DNA from: the human T2T-CHM13v2.0 reference genome, Homo sapiens
Length of the DNA stretch: 64,000 nt
Assembly: GCF_009914755.1 (NCBI RefSeq)
Contig: NC_060927.1
Reading direction: 5' to 3' (one strand)
Positions 1-64,000 of the stretch are shown piece after piece (within the stretch, counting starts at the first letter, position 1; each line of letters begins with the position of its first letter). The notes under the pieces were generated by a model, which was not told the origin of the DNA, did no database searches, and saw only the letters and a list, made by a program, of their open reading frames with translations. Both the position numbers and the translations under genes were made by a program.

Positions 1-582
1 ATATATATGTCTACTTATATAGACATATATATGTCTACTTATGTAGACATATATATATGTCTACTTATGTAGACATATATATATGTCTACTTATGTAGAC
101 ATATATATGTCTACTTATGTAGACATATATATGTCTACTTATGTAGACATATATATATGTCTACTTATGTAGACATATATATATGTCTACTTATGTAGAC
201 ATATATATATGTCTACTTATGTAGACATATATATGTCTACTTATATAGACATATATATATGTCTACTTATATAGACATATATATATGTCTACTTATATAG
301 ACATATATATATGTCTACTTATATAGACATATATATATGTCTACTTATATAGACATATATATATGTCTACTTATATAGACATATATATATGTCTACTTAT
401 ATAGACATATATATATGTCTACTTATATAGACATATATATATGTCTACTTATATAGACATATATATATGTCTACTTATATAGACATATATATATGTCTAC
501 TTATATAGACATATATATATGTCTACTTATATAGACATATATATATGTCTACTTATATAGACATATATATATATATATATAT
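1..582. repeat. Minisatellite, ~22 copies of a 24-26 bp self-complementary unit (AT)n-GTCTACTTATRTAGAC; runs off the window start
   Basis: Read directly. Units 2-9 carry TTATGTAGAC and the others TTATATAGAC; the array ends in a pure (AT)n run. Confidence 0.97.
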
Positions 583-1596
583 AATAAAAGTGGAAGAATC
601 TAGGCTGCATTGATACTAGGAAATAATACAGATTAAAATTTTAGCCATCAACCCATATGAAGTTTAGAAACTTATTGAAAATCTGGAACTTTAGGATCAA
701 CGTATTTCCTAAAAGAGAAGTAACAGAATAAAGGAAAAAGATGATAAAAGCTGGGAGCTTTGCAGTATTGTTCTTATAATTTGCAGTTACTGGCAGAAAT
801 AAGTTGCGTGAGGTGAGGGTAAGTGTCAGAAGAGGCTGTAGCTAATTTTTTGAAAATAGTGGTACTTGAAGCATTGATGACATCTATAAAGATGTTTTAT
901 TTTTGATCAGGTGGCTAAGATCAAGGTACGGGAAAAATTTGACTATGCTATACTGTTTTGGCCAAACATCAAATAGAAGACCTTGTTTCTTATCATTTAT
1001 ATAATGCAGCGAGGAATATCAATTTGGTTTAATTTGCTCCTTTAGATTAGATATTAAGAAAACATGCTGTTGATATAATGCATATGATCTTTAATTTGTA
1101 TTTCAAATAATATGTAATAACAAACACTCTGTATTTGATCTTGCACTCTGGAATGTCCATCTAAAAAGATATCCAGAGTAAAGATTTTTGTAAAGCATTT
1201 CTCTGTGATCTGAAACACAATAAATAATTATTAGACTTATTTATAGGTTTACATCCCTTTTCTTATTTTCTTATTTCACCAAGTGTTTACAATTTCTTGC
1301 AAACTGTATGTAATAAAGAACAGAATAAAATATTAGGTAAAAGCAAAATAGAGATAAAAAGTAATAAAACCTGGTTAATGCAAACCATATTTGTATAATT
1401 GCTACAGAAGCAGCTCAAAATGACTCTGATTAATTGTTACAGTAAAAGGAAGTGTATCAGATTTTTGTTCACTGAATTAGAAAAACTTTTAAAATATATT
1501 TAATCTCTAATTACACAACTTTTCTTGATATTAAGACCTGATAGGATCATAACCTATATAAAAGGACAATATAGTCAGTAATATCTCTAAACCGAT

Positions 1597-1672
1597 TGTG
1601 TGTGTGTGTATGTATATATATATATATATAGTTATATAAATACATATATAGTTATATAAATACATATATATG
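1597..1672. repeat. Compound (TG)n(TA)n microsatellite with a short TA-rich duplication
   Basis: tgtgtgtgtgtgtatgtatatatata... followed by two copies of tagttatataaatacatata. Confidence 0.9.
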
Positions 1673-1787
1673 TAAAATTCTATAATGAAAGTTTTTTGGA
1701 GAAGTGTTGCAAAATAAATCAGTAAATTAGATACACTCATCTTTGATAACATGACTTAATCCAGGGAAATAATTTAGACTGTATTAA

Positions 1788-1959
1788 CAGGGCTTCTTAC
1801 TCCAAGGTACATATCACCATAGGGAGTGGCAGTGACGGATGCAGGGATTCCTGTGAACCACTAAAAATCATATGTAAAATATCACATGTACTTTTGTGCA
1901 TTTACCCTACATACCGTTTTCAGAATGAATTGTAGTCCATAAAATTTAAAGAACCATTG
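1788..1959. mobile_element. Old hAT-Charlie-type MITE fragment
   Basis: Ends cagggcttcttac... and ...aaagaaccattg resemble Charlie terminal inverted repeats. Strongly diverged; subfamily not assigned. Confidence 0.45.
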
Positions 1960-3104
1960 TCTGTCATATGTACTTTGAGTTAATTATTTCAGTTCTCAAT
2001 TAGCATTTATAGTTATATCATCTGATGATTTAATACTATTTGTTAGTATTTAAGAGATTTGCTATTTGTATCAACAATGTCAGAAATGAGGGCTCCTTTA
2101 TTTTGTGGTATTAATGATATTTTACTTAAAATAACTATTTCATATAATTTATATGTTTTTCCCCTAGAATTTTGCCTTGCAATGTTTAGCGTATGTTTGG
2201 AAAGTCTTAATTATCGAAGAAATTGATGTATTGCAATAAAAGACATGAATGAGCTGTTTCTGAATGAATATTTGGAGAAGGGTTTTACTTTTTCTTATAT
2301 TCATACTGTTTTAATTAATGAAGCCAATCAAATTCATGTCTTCATATATACCCAGGTCTCTGTCTTTATAAACCAGCAAAATTATATAATTCTTATCATA
2401 CAAACTATTTTCTCCCAGCTCAAAGTTTACACCTGCTACCTTGAGGATGCTGGGATCCCAATCTGCTTACAAGCCTAGAGACAGTGTGGGATGACAAAGG
2501 TGGAGGATGAAGACAAATGCTCTTCACTTGCAAGGCAACTGCCCTAGATGAGGTCATTGCAGGTCTTTAGGCAAATCAGAGTTTCTGTACCAGAGAGGCG
2601 AGGAAGTACTTTTTCTGCTCTTAAAAAAAGACTGTGATTTGTGCATGTAAGTGCTCAGATTCATCATAATTCATCATCCTAATGCCCCATTACACTTTTC
2701 AGGGTCCTAGTTAATCTCCTAATTTCTTTGAGATATGCCAAGGCTAATAAATCAGTTTATGTTTAAAAAGTCAGTTTATGTTATAATTTTGCAATCCTTA
2801 GAAGTTTCTGCTTCTGCTTTTCAGTTTCAGCAGCCCAACCCTGAATCTACAAGAGACATTAAGATATTTTTTAGGATAAACATCGCGGCTTTCTTGTTCT
2901 TTATTATTATTTATGCTAAAGATTTAAAGTTTGAGCTTTTTTAAAAAATTTATGTTAAAAAACTCTCCAGTGACATCGGAATAGCCAGCTTACTCTATTG
3001 TTACTTGTGTTACTCAGTCTTATCATAAAAATTTGTCACAACAGTTGGCTTAAATGCCAAAGATTGCCTTAAATGAACATTTTATTTCAGGGAATTACAG
3101 AATG

Positions 3105-3434
3105 TTTATTTATTTATTTATTATTTATTTATTTTGTTCCTTTTTTAAGACAAGACCTCACTCTGTCACCTTGGCTAGAATGCAGTGCCTCACTGCAGCC
3201 TTGACATCCCAGCCTCAAGCAATCCTCCTACCTCAGCCTATTGAGTAGCTAGGACCACAGGTCCCACAGGTGTGTGGCCCAATACCCAGCTAATTTTTGA
3301 AAGTTTATTTTTACTTTTTTAAGAGATGAAGTCTTATTATGTTGCCCAGGTTAGTCTCAAACTTCTGGGCTCAAGCTACTTTCCTGCTTTGGCCTCCGAA
3401 AGTGCTGGGATTACAGGCTTAAACTACTGTGCCC
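3105..3434 (-). mobile_element. AluJ-type SINE with (TTTA)n tail
   Basis: agacaagacctcactctgtcacc...tatgttgcccaggttagtctcaaacttctgggctcaag...aagtgctgggattacagg; J-type gggctcaag motif. Confidence 0.92.
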
Positions 3435-4599
3435 TACAGGATAATAATTTATGTAATCATTTTGGCACACATCATTGGGCTAGTGGTAGCCCATTTTCCA
3501 CTATTTCTATTTTCCAACTTTCAAAGTCAACCAAGTCAGATAAACCAATTCCAGATTCTAATATGTGAGAGTCAGTTTTCTGAAACTTCTCTAATCACCA
3601 AATAGTCTCACAGGCAAATTATAAGTATTTTAAACATAGGGGTTTAATTCAAGAAATTAGGCAGTCAAATATCATTAAAAGTGTTTGAGTAAGAAAAGTT
3701 AAAAGGAAGAGTTAAAGACTAAATCATTTTAGATGCAATCCAGGAGTTAGAAAGCTGCTACTGCTATCCATGTTGCTTGCCTTCAAAATTACATTTTATT
3801 GATGATGCTGGTAACTAGATCACGGAAATAGGGAATGAAGGAATGAAGTCTATTCCCCGCAAACACTCATGTCTTTTAGAAATTGTTTACCAACCACCAC
3901 AGCCATAGATAAATGATTCCTATTCTACATCTGCCTTATTCTTGCATGACTGCATGTCAGGGGTAGAAACTAAATTGCATCTAGTACCTTTGCCCTAAAG
4001 AGGTCTGAGAAAAGGCCTTTTAGCCTTTGCAATACAAAGTGAAACGTGCATTGTTATACAATCTTTTCAGCATCACTTGACACAGTTTTTTTTCTTAAAG
4101 TCCTTTGCTCTTGCTATCTATTTAATGATATGTTTATGTTTTCTCTCCTCATACATTTGCTGCTATTTTTGAGAATCATTTTCTGGATGGCATGATTAAG
4201 AAAAAATGGAGATAAAAGGATAGGGTTGGTCCATTATTTTTGATATAACAGCATGGGAGACTTCTCTTAATACAAGCCATTTAAATGGAGACTAGAAGTC
4301 TGTGTGTGGTTGTGTATGTGCATACAAGTGTAGGTTAGATTTTAGGAGCAACATCCATTTTTTTTTTCTTCTCTTCTCCCTACCTTCTTTTCTATGGCAA
4401 CCGTGGAGACCAAATTCTATAGGTGACAGCATCACACAGGGAAGGCCTCCCTGTGTAACTTCTTGAAGGAAGGCCACATAAGAGCACTATTCTATTAGAA
4501 AGAACAACAGTGACACCCACATGAAGAGTAAATAATTTTTACTTTGCTTTAAGGCATTTAAAATAAAAAAGAGCATTTAGCTTTTTGGATTTATGAAGG

Positions 4600-5000
4600 T
4601 TTGGGGTTTATAGGAAAAAAAGCTTAAAGGAGATGAAGAAAATGTGGATGTAAGCAATAACATGATTATCATGATGAGCTATTAAATTTTGGCTGGGTAA
4701 GAACAGATGGAGTTGATAGAGAGTATTGTGGTCAACATCTTCATGCCATCAAGAATTGAAAGACATTGATTATAAGGGTGAACAAATGAGAAGATTACAA
4801 CAGTATAAAAGAAATGCTTTTTTAAGGTAGTTGTTGGTATTAAGGTTTGATGGGATGTTTATGTCCTTGTGATCTCAATATTCAGGCCATAATCATAGGA
4901 GTGAATGGTTGAAGAGAAAAAAAGGAAAAATAAAATCACCAACTATGAGGAAATCAACAAACTGAGAGGCCAAGGGTTTATAGCGGACCATTTGCAAAAC
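4600..5000 (-). mobile_element. Probable ancient L2 fragment
   Basis: Purine-rich, degenerate L2-like sequence; family resemblance only. Confidence 0.35.
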
Positions 5001-5796
5001 ATTCAAATCGTCCATTCCAATATCATAAATATTCTAGTTTTAGCAGATGAAGGCAGAATAGCAGAAAACTCATATTGGAACTCCCTTGACCTTTTTCTCC
5101 TTACTTTGTATAGAATTCATTTTGATGAAGCCAAGATAATGTCACATATAAAAATATGGACTTTGGCAAAAGACTGCCCAACTTCTGATCTTAGTTCAGT
5201 CACTTACTAGTTAAGTGGCACTTGGCAATCTGCTTACTCTTAAAAGCTAAGATTTTTTTCTGATGTAAAGACAATTTTGAAAATTACATAAAGACAAATA
5301 ATTTAAATATCTTGCCAATTAAGTGATTGTTATCATTGTGTAATGTCATGGCTTGCACCTTTGTTCAATGACCTGGCATTAAAGTTCATCACTAAATTTA
5401 CTATAGGGGCATAGGCAAGGACAATATTCACTATGCCATTCATTTTTCCTCACATAAACTCCTTATTTTATACACACAAAAAAACAAAGCAAAAAAGAGA
5501 AAGAACCTTCCAGATTGAAATGCCAGAAGAAATTTTCTTCCACTGAGAAACCATTCGTATTTTCTTCAAATTCTCAGCAAATCATGTTGATGGATGGTCA
5601 GCAACCCTTTTTTAGCTTTAGTAACTGGTAATTAGAGTTATACTTGTGGTTTAACTTTAGCATAGGAAAGGACTCTGTGAATACCGTAAACACATTCTCT
5701 TCTGTCCATAACCTTTTATTTTAATTTAGATTTAACATTTATTTTTAACTGCATTCATTCTGCAAGTTGATTCAATTCCTTTACACGCGCACTTGT

Positions 5797-5818
5797 GCGT
5801 GTGTGTGTGTGTGTGTGT
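5797..5818. repeat. (GT)n microsatellite
   Basis: gcgtgtgtgtgtgtgtgtgtgt. Confidence 0.9.
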
Positions 5819-7112
5819 AAGAATAACATCAATATTCTGAATTCTAAAACTACAAAGTGTTGAAGAAGAATGGAGGTCCAAAAGAAGATTTCTACTGCTA
5901 TAGATAGAATTTTTCTTTCTTTTTCTTTTTAAGAATTGTAGTGAAAGACTTTTTCTTTGGGACAAGGATGATGCCATTTTCTTTCTGTGAGGTGCAACCT
6001 GAGTCAGTTTGATCCTGCTGGCAACGTCCTAATACATTTCCTCCTGCATGCCTCATTTTGATTTAAAAGGTTAGATGTGCATCATCTTATTTTTTAATTT
6101 TGTCCAATCTATGCTATAATTATTATAGCAATTCTTCTACGTTGCTTTATTATTGCAATTCTTTACACTGAAATTCCTAGAGTCTAACAAGAATTCTAGA
6201 GTTCTTTTCCTAATTATATGTTAATGGGTATTTTAATGGAAAATGAGATTTAAAATGTATTATTTCTTGCTCTATTGTTTGAATCAAGCAGATACTTTTA
6301 TAACATTCTGTGTTCATCGCTGCAAGTTGAGATAGCTGCGCTTTGGCTAAGATACTATGTCAAGTAGGACAGCTGTGAGCATCTTTGAGAAATTGCTCAG
6401 TGTTTAAATGTTTCTTACTTTTCATATTAGCAAATGATTTCATCTTTGCCCTATAATTTGACAGTCAAAGTATAGGATATTCTATATATTTTACTATCCA
6501 CTGTGGTTAAGTCAGTTGTATTTTATCCAATCTCCTACTTATGTTGAAACTGAGAGACCTGAGACTATATCATTGACTTTAAAGCCTTCATAGGGAAGTT
6601 TCAACGCATGCAAATGCACAAGAAGCAAATGAAGAAAGTGCTGTTGCTATCAGCCCTGGCAACAGCTCGCTGAAATCTGATAACTTAAATAGAGTACTCT
6701 CATTTTTTCTCTTCTAGATACATTTATATTTTATCTTAAGAGACATTTGTACACCTACTGTATGAACAATAAGTTCTTGAAAGACAGAAGAAAAAGAACA
6801 AAGTAGTTCAGGCTTCAAGAAGCAACTCTTACGTGCATAGCATTACCTAAGTCAATTGGAAAAATGTGTTTTTAATAGTGTGTGCTCTGATGAAGTAAAC
6901 TTTTGCAAATTTCTAAAAGAAAACTACAAGCATATAACATTTGGCATTGGGATAACTTTTCAGAAGAGTTCAGAGCTCAGGAAGCCTATTTCAGTTTCAG
7001 ATTCCCAACTCCTGATTTTCAAGTTCTCTAAAATTTGTCTCTGCTTTATATTTTTCAATCTGATTTTCCACTACAATTATACACATTTTCTACTTCACTT
7101 AGGCTGATATCC

Positions 7113-7200
7113 TTTAATTCATTTAGTGAAATTGCATTGAAGGTCTCATGTGTAAGGTATTGCCCTAGGAACTGGGGATTCACAGTGCACAAGTTACTAG
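7113..7200 (-). mobile_element. L2 3' end fragment
   Basis: ttcatttagtgaaattgcattgaaggtctcatgtgtaaggtattgccctaggaactggggattcacagtgcacaag resembles the antisense L2 3' terminus. Confidence 0.55.
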
Positions 7201-7639
7201 TGCCTTAATCACTTTGCTCATGTTATTTTCTTCTTCCAGGAATAAACTCTCTCATATTCTCCAACTACTAAATTACATGATATCATCGAAGGAATGATAA
7301 AATCTATTTCCTCTTCCACTCACCAAGCTTTCTCCAATTTCTAAATATCACATGGCCTTTATTTATTGAATTTCTTTAGTAGTCTGCATCATGCAGTTTA
7401 ATATTGGTATTTCAGTCTTCCTTTTTATAAGAAATAGCTTTTATTTCCTTACTATAATGTAAAATATCGAGTGAAGGAATCAAATCTTATAATCAAGTCT
7501 TTCTACTGTATCATAAGACTTGTAGGGAAGCACCCATTTTTCTCGTTTCTTTAAACTCTCTAAGTCCCACCCATTATTCTCAGAGTAGGGACTAAATTCC
7601 ATTATATCGCTAGAAGGACATTCATTGATATGACAACTA

Positions 7640-8243
7640 TTTAGTTCTAAATTTAGCTTGCAATATTTCACATCTAGATTCATAAACAAGATTGTTCTGA
7701 AATTTGCCTTTCTTGTAATATCCTGGTAAGCTTTTAGTAGCAACATTATACTTATCTTATAAAACAAATAGGGCATAGTTATTTCTTCTTTCTAGTCGCT
7801 GGAAAATGTTGAGTAATATCTTGGTAAAGAGGCTTGAGGGAAAGCTTTTAATTATTTATTAAATTTCCTTAAAAGATACAGCATTTTTGTTTCATTGTTA
7901 TGATGGTATCAATGTTGATGAGTTGTATTTCTCCAGAAATTGTCTAGTCCATCTAAATTTTTTAAATTTAGTCATCAAAGTTGTTTATAATATTCTTGTA
8001 TTATCATTGCATTATCTGTTGGTTTATAGTATTGTCCTCTTTTTGCATTCTTTATATGGATGCTTTGTATTTTTGCTATTTTTAAAATAAGAATTGCCAT
8101 AGGTTAAATCATTTTTTCAAGAACTAATTTTTGGCGTTGTTGATTTTCTCTATTATATGCTTGTTTTCTAATTTATTAATTTCTTCCCATTTATTTACTG
8201 TTTCCTTCTTTGATTCTCTTTAGGTTTAATTTTCTATGGTTCT
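7640..8243 (-). mobile_element. Old L1M element, ORF2 segment (piece 1 of an interrupted element)
   Basis: ORF 7480..7776 gives LLLKAYQDITRKANFRTILFMNLDVK, a degenerate form of L1 ORF2 [25 protein letters not shown]. Confidence 0.75.
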
Positions 8244-10985
8244 CAGAGTTCCCATGTATCCTCTACCCCCACACATGAATAGCCTTTCCCTACCCCCCAT
8301 CAACATGCCCCACCAGTGCACTACATTTGTTACAGTTGATGAACCTATATTGATACATCGTTATAACCCAAAGTCAAAAGTTTGCAGTAGGGTTCACTTC
8401 TAATGTCATATATTCCACAGGTTTTAACAAATGTATAACACGTATTCACCATTATAGTATTATACAGAATAACTGTCCTAAAAATCTTCTTTTCTTCACC
8501 TGTTTATCCTTCCTTCTCCCCTAAATCCTGGCCAACTACTGATCTTTTTACTATCTCCATGGTTTTGTATATTCCAGAATGTCATATAGTGGAATTGTAC
8601 AGTTTGTAGACTTTTCTAACTGGCTTATTTCACTTAGTAATATGAATTTAAGTTTCCTCCATTATCTTTTCTTGATTTGGTGGCTTATTTCTTTTTAGCA
8701 CTGAATAATACTCTATTGTCTAGATACACCACAGTTTATCCATTCACCTACTGTCAGTTATATTGGTTGCTTCCAAGTTTGGGTGACTATTAATAAAGCT
8801 GCTAAAACTATCTTTGTGCAGGCTTTTGTGTAGTCATAAGGTTTAAACTCATTTGACTAAATATCAAGAAGGCAATTGTTGTATCACATGGTAATTGTGT
8901 ATTTAGTTTTCTAAAAAACTGCCAAAATGTCTTACAAAATGTAGCATTTTGCATTCTCACCAGCAATGAATAAGACTTCTTGTTGCTCCACCTTCTCACC
9001 AGTATTTAGTGGTATTAGTGTTCTGAATTTGGCTATTCTAATAAGTGTGTAGTGGTATCTCGTTGTTGTAATTTGCACTTTTCTCCTGACATATGACATT
9101 AAATATATTTTCATATGCTTATTTGCCATCTGTATATGTTCTTTGATGAGCTGTCTGTTCAGATATTTTGCTCATTTTTAATCAGGTTATTCTTTTTATT
9201 GTTGTGTTTTAGGATTTCTCTGTATATTTTGGATAACATTCCTTTATCAGAAATGTCTTTTGCAAAAATTTTCTCCCAGTGTGTAGCTTGTCTTCTCATG
9301 TTCTTGGCAGTGTATTTTGCTGAGCAGAAATGATAAATTTTAGTGACGTTCAACTTATCAACTCTTTCTTTCTTGGATTGTTCCTTTGGTGTTGTATTTA
9401 AAATGTCATTGCCATGGCCAAGGTCATTTAGATAGTCCCCTCTGTTAACTTCTGAAAGTTTTCTAGTTCTTCAATTTACATTTAGGTATAACGCATTTTG
9501 TGTTAGTTTTTGTGAAGGGTGTAAGGTCTGTGTCTAGATCTTTTTTTATCTTGTGGATGTCTAGCTATTCCAGAACCATTTGTTAAAAAGACTATGTATC
9601 CATTGTATTATCTTTATTTCTTTGCCAAAAATCACTTGATTATATTTGTGTGGATCTGTTTCTGTGCTCTCTCTTCTCTTCCATTGCTCTACTTGTCTAC
9701 TTTTTTAAACCAATACAGTTCTGCTTTGATTATTTTAGTTTTATAGTAAGTTTTGAAGTTGGGTCATGTCAGTCTTATAATTTTTGTTCTCCTTTAATAT
9801 CATGTTGGCTATTCTGTCTTTTCTTTCTCCACATATTTGTTAATATCCACAAAATAAATTGCTAGGGTTTTTATTGGGCTTGCATCGAATCCATATATCA
9901 AGTTGGGAAGAACTGATATATTGACAATATCAAGTCTTCTTATCCATGGACATGGGATGTCTTCATTTATTTAGTTATTCTTTGATTTTTAATCAGAGTT
10001 TTGTGTGTTTTATCCACACAGATCTTATACATTTTTTTTACCTTTATTTGTAGGTATGTCACTTTGGAGACGCAGATGTAAATGATATTTTTCTTTTAAT
10101 TTCAGATTCTCCTTTTTTATTGCTTGTATACAGGAAAGCAATTGACTTTTGTAAATTAAGCTTATATCATGCAACCTTGCTATAATAGTTCATTAGTTCT
10201 ATAGTAATTTCTTTTTTTTGTCATTTTCCCCAATTTTCAACATAGAAGATAATGCCATATGCAAGCAAAGACAATTTATTTCTTCCTTCCCAATATATAT
10301 ACTTTTTATTCCCATTTTTTATCTCATTGCATTAGCTATGGTGTTGAAAATGAGTAGGTAAAAGGGGACATTTTTGTTTTGTTCTCAGTCTTAGCGGGAA
10401 AGTTATTTCTTACCAGTACGTATAATGTTAGCTAAAGGCTTTTTATAGGTAATTTTCGTTAAGTTGAAGAAGTTCCCTTTTATTCTTAGCTTGCTTTATC
10501 ATGAATTGGTGTTGGATTTTGTCAAATGTTTTACTACATCTATTAATATGTTCATGTGATTTTTCTTCTTTAGTCTGTTGCTAATGATGTCATGCATTAA
10601 CTGAATTTTGAATATTGAACCAATCTTGCATATCCAGAATAAATTTCATTGTCTTAGTTTATAATTCTTTTTATGTATTGTTTAATTTTATTTGCCAATA
10701 TTTTGTTGAGGACTTTTGCATCTATGTTTATGAGAGACATTGGTCTGTAGTTTTCTCTTCTTGTAATGTCTTTGTCTTGTTTCAATATTAGAGTAATGCT
10801 GGCTTCATAGAATGAATTACAAAGTATTCCCTCTGCCTCTATCTTTTGAAAGATATTGTAGAGAATTGTTATAATTTCTTCCTTAAATATTTAATAGAAT
10901 TAACCAGTGAACCCATATAGGCTGGGAGCTTTCTATTTTGGAAGGCTATCAATTATTGATTTAATTTCTTTAAAAAATACAGGCT
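8243..10985 (-). mobile_element. L1MC-type LINE (3' UTR plus 3' ORF2), 5'-truncated, nested in the older L1M
   Basis: The 3' UTR text cagagttcccatgtatcc...catttgttacagttgatgaacctatattgatacatc resembles L1MC1/2. Minus-strand ORFs give ORF2 C-terminal motifs (MRRQATHWEKIFAKDISDKGMLSKIY; TTTRYHYTLIRIAK). Confidence 0.85.
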
Positions 10986-11514
10986 TTTGACATTGTTTTA
11001 AGAAATAACTTCTTTCTTGGACAACTGATTTCAGTCTTCCTTCTTTGTTCACATTACATTTTCCTCTAAGACTGAGGAAACTTAGCTGCATCCATAAATT
11101 TTGATATGCTCTATTTTCTTATCATTCAGTTCAAATATTTTCTAATTTCCACTGCTTTTTGTCTCTTTCCTGACTCCCCCTGCCCTCCAGTCATTTAAAA
11201 GTGTCTTGTTTAATTTAAAACACCTAGAGGTGTACTGGGTGTCTTTTGTTCTTGATTTTTAGATTTCTGCCATAGCAGTAAAAGAAAATACTTTAATTTC
11301 AATTCTTAGGAATTAAGAATCATTTTATGACCTTGAATATAATCTATTTTGGTAAACATTTTATATGTTTACCAAATAAACATATAAAGAATGTTGTTGT
11401 TTTTGTTTTCTCTGCCATTTGTGGGCACCGTTCTATGTGTGTCAATTAATACAAGCTTGCTAGTAGTATTGTTAATGCTTACTCTTTTTTATTATTTGTT
11501 GAACAAATAGGTTA

Positions 11515-11623
11515 ATTTTTTTTTGAGATGAGGTTCTTGATATGTTGCCTAGCTGGCCTCAAACTCCTGGTTCTCAGCTTCCTAAGCAACTGGAACTATA
11601 AGCACATACCACCACACCCAGCT
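11515..11623 (-). mobile_element. Alu monomer (FLAM-like) with internal deletion
   Basis: gagatgaggttcttgatatgttgcctagctggcctcaaactcctgg...accacacccagc; ttaattttt on both sides. Confidence 0.8.
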
Positions 11624-13066
11624 TAATTTTTAAATTATAGTTATTTTCTCATAAACTGTAGTTTTGTATGTATTTTTTAAGCTTTATATTTTAGACTATG
11701 TTATTAATAGCATACAAATTTAGGATGGTTATATCTTATAGTGGAGTAACATTTTATCTCTTGATTTTCCTTGCTATTATATAACATTACTATATTTGCT
11801 TTATCACGTTTAAACCTTTATATTTTTATAACCCTTGTCTCTCTACTGATTGATAATCTTATAAAAATAACTTCTGTTTTGTTATTTAAAATATTTTAAA
11901 TGTAAAATCACTGTATTTTATTTGGAGCACTCACTGCACTTATGTTTAATGTAGTTATATTTTTATGTTTATATTATCTTTCTGCTTTTTGTTGCTCTTT
12001 CTCCCTTTATGCTTTATTTGGGATCAATCGTGTAATTGTATTATTCTCTTTCCCATCTTCTAACTTTTGTCTTAATTACCTTTTGTTATGCATTTTTTTA
12101 CTTTACTTTTTGTGGTTACCCTAGTAATGACAACTTAGTTAATTAACTACTACTATAAAATAGCACTTTTAGGGCTTTCCAGACAACGTTAGGATTTTAG
12201 AATACTTTAGCTCCATTTATTCTTTTTATTATTATTGTCATGCATCTTGATTCTCCAATATCCTAGTAGCATAAATTATAATAATTGTTTTGTACAGTGA
12301 ATATTCATTTAGACATTTCCCATTTATCATTTATTGTTTTTTATTTAATTTTATACTTCCTTCTAGATTTCTAACTACAAGTTGAAATTAAATCATTTAT
12401 CATTGAAGAGGATGTATTATTCACCCCACAATATTTACTTAAGATCCATACTTTTCTTCTTTTGTCTCTATTGTTATCACATTTGTCTAAGCCTCCATCA
12501 ATTTCTGGCATAGAACACTATTGAAGTTTCTTGTACTTCGAATGCCTAACATGAGTAGATTACAATTTTTTGGCAATTAAAAATATTGCTAAATTAATGA
12601 GTTCACTAAAGATTATTCTGCTGATTTACATGGTAAAATATCAGTAAAATAACACATAATGTACTTCATGGAAAGTATCTTTTGAGAGGATGAGAATACA
12701 TGATCATACATAAGCAACAATTCTCCTTAAGTTTTTACTTTAACTTGTAGCTGACATAAATTAGTTCTATAATTCTGTGACATAAAACCCTGTAACTGCA
12801 AATATGTCAGAATTAATTGAGCATTTGCTATATACCAGGTACTTGAAAGGTAGTTTCTAATTGAAAATCTACAAAAAGTATTTTTGATTTAATATTTTTT
12901 TCCATTTACAGGTAACCTAAGATTGACTCAGGTTTTGTATCAGATTTCTTTTGTTGAAAAACTTTCTTTAACATTTCTTGTGACGAAGTCTGCTGTTATT
13001 GAATTGTCTCAGTTCTTTGTCAGCAAAAGTTGTTATTTCACTATCTTTTTTTAAAAAAATATTTTT

Positions 13067-13205
13067 GCTGAGTGTGGTGGCACATCTCTGTAGTCCCAAA
13101 TACCTGGGAGGCTGAGGCTGGAGGATCACTTGAGCCCAGAAGTTCAAGTTAGGCCTAGGCTACAGAGTGAAACCCCATCTCTAAAACTAAAAAATAAAAA
13201 AAAAA
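13067..13205 (+). mobile_element. Alu monomer (FLAM-like)
   Basis: gctgagtgtggtggcacatctctgtagtccca...ggaggatcacttgagcccagaagttcaag...A-rich tail. Confidence 0.88.
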
Positions 13206-14248
13206 TTCTCATTTGTTACACATTTCGTGGGTTGAAGTTTTTATTTCAGAGCTTTAACAATGTCATTCAATTGTCTTTTGGCTTGCATAAAAACTGAACT
13301 TATTGTGGGCTTTGTTGTAGCTATAGTTATCCTTAGTGCCTTATCTGATTCAAGTTTCTTTTATTTTGTGCATAATGTACAAGTTGGATTGTCAGAGGGA
13401 TTTTTCTCAATGACTGTATGTGTACAAAAGGCATTTCCATTGTCCTATTTCACACTGAGTCTCAGGCTAGCTTTGCGTTCCTGGATATTCAGGGATGTGT
13501 TTTTTTCTATGATTTTGCTCTTTTGCCAGACTAGTTTCCCTCTAATGGTTGTGATCTAGAATGTCACTTACCATTCTCCCAATGATAGAAGTTTTTAATT
13601 TTTTTCCCTGATTCTTTTCCCTAGCCTCAACTATGTTTGCTCCCTATACCCTCACAAAATCCCACTCATCATCCTGAGGTTCAAGATTTTTCTTTTCTTT
13701 TCTTTTTTTTTTTTTTCCTGTAGGGGACAAGGTTGCAGGCAGAACTTTCCTGGAGTGGCTGCTGCTTTTTTTTCTTCAGGCCTGCACCACAAAGAGGGAC
13801 TTTTTTCTGTTTCTCACCTACCCAGGAATCTTTCTTGTGACTTCTTGGAGAAGTTCACGGAAAAACATCTGAGATTGAGTGTAAAATCCATAGTGCTTGT
13901 GGCTCTTGGAAATTCCATGCTCTCAAGCTCATCCGTGCTTGGGATTTAACAATTTGTTTAAAAATTTAGCTGCAATCTTCTTTCCAACTTACATGACAGT
14001 CCAGTTTTTCTATTATGTCCCGCCCAGGTTAGCCAGTAGTTGCATTCTTTAAAGGTACCTGTCTTTCCTCTGATTTTAGTCTACTTGTTTCCCTTGTTAC
14101 CTCAGCTACCTCAAAACAAGTTGTCATCTATCAGATTATTTGGCTTTTTCATGGTGTCCAAGTGACAACAATGCTCTATTTTTCTATGTTCTGATTGGAA
14201 CCCAAATTTTTCTGGAGAAGTTTTGCTCAGATAAAAATCATTAAAACT

Positions 14249-14492
14249 GATCGAGACCATCCTGGCTAACACTGAAACCCCGTCTCTACTAAAAAAATAC
14301 AAAAAATTAGCTGAGCGTTGTGGTGGGCACCTGTAGTCCCAGCTACTTGGGAGGCTGCTGCAGGAGAATGGCTCGAACCCCGGAGGCGGAGCTTGAAGTG
14401 GGCCTAGATCACGCCACTGCACTCCAGTCTGGGAGACAGAGCGAGACTCCATCTCAAAAAAAAAAAAAAAAAAAAAAGAAAAAAGAAAAAAA
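14249..14492 (+). mobile_element. AluY, 5'-truncated, with TSD
   Basis: Y-type motifs gatcgagaccatcctggctaac and gagaatggc..aaccc.ggaggcggagctt; poly-A tail; TCATTAAAACTG at 14238-14249 and 14494-14505. Confidence 0.93.
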
Positions 14493-14525
14493 GTCATTAA
14501 AACTGGTGCATGGTTTGTACAGTAA

Positions 14526-17606
<3,081 letters not shown>

Positions 17607-18429
17607 AAAGTTACACACATGTGTATTGGGCTATTAAGATTATTGCTTTTATTAGCAGTTCTGTTAACATCACCACTTTGAAAATTTAGTTTTTCTTTAA
17701 AAGGGTAGAACACAATTTTTCTGTAATTAAAACTTGTATTTTAATGTCATATTGTGTGATACCTCTGTCATATGATTATTAAACTGTATGTTTTGAGTTT
17801 TCTTTATTTAGTTTTTTTTTACTAGTAGAATTACAGATTAAATGGATGTTCTTATGTGTGCAGAGACATCAGAAATTATAACAATGGATATTTTAACATA
17901 ATCTCACCATAGGAAAACTGATTTTACTACCTATTCATTTAAAATTTTGGAAATTTTATTTATCTTTGGAGCATTTCAAAATGTGAGTGTAGTGCTTCCT
18001 TAGATAATCAAACAATTAATTTCAGTACACCAGAGTCTTAATTCTAATGTGTCACATCATTTCCATTAAATTTCATTTGATCACTCTGGCCATTATCGCA
18101 TTTAACTTAATCAGTGTAAAAACTACTTCAAGTACAATTTATATAAAAGAGACTAATGCACTCTCGACTTTCAATGAAAAAGTAATAGTCTAATGCACTC
18201 AGAAAAGCATTTCTTCAAAGCTGTTTTGAATAAATAGACAGGAAGTGTTCTATATTTACCCAGTTGGGTCAAAAAGTTAAAAGCAGAGTGACTGAAAAAT
18301 ATAAGTAACAGCTGTTTATTATGAATGTTTTACGGCCCTACATTATCTTTTTATATTGTCATTGTTAAGAATTAGATGAAGAAGTAAAGCAGTTAAACCA
18401 TGTGGCCTTGACTTTTTTGAGTTTGGTGT

Positions 18430-18530
18430 TGTTCATTAATTTAACAAAAAATTATTGAGAGGCTATTTTATGGCAGGTGTTCAAGGAATTATGTATACTG
18501 TAGCGACAAAAAGAGACAACACTCCCTGTA
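18430..18530 (-). mobile_element. L2 3' end fragment
   Basis: gttcattaatttaacaaaaaattattgagaggctattttatggcaggtg. Confidence 0.5.
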
Positions 18531-19011
18531 TTGAGTTGAGCATGAATAATAAAATTAAGGAGAAAGAGAGAAAACAATCCCTGCTTTATACATAGCTCTC
18601 CATAAAATTAAAATCACTGATTGTACTTTTATTTTAACTTTCTTAAAATCTCATGTGGAATAGGGTAAGTTTGCATATCACTAAAAGGTGTTACCAGTTG
18701 ACTGCAGATTCAACTGCTATATTATTTTTCTAGCATAAATTTTTTTAGAGAAAACTGGACAATTAATTAGAGTGGTGTATGTGTATTTTCTTCTCTGAGG
18801 TTGTCAATAAAATTGATAGAGAGCTACAGCAGCCCATGAAATATGTGTTTCAAATTTAAGCAAAGTCTTATGCAAATCATGTATTGATTTTTCCCTTTTG
18901 GGTATAAGATAATTGCATGGCTCTTCTTAGCTCTTTGTGTTCCTGAGACAGTACTAGGTTTTCAGCAGTCTGATTAAGGTTGCATTTACATAATGTTGGT
19001 TTTTGGTTTTC

Positions 19012-19216
19012 CTGTGTCATGCTGAAGCTAGATCTTATTGTCCTTGTGAAAGCCAATGATTATATCTTCAGGAAACTTGAGACCTGGTTGTTTAACCATT
19101 GGTGGCTTAAAATCTGACATAGTGGAGAATTTACACCAAAAGAAATTGGCAAATGCTACTAATTAGTTCATACCCTCAAGAAAGCCCATAGCTAAACATT
19201 TATCAGCACATCAAGG
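19012..19216 (+). mobile_element. MER63A-like hAT-Blackjack MITE
   Basis: ttggtggcttaaaatctgacatagtggagaatttacaccaaaagaaattggcaaatgctac...tttatcagcacatca matches my recollection of MER63. Confidence 0.7.
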
Positions 19217-19729
19217 GATTTTACCCTCAAGAGTGTCATTATATGAAGCATCTGCCCATTTGGAGTCTTGACCCATGGGGATACGTAATGGAAGGTTTCT
19301 TTTTTTCCCCCTCTCTCTACTCCTTAAATCTTTATTACAAGCCTGTGTCCTTTCTTGAGGTCCCACATCCTCAAAAAAGTGCTGCTATTTTGTTTCTCCC
19401 TCCTATAAGGTAGTGATTTCTTTTTCCTTTCCTAGTTTCCATACAAAGGAAAAAAAAAAAACTTTAGTGTCAGTGAGAGCCTAATCAAATATAATAAAAA
19501 TTTTCCTCCTCTATATATTTTGGATCCTGATTTCAGTCCTATTTGCAGTCTCAACCTTGATTCAATTGCATTGATTCTTCTATTATGTAGTATATTTTTA
19601 GCCAGTATTCCGGGACTTGGCATGTTATTCTTGTGTTTTGCAGTCTTAGGACCATCTTCACGTTTAAATATTTCCTGGAAGGATTCATGCGACTTAGAAT
19701 ACAGTTAAGGATAAATAGTTGCATCATAA

Positions 19730-20545
19730 TAGTTGCATCATAAGGGAAAAATACATAGGTAGTGTCTGGAGGAATTCATCTGCAGGCTTCCTTATGTATT
19801 CCCCCTCTCATGAGGGGTCACATAGAACATACTCTTTCCCAGCTATGAAAATGCAGCATGTGTGCAGTGTTTCTATTAAGGGAACTCACTAAAGACTCTA
19901 TGCTTAGGATTTTACTGGGGGTTTGCAATGATCTGAATGTTTATGTCCTTCCCAAAATTCATTAACTTGAAATCTTAATCTTATTGTAATATGGAGACCC
20001 TCATTTTAAGGTGGGGTCTTTAGGAAGTAATTTTGTCATGAGGTGAAGCCCTTATGAATGGGATTAGTGCACTTAGACAAGGCCAGAGAACAAGCTCCCT
20101 TACTTTCTTCCATGTGAGGATACAAGGAGAAGTGGGAATAGTCTGCAACCTGGAAGAGGGCTCTCCCTAGAAGAACCTGACCATGCCAACACTCTGATTT
20201 TGGAGTTCCAGCCTCCAGAATGCTTTGAAATAAATTTATTTTGTTTATAAGTCACCCAGACTATGGTATTTGTTATAGGAGCCTGAACTAATAGAGACAG
20301 GCCTGGTCACAGAGGTACCCTCTGTCTAGCACATACCAAAATTCCCAGAAGACTCCCAGAAGAAAGGCAGGTGTAGCATAAACCACATTGTTTGCATAAA
20401 CACTCTAGGCACAATATGTCACCCTTATCATTTAGAAAATGGTAAGAAAATTCCCAAAATGTAAGTCCCCAGACATCAGCCAAGGGTCATCCTTCAAAGC
20501 AGACTTTTCTAAAGATAGCAGTCCCAGGCCAGCTATGTTAACCAA
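19730..20545 (-). mobile_element. MER68/MER21-group ERVL LTR, split by an MLT1A LTR
   Basis: ccaaaattcccagaagactcccagaagaaaggcaggtgtagcataaaccacattgtttgc...gatagcagtcccaggccagctatgttaac. Confidence 0.7.
19924..20299 (+). mobile_element. MLT1A-type MaLR solo LTR
   Basis: TG...CA ends; tgaatgtttatgtccttcccaaaattc...ttccagcctccagaa...aataaatt...tatggtatttgttatag. Confidence 0.88.
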
Positions 20546-20749
20546 AAATTAACTTTGTTTATAGTAATCTAATTCTAAAAACTTTGTATGCCAGTGGTAA
20601 TAATCAAGGTTTTAAATGTCTTTGTACCTTAATTATAATAACCAGTTTAGAGTTATTAACCAGATCATATCAACCAAGTTATCTTACTTTTTACTACCTA
20701 GCCGAGTTCTAATAACTAGATCACTGTGCCTGCTTCTTTGTGCTTTTTT

Positions 20750-22827
20750 CTTTATTCATTTTATGCATTCACCCCTTCAATAAATATTCATGGCTTTACA
20801 TACCACAAACAGCACAAAATATATAGTACTAAATAGTACAAATTTTTTTCTTAAATAACTTGTACTTGTGTGTGGTGAGTACATGTGTATTGGAGTATAC
20901 AGATTGTCAACTTGTGCTTAATATAATATATAATATATAATATATTTATTATAATATATAATATATAATATATTATATTTATTATAATATATAACATATT
21001 ATATATTATTATAATATATAATATGTTATATATTATATATATTATATAATATATAATATATAATATAATATATATTATATTATTTTATTTATATATTATA
21101 AATTATATAATATATATAAATTATATATATATTATAAATTATATAATATATATAAATTATATATATATTATAAATTATATAATATATATAAATTATATAT
21201 ATATATAAATTATATAACACATATAAATTATATATATATTATAAATTATATAATACATATAAATTATATATATTATATAATATATATTATATAATATATA
21301 TTTTATTATAATATATAATATATAATATTTATTATATTATTTTATTTATATATTATAAATTATATAATATATATAAATTATATATTATAATATATTATAA
21401 TATATATAAATTATATATTATAATATATTATATAATATATATAAATTATATATTATAATATATTATATAATATATATAAATTATATATATTATTATATAT
21501 TATAATATATAAAAATTATATATTATAATATATTATATAATATACATAAATTATATATATTATAATATATAATATATAATATATTATATATAATGTATAT
21601 TATAATAATATATATTATTATATATTATATATAAGATATGTACAATATATTATATATATATCTATAAATAAAGAAAATAGTGACAAGGTAGGATCTGAGT
21701 TACCTTATATGTTGTTTTTAAGGAGCACCTCTATGGTTTGGGTACTTTTGTACAGAGAAGTGAAGATATGAAGAAGTAATTGTATATATATCTGGGGACT
21801 TCTAAATAGAATTCCATCTCCTGGGTGCAGGAGCTGATGAAAGAAGGGCAAGGAGGCCATTTTGGCTGATGTAGAGTAAAGAAGGAAGAGGGTTAGTAAG
21901 AAGATGAGATCAGAGAGGTAGGGGAATAGTTGAGGACATATATTTTAGGGACCTGTAGTTCATTTTAACAGCTTATATTTTCCTCTGAATGAAAAACAAT
22001 TCCAGAGCATTTTTGAATAGAGGAGTGATATGATTTTATGTACATCTGAAAAGCCAGAGCAAATAATAGTTTCAAAGGGAAGAGGTGAAACAGAATGTTA
22101 GGATATTATTGCAATAATCCAGAAATTTTTTAAAAAGAAGATGGTGAGAATCAGAGGAGTAGCAGTGAATGGAAGTGGTAAGAAAAGTTGGGCTGGATAT
22201 ACTTTGAAGGCAGAAACAATAGGAAAAGAGAAAATCTTTCTTAATGACATTTTCAAGGAACTTTAAGACTTCTGGCATAAGTAACTGGAAGAAAGATATT
22301 GATATTAATTGAAATGAGGAAAACAGAAAAAAGCTTGGTTGAGAAAAATAAGGACCTTGTATTAAGTATGTTTAATTTGGGATATATTTGATGGCTAAGT
22401 GTAGATGTTGCATAGGCAGTTAGATATACCAGTCTGTAGACTGGGGTGGTGGGTGAGGATTGGAGAACAAACTTGGGATTTACCAAATTAAAGATGATAT
22501 TCAAATCTATGGATGGAACACATCACAAAATGTAGCTGGCAAAACACAGATTACAAGAACAAAGCCACGGGACATTCTAATTGGTACAAGTGTAGAAAAA
22601 GAGTAGATGCCTGCAGAGGAAGCTGAAAGAAGTTGTCAAAGAGGTAGGAGAACCAAGAAAATGTGGTGTCCAGAATAAATATGAAGAAAGCCTTTCAACA
22701 AGGAAGAAGCGATCAACATTGACAGATGTTGCTGATTGTTTGTATTAATTGAGGTTTGAAAACTGACATTGCTGTGACACTGGCAAAGCAGATCAATGGA
22801 GTGGTCTGATATAAGTTAGTGTGGGTT
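20750..22827 (-). mobile_element. L2 element (3' part), interrupted by the AT island and continuing past the L1 insertions
   Basis: Antisense L2 3' end at 20750-20870; L2 body at 21670-22827 (gaagatgagatcagagaggtagggg...gaggagtgatatgatttt). Confidence 0.75.
20918..21665. repeat. ~740 bp almost pure A/T low-complexity tandem repeat
   Basis: Only a handful of C/G bases; built from TA/TAA/TTA-derived units. Confidence 0.97.
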
Positions 22828-22828
22828 T

Positions 22829-25800
22829 GAGAGAGGGAAAGATGGCCACCTAGATGCAATCAGGTGGAACAGCTGCCACCGAGGGACTGAGATGCTGGCA
22901 AATGCCTAACAGATCTTCAGAGGGAAGGCACTGAGATTGAACAGAGGGAAGACACAGAAGCTGAGCTGAAGTGGGAGGAAGCTGGGAATCCTACACAGGC
23001 TACAGCACACCTGGACTTGTTCCTGGCCCCCAACAGCTCCTGGGAGACAGGTAAGTTGAACTGGCAAGTAGCAGCCCACTCTTGCCAGGGGCCTCTGGAA
23101 TCCTGGCAGGAGGAGACCCCTTGACCACCACAGACATTCAAATTGGCTGCTCAGAGAAGTGGTGGGGCAGCAAGCCAGTTGATATGGAGCCCAGAGGGAT
23201 TGGTGTGGATGTGTCAGTACTGGAGCATGGCCAGGGACAGCCATCCCATAGGCTCAACTTGCTCCCACAGGAGACTTTAGCCTTAAGGGAGATGTTGGAC
23301 CTGAACTCTGCAAGGTTGTCTTGACCATCAGACGGACTGGTCTGAACTAAGCACCCCTTGGTCTGCTGGCCTCTCCTGGGGCCCCAGACTGATTGTGCCT
23401 GCATGCAGGGGAACCTCAGGTGCCCTGGGCGCCTGCATCGTAGCCTCTGCACTGGCAGACCATACCTGTGGAGAGCTCTAGTGAGGCAGCCTTAATGGCT
23501 ATGCACCAGCCTGCCCACTCCCTCTCCATAGTGTAACTTCTCCTGGGCACCTGGCAACCCACCACATCACTTTGCTGACACATGTGTGCACAACTCACAT
23601 GTCTGCACGCACTGTACCCTGCCACTGCTGCTGGCAGGAGTGAAGTCTGCCCCCATACTCCTTGTGGCTCCTTGTAGGACCATCATTGCAGTCTGAGCTT
23701 TGGTGGGCACACAGCCATCCAGCCATGTCCCTACCAGTGCCCCACCCTTGTGCCAAAATTGCCACACTAGTGAAAATAGACACAGAGAACATCAGATCAT
23801 CCCCTGACCTGAGTGACCACCCCTGCCTGTGGCACACAGAAAGTGCACACAAACACGTGCCTGTCTGCACCCTGCCCCCATGCTAACACCATCACCTGAA
23901 CAACCATGTGCACATTCACCTGCAGAGTCCCCTCCACTGCCACAAGCAGCTGCCTCCATCACTCTGGTGGAAGCCCACAGGAAGGCTGTCACCCTGGCAC
24001 CCTCAGAACCTTCCCACAGCAAGAGTGTGCATCCCATCACACTACTGTTGCTGCTGGCATATGTAAACAAAGACAGATCCTGCAGCAGCTGTACCATGAA
24101 ATGCTTTGGCTGACACCAACCATTGGAGTGTTGTGACCAGGGTCTGTAGGCACATCGGCCCCCCAGTGCAGTGAATTTCTAACCTTAAGGAGCCAGAGAA
24201 CAAAGTTAGGGCTCAATACAAGTCCCCCCAGAGTTAGAGCACATGGTCCAGAAGCTGAAAACTGAGCACTGGCCCTCTAAAATGTTCCAGAAATGAAGCC
24301 AGTCAGCTGAATTCACTTTATACCACAATAGTACCCTTAAGGTCATCAAATAGGATAAAAGAAAAAAAAAATCATCTAAAGATCAGCAACTTCAAAGATT
24401 GAGTAAACATTGGCACACAAAGATGAGAAAGAACTTATGTGAAAATTCTGTCAACTCGAAAAGCCAGGATGCCTTCTTTACTCCAAACAGCAACACTATT
24501 TTTCTAGTAAGGGTTCTGAACCAAGATGAGATGGTTGAAATGACAGAAATAGAATTTACGATATGAATAAGAATATAGATCATTGAAATGCAGAAGTATG
24601 TTGAAACCCAATCCAAGGAGGCTAAGAGTCACAATAAAATGATAAAGGAGCTGACAGACCATAAAATAGCCACTGTAGAAAAGAATGTTACTGACCTAAT
24701 AGAATTGAAAAACACACTACAATAATTTCATAATGCAATCAAAAGTATTAATAGCCAAATACGCCAAGTGGAGGAAAGATCCCAGAGCTTGAAGATTGGG
24801 TTTCTGATTTGACGGTCAGACAGAAATAAAAAAAGATGAAAAGAATGTACAAAACCTCTGAGAAATATGGGATTACATAAAGAGATATAATCTATGACAA
24901 ATTGGTGCCCCTGAAAGAGATGCGGAGAGTATAAACAGCATGGAAAACATATTTCAGTACATCATCCAGGAGAACGTTCCCAATCTAGCTAAAGAGGCCA
25001 ACATTCAAATTCAGGAAGTGCAGAAAATCCCAGTAAGATACTTCACAAGGTCATCCCCAAGGCACATAATCATCAGATTCTCTAAGGTCAAAATTAAAGA
25101 AAAAATGATAAAGGCAGCTAGAAAGAAAGGTCAAGTCACATACAAAAGGAAGCCCATCAGGCTAACAGCAGACCTCTCAGAAGAAACCCTACAAGCCAGA
25201 AGAGTTTAGGGGCCAATATCCAACATTCTTATTAAAGAGAAATTCCAACCCACAATTTCTTATCTAGCCAAACTAAGCTTCATAAGTGAAGGAGAAATAA
25301 GATCCTTTTCAAACAAGCAAATGCTGAGGAAATTTGTTTTCACCAGACTTGCTTACAAGTACTCCTGAAGGAGATCTGCAAAGAGACTTAGACTCCCATA
25401 AAATAATATTGGGAGACCTTGACACCCCTCTGACATTAGTAGATAGATTTTTGAGGCAGAAAACTAGCAAACATATTCAGGACCTGAACTCAGCAGTGGG
25501 TCAAATGGACCTCATAGATATCTACAAAATTCTCCACACAAAACAACATAATATATATTCTTCCCATCTCCACATGGCACATACTCTAAATCGACCATGT
25601 AATGGGACACAAAACACTCCTCAGTAAATTCAAAACAACTGAAATTATAACAATTACTCTCTTTGACCACAGCACAATCAAAAGTGAATTCAAGACTAAG
25701 AAGTTCACTCAAAACCATACAACCACATTGAAGTTGAATAACCTATCCCTGAATGATTTTTGGATCTGTAATAAAATTAAGGCAGAAATCAAGAGGTTCC

Positions 25801-28691
25801 TGAAACTAACGAGAACAAAGATGTAACCTACCAGAATTTCTGGGACACATGTAAGGCAATGTTAGGAGGGCAATTTATAGCACTAAATACCCATATCAAA
25901 ATGTTAGAAAGTTCTCAATTTAGCAACCTAACTAAAAGAAATAGAGAACCAAAAGTAAACCAACAACAAAGTTAGCAGAAGACAAGAAATGATCCAAATC
26001 AGAACTGAACTAAAGGAGATTGAGATATGGAAAACCATTTGAAAGATCAACAAACCTCAAAGTTGTTTTTTTGAAAAAAACTATAAAATCAATTGCTAGA
26101 CAAATAAACAAGGAAAGGGAAATGATCCAAATAAACACAATTAGAAATGACACTGACCCCTCAGACATACAAATAACCATCAGAGCTTATTATGAACATC
26201 TCTATGCACACAAACTAGAAAATCTAGAAGAAATGGATAAAACATGGACACATACACCATACCAAGACTGAAGCAGGCAGAAATTAAGTCCCTACATAGA
26301 TCAGTAATGAAGTCTGAAATTGAATCAGTAATAAATAGCCTACCAACCAAGGAAATCCCTGAAACAGATGGATTCACAGTTGAATTCTACCAGATGAACA
26401 AAGAATAGCTGGTATTATTCCTACTCAAACTATTCCAAACAATTGTGGAGGACAGACTCCTCCCAAACTCATTCTCTGAGACCAGCATCATCCCGATACC
26501 AAAACATGGCAGAGGCACCACAACAAAAAAAGAAAACTTCAGGCCAATATCCTTGATGAACATTAACGCAAAAATCCTCAACAAAATACTGTTAAACCGA
26601 ATCCAGCAGCACATCAAAAAGCTAATCCAACTTGATCAAGTGGGCTTTATCCCTGGGATGAAAGGTTGGTTCAACATATGAAAATCAATAAATATGATTC
26701 ATCATATAAACAGAATGAAGGGCAAAAACCACATTATCATCTCAATAGATGCAGAAAAGTATTTTGATGAAATTCAACATTGTTTCATATTAAAAACTCT
26801 CAACAAACTAGATACTGAAAGAGCATACCTTAAAATAATATAAGAGCCATCTATGACAAACTCACAGCCAAACCCACATCATAGTGATTGGGCAAAATAT
26901 GGAAGCATTCCTCTTGAAAACTGGCACAAGAGAAGAATGTCCTCTCTTACCATTCCCATTTGATATAGTATTGGAAGTTTTGGCCAGAGCAATCAAGCAA
27001 GAGAAAGAAACAGATAGCATCGAAACAGAAAGAAATGAAGTCAAACAATCCCTGTTAGCAGACGTGATCCTATATCTCAAAAACCCCATAGTCTCAGCTC
27101 TAAGGCTCTTAAGCTGATAAACAACTTCAACAAAGTCTCAGGATACAAAATCAATGTACAAAAATTACTAGGACTCTGGTACACCAATGACAGTCAAACC
27201 AAGAGCCAAATCAGGAATGCAATCCCATTCACAACTGCCACAAAGAGAATAAAATACCTAGGAACACAGCTAACCAAGGAGGTGAAAGACCTCTACAAGA
27301 AGAATTACAAATCACTGCTGAAAGAAATCAGAGATGACAGAAACAAATAGAAAAACATTCCATGCTTATGAATACAAAGAATCAATATCATTAAAATGGC
27401 CATACTGCCTAAAGCAATTTACACATTCAGTGCTATTCCTATGAAACTACCAATGACATTCTTCACAGAACTAGAAAAAACTATTTTAAAATTTATATGG
27501 AACCAAAAAGGCCCTGAATAGCCAAAGCAATCACAGGCAAAAAGAACAAAGCAGGAGGCATCATGCTACCTAACTACAGGGTGAAAGTAACCAGAATAGC
27601 ACAGTACTACTACAAAATCAGATACACAGACCAGTGGAAGAGAACACAGAGCCCCAAAGTAAGGCCGCATACCTACAACCATCTGATCTTCAAAGCTGAC
27701 AAAAACAAGCAATGGGGAAAGGACTTCCTATTCAATAAATGGTGCTGGGATAATTGGCTAGCCATACGCAGAAGGTTGAAACTGGACCCTTCCTTACACC
27801 ATATAAATAAATTAACTCAAGATGGATTAAATATTTAAACATAAAACCCAAAACTGCAAAAACCCTGGAAGACAGCCTATAGAACCTCACTGATCATTAG
27901 AGAAATGCAAATCAAATTCACAATTAGATACCATCTGACACCAGTCAGTATGGCTATTATTAAAGAGTCAAGAAATAGCAGATGCTGGCAAGGTTGTAAA
28001 GAAAAGAGACCACTTTTACTCCCATTGTTGGTGGGAGTATAAATTAGTTCAACCATTGTGGAAAGCAGTGCGTTGATTCCTCAAGGAGATATTAAAAGTA
28101 ATGGCAAAAACCACAATTACTTTTACACCAACCTAATAAAAACAGAACTACCATGTCACCCAGCCATTGCTTCACTAGGTATATACCCAAGGGAATATAA
28201 ATCATTCTATCATAAAGACACATGAACCTATATGTTCATTGCAGCACTATTCACAAAAGTAAAGACATGGAATCAACATAAATGCCCATCAATGATAGAC
28301 TGGATAAAGAAAATATGGTACAAATACACGGTGGAATTCTACATGGTCAAAAAAGAAAGCAAGATCATGGCCTTTGCAGGAACATGGATGGAGCTAGAGG
28401 TCATTATCTTTAGCAGACTAACCCAGGAACAGAAAAGCAAACACCACATTATCTCACTTATTAGTGGGAGCTAAATGATGAGAAGACATGGGCACATAGA
28501 GGGGAACAATAAACACTGGGGCCTATCAGAGGTTAGAAGGTGGGAGGAGGGAGATGATGAGGAAAAGTAATTAATGTGTACTAGGCTTAATACCTGGGTG
28601 ATGAAATAATCTGTACAACAAAACCCTATGATACAGATTTACCTATATAACAAACCTGCGTATGTACCCCTGATTTAAAAGGAAAAAAAAA
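22829..28691 (+). mobile_element. Older L1PA (PA13-15/L1PREC2-like) with 5' UTR, two internal deletions and TSD
   Basis: 5' aagatggcc; GC-rich 5' UTR; ORF1 remnant (MENIFQYIIQENVPNLAKEANIQIQE); ORF2 remnants; 3' UTR ctaggcttaatacctgggtgatgaaataatctgtacaac. TSD TTAGTGTGGGTT at 22816-22827 and 28692-28703. Confidence 0.92.
28091..28136. mobile_element. One-armed MADE1 (Hsmar1 mariner MITE) inside the L1
   Basis: attaaaagtaatggcaaaaaccacaattacttttacaccaacctaa, followed by TA. Confidence 0.88.
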
Positions 28692-28703
28692 TTAGTGTGG
28701 GTT

Positions 28704-29046
28704 CAAGAAATAATGTGAAAAATGGAAAGGTAGACCATGAGTACAGAGGGTAGCTGGAGAGATTTTTGGGGTCAAGAAGATTTTTAAATTGATGCTGATA
28801 TAGCATATTTAATTATGAAGGAAATAATTCAAAGGTGGGAAAATCCTAATAGTGCACAAAGTAAAGAGGACAGGGCAACAGCAGAAGAGAAGACAGGACA
28901 TATGAGAATAAAAGTAGGTGGGTTGGTGGATGTGGTATTGGATGCTTCTGAATGCTTCTATTATTTTCAGTAAAATATTTACAAGGTGAACATCTGAATG
29001 TGAAGAGTAGGGGAGAAGTTCTGCTAATTTGAGAAGAGACAAAATG
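28704..29046 (-). mobile_element. L2 segment between the two L1s
   Basis: Continues the L2 cut at 22827 (shared TSD); the L2-like sequence resumes at ~35240-35345. Confidence 0.65.
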
Positions 29047-29268
29047 AATATACTGGGTTTTTAAAATATACTTTAAGTTCTAGGATACATGTGCACAACG
29101 TTCAGGTTTGTTACATAGGTATACATGTGCCACGTTGGTTTGCTGCACCCATCAGCTAGTCGTTTACATTTGGTATTTCTCCTAACGCTATCCCTCCCCC
29201 AAACCACCACCACGCAACAGGCCCTATTGTGTGAAATTCTCCTCCCTGTGTCAATGTGTTCTCAATGT

Positions 29269-32200
29269 TCAACTTCCACTTATGAGTGAGAACATGTGGT
29301 ATTTGGTTTTCTGTCCTTGTGATATTTTGCTGAGAGTAATGGTTTCCAGCTTCATCCATGTCCCTGCAAAGGACATGAACTCATCCCTTTTTATGGCTGA
29401 ATAGTATTCCATGGTGTATATGTGCCACATTTTCTTTATCCAGTCTATTATTGATGGACATTTGCTAAGTCCATCCAAGTCTTTGCTATTGTGAATAGTG
29501 CCGCAGTAAACATACGTGTGCAGGTGTCTTTAGATTTGCATGATTTATAACCCTTTAGGCATATACCCAGTAATGAGATTGCTGGGTCAAATGGTATCTC
29601 TAGTTCTAGATCCTTTAGGAATCACCACGCTGTCTTCCACAATGGTTGAACTAATTTACACTCCCACCAAAAGGGTAAAAGTGTTCCTATTTCTCCACAT
29701 GCTATCCAGCATCTGTTGTTTCCTGACTTTTTAATGATCACCATTCTAACTGGCGTGTGATGGTATCTCATTGTGATTTTGATTTGCATTTCTCTAATGA
29801 CTAGTAATGATGAGCATTTTTTCATATGTTTGTTGGCTGCATAAATGTCTTCTTTTGAGAAGTGTCTGTTCATACACTTTGCCCACTTGTTGATGGGGTT
29901 GTTTTTTTCTTGTGTATTTGAGTTCTTTGTAGATTCTGGATATGAGCCCTTTGTCGGATGAGTAGATTGCAAAAATTTTTTCCCATTCTGCAGGTTCCCT
30001 GTTCCCTCTGATGATAGTTTCTTTTGCTGTGCAGAAGCTCTTTAGTTTAATATGTCCCATTTGTCTATTTTGGCTTTTGTTGTCATTGCTTTTGGTGTTT
30101 TAGTCATGAAGTCTTTGCCCATGCCTATGTCCTGAATGGTACTGCCTAGGTTTTCTTCTAGGGTTTTTATGGTTTTAGGTCTTACATTTAAGTCTTTAAT
30201 CCATCTTGAGTTAATTTTTGTGTAAAGTGTAAGGAAGGGATCCAGTTTCAGCTTTCTACATATGGCTAGCCATTTTTCCCAGCACCATTTATTAAATTGG
30301 GAATCCTTTCCCCATTGCTTGTTTTTGCCAGGTTTGTCAAAGATGAGATGGTTGTAGATGTGTGGTGTTATTTCTGAGGCCTCTGTTCTGTTCCATTGGT
30401 CTATATATCTGTTTTGGTAACAGTACCATGCTGTTTTGGTTACTGTAGCCTTGTAGTATTGTTTAAAGTCAGGTAGTATGATGCCTCCAGCTTTGTTCTT
30501 TTTGCTTAGGATTGTCTTGGCTATGCAGGCTCTTTTTTGTTTCCATGTGAAATTTAAAGTAGTGTTTTCCAATTCTGTGAAGAAAGTCAGTGGTAGCTTG
30601 ATGATGATAGCATTGAATCTATAAATTACTTTGGGTAGTATGGGCAATATGGCCATTTTCACGATATTGATTCTTTCTATCCATGAGCATGGAATGTTCT
30701 TCCATTTGTTTGTGTCCTCTTTTATTTCGTTGAGCAGTGGTTTGTAATTCTCCTTGAAGAGGTCCTTCACATCCCTTGTAATTTGGATTCCTAGGTATTT
30801 TATTCCCTTTGTAGTAATTGTGAATGGGAGTTCACTCATGATTTGGCTCTCTGTCTGTTCTTGGTGTATGGAATGCTTTTAATTTTTGCACATTGATTTT
30901 GTATCCTGAGACTTTGCTGAAGTTGCTTATCAGCTTAAGGAGATTTTGGGCTGAGATGATGGGGTTTTCCAAATATAAAATGATGTCATCTGAAAACAGA
31001 GACAATTTGACTTCCTCTTTTCCTAACTGAACACCCTTTATTTCTTTATATTGCCTGATTGCCCTTGCCAGAACTTGCAATACTATGTTGAATAGGACTG
31101 GTGAGAGTGGCATCCTTGCCTTATGTTGATTTTCAAAGGGAATGCTTCCAGTTTTTGGCCATTCACTATGATATTGGCTGTGGGTTTGTCGTAAATAGCT
31201 CTTATTATTTTGACCTACATTCCATCAATACCTTGTTTATTGAGAGTTTTTAGCAACAAAGGCTGTTGAATTTTGTCGAAGGCCTTTTGTGCTTCTATTG
31301 AGCTAATCATGTGGTTTTTGTTCTTGGTTCTGTTTATGTGATGGATTAAGTTTATTGATTTGTGTATGTTGAACCAGGCTTACATCCCAGGGATGAAGCT
31401 GACTTGATCGTGGTGTATGAAGCTGACTTTATCATGGTGGAATCGTGGTGGATGTGCTGCTGAATTCGCTTTGCCAGTATTTTATTGAGGTTTTTTGTAT
31501 CAATGTTAATCAGGGATATTGGTCTAAAATTCTCTTTTTTTGTTGTGTTTCTGACAGGCTTTGGTATCAGGATGATCCTGGCCTCATAAAATGAGTTGGG
31601 GAGGATTTCCTCTTTTTGTATTGATTGGAGTAGTTTCAGACGGAGTGGTACCAGCTCCTCTTTGTAGCTCTGGTAGAATTCGGCTGTGAGTCCATCTGGT
31701 CCTGGACTTTTTTTGGTTGGTAGGCTATTAATCATTGCCTCAATTTCAGAACCCATTATTGGTCTATTCAGAGATTCAACTTCTTCCTGGTTTAATCTTG
31801 CGAGAGTGTATCTGTCCAGGAATCTATCCGTTTCTTGTAGATTTTCTAGTTTATTTGTGTAGAGGTGTTTGTAGTTTTCTCTGATGGCAGTTTGTATTTC
31901 TGTGGGATCGGTGGTGATATCTCCTTTATCACTTTTTATTGCATCTATTTGATTATACTCTCTTTTATTCTTTATTAGTCTTGCTAGTGGTCTATCTATT
32001 TTGTGGATCTTTTCAAAAAACCAGCTTCTTGATTCGTTGATTTTTTGAAGTATTTTTTGTGTCTCTATCTCCTTTAGTTCTGCTCTGATCTTAGTTATTT
32101 ATTGTCTTCTGCTAGCTTTTGAATTTGTTCGCTCTTGCTTCTCTAGTTCTTTTAATTGTGATGTTAGGGTGTCAATTTTAGATCTTTCCTGCTTTCTCTT

Positions 32201-33108
32201 ATGGGCATTTAGTGCTATAAATTTCCCCCTACACACTGCTTTACACGTATCTGAGACATTCTGGTATGTTGTGTCTTTGTTCTCCTGGTTTCAAAGAACA
32301 TCTTTATTTCTGCCTTCATTTCGTTATGTACCCAGTAGTCATTCAGGAGCAAGTTGTTCAGTTTCCATGCAGTTGTGTGGTTTTGAGTGAGTTTCTTAAT
32401 ACTGAGTCCTAATTTGATGGCACTGTGGTCTGAGAGACAGTTTGTTGTGATTTCTGTTCTTTTACATTTGCTGAGGAGTATTTTACTCCAATTATATGGT
32501 CAATTTTAGAATAAGTGTGCTGTGGTGCTGAGAAGAATGTATATTCTGTTAATTTGGGGTAGAGAGTTCTGTAGATGTGTTTTAGGTCCACTTGGTCCAG
32601 AGCTGAGTTCAAGTCCTGGATATCCTTGTTAATTTTCTGTCTTGTTGATCTGTCTGATATTGACATTGGAGTGTTAAATTCTCCCATTATTATTATGTGG
32701 CAGTCTAAGTCTCTTTGTAGGTCTCTAAAAACTTGCTTTATGAATATGGGTGCTCCTGTAATGGGTGCCTATATATTTAGGTGAGCTCTTCTTGTTGAAT
32801 TGATCCCTTTACCATTGTGTAATGGCCTTCTTTGTCTCTTCTGATATTTGTGGGTTTAAAGTGTGTTTTATCAGATAGTAGGGTTACAACCCCTGCTTTT
32901 TTTTGCTTTCCATTTGCTTGGTAGATCTTCTTCCATCCCTTTATTTTGAGCCTATGTATGCCTTTGCATGTGAGATGGGTCTCCTGAATACAGCACACCG
33001 ATGGGTCTTGACTCTTTATCCAATTTGCCGGTCTGTGTCTTTTGATTGGGGCATTTAGCCCACTTACATTTAAGGTTAATATTGTCATGTGTGAATTCGA
33101 TCCATCAT
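29269..33108 (-). pseudogene. Disrupted L1 ORF2 (endonuclease, [12 protein letters not shown]-terminus)
   Basis: ORF fragments 32777..33088, 32409..32687, 31352..31756, 30832..31113, 30042..30839 and 29622..29972. Confidence 0.92.
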
Positions 33109-33179
33109 TATGATGCTAGCTGGTTATTTTGCCCATTAATTGATGAAGTTTCTTCATAGCATCAATGGTTTTTACAATT

Positions 33180-34195
33180 TGTCATGTTTTTGCAGTGGCT
33201 GGTATCAGTTGTTTTTTTCCATGTTTAGTGCATCCTTCAGGAGCTCTTGTAAGGCAGGCCTGGTGGTGACAAAATCTCTCAGCATTTGCTTGTCTATAAA
33301 GGATTTTATTTCTCCTTCACTTATGAAGCTTAGTTTGGCTGTATATCAAATTCTGGGTTGAAAATTCTTTTCTTTAAGAATGTTGAATATTGACCCCCTC
33401 TCTTCTGGCTTGTAGGGTTTCTGCTGAGAGATCCACTCTTAGTCTGATAGGCTTGCCTTTGTGGGTAACCTGGCTTTTCTTTCTGGCTGTCCTTAACATT
33501 CTTTTCCTTCATTTCAACCTTGGTGAATCTAATAATGATGTGTCTTGGGGTTGCTGTTCTTGAGGAGTATCTTTGTGGTGTTTTCTGTTATTTCCTGAAT
33601 TTGAATGTTGGCCTGCCTTGCTATGTTGGGTAAGTTCTCCTGGAGAATATCCTGAAGAGTGTTTTCTAAGTTGTTCTATTCTCCCTGTCGCTTTCAGGTA
33701 CACCAATCAAAAGTAGATTTGGTCTTTTCACATAGCCCCATATTTCTTGGAGGATTTGTTTGTTTCTTTTCACTCTTTTTTCTCTAATCTTGCCTTTCAC
33801 TTTATTTCATTAATTTGATCTTCAATCACAGATATCCTTTCTTCTGCTTGATCAAATTGGCTATTGAAGCTTGTGAATGCTTCATAAAGTTCTTGTACTG
33901 TGGTTTTCAGCTCCATCAGGTCATTTAAGGTCTTGTCTACACTGGTTATTCTAGTTAGCCATTCATCTAACCTTTTTTCAAGGTTTTTAGCTTCCTTATG
34001 ATGGGTTAGAACATGCTCCTTTAGCTCGGAGAAGTTTGTTATTACCGACCTTCTGAAGCCTACTTCTGTCAACTCGTGCAACTCATTCTCCATCCAGTTT
34101 TGTTCTCTTGCTGGTGAGGAGTTGTATTCCTTTGGAGGAGAAGAGGTGTTCTGGTTTTTGGAATTTTCAGCCTTTCTGCTCTGGTTTCTCCCCAT
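33180..34195 (-). pseudogene. Disrupted L1 ORF1
   Basis: ORF 33797..34195 (132 aa, coiled-coil N-terminus), then a stop and frameshifts. The lower boundary is approximate. Confidence 0.9.
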
Positions 34196-35207
34196 CTTTG
34201 TGTTTTATCTACCTTTGGTCTTTGATGTTGGTGACTTACGGATGGGGTTTTGGTGTGGATGTCCTTTTTGTTGATGTTGATGCTATTCCTTTCTGTTTGT
34301 TAGTTTTCCTTCTAACAGACAGACCCTTCTGTTGGAGTTTGCTCAAGGTCCAGTCTAGACCCTGTTTTCCTGGGTATCACCAGTGGAGGCTACAAAACAG
34401 CAAATATTGCTGCCTGATCCTTCCTTTGGAAGCTTCATCTCAGAGGGGCTCCTGCTTGTATGAGGTGTCTTTCAGCCCCTACTGGGAGGTGTCTCCCAGT
34501 CAGGCTACACAGGGGTCAGGGTCCCACTTGAGTAGTCAGTCTGTCCATTATTGAAACTCAAACGCCTTTCTGGGAGAACCACTGCCCTTTTCAGAGATGT
34601 TAGGCAGGAACGTTTAAGTCTGGAGAAGCTGTCTGCTGCCTTTTGTTCAGATATCTGAACAAAGTGGTGGAATCTAGAGAGGCAGTAGGCCTTGCTGAGC
34701 TGAGGTGGGCTCCACCCAGTTTGAGCTTCTCTGCTGCTTTGTTTACACTGTGAGTATAGAACTGCCTACTCAAGCCTCAGCAATGGCTGACGCCCCTCCC
34801 CTCACCAAGCTCCAGTGTCCCAGGTAGATCTCAGACTGCTGCGCTAGCAGCAAGCAAGGCTCCGTGGGCATGGGACCGGCCCAGCCAGGCACGGGAGGGA
34901 ATCTCCTGGTCTGCTGGTTGTGAAGACCATGGGAAAAGTGCAGTATTTGGGCAGGAGCATACCATTCCTCCAGGTACAGTCACTCACAGCTTCCCTTGGC
35001 TAAGAAAGGAAAATCCCCTGACCCCTTGCACTTCCTGGGTGAGGTGATGCCCATGCCCCACCCTACTTTGGCTCGCCCTCCATGGGCTGCACCCACTGTC
35101 CAACAAGTCCCAATGAGATGAACCAGGTACCTCAGTTGGAAATGCAGAAATCACCCATCTTCTGTGTCAATCTCACTGGGAGCTGTAGACCAGAGCTGTT
35201 CCTATTT

Positions 35208-35217
35208 GGCCATCTTG
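35208..35217 (-). promoter_or_regulatory. YY1 site of the L1 5' UTR promoter
   Basis: CAAGATGGCC on the minus strand at the L1 5' end, the established YY1 position. Confidence 0.75.
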
Positions 35218-35345
35218 GAAGTGACAAAAATATACTGTTGATCTAGGATGATGGGTAGCTAAACTGACAAAGGAAAGACAATAGGATCCAAATGAAAGCA
35301 CATATTCAGCCTGAGATATGTAGTGAAGAATTTAGAGTTAGTAAG

Positions 35346-35819
35346 TGATTAATTCAGGGCCTTCAAGAGCCAGATGCCATGGTGGGATTAGAAGTGTAAG
35401 TAATTTATTGGGAGAGATGATGGTGAAGGATAAAGGGGAGAGTTGGGCACAGATGAGAAGAGTCTTCAGACTGCGATGCAGGTCTGACACCTGTGAAATG
35501 AGAGAAAAGGCAGGAAAAGTGGGTAGGAGAGCATCAGTCTGCAGTGTATCTGAGAGTGTCTTGACCAGGCCCATGTGGAGTCCCTCACAAGGTTGACTGT
35601 TGAAAGAGCTGGATTGTTAGAGCATGAGGCTGAAATAGCTCATCCCTAATATCCTTGTCATGCCCAATTATTGGCCCAAGCAGCCTAACCAAGTAGGGCT
35701 TTGGCCTGAGTGTGGCAGAGAATGTTCAGGTGCTGCAGGTGGGGGCTTTAAGTCAACTGTGCTCACCACAGCAGGTTATCTTGAAGGGAGATCTGAGGTG
35801 CACACATTCATGGCCAGCA
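35346..35819 (-). mobile_element. LTR16A-like ERVL solo LTR
   Basis: ttcagactgcgatgcaggtctgacacctgtgaaa...cttgaagggagatctgag; poly-A signal as tttatt at ~35404. Confidence 0.82.
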
Positions 35820-36103
35820 TGGTCATCTTGGTTATGTGTTTTACTCTATCCACGCTTATTGCTCTGATGTTTGTAAGGAGGAAGTGATATGTTACATGTA
35901 GCTCTGACAACTTCTAGGGTAGAAATATGAAGGGAAAGAGGTATAAACAAATGGAAGCATACACAAAGCAGTTATAATGAGGAAACACTGAATGTAAGCT
36001 GGCTATGGAAATGAGTACCAGAGGGGACTGAAGTTCAGTTATTAATTCCTTAATTTTCTTTACAAGTTTATTTTCTGAGTATAAAAGGGCTTTATCATGT
36101 CAT

Positions 36104-36104
36104 G

Positions 36105-36140
<36 letters not shown>

Positions 36141-36162
36141 TACATACAGAGAGAGAGGGAGA
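36104..36162. repeat. (CA)n(TACA)n(GA)n compound microsatellite
   Basis: Read directly. Confidence 0.92.
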
Positions 36163-36849
36163 AATAAACAATTTCAAAAATTTTCTATGTAAGTATTTAC
36201 ATATGACTTAGGTATGAGAGGAGAGATATAAATGTGCTATTCTCTGGTTAAGTTCCAATTCCCATATGTTTCTTAAACTTTTAAACACGCTGAGTTTGAT
36301 TGCAGCATTGATCCCAAATTCCATGGAAGTACTTCATTAGATGCTCAAATGGAGAGGACACATCCAATGTAATGATCTTGTTATAATGGGAGATAATATG
36401 CCATTCTGCAAAGTAATGTCTTACTGGGAGAATTTGAAGGGTACTTTGAACTCTAGGGATTTATGCTTCATTCACTGACTTTGGGATTAAATCCCAGTGT
36501 AAGATCCTTGACTTTGGAATTGAATCTCTAGTGCAGTCTCTGCACTAGGGACTACTCCTCGGTTACCTCTTAGTTTGCCTCCAGTTGCATATTTAGATAC
36601 CCTGTTCCCTGAGTGAATATTCTGGAACTAGCAAATTCACATATATCTGTGGCTTTTCCCACCACATAACAAGTTCTAACCCCTGAATTTGTCTGCAGTT
36701 TTTTCCTCTTTGTGCTGGGTATATCCTCTCAGTTCTTTTCCCACTTCAATGGATAGGTTTAGTTTCAAATATGGTCCTTCTTCAATATAGCTTGTCCTGC
36801 TCCAATTAACAAAGCCATGCTTGGCTATGTCAGCAATATAAACAAGTAA

Positions 36850-37100
36850 ATAATAATTATGATCACTACCATTATCACTAGTAAGTGAGAGCAGCTATTC
36901 TCTGCTCTGAGAGCTTTAAGCAATAGTCACATTCAATTCTTATAACCATACTATAGTATTTTAATACTATTATTATCTCTATTTTATTGATGAAAAAAAT
37001 GAAGCCCAGATTATATGATGTACCTAAATTTATACAGTAAATGGTAGCCACGGAGAAACCAGGTAGACTTCAAATTCTCTGTTTTAATTAGTCTCTTAAC
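36850..37100 (-). mobile_element. MIR SINE
   Basis: tactattattatctctattttattgatgaaaaaaatgaagcccaga resembles the MIR core. Confidence 0.65.
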
Positions 37101-38988
37101 ACTCTTAATGCTGGACACTGAATATCTGAATTTATAAATGCCTGATACCCATATTTTCAGTATACTCACAGATTTATCTCCTCTTAAATTTCTCCATATT
37201 AGTAGAGAAATTGCACTGTCTACTTATAGAAAAAATAATATTCCTATGTCTATACAAGGCCATCATTAGGTAGTTGTTGATTTCTTTCAGGTGCTGAATA
37301 CATGTCTTAGTGCTTACATTTATTGATGCCTCAGGGCAACTTTTCTAGTTATAGCTACAATCATAACCATCAAACAGAGGTGTATGTAATTTTTTTCCTT
37401 ATGGTTTTAAGTCCTAAGTTCATTACAATTGTTCCTATAGGCTTAAGGCTTTTCACATCATAAAGCTAGTCTCTTCAATCAGGAACAGAAAGAACTCTTC
37501 TGCAGTACGATATATACCTTCAGATGTGGATGCTGAAATAAGCAATATACTTGTTAAAAGATTTTTACCTTTTTATCTGATTCTTGGTCACTCCAACAGT
37601 TATGCTTTCCAAAACTCTATTGAAAAATTAGTTACTTAAAATTACTTTGGGTGAAAAGAAAATGAAAACTTTAGTAATGTCAGTGATAGTTTTTCACTGC
37701 AGAAGTAAAGCAATCATCTGTCTGAGACACTGCCTGTTTCTTTAACACATTTCTCTCCATAGGTTGTAGCATTTATTTCTGAATGTCATAAGGAAATAGG
37801 TTACAGCATTTATGTCAAGAATTTCATTTTAAGTAAATTATTTTAATTGATAAAATTAGACACAGCATTTTTCTTGCTTTGCCTCATAATCTGTGGAGCA
37901 ACTGAGAGTATTCATTTTACTGTAAACAGAAGACATTTCTACCACTTAATTAAATATAATATGTTATATAGGAGTATTAATTTCACTGATAAGTTTTTGC
38001 AAAATTCAAGGTATCACATTAACTTTTCACAGGAATTCAAATGAACAAAACAATATGAGAAAATAATATTGGAAGAGTATAGGAATTAATTTTGAAGGAA
38101 AGGTATAATGGAAAATTATTTTTAAACTTGGAAAATATTTCTCCTGTCAACGTATATTTACCATTTTAAAAACTTTTTCAAATTTGCCATGAATAAGCAG
38201 AGTATGAAAAAAAGTTGAAAGAAAGAAGTACTTTTATTACTGTACTTTATGTCCCTTACTTACTATGCAACTAATATTGAATTAGCAAATCAAGTAAAAA
38301 GGAAGAAAAATAATTATACAGCTAATACAGAAGTGCTCAAAATTAACTATACTCTTGGGAAGATAATTTTACTTCCTATATGCAATAAATTATCTAACAG
38401 GTTCTCCATTTAAAGTCTTTCATATCTGTTTCTTCCTTTGCATTGTTAATATCTTATTCAGATTTTGATAACTTCACATTTAGATAACTTCAATCGGCTT
38501 AAATTTATATTTATGGCCACCAAATTCTTGCTATTTTTAAAGTGCTTCTCAGTGCATATTTTAAAAATATCACTTTTATTTGGTTGTCCCTGTTTAAAAC
38601 TCCTTATCCCTCAGTTCCAATGCAGTCCCATTTGATTGACCTGCTATGCAAGCACTCTAGCAAAGTCAACTTCTCTCTGGATAACCACAGATATTATGAT
38701 CAGTGCTGTTGCTATTGCTTATGTTGTTCCTAAGAAAAGCCAAGTGCTTCCTTTCCTTTTTGCCCAACACCCTACTCATTTTCTCCACAAAATCTCACTC
38801 ATTTGACTTATCTCTGTTAAGATATCCTCTTACCTGAATTCCTAAACCCATCTATATTGTATAATTTCAAACTGAACTCTTGTTGCTTCATGTACCATAT
38901 TATTTCTCTATAATTATAAACACTCAGTAATACATATATAACAAAGTAATAATCTTTTTGTTAAAATATACTAGCATGCAGTTTAAGA

Positions 38989-39450
38989 TGTGAAAGGAAA
39001 ATAAATCTTGGGTCCCCATAATCACTAAGCTAAAGATAACAGTCAAGCTGGGAATTGCTTGGGGCAAACCGGCTTTCCATGCTATTCAAAGGCATCCCTC
39101 TGCTCACTGAGATAAATGCATATCTGATTGATTGCCTCCTTTGGAAAGGTTAATTAGAAATTCAAAAAAATGCAACCATTTGTTGTTGCAACCTATAACC
39201 TGGAAGCCCTCTCTCCACTTCAAGTTGTCCTGCCTTTGCTTCGAGTTGTCCTTCCTTTCTGGCTCAAAACAATGTTCATCTTACATATATTGATTGATGT
39301 CTCCTGTTTCCCTAACATGTATAAAACCAAGCTGTGCTTGGACCACCTTGGGCACATGTCATCAGGACAGGCACTCATCCTTAACTTTGGCCAAAAAAAA
39401 AGCCACTTTCTAAATTGACTAAGGCTTGTCTCAGACATTTGGAGTTCACA
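38989..39450 (+). mobile_element. MER4A1-like ERV1 solo LTR with 4-bp TSD
   Basis: tgtgaaaggaaaataaatcttggg...gttcaca; AAGA at 38985-38988 and 39451-39454. Confidence 0.9.
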
Positions 39451-39703
39451 AAGATGAGTGGTTAAAATGCTCATAAAGGTGTTCACAATTTTTGTAGATT
39501 TTTATAGATTAATACACATGGAATTAGCAACATCTTATTTATTCAATTCTTCCAAGTAAAATCTAGCAAGATATCATTCTATTTTAAAATTCAAAAATTG
39601 ATAACTAAGTTTGCATATCACACATCCAAAATTTCATAAGCTGAGTAAAATTTTTAGCAAAGTTTTAATTGATTCTCTTAATTTAATATCAAATTATAGC
39701 ACT

Positions 39704-42388
39704 CATATTGGTCCATTTTCACAGTACTATAAAGAACTACCTGAGATTTGGTAATTTATGGAGAAAACAGGTTTAATTGACTCACAATTCTGCAGGCTGT
39801 ACAGGAGGCATGGCTGGGGAGGCCTCAGGAGACTTACAATCACTGCACAAGTCGACAAAGAAGCAAGTATGTCTTCACATGGCTAGCAGGACAGAGAGGG
39901 AGAGAGCGAGTGAGGTGCTACACACTTTCAAACAACAAGATCACATGAGAACTCTATCATGAGACAGCACTAGAGGGATGGTGTTAAACCATTAGAAACC
40001 ACCCCCATTATTCAATCACTTCCCACTAGGCCCCACCTTCAACACTGGGAACTGCAATTCAACATGAGATTTGGGTTGGGACACAGAGCCAAATCATATT
40101 ATTCCACCCCTGGCCCCTCTCAAATCTCATGTTCTTCTCACATTTCAAAACACAGTCATGCCTTCCCAACAGTCCCCCAAAGTCTTAATTTGCTCCAGCA
40201 TCACTTCAAAAGTTCCAGTCTGAAGTCTCATCTGAGAGAAGACAAGTTCCTTTCACCTATGAGCTGTAAAGTTAGAAACAAGTTAGTTACTTCCAATATA
40301 CAATGGTGGCACAGGCATTGTGTAAATGTTACCATTCCAAAAGTGAGACATTGGCCAAATCCAAGGGGCTATGGGCCCTACACAAGTCCAAAATCCAGCA
40401 GGGCATTCATTAAACTTTAAAGCTCTAAAATAATCTCCATTGACTCCATGTCTCACATCCAGGCAACACTGATGCAAGGGGTGGACTCCTAATGCCTTGG
40501 GCAGCTCTTCCCTGGTGGCTCTGCAGGTTACAGCCCCTGCAGCTGCTTTCGCTGGCTGGCATTGAGTACCTGTGGCTTTTCTAGGCACTGGAGGCAAGCT
40601 ATTGGTGGATCTACCATTCTGGGGTCTTGAAGACAGTGGAGGACAGTGGCCCTCTTCTCAGAGGTCCACTAGGCAGTGCTTCAGTGGGGATTCGGTGTGG
40701 AGGCTCTCCAACACCACATTTCCCCTTTGCACTGCCCTAGTAGAGGTTCTCCATGAGGGCTCCACCTCTGCAGCAGATTTCTGCCTGGACATCCAGGCAT
40801 TTCCATACATCCTCTGAAATCTAGATAGAGGCTCCCAAACTTCAATTCTTGCCCTCTGCACACCCTCAGGCTTAACACCCTGTGGAAGCTTCTAAAGCTT
40901 GGGTGTTATACCCTCTGAAGCAGTGGCCCGAGTTGTACCTTGGCCCCTTTTAGTCATGGCTTGAGCTGGAGAAGCTGGGATGCAGGGTGTCATGTCTTGA
41001 GTCTGCATAGAGCAACATGTCCTTGGTTTTGGCCCATTAAACCATTCTTCCCCTGAGGCCTCCAGTCCTGTGATGGGAGGGGCTTCCGTGAAGGCCTCTG
41101 AAATGCCTTGGAGGCATTTTCCCCATTGTCTTGGATTTTAACATTTAGCTCCCCTTTACTTATGCAAATTCCTGCAGTTGATTTGAATTCCTCCCCATAT
41201 AATGTTTTTTTATTTGTTTTTGTTTTTGTTTTTGTTTTCCTACCATGTGGTCAGGCTGCAAATTTTCCAAACATTTACACTCTTCTTCCCTCTTAAATAT
41301 AATTTCAAATTTCAGACCATCTCTTTTCAAATGCATATTAGTATAGCTGTTAGAAGCAGCCAGGTTACTTCTTGAACATTTTGCTGCTTAGATATTTTTT
41401 CCACCAGTTACCCTAAATCAATCTAGTCCAACCTATGGCATGTAGGCTGCATGTAGCCCCAGATGACTTTGAATGTCGCCCAACACAAATTCATAAACTT
41501 TCTTAAAATATTATGAGTTTTTTTGTGATTTTTTTTTTTAGTTCACCAGCTATTGTTAGTGTTAGTATATTTTATGTGTGCCCTAAGACAATTTTTCTTC
41601 TTCCAATGTGGCCCAGGGAAGACAAAAGATTGGATACCCCTGCCCTAAATAATCTCTCTCAAATTCAAAGTTCAACAGATCTCTAGAGCGGGGGCACAAT
41701 GCCACCAGGCTCTTTGCTAAAGCATAGAAAGAGTGATCTTTGCTCCAGTTCCTGATAAGTACCTCATCTTCATTTGAGATCACCTCATTCTGGACTTCAT
41801 CATCCATATCACTATCAGAATTTTGGTCACAACAGTTTAACAAGTCTCTCGGAAGTTCCAAACTTTCCCTCAGCTTCTCTTCTTCTAAGTCCTCCAAACT
41901 GTTCCAACCTCTGCCCATTACCCAGTTACAAAGCTGCTTCCATATTTTTAGTTATCTTTATAGCAATTCCCCACTTCTCTGGTACCAATTTTTTGTATTA
42001 GTCTCACGCTGCTATAAAGAACTACCTGAGGCTGAGTAATTTATGAGAAAATAGGTTTAGTTGACTCACAGTTCCACAGGCTGTACAAAAGTCATGGCTA
42101 TAGAACAGGAAACTTACAATCATAGTAGATGGTGAAGGGGAAGAAAGCATCTCTCCACATGGCTGGCAGGAGAGAGAGAGAGAGAGTGAGTGAAGAAGGA
42201 GGTGCTACACACTTTCCCACAACCAGATATCTTGAGAAATCTATCACGAGACAGCACTAGGGGGATAATGCTAAACCATTAGAAACCACCTCCCTGATCA
42301 AAACACCTTCCATCAGGCCCCAACTCCAACACTGGGAATTACAATTCAACATGAGATTTGGGTGGGGACACAGAGCCAAATCATATTA
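39704..42388 (-). mobile_element. MSTA MaLR provirus: LTR 39704-40101, internal region, LTR 41994-42388
   Basis: Two MSTA-like LTRs share the end acacagagccaaatcatatta; tggtacca junction at 41980; MaLR ORF remnants (GRGWNSLEDLEE...). Confidence 0.92.
41419..41642 (-). mobile_element. MER30 hAT-Charlie MITE inserted in MSTA-int, with 8-bp TSD
   Basis: caatctagtccaacc...aaaagattggatacccctg; CCCTAAAT at 41411-41418 and 41643-41650. Confidence 0.92.
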
Positions 42389-42397
42389 ATGCTCAAC

Positions 42398-42702
42398 TTT
42401 TCTTTTCTTTCTTTTTCTTTTTTTGTTAGATAGGTTCTCACTCTGGCACCCAGCAAGCTGGAGTGTAGTGGCATGATCTTGGCTCAGTGCAGCCTCTACC
42501 TCCTTGGCTCAAGGCAGCCTTTCACTTCAGCCTCCAGAGTAGCAGGCACATGGCACCATGCCTGGCTAAATGTTTGCATTTTGTGTAGAGACAAGGTCTC
42601 ACTATGTTGCCCAGGCTAGTCTTGAACACCTGGGCTCAAGTGCTCCTCCTGCCTCAGCCTCCCAAAGTGCTAAGATTATAGGCATGAGCCAGAATGACTG
42701 GC
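42398..42702 (-). mobile_element. AluJ-type SINE
   Basis: Full dimer; ctatgttgcccaggctagtcttgaacacctgggctcaag. Confidence 0.92.
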
Positions 42703-44310
42703 ACAGATTTTGCTTCTTAATTTTTTTTGTTTTATGTACAATTTTGTGAAACTGATAGTAATTTCCATACCTGCCCACTACTTCACCTTTCTCCAAATAA
42801 AATGTACATAAGTACACAACATATTTTTATGCCATTTGTTCTGGCTTGTATTAGAAATAGATTTCCTTTTTATGAAATATAAAGTGAATTAAAAATCTAT
42901 TGTCATAGTCTGAGGAGTTTGAAATGAAATTAGTTGCTTTCTTTAGAAAAAAAAACAAAACAAAACAAAACTTAAAGGCAAAATGGGCAGGTATATCCCA
43001 AAAAGTAAAGTTGATTATGTTTAAAAGCATATTTAAATGAATAAATTGCTGGTATTTTATTTGAATAAGAAGTTAGTATTTTGGATTTGATTTTGACATG
43101 GCAAAGCTCATGTGATCTTTAATATCCAATTTAGCTTAACTTTTTTATTTGTAAATAAACTTTGGTAACTTTATTCACAGGTTCATAGAAGCACACCAAA
43201 TCAGAGTTCTGATAGCTTATGTTGCCAACCAAGTGTTGGCTTATGCCAAGGAATTCCTGATTTTTCCAAGGCTCTTTGAGTCAGATTTATGTTCAATTAT
43301 TTCCTATTTTTTTCCCAAATGAATGAGGTTAGTTTTGTAATGTGGCATTAGTCATGCTCACTATTTCAGCAACATAATATTTAAATCTGTATTTTAATTT
43401 TAAAATGTTATGGTAATTTAATTTTCAGGGTCCTCTAATGTTTTCTGGTATTTGCAGATTTCTGCTCATTGAGGCAAGGTTTGGTGATTTATGATTTCAG
43501 AGAAGAGGAACTCTTCTTCCAGTTTTAGAAAGTCCAGATAATGATTTGCAATCCATATATATATATATATATCTTTATAATCTTATTTTTTCCTCTGCTT
43601 AAAAAAGAGCATAGTGAGACTTATGAAAGTAGTATTGTGTAGCTCAATCCCAGTGGAGCCCTTTGCTCAGTTTTGTTTAACTCTAATATTTTGTTGCTGT
43701 TGTTTCTTTTGACTTCTCCCATCCTTGTGATCACACAAGTCATAAATTTCATACAAACTCCTTTTTTATCTCATTTCTCAAGAATTGATTACTGATCAAA
43801 CATGCCCTAATTCGCCAATTTTGTGAACTTCCTCTCTGAAAGTATATGTTTGAGTGGGTGTATGGTATAACCTAGAAAATATTTAATAAAATACAATTTC
43901 TTGTCGTCACTCTATTCCCCTTACTTGTTATGTGGATTTACTTAAATTTCCATTATTCCTGTTGAAAATGCTCACCACAATTTCTCAAAATCTTCTCTTC
44001 TAAGTAATTTCCATCAGTGTCCCTACAAATCCTCTTGTGGTTTAGCCAAGGATTTTCTGAAGCATCAATAAAGATGACAATTAAAACTTGTTTTGAATAA
44101 TTCAGCTCATTTCTATGGCAAATTTATCTGTCACTTATATCCAAGCTATGAATATACTTTTGCCTCATATATTATCCTGAGAGTGGACTTATATATTCTT
44201 TCAAAAATATGAGGCTTCATGCTGTGATAGTTGAATATAGGTTAAGACAACTTGCTTCTATAGGATTAGTCACATCCTGAGTTCTGAGATAAAACTGGCA
44301 TTTAATGAAA

Positions 44311-45230
44311 TAGTGGTGCTTAAAACATTTTCTAGGGGCTCTTGGGGGTTCTCAGAGGCCCTTTCAGGGGTTCTGCAACATAAAAATAATTTTCATAATA
44401 ATACTAAGATATTCTTTACCTTTTTAAACTCTCATTTTCTCATGAGTAAAGAGTAAAGTTTTTCAGAGGCTACATGATTGGATATTGCAACACAATGTAG
44501 CAACAAAGAAGCAGGTACGAAAATTTAGCTGTTTCTAATAAGAGAGATATTAAAGAGAACTGTAAAATATAAAAAATGCCATTCAATTTTAGCTCTTTTA
44601 TTGTTGTTTCAGAAAGTATAGCTTTTAAAGATAAAATGTATTAAAATTTAGTGGTTTTTAATGTTGATTTTAAATAAAATAATAAATATTTTTACTTTCT
44701 GTTTTGATTTCTAATACAGTAATTGTAGACAGTGATATAGTTTGGATCTGTGTCCTCACTCAAATCTTATGTTGAACTGTAATCCTCAATGTTGGAGGGG
44801 GATCTGGTTGGAGGTGATGGGATCATAGGGGTGAGTATTTCATGAATTGTTTGGCACTTTCCTTTGGTGTTGTTCTTGTGATAGAGTTTTAATGATATCT
44901 TGTTGTTTAAAGGTGTGTGGTACCTTCCCCCCATTCCCTTTCTCCTGCTCCAGCGAACATGAAGTGATGGCCCCCCCTTGCCTTCTGCCATGATTGTAAA
45001 TTTCCTGAAGTTTCTGCAGAAGCTGAGCAAAAGTCACTATGCTTCTTGTATAGCCTACAGAACAGTGAGTCAATAAAACTCTTTTCTTTATAAATAACCC
45101 AGTCTTAGGTATTTATAGCAGTGCAAGGCTGGACTAATACAGATAGATTGCTTACATAAATCAAAGCTCTTGAGATCCTCAATACCTTTTAATAAAAAGG
45201 TTCTGATGCCAAAAGTTTGAGAACTACTCT
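44311..45230. mobile_element. hAT-Charlie non-autonomous element (MER119/Charlie4-like), split by an MST LTR
   Basis: tagtggtgcttaaaa... and ...aaaagtttgagaactact termini; ttttcataataatactaagat internal motif. Confidence 0.7.
44733..45141 (+). mobile_element. MSTA/MSTB solo LTR
   Basis: tgatatagtttggatctgtgtc...ggactaataca; TSD GACAG/GATAG. Confidence 0.9.
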
Positions 45231-45374
45231 TGTAGAGGTTGCCACCAGCTTTTTGAATCTTGAAGTATAGCCAGTCTTCTACATACCAATAAAGAACAAC
45301 TTGTAAAACTAGCTCTAGTTAGTACCAAATCTAAGTATTCAGGTCCTATGCCCTGCTAAATTTCTTGTTCATCT

Positions 45375-45839
45375 TGATGGAGAAAAAGTGAGATCCAAAA
45401 CTGGGGTTTGGCCTGCAAGGGTTATTGGCTTCACCCAGAAGAGGATTCAATGGTGAGCTGATGTTGTTAAATGGCAATATTTTATTGAATGGTACTGCTC
45501 CTTATGGAGCAGGGCTAACTCACAGGCAGTGTGCCCAGAGTCGATAACATATGAGTTGTTGGCAATTGTATTTATATCCTCTTATACCCACTTTTAATTA
45601 AGGTACAGGTTGATGCAAATTAAGGGGTGGGTTATTTAGAACCTTCTAGGAAAGGGCTGATAACTTCTTTGTTATTGCCCTGGCTCTTGTAAACTGTCAT
45701 GGTGCTGGTAGAAGGGTCTTACACTAATGAACAATGAGGGCAGCTAGGGATTGCTTTTGTTGTCATCTGTTGGTTTCTGCTGTTTTCTTTACTTCATTCC
45801 ATTGTGACCAGGAGATAAGTCTTCTAGTCTCCTACCTCA
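45375..45839 (-). mobile_element. MER66/MER41-group ERV1 solo LTR with 4-bp TSD
   Basis: The minus strand starts tgaggtaggagac and contains ccagcaccatgacagtttacaa; ATCT at 45371-45374 and 45840-45843. Confidence 0.8.
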
Positions 45840-46319
45840 ATCTGATCTACATTCTTATCTTCCTGGATGATAGACTCTGATTCCACTTCCCTGTAGTTTG
45901 AAAACTTTTTATATGCACTTCTTTGGCCTATTGATCTTTGCTTGACTATAGCATTACTAAGATTTCAGGAGGGACATACTCCTCGTATGATTGAAGCCTG
46001 AGGAACTCTTAACCTTGATTCAGCCAAAAAGATTATAAACTTCTATGCTTATATTTGTACATTATGAGTTTAGCATAATGGACATTGCCACTAATTATGT
46101 ATCTGATATTTTATCTTGGATCTAATAGAGTTTATAATTCCCTTCCCCTCCAACAGTATCCCTGATGTGTTTATTGACTATCACTATCTTCCTCTATGTC
46201 CAAGTTCTAACTTTACCCTAGGATTGAGATTCTTCCCTGCCTTCTTCCAGAAATTCATTATATTCTAGCCCTAATCCTCCAGTAATTCTCCTGATTTAGG
46301 TTAAGTTTTTCAGAAGCTA

Positions 46320-46500
46320 CATTTGCAATGACATGGATGGAATTGGAGAACATTATGTCAAGTAAAATAATATAGGCACAGAAAGAAAAGTTTTGCATGT
46401 TCTCACTCATTTCTGGCAGTGAAAAATTAGAAAAATTATTTTCATATGGTTAGTGAGTAGAATAATTGTTAACAAAGGTTAGGAAGAATGTAAGGGTGGT
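46320..46500 (+). mobile_element. L1MA 3' fragment
   Basis: atttgcaatgacatggatggaattggagaacattatgtcaagtaaaataa...catgttctcactcat. Confidence 0.75.
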
Positions 46501-46629
46501 GTCTAGTCCTTGCAAGCCAGACTTACCACCTGCAATTAGAAAATCCAGATGTTTCCTAGTTTAGGCCTTTCTTAGTTCAGCCTACTACTAAGACACCTAA
46601 GCAACTTACCTGGATATTCTTGGTTTCAA

Positions 46630-49600
46630 TAAAAAAAATTCAAGTATAAAATATGTTATTTATATGTACAAATTATAATCATTCAGGATGACGAATTTTC
46701 ACAAATTGAACATAATCATAAAACTAAAATCCAGATTAAGAAACAGAATACTGCCAGCATTTCAGAATCCAACTTTATCCACTTTTGGTCACTTGCAAAA
46801 ATCAAACAATGCTTCTGTCTTCTAACAACATAGAGGAGTATACTTGTATTGGAAGTTTATATATATGGGATTGTATTAGTCCATTTTCATGCTGCTGATT
46901 AAGACATAGCTGAGACTGGGAAGGAAAAGAGGTTTAATTGGACTTACAGTTCCACATGGCTCGGGAGGGGGGCTCAGAATCATGGCAGGAGGCAAAAGGC
47001 ACTTCTTACATGGTGGCAGCAAGAGAAAATAAGGAAGAAGCAAAAGCGGAAATCCCTGATAAACCTTTCAGATCTCGTGAGACTTATTCACTATCACGAG
47101 AGTAGCATGGAAAAGACCAGCCTCCATGATTCAATTACCTCTACCAACATATGTGAATTCTAGGAGGTACAATTCAAGTTGAGATTTGGGTGGGGACACA
47201 GCCAAACCATATCATTCTGCCCCTGGCCCCTCCCAAATCTCATATTTTCACATTTCAAAACAAATCATGCCTTCCCAACAGTCCCCCAAAGTTTTAACCC
47301 ATTTCAGCATTAACTCAAAAGTCCACAGTCCAAAGTTTCATCTGAGATAAGGCAAGTCCCTTCTGCCTATGAGCCTGTAAAATCAAAAATAAGCTAGTTA
47401 CTTCCTAGATACAATGGGGGTACAGGTATTGGGTAAATACAGCCATTCCAAATGGGAGAAATTGGCCAAAACAAAGAGGTTGCAGGGCCCATGCAAGTCT
47501 GAAATCCAGTGAGGCAGTCAAACTTTAAAGCTCCAAAATGATCTCTTTTGACTCCAGATCTTACATCCAGGTCACACTGATGCAAGAGGTGGGTTCCCAT
47601 GGTCTTGGGCAGCTCCATCCCTGTGGCTTTGCTGGGTATATCCCCCTCCTGGCTGCTTTCACAGGCTGTCATTGAGTGTCTGTGGCTTTTCCAGGTGCAA
47701 GGTGCAAGTTGTCAGTGGATCCACCATTCTGGGATCTGGAGGAAGGTGTCTCTCTTCTCACGGCCCCACTAAGAAGTGCCCCAGTGGGGAATCTGTGTGG
47801 AGGCTCAGACCCCACATTTCCCTTCTGCACTGCCCTAGCAGAGGTTCTCCGTGAGGGCCCTGCTCTTGCAACAAACATTTGCCTGGGCATTGAATTGTTT
47901 CCATAAATCTTCCGAAATCTAGGCGGAGGTTCCCAAACCTCAGTTATTGACTTCTGTTCACTCGCAGGCTCAACAACACGTGCAAGCTACCAAGGCTTGG
48001 GGCTTCCACCCTCTGAAGCCACAGCCCGAGCTGCACATTGACCCCTTTCAGCCTTGGGTAGAGCGACTGGGGCACAGGGCGCCAAGTCCCTAGGCTTCAC
48101 AGAGCATGGGGACCCTGGGCCCAGCACACAAAACTACTTTTTCTTCCTGGGCCTCTGAGCCTGTGATGGGAGAGGCTGCCATGAAGGTCTTTGACGTGGC
48201 CTGGAAACATTTTCCCCATGGTCTTGGAGGTTAATGTTAGCGTCCTTGCTACTTATGCTAATTTCTGCAGCCGGCTTGAATTTCTCTCCAGAAAATGGGT
48301 TTTTCTTTTCTATCGCATTGTCATCCTGCAATTTTTTCAAACTTTTATGCTTCCCTTATAAAACTGAATGCCCTTAACAGTACCCAAGTTACCTCTTGAA
48401 TGCTATGCTGCTTAGAAATTTCTTTTGCCAGATATCCTAAATCATCTTTCTCAAATTCAAAGTTCCACAAATCTCTAGGGCAGGGGCAAAATGCCTTCAG
48501 TCTCTTTGCTAAAACATACCAAGAGTCACCTTTGCTCCAGTTCTGAACAGATTCCTCATCTCCATCTGAGGCCACGTCAGCCTGGACCTTATTGTCCATT
48601 TCGCTATCAACATTTTGGGCAAACCCATTCAACAAGGCTCTAGGAAGTTCCAAACTTTCCCACATTTTCCTGCTTTTTTTTTTTTTTTTTTAATTTTCTG
48701 AGCCCTCCAGACTGTTCCAATGTCTGCCTGTTACCTAGTTCCAGAGTCGCTTCCACATTTTTGGATGTCTTTTCATCAACACCCCATTCTATTATTCTGT
48801 TTTCACACTGCTGATAAAGACATACCCAAGACTGGGAAGAAAAAGTTCAATTGGACTTACAGTTTCACATGGCTGGGGAGGCCTCAGAATCATGGTGGGA
48901 GGTAAAAGGCACTTTTTACATGGCAGCCACAAGAGAAAATGAGGAAGAAGCGAAAGCAGAAACCCTTGATAAACCCATCAGATCTCGTGAGACTTATTCA
49001 CTATCACAAAAATAGCACAGGAAAGAACAGCCCCCATGATTCAATTACGTCCCCCTGGGTCCCTCCCACAACATGTGGAAATTCTGGGAAATACACTTCA
49101 AGTTGAGATTTGGTTGGGGACACAGCCATACCATTTAAGGGATCAAATAATGTGAACTATTTTCTGTATAGCTTGTTTCATTCAACATTTATTATTTGTG
49201 ATTTTTACATATTATTGCACTATTCATTCCCATTGTTGCACAGTATTCCATTGTGATAAAATATTTCACTTTACCATCTTACTATTGTTCTTGCTTATGA
49301 ATAGTATTGCTATGAATATTTTAGTGTATTTCTTTATATATATATGTATACATTTTTATTTGTTACATGCTTAGGAGTAGAATTGCTAGATTCTAGGATA
49401 TGTTTATGTTCAGCTACAGTAGATAGCATTACCAACATTTTAAAGTGATTGCACAGAGTTGTACTCTGATAACTACTATAAGAGAATTCTGTCTGTGCCA
49501 TGTCCCTTGTTATTTTTTGCCTTTTGTGTTTAATGCAGTAGTAATAATACATTGTGGTTTAATTTGCATCTCCCTGATGATCAATGATGCTGAGCATATT

Positions 49601-50500
49601 TTCAGATGTTTGTTAGACACTTGAATACTCTTTTTTTCCTCGACCAAGTTTTTGGTCCATTTATTGTTTGATCATCATGTAGCTATTACTTTATAGTGCT
49701 TTGCATATTCTGGTCATAAGCCCATTTTCAGATAACTGTCTTGCAAATATCTTGTCTCACTCTGTTAATTACCTATTCAGTCTCTTCAGGTGTTTTTTGG
49801 TGAATAAAAATCTCTTAGTTTTCATATTTCCTAAGTTATTACTGTTTTTCTTTACCATTAGCTCCCTGTAGTATTAGGAATCTTTAGAAATCTTTGCATA
49901 CTCAAAGGTCAGCAAAATAATTTTCTGTGTTTTCTTTTCAAAATTTTATTATTTAACTTCTTATGTCACTGTTTTAAATGAATTTCAAGATTTTTTAAAA
50001 AATTTGTATTGTTCTGGTATTTTACTCTAAACTGTTATTGTTTAGATTGCAATCCATGTGGAATTGATTTTTGTATATGGCATGAGGTAAAGGTCAAGAT
50101 ATTTTTTTCATATAGAAATCTAATCTAGCATTATTTATTTAAAGACATTGATTCTCACTGCCCATAGTATCTCCTTTGTCACAAATTAGTTAATTCTAAT
50201 TCCAAACTCTTTTTTATTCCATTGCCTTAGTTATCTATTCTTGTGTCATTACTATCTGCATTATTATTATTATCACTTTTTAATAGGTTTTAATAATTGA
50301 TAGTATAAGTCTTTCAGGCTTATTCTTCTTCAAAGTTTTATGTATTCCTGACCCATCACATTTCCCTATAGATTTAAATCTAGCTTTACAATTTTAATGA
50401 AAACAAACATAATGTTTCAAAAATTTTTTTTGCATTATTATAGATGAATTTGGGGACATTTGGCTTATTTTAAATACTTGAAGCCACGTGTCATGTTATA
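46630..50500 (-). mobile_element. L1ME-type 3' segment, interrupted by a THE1 provirus
   Basis: gaattttcacaaattgaacat...ccagattaagaaacagaatact; resumes at 49139 (tttaatttgcatctccctgatgatcaatgatgctgagcat). Confidence 0.7.
46872..49138 (-). mobile_element. THE1B-like MaLR provirus: LTR 46872-47214, internal region, LTR ~48790-49138, with 5-bp TSD
   Basis: Two THE1 LTRs; GGGAT at 46867-46871 and 49139-49143; MaLR ORF remnant MWESLELPRALLNGFAQN... Confidence 0.94.
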
Positions 50501-50659
50501 ATTAGGAAGTTATTTTTTACTCCTCATTTGCTAAGAGGTCTTCTCATAAATGATCAATAACTTTTAATTCTATATATATTTAAACCCTATAATATATGAC
50601 ATTATTTTCTATATTTGACATTAATGCATATTTGCTTATATATTTTGCCCCCTTTTTTG

Positions 50660-50968
50660 GGGTTCCTCCTCCTCTTCTTCCTTCTCCTCCTTTGCCACCA
50701 TCCCTCCTCCTCTTCCTCCTCCTCCTTCTCCTATTCCTCCTCCTCCTGCTCTTCTTCTTCTGCTTCCTCTTCTTCTCCTGGTCCTCCTCCCTCCCTCTCT
50801 TTTTCTTTTATTTTCTTTCTTTCCTTCTTTCTTTCTTTCTTTTCTTTCTTTCTTTTTTTCTCTCTCTTTCTTTCTTTCTTTCTTTTTTTCTCTCTCTCTT
50901 TCTCTTTCTTTCTTTCTTTCTTCCTCTCCTCCTCCTCCTTTCCCTTCTCCTTGTTCCTTCTTCTTCTG
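50660..50968. repeat. Polypyrimidine tract (CCT/CTT/CTTT), expanded Alu-monomer tail
   Basis: ~300 bp that is almost entirely C/T. Confidence 0.93.
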
Positions 50969-51080
50969 ACACAGGTCTCAATATGTTCCCCAGGTTTTCC
51001 TCAAACTCCTAGGCTCATAGGGTCCTCCTCCCTCAGCCTCCTGAGTGGTTAAGATCCGCAGGAACGACCACTGTGGCCAG
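50968..51080 (-). mobile_element. Alu monomer (FLAM/AluJ-like)
   Basis: gacacaggtctcaatatgttccccagg...aaactcctaggctcatagggtcctcctccctcagcctcc. Confidence 0.8.
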
Positions 51081-51099
51081 TTCTCTCTTTTTTTTTTTG

Positions 51100-51310
51100 T
51101 TCCATCTGAGAAAATTTTCTTTTGGCCTAAAGAACTCATGTTTAGTATATCTTTGTAGTTCAGACTGGCCTGCAACTGATTCTCTCAGATTTTGTCTAAA
51201 TATGTCTTTATTCAACCCTTATTTTTGAACAACATCTTTTCTGTGTATAGAAATATAGGCTCAGTTATTTCATTTTTCTTTACTCAAAGATTTATTCTAT
51301 TGCCGTTTTC
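51100..51310 (-). mobile_element. Old L1M ORF1-end fragment
   Basis: tttagtatatctttgtagttcagactggcctgcaactgattctctcagattttgtctaaatatgtctttattc. Confidence 0.55.
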
Positions 51311-51810
51311 ACACTAGAATTCAGCAAATTTAATCATTATAGTTCTAGCCTATTAACACACTGGATTACAGAAAGTTGGTTGGTATTAATAGTCCTGCTT
51401 CCTTCATTTATTTGACAAGTTTAATTTTCTACCGCTTTCTGTGAATTCTATATTTTTAAAATAGATTCACCGTAAAGAGTGGCTAAGAAAATTCTAACAT
51501 TTCTCATTTTATATTTTTAATTAATGATAGACTTAGATAGACTTTTTTGTATTTTGCCCCAAGCCGATTATTGACATATATATTTTTCACACATCCAATT
51601 ATATATTTAGATATGGATGATACTATTCCAGGATATATTTATCTTCTTGTTTTCCTATTTATCATTTTTTCATTAGTCAGCTGCCTTTATTTCTATGTCT
51701 CCAAAACAATTTGTTTTCACCTGAGTCTCTTGTGTATCTAGTGTATTCCTTTTCTTATTGTTGAGTTTTAGTATATTTTGGATAACATTTTTTTTATATC
51801 AGATATGCCT

Positions 51811-53751
51811 TGTATTAGTCTATTTTCATGCTGCTGATAAAGACATACCTGAGACTGGGAAGAAAAAGAAGTTTAATGGACTTACAGTTCCACATGGCTG
51901 GGGAGGCCTCACAATCATGGCAGAAGGCAAGGAGGAGCAAGTCACATCTTACATGGATGGCGGCAGGCAAAGAGAGAGAGTTTGTGTGGGGAAACTCCCT
52001 TTTTAAAAACCACCTGAACTCATGAGACTTATTCACTATCATGAGAACAGCATGGGAAAGACTGGACTCATATTCAATTACCTCCCACCAGCTTCTTCCC
52101 CTGGAATGTGGGAATTGTGAGAGTTACAATTTAAGATGAGATTTGCGTGTGGACACAGCCAAACCATATCATTCTGCTCTTGGCCCCTCTTAAATCTCAT
52201 GTCCTCACATTTCAAAACCAATCATGCCTTACCAACAATCCCCCAATGTCTCAACTTATTTCAGCATTACCTCAAAAGTCCACAGGCCAAAGCCTCATCC
52301 AAGAAAACTCAAGTCCCTTATACCTATGTGCATGTAAAATCAAAAACAAGGTAGTTTTTTCCTAGTTACAATGGGGGTACAGACATTTAGTAAACACAAC
52401 CATTCCAAATGGGAGAAACTGGCTAAAACAAAGGGGCTACAGGCCCCATGGAAGTCCAAAATCCCATGGGGCAGTCACATCTTAAAGTTCTAAAATCATC
52501 TCTTTTGACTCCATGTCTCACATCCAGGTCACACTGATGCAAAAGGTGTGCTCCCATGGTCTTGGGCAGCTCTGCCCCTGTGGCTTTGCAGGGTATAGCC
52601 CCCCTCCTGACTGCTTTCATGGGCTGGTGTTGAGTGTCTGTGGCTTTTCCAGGTGCATGGTGCAAGCTGCTGGTGGATCTACCATTCTGGGGTCTGCAGG
52701 ATGGTGGTCCTCCTCTCACAGCTCCACTAGGTGGTGCCCCAGTAGAGACTCTGTGTGGGGGCTCCTGCCCTACATTTCCCTTCTGCACTTCCCTAGCAGA
52801 GATTCTTCACGAGAGCCCCCACCCCTGCAGCAAACTTCTGCCTGGGCATCCAGGCGTTTCCATACATCCTCTGAAATCTAGGCAGAGGTCCCCAAACCTC
52901 AACTCTTGACTTTCATGCACCCACAGGCTCAGCACCATGTGGAAGCTGCCAAGGGTTGGGGTTTCCACCCTCTGAAGCAACAGCCCGAGCCACACCTTGG
53001 CCCCTTTTAGCCATGGCTGGAGTGACTGGAATGCAGAGTACCAAGTCCCTAGGCTTCACAGAACAGGGGATCCCTGGGCCCGGCCCATGAAACCATCTTT
53101 TCCTCCTAGGCCTCTGTGCCTGTGATGGAAGGGGCTGCAGTGAAGACCTCTGACATGCCCTGGAGACATTTTCCCCATTGTCTTGGAGATTAACATTCGA
53201 GTCCTCATTACTGATGCAAATTTCTGCAGCAGGCTTGAATTTCCCCTCAGAAAATGAGATTTTCTTTTCTATTGCATTGTTAGGCTGCAAATTTTCAGAA
53301 CTTTTATGCTCTGTTTCCCTTTTAAAACTAAATGCTTTTAACAGGATCCAAATGACCTCTTAAATGCTTTGCTGCTTAGAAATTTCTTCCACCAGATATC
53401 CTAAATCATCTCTCTCAAGTTCAAAGTTCCACAAATCTTTAGGGGAGGGGCAAAATACCACCAGTCTCTTTGCTAAAACATAACAAGAGTCCAATTCTTT
53501 GCTCCAATTCCCAAGAAGTTCCTTATCTCCATCTGAGACTACCTCAGCCTGGATTTCATTGTCCATATCATTATCAGCATTTTGATCAAAACCATTCAAC
53601 AAGACTCTAGGGAGTTCTAAACTGTCCCACATTTTCCTGTCTTCTGAGCCCTCCAAACTGTTCCAACCTCTGCCTGTTACCCAGTTCCAAATTTGCTTCC
53701 ACATTTTCAAGTAACTTTTCAGTAGTGCCCCACTCTAATGGTACCAATACC
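51811..53751 (-). mobile_element. THE1B-like 3' LTR (51811-52171) plus complete THE1 internal region (52172-53751)
   Basis: The LTR resembles 46872-47214; the internal region is colinear with 47215-48790; MaLR ORF remnants at 53360..53710 and 52913..53290. Confidence 0.94.
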
Positions 53752-54499
53752 TGTATTAATCAGGGTTCTCTGTAGGGACAGAATTAATAAGATAGATGTA
53801 TATATAAAGGGGAGTTTATTAAGTAGAATTTTTTTTTTGAGATGAGGTCTGACTCTGTTGCCCAGGCTGGAGTGCAGTGGTGCAGTCTCAGCTCACTGCA
53901 ACCCCTGTCTCCTGGGTTCAAGCAATTCTCTTCCTCAGCCTCTCGAGTAGCTGGGACTACAGACATGCACCATCATGCCTGGCTAATTTTTGTATTTTTA
54001 GTAGAGACAGGGTTTCACCATGTTGGCAAGGCTGGTCTCAAACTCCTGACCTCGTGATCTGCCCGCCTCAGCCTCCCAAAGTGCTGGGATTACAGGTGTG
54101 AGCCACCGTGCTTGGCCTATTAAGTAGTATTAACTCACACTATCACAAGGTCCCACAATAGACCATCTGCAAGCTGAGGATCGGGGAAGCCATTCTGAGT
54201 CCCAAAGCTGAAGAATTTGGAGTTTGATGTTTGAGGGCAGGAAGCATCCAGCATGGGAGAAAGATGTAGGCTGGGAGGCTAGGCCAGTCTAGTCTTTACC
54301 TGTTTTTCTGTCTGCTTTTTTTCTGGCCATGCTCACAGCTGATTAGATTGTGCCCACCCATATTAAGGTTGGGTCTGCCTTTCCCAGCCCACTGATTCAA
54401 ATGTTAATCTCCTTTGGCAACACCTTCACAGACACACCCGGGATCAGTACTTCGCATCCTTCAATCCAATCAAGTTGACACTCAGTATTAACCATCACA
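53752..54499 (-). mobile_element. MLT2A-type (HERV-L) LTR in the 5' LTR position of the THE1 element, interrupted by an Alu
   Basis: tgtattaatcagggttctctgtagggacagaa...gcatccagcatgggagaaagatgtaggctgggaggc...caatccaatcaagttgacactcagtattaaccatcaca; no similarity to THE1 LTRs beyond the termini. Confidence 0.9.
53829..54117 (-). mobile_element. AluS (Sg-like) inserted in the MLT2A LTR
   Basis: Full dimer; TSD TATTAAGTAG at 53817-53826 and 54118-54127. Confidence 0.94.
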
Positions 54500-54550
54500 T
54501 GCCTTTTTCAAGTATTTTCTTTCAGTCTGTGACTTGTCTTCTCATTCTTT

Positions 54551-55225
54551 TTTCAGCTTTAATAAGGTTCAATAATGTGGTATTTTAATATCTGTATAGA
54601 CTGTGAAATGATTAAATCAAACTAACATACTTGTCTACTCAGACACTTATTTTTTTTTGATGAGAACATTTAAGATCTACTCTCTCAGCAATTTTTAAGT
54701 ATACAGTACATTATTATTAACTATAGTTACTTTGCTGTAGGACTGTTTGTAGAAATGTAAATTAGTACAGCCATTATGGAAAACAGTAGAGAGGTTCCTC
54801 AAAAATTAAAAAATATAACTAATGTGTGATCCAGCAATTTCACTTCTGGGTATATATCTTAAGAAAATGAAATCAGTATCTCAAGGATATATCTGCACTC
54901 TCATGATTATTGCAACATTAATCATAATAGTCAAGCTATAGAAGCACATTGTGTCCATCAATGGATAAATGGATTAACAAATGTGGTATGTACACACCTA
55001 CAAACACATGCACACAGGACAGAATGTAATTCAGCCTTAAAAATGAAAGGTATTCTGTCATAATATAAATGAAACTAGAGGCTACTGTGCTGGCTAAAAT
55101 AAGCCAGGCACAGAAAGAGAAATATCACATGATATCACTGACGTGTGTAATCTAAAAACGGTTGAACTCATTGAAGCAGGGAGTAGGATAGTGATTTTCA
55201 GGGGCTACGTGGGTGGGAGGGTATA
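54551..55225. mobile_element. L1MA (about MA7-9) 3' fragment with an inverted 5' segment
   Basis: 54551-54740 is the antisense extreme 3' UTR (gagaacatttaagatctactctctcagc); 54741-55220 is sense ORF2 end and 3' UTR start. Confidence 0.75.
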
Positions 55226-56319
55226 AAGCTTTTGCATTTGATTGACAGTGTCTTTAACAGAGCAGACATTATAAATTGTACTGGAGGCTATCTTATCAAT
55301 TATTTCTTTCTTTCATAAATCATACCTTTAGTGTTGTATCTAAAAAGTTATCACCATGCCCAAGGTCATTAGATTTTCTTCTGTGTTTTCTTCTAGGAGT
55401 TTTGTAGTTTTGCATTTTACATTTAGGTCTGTAATCCATTTTAAGTTAATTTTTCTTTCTTTTTTTTTTTTTTTGCATTTAATTTGCTGGGTTCTAAGAT
55501 ATGAGATTTAAGCAGATGGGTACCATATCAAACCAAGAAAGCTACTGCCTCCATTTCTTAATTATTTTAAACCTTGCCACATGTAGCCAAATCTTCTCCC
55601 AGCCACTGAATTTGTAACTCATACATTAGGGACTCCACAATAAACAATTAGGATAATTAGTATAACATGGAATAAAGATAACATTCCATATTTACCTTAA
55701 TAAATAAACAAACCACAATACAGAGTTGTAAAAAAGTAAATTCATGGTCATATTCCCACACATCTGGAGTGGTACAAGTTCAGACCCTGTTTTGACCCAC
55801 TCTCTGAGTAACTCATGGAATATTTTATTCCTTGAATCTTTAAACAAGAGTAATGCTAATATTACTTGTACTTGATTCAAGAGATTTAAAGTTTTGCAAC
55901 TGTCTTATCTCAACTACATATTTTTAATAAATATTAAAATAGACATTTTCTTCACTTTCTAGATTAATATTCTGTAAAATAACTTCTCTAGGATCTTCAA
56001 GTAGGAATGAAGCTACTTATAAAATTTCAAACCCAAACTTTGTACAACATAACAAGTATATGAGCTAGTAAATATTTATTTTGAAAGATACCACTTTCAA
56101 ATATTCAGGTTAATGGGTTAAAAGAAGTGTTTTTGCCTCCATCACAAACCAATGTGCATGTGAATAAACAGTGTGCTAGTGGAGATGCAAGTTGTTATCA
56201 ATGTTTCACTTGTTCGCTAGTCATTCACTCACTTGTTAATAGTTATTGATTCACCCAGTAGATACTGTCCTAAGCTCCATCATTGTGACTGAGAGAGGAA
56301 TATGGAAATATAGAGGAAG

Positions 56320-56346
56320 AATATATATATATATATATATATATAT
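56320..56346. repeat. (AT)n microsatellite
   Basis: Read directly. Confidence 0.92.
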
Positions 56347-57537
56347 GTCAAAACACATCTGCCCTATAGACAGTTTTAGTTCATTAAAATTCTAATATTT
56401 TTCTTGGTAAAAGAGGATGTGGAAAAAAATCATACATTTTATACCTTCACCTGGTTAGACATCATGTCAAAATTTTAGACAGTTTAATATTTATGTCTTA
56501 TAATAATCTTTATAGGTCTAATGTTATTGATTAATCAAAATATAATTTAAGAACTTAAGCTCAAAGTGACAGGTCCAGAAAGGGTGTCATTTGATCTTAG
56601 AGGTAATTCATCGCAAAATTTGTGTTTTTTACTGTCTCTAAGATCTAACTTTCTCAAAGCGTATGCTATTTTTATTATTTCCTCTAATACAAAAAAATGC
56701 CAAAAGTTATTCTGAAGTTTTTCAATCACATTGTAGAAAACAAAAGTATTATTTTATCTATATTTATTCTAAAACAAAAATATACCATTCAGTTATTTAC
56801 TGATGGCAATATGAGCTGGGGAGATTTATTGCAAATTAAAATGTCTGCTCAGTGTACATATAATGATATTATTTCAAATCATGGCCAAATCACCAAGGTT
56901 ACATTCAAACAAGTACAATAGACTTAGACACAAATTCTTATTTTTCAAATACTAAAGCCAAAAATATGCCACGTCATTTAAAAAAAATCACGTTTTAACA
57001 ACTTACAAGGTTACTCAATTAACATCAGCTACAGATAATATTAATATAACAGTGTCTTATTACTAAACAATTAGTTTATCACACAAATTAGGAAGAACCA
57101 AATACATACTCATTAAAAATAATCTGCAATAACTTTGAGACATACATTTGATAGAATATAATAATTAAATGGTCAGGTCAGGGTTTACTACCCTTCTGAG
57201 ACAAATTGCAAGAATTGCAAAAATATAACATTTTTTCAATTCAAAACTATATCAAAGACTTTAACTAAATAAAACTATCTTACTATAATGTAAAATCCAT
57301 GATGAGAAGAACTAAACTACATAAATTTTCTTTTCTTTTCAATAGCATAGTTCATATTCTTTGTTTTTTTTCTGTTAATGAAGGACTGACTTTGTAATTT
57401 AACTTGATTTATGTAATTATGAGCCTTTTATTACGTAGGCACCTGGTTGACTACTTTGATGGGTCTACATTTTCAAAAGTCAATTTTAATGGTTCTTATG
57501 GAGATTGAAATCTTTATATAATAGCCTTTGAGATAAT

Positions 57538-58003
57538 TCACTTCAAAAATCCTGCCCAAGCAGGTACTGTCTGCAATGAAAGGAGCACTGAAATCTTCTT
57601 GTTTTTATACAATACAGATTATTTTTTATTCTTTAGCAAAAATTTCAAGGTAACTTGGAAAACATCCTCCTGAAGACAAAAATATAAGCAACTTAAGCCA
57701 ATGCAAAATCCAAATGGCTAACCTGTATACAAATATGATTTTGAGATGAGATTAATATTGAAAAGTATATTTAGCTTATTTATTCCTGCTAGGTGCCCTA
57801 AAAAAATTAGTAAAGAAAATCTAAAGGTAACATTAATGGGCCTTGCAATTTTAGGTGGACAAACATTTATTGGAATCTGCAAGGATTTTAGATTGAAGTT
57901 TGTTGCTTTTGAGTAGAGAAAAAAATTAAGAAGTAAATAAATAATACAAAGCATCACAGAGAAAAATCACCTCCGATTTGGTTTATCTACATAAGCTACT
58001 GAC
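57538..58003 (-). other. Candidate last two exons of an unidentified minus-strand transcript
   Basis: Acceptor tgctcctttcattgcag| at 57571; a 33-nt AG/GT-bounded segment at 57971-58003; splice signals only, no recognised protein. Confidence 0.28.
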
Positions 58004-58163
58004 CTTTATTTTAAAGCAGAAACAGAAGTCATGAGCAAAGCTGATTCCAAGTAGTAAAAAACCCGGAAAAGTAACTTTTTTATGTATTTAACCTTCTGAA
58101 TTCTTGATTTGCAAATTTGCTTTCTGTCTTTGGTTTCCTTTGTTTGCTTGTTTTAAAGTTGTA

Positions 58164-58526
<363 letters not shown>

Positions 58527-60930
58527 TTATTTCAAATGAACTGAGATAATATAAAATATACTTACATTTACTCTAAAGTTTAAGCTATATTTGTGTCTGT
58601 GCAGGCTAGATGAATACTTGAGTAATTGGATAGAGTATAATTTCTGTTTTAATAAATATAATTTAAATGGAATCTCAGCATTAAAATTCCTTTCGAAAGA
58701 ATAACAAAAAAGAGAAAAAAAATGTTCCAGTAAATGGCATTCTATCATTGGTAACGTGCGTCAGATCCCATAGGCTTTTGGGAATTTATTGCATTTACTT
58801 GATTATTACACGAGCATGTTAAAGCCAATTGAAAGAAAACAAAATAAAAAAATTGATACTTCACTGGCCTAACTTAAACTGTGCTAGAAATTTGCAGTGG
58901 CATCGGCTGCTACAGAAATGGGGCGATACAGGAATAGTTAACTATGTAAAAATGCAATACTTACTACTACATTTGTGAAAATAGCATATAACTTCCCATT
59001 ACTAAAACAGAAGTTACATAAATTTTTTCCTTTTACATTCCTTATGAATGGATTTAGGTTTTGGATTACCTATATAAACTATCTCAAATCTATTGCTTTA
59101 CTTAACTCACTGGTAGAGACTTATAAACATATTATTACAGAAGAAACATAGAAGCCAATAAGAACCGAAACACTATTGAGTATAAATATCAAATTATTAG
59201 TAAGAATGCTTCCAAATGCATTCCACTATGGAATTCAAGCTGTCTTTGGTTTTCAGATTATTCTCCTTCATTATATTATTGGTTTCATGTTATTATTACT
59301 CATTTCACCATATTAGATTTTATATTATTTAAAGTGAAATGTGTATCATGTTCATCTTTATATTTTGTTTTTATACATCAATAAGAACATACCTAGAAAA
59401 ATGCCTTGTATAGCTTAAGTGTCTAATCAGTGTATATTATATAAAGGTGAATTTCAATATGAATAAACCCATCAACTATTTTATTTTAGTCTCTAAATTG
59501 AAAAAGCTGTTCTTTGTAACATGGACCAGTGAAAATGAAGTTACATAAAATATGTGATGATAATAATACAATATTTAATATTATATATAAAACAATATCA
59601 ACACAATTTAATGTCAGATCAAAACAACAACAGAAATTCATTAGAGTAAGAAGAGAAATTGAGAAGGGTGAAGTTTCTCGAATACAGAAAAATTGTGTAT
59701 ACATCCTCCTAGATTTAGCGAGGCATCCCTATTCTGTGATTCACCATTGGTGAATGATTAATTAAGAGTTGATACTTACAGAGAGTAACTTGCCTATTTT
59801 GGTCTCAGTAGTCATATGGTCCTTCCTTTTACTTTGTGTATGAAACATCCAATGTATCCAGAGTAAAGACAATCAATTTAATAATTTGTCTTGTGGAGCC
59901 AAACAGAGGTTGTTTAGCTCTCTATCTTACTATCATTTTCCATTTTCACGACAAGATTTATAATTCAGACATGCTGGGTAAACCTATAACATGTGGCTAT
60001 CTTGTACTTTCTATCCCCAAATAATAGCAATAATATTTGTACATTTTCTTTTGGATCTTTCATATTGCCTCAGTTAAAAAACAAACAAAAAAGGCATTAT
60101 CAGCAGGAACAATGTGGGTGCAATAGGCAATGCTGAAATGGAAACTTGCTGAAGGATAGCTTATATGAGCAGAGCTTGCAGAATAGTTCCCAAGAGTAGT
60201 ATCATAGAAGATAGAAACTCAGGTAAATTCTTCTATAAATATTTTAATACTAATGAAAAAAATCTTGAAATTTGTCCCATATTTCTCAGGCAGTAGCCGT
60301 AAGTACAGAGAGCATAAGGGAACATAATTCAAGAAACTGTGAATACAAATTTTGTTATTCTAACTCTAAACTCATGATTTGGCAGTAATCTAGTCTTAAA
60401 TTTCAAAGGAAATAGCTATGATTTTATATAATTTAACCCTCCCTTGAAAGGTAAATTCAAGTTAATGCTATGAATCAGTAGATTACAATTTCACAAATGA
60501 ATAACAGTTTTGTAAACTGCAAAACACAATAAAATCAGAGATTTACTGCTTTCAAAGTCTTTACAAATTATTATTAATTATTTTATTTTAACCTACTACT
60601 ACTCAGCTTTATTCTCTGAATGATGGGGTATTTTCTACACCTACTTATTTTGGTATATTCATTATCTATCTTTTCGCCCAAGCTATTAACCTGGTCAACA
60701 AGACTTCTTCTCCTCCCTTAATCTCCAAGTTTAACCTGATACCTATACATCTAATTTTACCTTTAAGTTATTCTTTTGTTTTCAATTTTCTTCTCCTCTT
60801 TATTTTCCATGACTTATTAAATTCCCTTCAACTTGTATCTAGCATACTTTGATTTCCTTTCTGATTGGTCTCCTCACTTGAATATTGCCTTCACCAAGGA
60901 AGAAAATATGCCCATTTTAATGGTCTGATT

Positions 60931-61089
60931 CAGCATTTCTCAAAACGATATTTACCTAGAAATCACCCGGGAACTTTGTGAAATGACAGATTCTGATTCA
61001 GTAGATCTGGAATAGAGTCTGAGTTCCTTTACAGGCTCACACATGATGCTAATGATGTTGTTCTGCAGATCACACTCTGAGAAGCAAGA
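60931..61089. mobile_element. MER5A/MER5B hAT-Charlie MITE
   Basis: agattctgattcagtagatctgga...gatgctaatgatgttgttctgcagatcacactctgagaagcaag. Confidence 0.78.
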
Positions 61090-61309
61090 CTGTTAGCAAA
61101 ACCTTAAATGTTCATGTTACTCTCTTTCATGAAATTTATCACAGCAGCCCATTGCTGTTGAAATATAGTCAACATACCTTAGAGTGGAATATGAAGCGGA
61201 GCACTTCTTTAAGCGCTTCTCTTTCTCAGTGGCAGGCCTTGGTGTGTAATCTACCAATACCACACTTGGGAGTATTTCTCCCCAAAATGTTGTGTCATGC
61301 CTACATGCA

Positions 61310-61605
61310 TGTTTATTCATCAGAGTAAGAGGGACAGACCCAATAGGAGAGAGAGAGAAAGAAAGAGAGGACTTATTAGGAAGAGAGAGACAAAATTACT
61401 TTTTCTTTGCCTTTTTTTCTATCCAGCCCCCAATCAATTTGATAGTTCCTGCCATATTGAGTATGGATCTTTCCCACTCAGTCTACCAATTCACATGCCA
61501 ATTTCCTCTGGGAATACCCTCACACAAACACCCAGAACTGATGCTTTACCAGTTCTCTAGATAATCCTTAATCCAGTCAAGTTGATACCTAAATACTCCA
61601 TCACA
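61310..61605 (-). mobile_element. Older MLT2 (B/C-type) LTR with internal deletion
   Basis: ccctcacacaaacacccagaa...taatccagtcaagttgatacctaaatactccatcaca. Confidence 0.78.
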
Positions 61606-61814
61606 CCTCTTGACACACTCTTGGCCCTGTCTAGGACATTTTCATTGCCGTTTTGCTGTTTTCAAGACTCACTTTATTTTTACTTCTTGAAGGAAACGTT
61701 CACTGGCAGCTTCAGGCTTGGGTTTACTACTTTTATACATGCTCCCTTATCACTCTGGGTTTGATGTTATGATGCCACTTACAACTGTTCTGAAACTATT
61801 CAGAGGTATTTCCC

Positions 61815-61925
61815 TCACTGGTTTGTAAGTTCAAGGCATTGGGATTTTCACCTTTGTATCCCATAGGCCTACCCACGGTACTGATATATAATAAAAGATA
61901 ATAAATATTTGCCTAACTCAATTGA
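61815..61925 (+). mobile_element. L2 3' end fragment
   Basis: ttcacctttgtatcccataggcctacccacggtactgatatataataaaagataataaatatttg. Confidence 0.55.
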
Positions 61926-62039
61926 TGATATGTGAGTTCACTTCTCGAATTTGTCCAAATTATATATGTGGCTGAAGTATTGCTGGAACAAGTGAGATAT
62001 TAAATATAAAGTTTTTCACAATATTTACTGATTTCCATA

Positions 62040-63000
<961 letters not shown>

Positions 63001-63935
63001 TTTCTTTTGTGTCCTATCAATGAAAAAAATATTGTTAAAATGTCCTACTACATTGAGCTGTGTCTATTTATTATCAAGGGAACATTGGCTCCAAATGTCC
63101 AGCTTACTTCTCTTTTTTCCTCTTCTTCTGAATGTTTAACCCACAAATTCCTTGCACTGGTAGATCTCCAATGAAATCTTTTTAACAAAGTAAACATTTT
63201 CTGCATTTTAAAATTTATCATGCCTAGAAATTTGTATCTACAATCTACTCAGCCATTGTTAAAGTCCCTGGATAGCTCTTTAAAGGTATATCATGTATAA
63301 GTTATTTCTAAAATGGCAAAGGGTCAATTTACATTTATTCTTTATCTTGACTCAAATTTGGTATTTCATATTCTGGATGAAAACCTATTTTCTACATTTT
63401 CATATTTTTCCCTTAAAGTTGTTCTCTTATATATTTTTTTCATATATGAAGATTGCTTATAAAGTGTCTGCTTCTTATGAACTAAAACATACCCTCTCGA
63501 AAATGAAATAAAATAAAATAAAATAAAAATAAATAAAGTAAGATTAAAAAATATCAAATACAAACTTAGAGTGTATCCCAATGAGTTGGAAACTGAATAC
63601 AAATTAAAGGACCTTAAGATATTTTGAGTGTACTCTAGTGAAAAACTATAGAATAAATACAAACCATGTAATACATTATTTTTCCCTCTGCACACTTTGA
63701 GAAGATTTGAATCATATGAGTGAGTTTTCTCATTCCGGACTACTTACACATTTTTAAGATTTCTTTTGCATATCTCAGAATAGATTTTTCTGGGATTTCT
63801 TGTTGGTTTTTAAAACGCAAATTCTGTAAATTTCTTGGTAAGTTTTTCTTCAAATTTAATATATATTGCTAATATTATTTTCCCCCATTATTATTCTCCC
63901 ATACATTATTATATGTTCCAAAGGTTTAAGATAAG

Positions 63936-63988
<53 letters not shown>
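63936..63988. repeat. (TA)n(GA)n microsatellite
   Basis: Read directly. Confidence 0.95.
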
Positions 63989-63991
<3 letters not shown>

Positions 63992-64000
63992 TGTATAATA

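What the first reader, a model, noticed from the sequence alone, without database searches (positions are those of the whole stretch)
51806..54504. Provirus with two different LTRs: THE1 body and 3' LTR, HERV-L (MLT2A) 5' LTR, one shared TSD
Seen in sequence, on the minus strand: MLT2A-type LTR (54499-53752), complete THE1 internal region, THE1 LTR (52171-51811). TGCCT lies directly outside both ends (51806-51810 and 54500-54504). Removing the element restores a contiguous host L1 (...atcagata-tgcct-tttcaagtattttct...), colinear with 9245-9300 in this window. The switch is at the LTR/primer-binding-site junction: TGGTACCA at 53739-53746, with a 5-nt spacer to the LTR versus 6 nt in the MSTA at 41980-41993. 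Established: normal reverse transcription gives identical LTRs; MaLRs lack pol and are thought to be mobilised by ERV-L; both make 5-bp TSDs. Inference: plus-strand strong-stop DNA from a co-packaged HERV-L genome transferred onto a THE1 minus strand through the shared PBS-region sequence, and the hybrid integrated once. That would be fossil evidence of MaLR/ERV-L co-packaging and would put the THE1 ORF under an MLT2A promoter. I cannot tell from here whether such chimeras are already catalogued.
Basis: partly seen in the sequence, partly recalled or inferred. Interest (0 to 1): 0.85.

Follow-up and report, generated by a model that had tools for sequence, protein, structure and literature searches.

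The report
Old provirus with two unlike LTRs
A roughly 40-million-year-old THE1 retroelement carries an ERV-L repeat at its front end inside a single insertion scar, and at least four other copies in this genome are built the same way, which suggests the two elements were reverse-transcribed together.

Summary
On the minus strand, 51811-54499 is one element. It has an ERV-L-type (MLT2-group) 5' LTR split by an Alu, a THE1-like body and a THE1-like 3' LTR. The same five host bases abut both ends, and the two flanks join up, with exactly 5 bp of overlap, on another L1 copy in the window. The two LTRs are unrelated.

It is not a one-off. A junction search found four more loci with the same architecture, each with its own flank repeat. 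A sixth locus has ERV-L LTRs at both ends around a THE1 body and a dUTPase-bearing ERV-L pol remnant. The chimeras are no closer to each other than to ordinary THE1 or ERV-L copies, so they arose separately. Five of six junctions keep the ERV-L-type spacer between LTR and primer-binding site.

The best reading is an intermolecular plus-strand strong-stop transfer between ERV-L and THE1 DNA in one particle. This is inferred, not shown. Age is roughly 35-45 My. The element has no pol or env, and its internal ORF is broken. Ten paper searches found no report of such chimeras, but the older key papers were not held.

The parts
54500..54504 (.). Upstream copy of the 5-bp target-site duplication (host L1 sequence)
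   Evidence: It is identical to 51806-51810. It corresponds to 9254-9258 of the L1 copy at 9193-9299.
53752..54499 (-). 5' LTR of ERV-L (MLT2-group) type, short length class, complete from first to last base, interrupted by an Alu
   Evidence: One search shows the termini. In one search it had no match to the MaLR LTRs of the window. Searches show it is colinear with kin LTRs. One search gives 78-90% identity to 11 kin LTRs, including the ordinary ERV-L junction loci L016-L020.
53830..54117 (-). Alu nested in the 5' LTR, with its own direct repeat of about 12 bases. It is a later insertion.
   Evidence: Kin LTR alignments break at 54118 and resume at about 53830. Four CpG remain in 247 bases.
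53729..53751 (-). 5-base spacer plus primer-binding-site region. This is where ERV-L-like sequence gives way to THE1-like sequence.
   Evidence: The spacer type is that of the ordinary ERV-L junctions L016-L020. The sequence after the first 8 bases of the primer-binding site is that of the ordinary THE1 copies L006-L010.
52172..53751 (-). THE1-like internal region, given as the whole body in one part. It has no pol or env, and its ORF is broken by at least 2 in-frame stops and 1 frame change.
   Evidence: 81% to 47215-48761; 86-89% to ordinary THE1 copies over the first 590 bases. Pfam found nothing for 4 open pieces. Searches cover the ORF pieces.
51811..52171 (-). 3' LTR of THE1 type, complete
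   Evidence: One search gives 79-86% to the 5' LTRs of the ordinary THE1 copies L006-L010 and 76% to the MST-like element of the window.
51806..51810 (.). Downstream copy of the 5-bp target-site duplication (host L1 sequence)
51752..51805 (.). Host L1 flank, colinear with 9193-9253
54505..54545 (.). Host L1 flank, colinear with 9259-9299

Best explanation
The element is a recombinant cDNA that was made before integration and was inserted once by an integrase.

Shown:
- It has a complete ERV-L-type LTR and ERV-L-type spacer at the 5' end, a THE1 body and a complete THE1 LTR at the 3' end.
- It has one 5-bp duplication in a contiguous L1.
- The same architecture occurs at four or more other, independent loci.

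Inferred: an ERV-L RNA and a THE1 RNA were in the same particle, and both were primed at primer-binding sites that share their first bases. The ERV-L template yielded plus-strand strong-stop DNA (U3-R-U5, the spacer and a copy of the primer's end). That DNA annealed to the primer-binding-site end of the THE1 minus strand instead of to its own minus strand. Extension of both strands then gave an ERV-L LTR on the left and the THE1 LTR on the right.

Only such an intermolecular second transfer, or an equivalent DNA-level join at the same place, gives two complete but unlike LTRs. A switch during minus-strand synthesis gives two identical LTRs.

Because the architecture cannot be inherited through a normal replication cycle, each copy is a separate event. 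The class is therefore a fossil trace of THE1 being reverse-transcribed alongside ERV-L.
For: 1. Single integration is shown by the 5/5 flank repeat and by flanks that meet with exactly 5 bp of overlap on another L1 copy.

2. The two LTRs are unrelated (where 121 of 200 shuffles reach the score). They therefore share no detectable R homology that could have guided a minus-strand (first) transfer between the two genomes.

3. The architecture recurs. In one search, 40 of 2357 candidates were scored, and 5 of the 39 non-self matches span the junction. Four of them (L011-L014) have the ERV-L-type 5' LTR, a THE1-like body and a THE1-like 3' LTR, colinear to the last base.

4. Each of the four has its own flank repeat and unrelated flanks: 5/5 in L013, 5/5 or 6/6 in L011 depending on how the last LTR base is read, and 4/5 in L012 and L014.

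5. There is no chimera lineage. The THE1 parts of the chimeras are 83-88% identical to the window element, against 86-89% for ordinary THE1 copies. For the 5' LTRs, the means are 81.8% chimera to chimera, 82.4% chimera to ordinary ERV-L and 82.5% ordinary to ordinary. Both LTR length classes occur among the chimeras.

6. The spacer that must travel with U5 in strong-stop DNA is of the ERV-L type (5 bases) in 5 of 6 chimeric junctions. The five ordinary THE1 junctions all have a 6-base type, and the five ordinary ERV-L junctions the 5-base type.

7. By eye, the primer-binding site has the THE1-like length variant in 3 of 6 chimeras and the ERV-L-like one in 3 of 6. A mismatched duplex resolved either way would look like this.

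8. L015 is a different recombinant of the same two parents. It has ERV-L LTRs at both ends (85% alike, 4/5 flank repeat). Inside are the same junction, a THE1 body, the first ~155 bases of a THE1 LTR and 1.7 kb holding a dUTPase-like piece (PF00692, E 2.6e-4). Nearly all HERV-L have a dUTPase at the end of Pol (PMC4724089, passage).

9. The standard model uses primer-binding-site complementarity for the second transfer and yields identical LTRs (PMC3187697 and PMC6894440, passages).
Against: 1. Ascertainment: both genome searches used this element's own junction as the query, so the clustering of switches at the primer-binding site is built in. Only the nature of the 3' ends was free to vary.

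3. L012 carries the THE1-type spacer behind an ERV-L LTR. The simplest form of the model does not predict this. It needs the switch to lie in the ~10 terminal LTR bases that the two families share.

4. The second transfer is generally described as intramolecular (PMC5086612, passage).

5. Beyond their first 8-9 bases the ordinary THE1 and ERV-L primer-binding sites differ, so the annealing stretch is short.

6. The dUTPase match (21.2 bits) is just under Pfam's cut-off of 22. I did not fetch the bodies of L016-L020, so calling them 'ordinary ERV-L' rests on their shared non-THE1 leader alone.

Confidence: 0.6

Rival explanations
1. The join was made at the DNA level before integration. Two separate cDNAs, one ERV-L and one THE1, finished or part-finished, were joined by the cell's or the particle's recombination or end-joining at the short shared stretch around the primer-binding site. 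The product was then integrated. Co-presence in one cell would be enough, and co-packaging would not be needed.
For: The product would be identical: one flank repeat and unlike complete LTRs. The two families share about 10 bases at the LTR end and 8-9 at the start of the primer-binding site, which could serve as microhomology. The L012 junction lies in the LTR-end stretch rather than in the primer-binding site.
Against: It needs a break or end at the same few bases in at least six independent events. Plus-strand strong-stop DNA is the one natural intermediate that ends exactly there. No chimeras joined elsewhere are known, but my searches could not have found them.
Confidence: 0.2
2. The chimeras are a small copying lineage: one founder chimera was itself copied several times while keeping its two unlike LTRs.
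For: Five loci share one architecture. The window element and L013 have the most similar 5' LTRs, at 90%.
Against: Retroviral replication rebuilds both LTRs from one U3, R and U5, so unlike LTRs are not inherited (PMC3187697 and PMC6894440, passages). The chimeras are no closer to each other than to ordinary copies in the LTR or the body. They use two LTR length classes and two primer-binding-site variants.
Confidence: 0.05
3. The change came after integration. An ordinary THE1 provirus had its 5' LTR replaced by gene conversion or ectopic recombination with an ERV-L. Alternatively, an ERV-L LTR and a truncated THE1 lie side by side through nested insertion and deletion.
For: Ectopic exchange between repeats is common. 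ERV-L and THE1 share a short stretch at the primer-binding site.
Against: Ectopic exchange or two insertions would leave unlike flanks. Here the flank repeat is 5/5 and the L1 target is contiguous, and four further loci have matching flank repeats of their own. Conversion needs homology on the left side too, and the LTRs share none. The replacement would have to start at exactly the first LTR base at five loci.
Confidence: 0.03

Closest known systems
HERV-L / ERV-L provirus (MLT2-group LTRs, tRNA-Leu-type primer-binding site, gag-pol with a terminal dUTPase, no env)
   Same: The 5' LTR, from first to last base, and the 5-base spacer are of this kind. The 5-bp duplication also fits.
   Different: After the first 8-9 bases of the primer-binding site, the body and the 3' LTR are THE1. 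There is no pol.
THE1 (MaLR) non-autonomous LTR element
   Same: The body and 3' LTR are colinear with ordinary copies, at 86-89% and 79-86% identity. The 5-bp duplication fits. No pol or env is present.
   Different: The 5' LTR and spacer are not THE1.
Mosaic or recombinant HERVs made by template switching between co-packaged genomes (PMC4724089, passages; PMC6894440 and PMC3187697, passages)
   Same: Two parental elements are combined in one integrated copy. L015 fits this classical type.
   Different: Classical copy-choice recombinants have two identical LTRs. Here the LTRs belong to different families, which points to the second (plus-strand) transfer rather than to minus-strand switching. 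PMC4724089 states that a thorough analysis of MaLR was outside its scope.
'LTR swapping' between an autonomous and a non-autonomous LTR retrotransposon partner in soybean (Du et al. 2010). I saw the title only, in the reference list of PMC6894440. The paper was not held.
   Same: Judging by its title, an exchange of LTRs between a helper and its dependent element.
   Different: It was not read, so the mechanism and architecture cannot be compared.

Membership tests
ERV-L (HERV-L) LTR, MLT2 group: the 5' LTR | Full-length colinear similarity to LTRs that stand in front of the ordinary ERV-L junction | tested here: met
   80-87% to L016-L020 over 283-379 aligned bases. Colinear from the first base to the LTR end.
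ERV-L (HERV-L) LTR, MLT2 group: the 5' LTR | Kin LTRs enclose an ERV-L pol (dUTPase at the end of Pol) | tested here: inconclusive
   The LTR pair of L015 (83-85% to the window LTR) encloses a 70-aa open piece that matches PF00692 at E 2.6e-4 and 21.2 bits, against a cut-off of 22. This is one locus. The bodies of L016-L020 were not fetched.
ERV-L (HERV-L) LTR, MLT2 group: the 5' LTR | ERV-L-type spacer between the LTR end and the primer-binding site | tested here: met
   A 5-base spacer one change away from the type seen in 5 of 5 ordinary ERV-L junctions. The 5 ordinary THE1 junctions have a 6-base type.
ERV-L (HERV-L) LTR, MLT2 group: the 5' LTR | Assignment to subfamily MLT2A1/A2 by a repeat library (Dfam/RepeatMasker) | not testable with these tools
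No repeat library was on hand. A length of about 448 bases is close to the 453 given for MLT2A2 in PMC11319637 (read).
THE1 (MaLR): body and 3' LTR | An LTR of about 350-360 bases and a body of about 1.6 kb, colinear with many genomic copies that have such LTRs at both ends | tested here: met
   In one search, 33 of the 39 non-self matches are ordinary junctions of this kind. Five of them (L006-L010) were examined.
THE1 (MaLR): body and 3' LTR | No pol or env in the body | tested here: met
   Pfam found no family above E 0.05 in four open pieces of 62-125 aa. A body of 1.58 kb is too short for pol.
THE1 (MaLR): body and 3' LTR | THE1 rather than MST or another MaLR subfamily, by a repeat library | not testable with these tools
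   Only relative evidence is available. The LTR is 79-86% identical to L006-L010 and 76% to the MST-like element at about 39706-42386. The body start is 86-89% against 80%.
Product of an intermolecular plus-strand strong-stop transfer | Two complete LTRs of different families within one target-site duplication | tested here: met
   The same holds at L011-L014.
Product of an intermolecular plus-strand strong-stop transfer | The switch lies in the primer-binding site, with the U5-side spacer from the LTR donor | tested here: met
   True for the window element and for 5 of 6 chimeric junctions overall. L012 is the exception. The search design favoured such junctions.
Product of an intermolecular plus-strand strong-stop transfer | The reciprocal product exists (THE1 5' LTR on an ERV-L body) | not tested
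Product of an intermolecular plus-strand strong-stop transfer | The same architecture in all orthologues, and an empty site in older outgroups | not testable with these tools
   No other primate genomes were on hand.

The most novel reading that the evidence does not exclude
ERV-L and THE1 genomes were regularly packaged and reverse-transcribed together. Hetero-LTR chimeras (ERV-L LTR, THE1 body, THE1 LTR) would then be a recurrent and so far uncatalogued by-product, found across the simian genome. They would give a countable fossil record of helper-dependent co-packaging and of intermolecular second-strand transfer. They would also have placed ERV-L promoters in front of THE1 bodies repeatedly.
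Probability: 0.4. Interest if true: 0.75.

Novelty: new variant of a known kind. Interest (0 to 1): 0.66.

Why it matters
The papers I read state that MaLRs such as THE1 were moved by ERV-L proteins (PMC11319637, read; PMC5538554, passages). In what I could read, that view rests on resemblance and timing. A provirus with one LTR from each family inside one insertion scar, recurring independently, is structural evidence that their replication intermediates met. If the strand-transfer reading is right, they met inside one particle.

This turns the helper question into a counting exercise on existing genomes. One can ask how many such chimeras exist, which subfamily pairs they combine, which end is foreign, and whether reciprocals exist.

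It also matters for annotation. Such elements look like an unrelated solo LTR lying next to a THE1 that lacks its 5' LTR. Dating a provirus by LTR-LTR divergence fails for them.

Tried and rejected
Pfam on four open pieces of the internal region gave nothing usable. The best match was an unrelated DUF at E 0.055. Here I could therefore neither confirm nor reject the gag relationship stated in PMC11359688 (passage).

The idea that the four spanning loci might be ordinary ERV-L proviruses with a leader resembling THE1 was rejected. Their bodies are colinear with THE1 through to a THE1 3' LTR, and the ordinary ERV-L junctions diverge from THE1 after 8 bases of the primer-binding site.

L019 and L020, picked as possible further chimeras because their matches ran past the primer-binding-site start, turned out not to have a THE1-like leader.

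Segmental duplication was rejected because the flanks of the five loci are unrelated.

Dating by LTR-LTR divergence is impossible for this element. I used the L015 pair (85.4%, about 37 My), the THE1-like neighbour (85.2%, about 37 My) and the MST-like neighbour (82.4%, about 45 My) at an assumed 2.2e-9 per site per year. I also used the star-like 85-90% identity among THE1 copies, the decayed nested Alu and published ranges (PMC11359688 passages; PMC11319637 read).

Ten paper searches gave no report of ERV-L/THE1 two-LTR chimeras. Smit 1993, Benit 1999 and Du 2010 were not held. Supplements are closed, so the tables of PMC4724089 and PMC11319637 may list such loci without my seeing them.

I did not use the protein word search, the Atlas or any fold tool.
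Full report
What is there. Read on the minus strand, 54499-53752 is an LTR that starts and ends with the usual terminal dinucleotides. A 5-base spacer and a primer-binding site follow. Then come about 1.58 kb of body (to 52172) and a second, different LTR (52171-51811).

The same five host bases lie directly outside both ends, at 51806-51810 and 54500-54504. In one search the left flank (51752-51810) aligned to 9193-9258 of another L1 copy in the window, and the right flank (54500-54545) aligned to 9254-9299. The two alignments overlap by exactly five bases. The element therefore entered a contiguous L1 in one integration that duplicated 5 bp.

An Alu with its own direct repeat of about 12 bases sits in the 5' LTR at 53830-54117. 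My first bounds for it were wrong, and as a result my two genome queries began with 23 bases of Alu tail.

The two LTRs are unrelated. The left 388 bases of the 5' LTR matched nothing else in the window at E <= 1e-3. The 3' LTR matched the LTRs of two other full-length MaLR proviruses in the window, and the body matched one of them at 81% over 1557 columns. A direct local alignment of the two LTRs scored no better than shuffles: 121 of 200 reached the score for the left piece and 188 of 200 for the right piece. The only shared stretch is the last ~10 bases.

It is not unique. A search of the whole reference with a 191-base junction query scored 40 of 2357 candidates. These were the locus itself, 33 matches that begin near the LTR end (ordinary THE1 junctions), one match covering the LTR, the spacer and the first 8 bases of the primer-binding site, and five matches spanning the junction.

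I cut the five spanning loci. Four of them (L011 on C7, L012 on C17, L013 on C21, L014 on C2) are colinear with the window element. The match runs from the first base of the ERV-L-type LTR, through the THE1-like body, to the last base of a THE1-like 3' LTR. Their flanks are unrelated, and each has its own flank repeat. It is 5/5 in L013. In L011 it is 5/5 or 6/6, depending on how the last LTR base is read. In L012 and L014 it is 4/5, and the L012 reading assumes two changed bases at the LTR start. The chance of at least 4/5 at fixed places is about 0.016 per locus.

The sixth locus. L015 (C3, 147.25 Mb) has ERV-L-type LTRs at both ends, 85% alike, with a 4/5 flank repeat. Between them lie the same junction, a THE1-like body, the first ~155 bases of a THE1 LTR, and 1.7 kb with no match in the window. 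One 70-aa open piece in that stretch matches the dUTPase family (PF00692, E 2.6e-4, 21.2 bits, cut-off 22). The other seven pieces tested gave nothing relevant.

Nearly all HERV-L carry a dUTPase at the end of Pol (PMC4724089, passage). This ties the LTR type to ERV-L, though on one locus and one sub-threshold match. L015 also looks like a classical copy-choice recombinant of the same two parents. A nested insertion followed by deletion is not excluded for it.

Independent events, not a lineage. Over the first ~590 bases of the body, the window element is 86-89% identical to five ordinary THE1 copies (L006-L010) and 83-88% to the other chimeras. The ordinary copies are 85-90% identical to each other. 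For the 5' LTR, the mean identity is 81.8% among chimeras, 82.4% between chimeras and ordinary ERV-L junction loci, and 82.5% among the latter. A short and a long LTR class (about 95 bases of difference) both occur among chimeras and among ordinary loci. PMC11319637 (read) describes MLT2 subfamilies of 453 to 554 bases.

Where the switch lies. A second search with more LTR and less body scored 40 of 1643 candidates. These were the locus itself, 21 matches ending at the LTR end, and 18 running into the primer-binding site. Of the 18, two are the L012 and L013 places, five were cut narrowly (L016-L020), and 11 were not examined.

L016, L017, L018 and L020 share one leader that departs from THE1 after the first 8 bases of the primer-binding site. 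L019 has another non-THE1 leader. All five have a 5-base spacer of one type. The five ordinary THE1 junctions have a 6-base spacer of another type, identical in four and one change away in the fifth.

Of the six chimeric junctions, five (the window, L011, L013, L014, L015) have the ERV-L-type spacer and one (L012) has the THE1-type. After the shared first bases of the primer-binding site, three have the THE1 length variant and three the ERV-L one. This was read by eye. Both searches used this element's own junction as the query, so junctions elsewhere in the body could not have been found.

Mechanism. In the standard scheme, plus-strand strong-stop DNA carries U3, R, U5, the spacer and a copy of the primer's end. 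It anneals to the primer-binding-site end of the minus strand, and both LTRs come out identical (PMC3187697 and PMC6894440, passages). Switching between co-packaged RNAs during minus-strand synthesis changes the body or mixes U3 with R-U5, but it still gives two identical LTRs.

Two complete, unlike LTRs need the strong-stop DNA of one genome to land on the minus strand of the other, or an equivalent DNA join at the same spot. The ERV-L-type spacer in five of six junctions is what strand transfer predicts. The mixed primer-binding-site variants would fit a mismatched duplex resolved either way. The architecture cannot be passed on through a further replication cycle, which agrees with the star-like identities.

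I put 0.6 on this reading, 0.2 on a DNA-level join before integration, 0.05 on a copying lineage and 0.03 on post-integration replacement.

Several things count against the leading reading:
- the search bias described above;
- the untested reciprocal product;
- the L012 spacer;
- the short shared stretch of the two primer-binding sites;
- the textbook view that the second transfer is intramolecular (PMC5086612, passage).

Age and family. The element has no pol and no env. Its internal ORF is split into at least four open pieces in two frames, with at least two in-frame stops and one frame change. A review cites a 464-aa ORF in one THE1D copy (PMC11359688, passage).

The L015 LTR pair (85.4%) and the neighbouring THE1-like provirus (85.2%) give about 37 My, and the MST-like neighbour (82.4%) about 45 My, at an assumed 2.2e-9 per site per year. 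The nested Alu keeps 4 CpG in 247 bases.

Published ranges agree. HERV-L waves in simians lasted until about 40-30 Mya, and THE1 is simian-specific (PMC11359688, passages). Most MLT2A2/B3-group copies were inserted between the tarsier split and the simian ancestor (PMC11319637, read). I estimate about 35-45 My, with 30-55 My as outer limits. The element is old, degraded and unlike any virus of people or livestock, so nothing here called for a stop.

Is it known? Ten full-text searches found no description of ERV-L/THE1 proviruses with unlike LTRs. PMC11319637 treats hybrid MLT2 LTRs only. PMC4724089 reports common mosaic HERVs but leaves MaLR aside, and it mentions one MaLR chain with an ERV-L-Pol-like piece (passages). 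PMC5538554 has no occurrence of 'chimeric', 'hybrid' or 'recombination'.

The founding papers on MaLR and ERV-L were not held, and supplements are closed. Standard repeat annotation would show these loci to anyone who looked. Absence from my searches is therefore weak evidence of novelty.

Noticed in passing
window 46872-49134 and about 39706-42386 (both minus strand): Two more full-length MaLR proviruses lie within 12 kb of the finding, in the same orientation. One is THE1-like, with its LTR pair 85.2% alike, a 5/5 flank repeat, and about 14 bases missing at the LTR/primer-binding-site junction. The other is MST-like, with its LTR pair 82.4% alike. That makes three full-length MaLRs in one orientation within 15 kb.
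   Followed up: partly
L015 (G000:C3:147250500-147256000): This element has ERV-L-type LTRs at both ends. Inside are a THE1 body, part of a THE1 LTR and a dUTPase-like ERV-L pol remnant, with a 4/5 flank repeat. It looks like a copy-choice recombinant of the same two parents.
   Followed up: partly
L012 (G000:C17:34901000-34906600), LTR/primer-binding-site junction: This is the one chimera with the THE1-type 6-base spacer behind an ERV-L LTR. Its switch must lie in the ~10 terminal LTR bases that the two families share.
   Followed up: no
L006-L010 versus L016-L020, primer-binding sites: Ordinary THE1 and ordinary ERV-L copies keep different sequences after the first 8-9 bases of the primer-binding site. 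If both used the same tRNA primer, copying of the primer's end in each cycle should make them alike. A different primer variant for THE1 is one possibility.
   Followed up: no
one search matches G000:C23:91177981-91178072 and G000:C24:5524430-5524521: Matches with equal score and extent on the two sex chromosomes. They are probably one ERV-L locus in sequence shared by X and Y.
   Followed up: no
window 53830-54117: An Alu nested in the 5' LTR on the same strand, with a direct repeat of about 12 bases and only 4 CpG left in 247 bases. It gives a minimum age for the element.
   Followed up: partly
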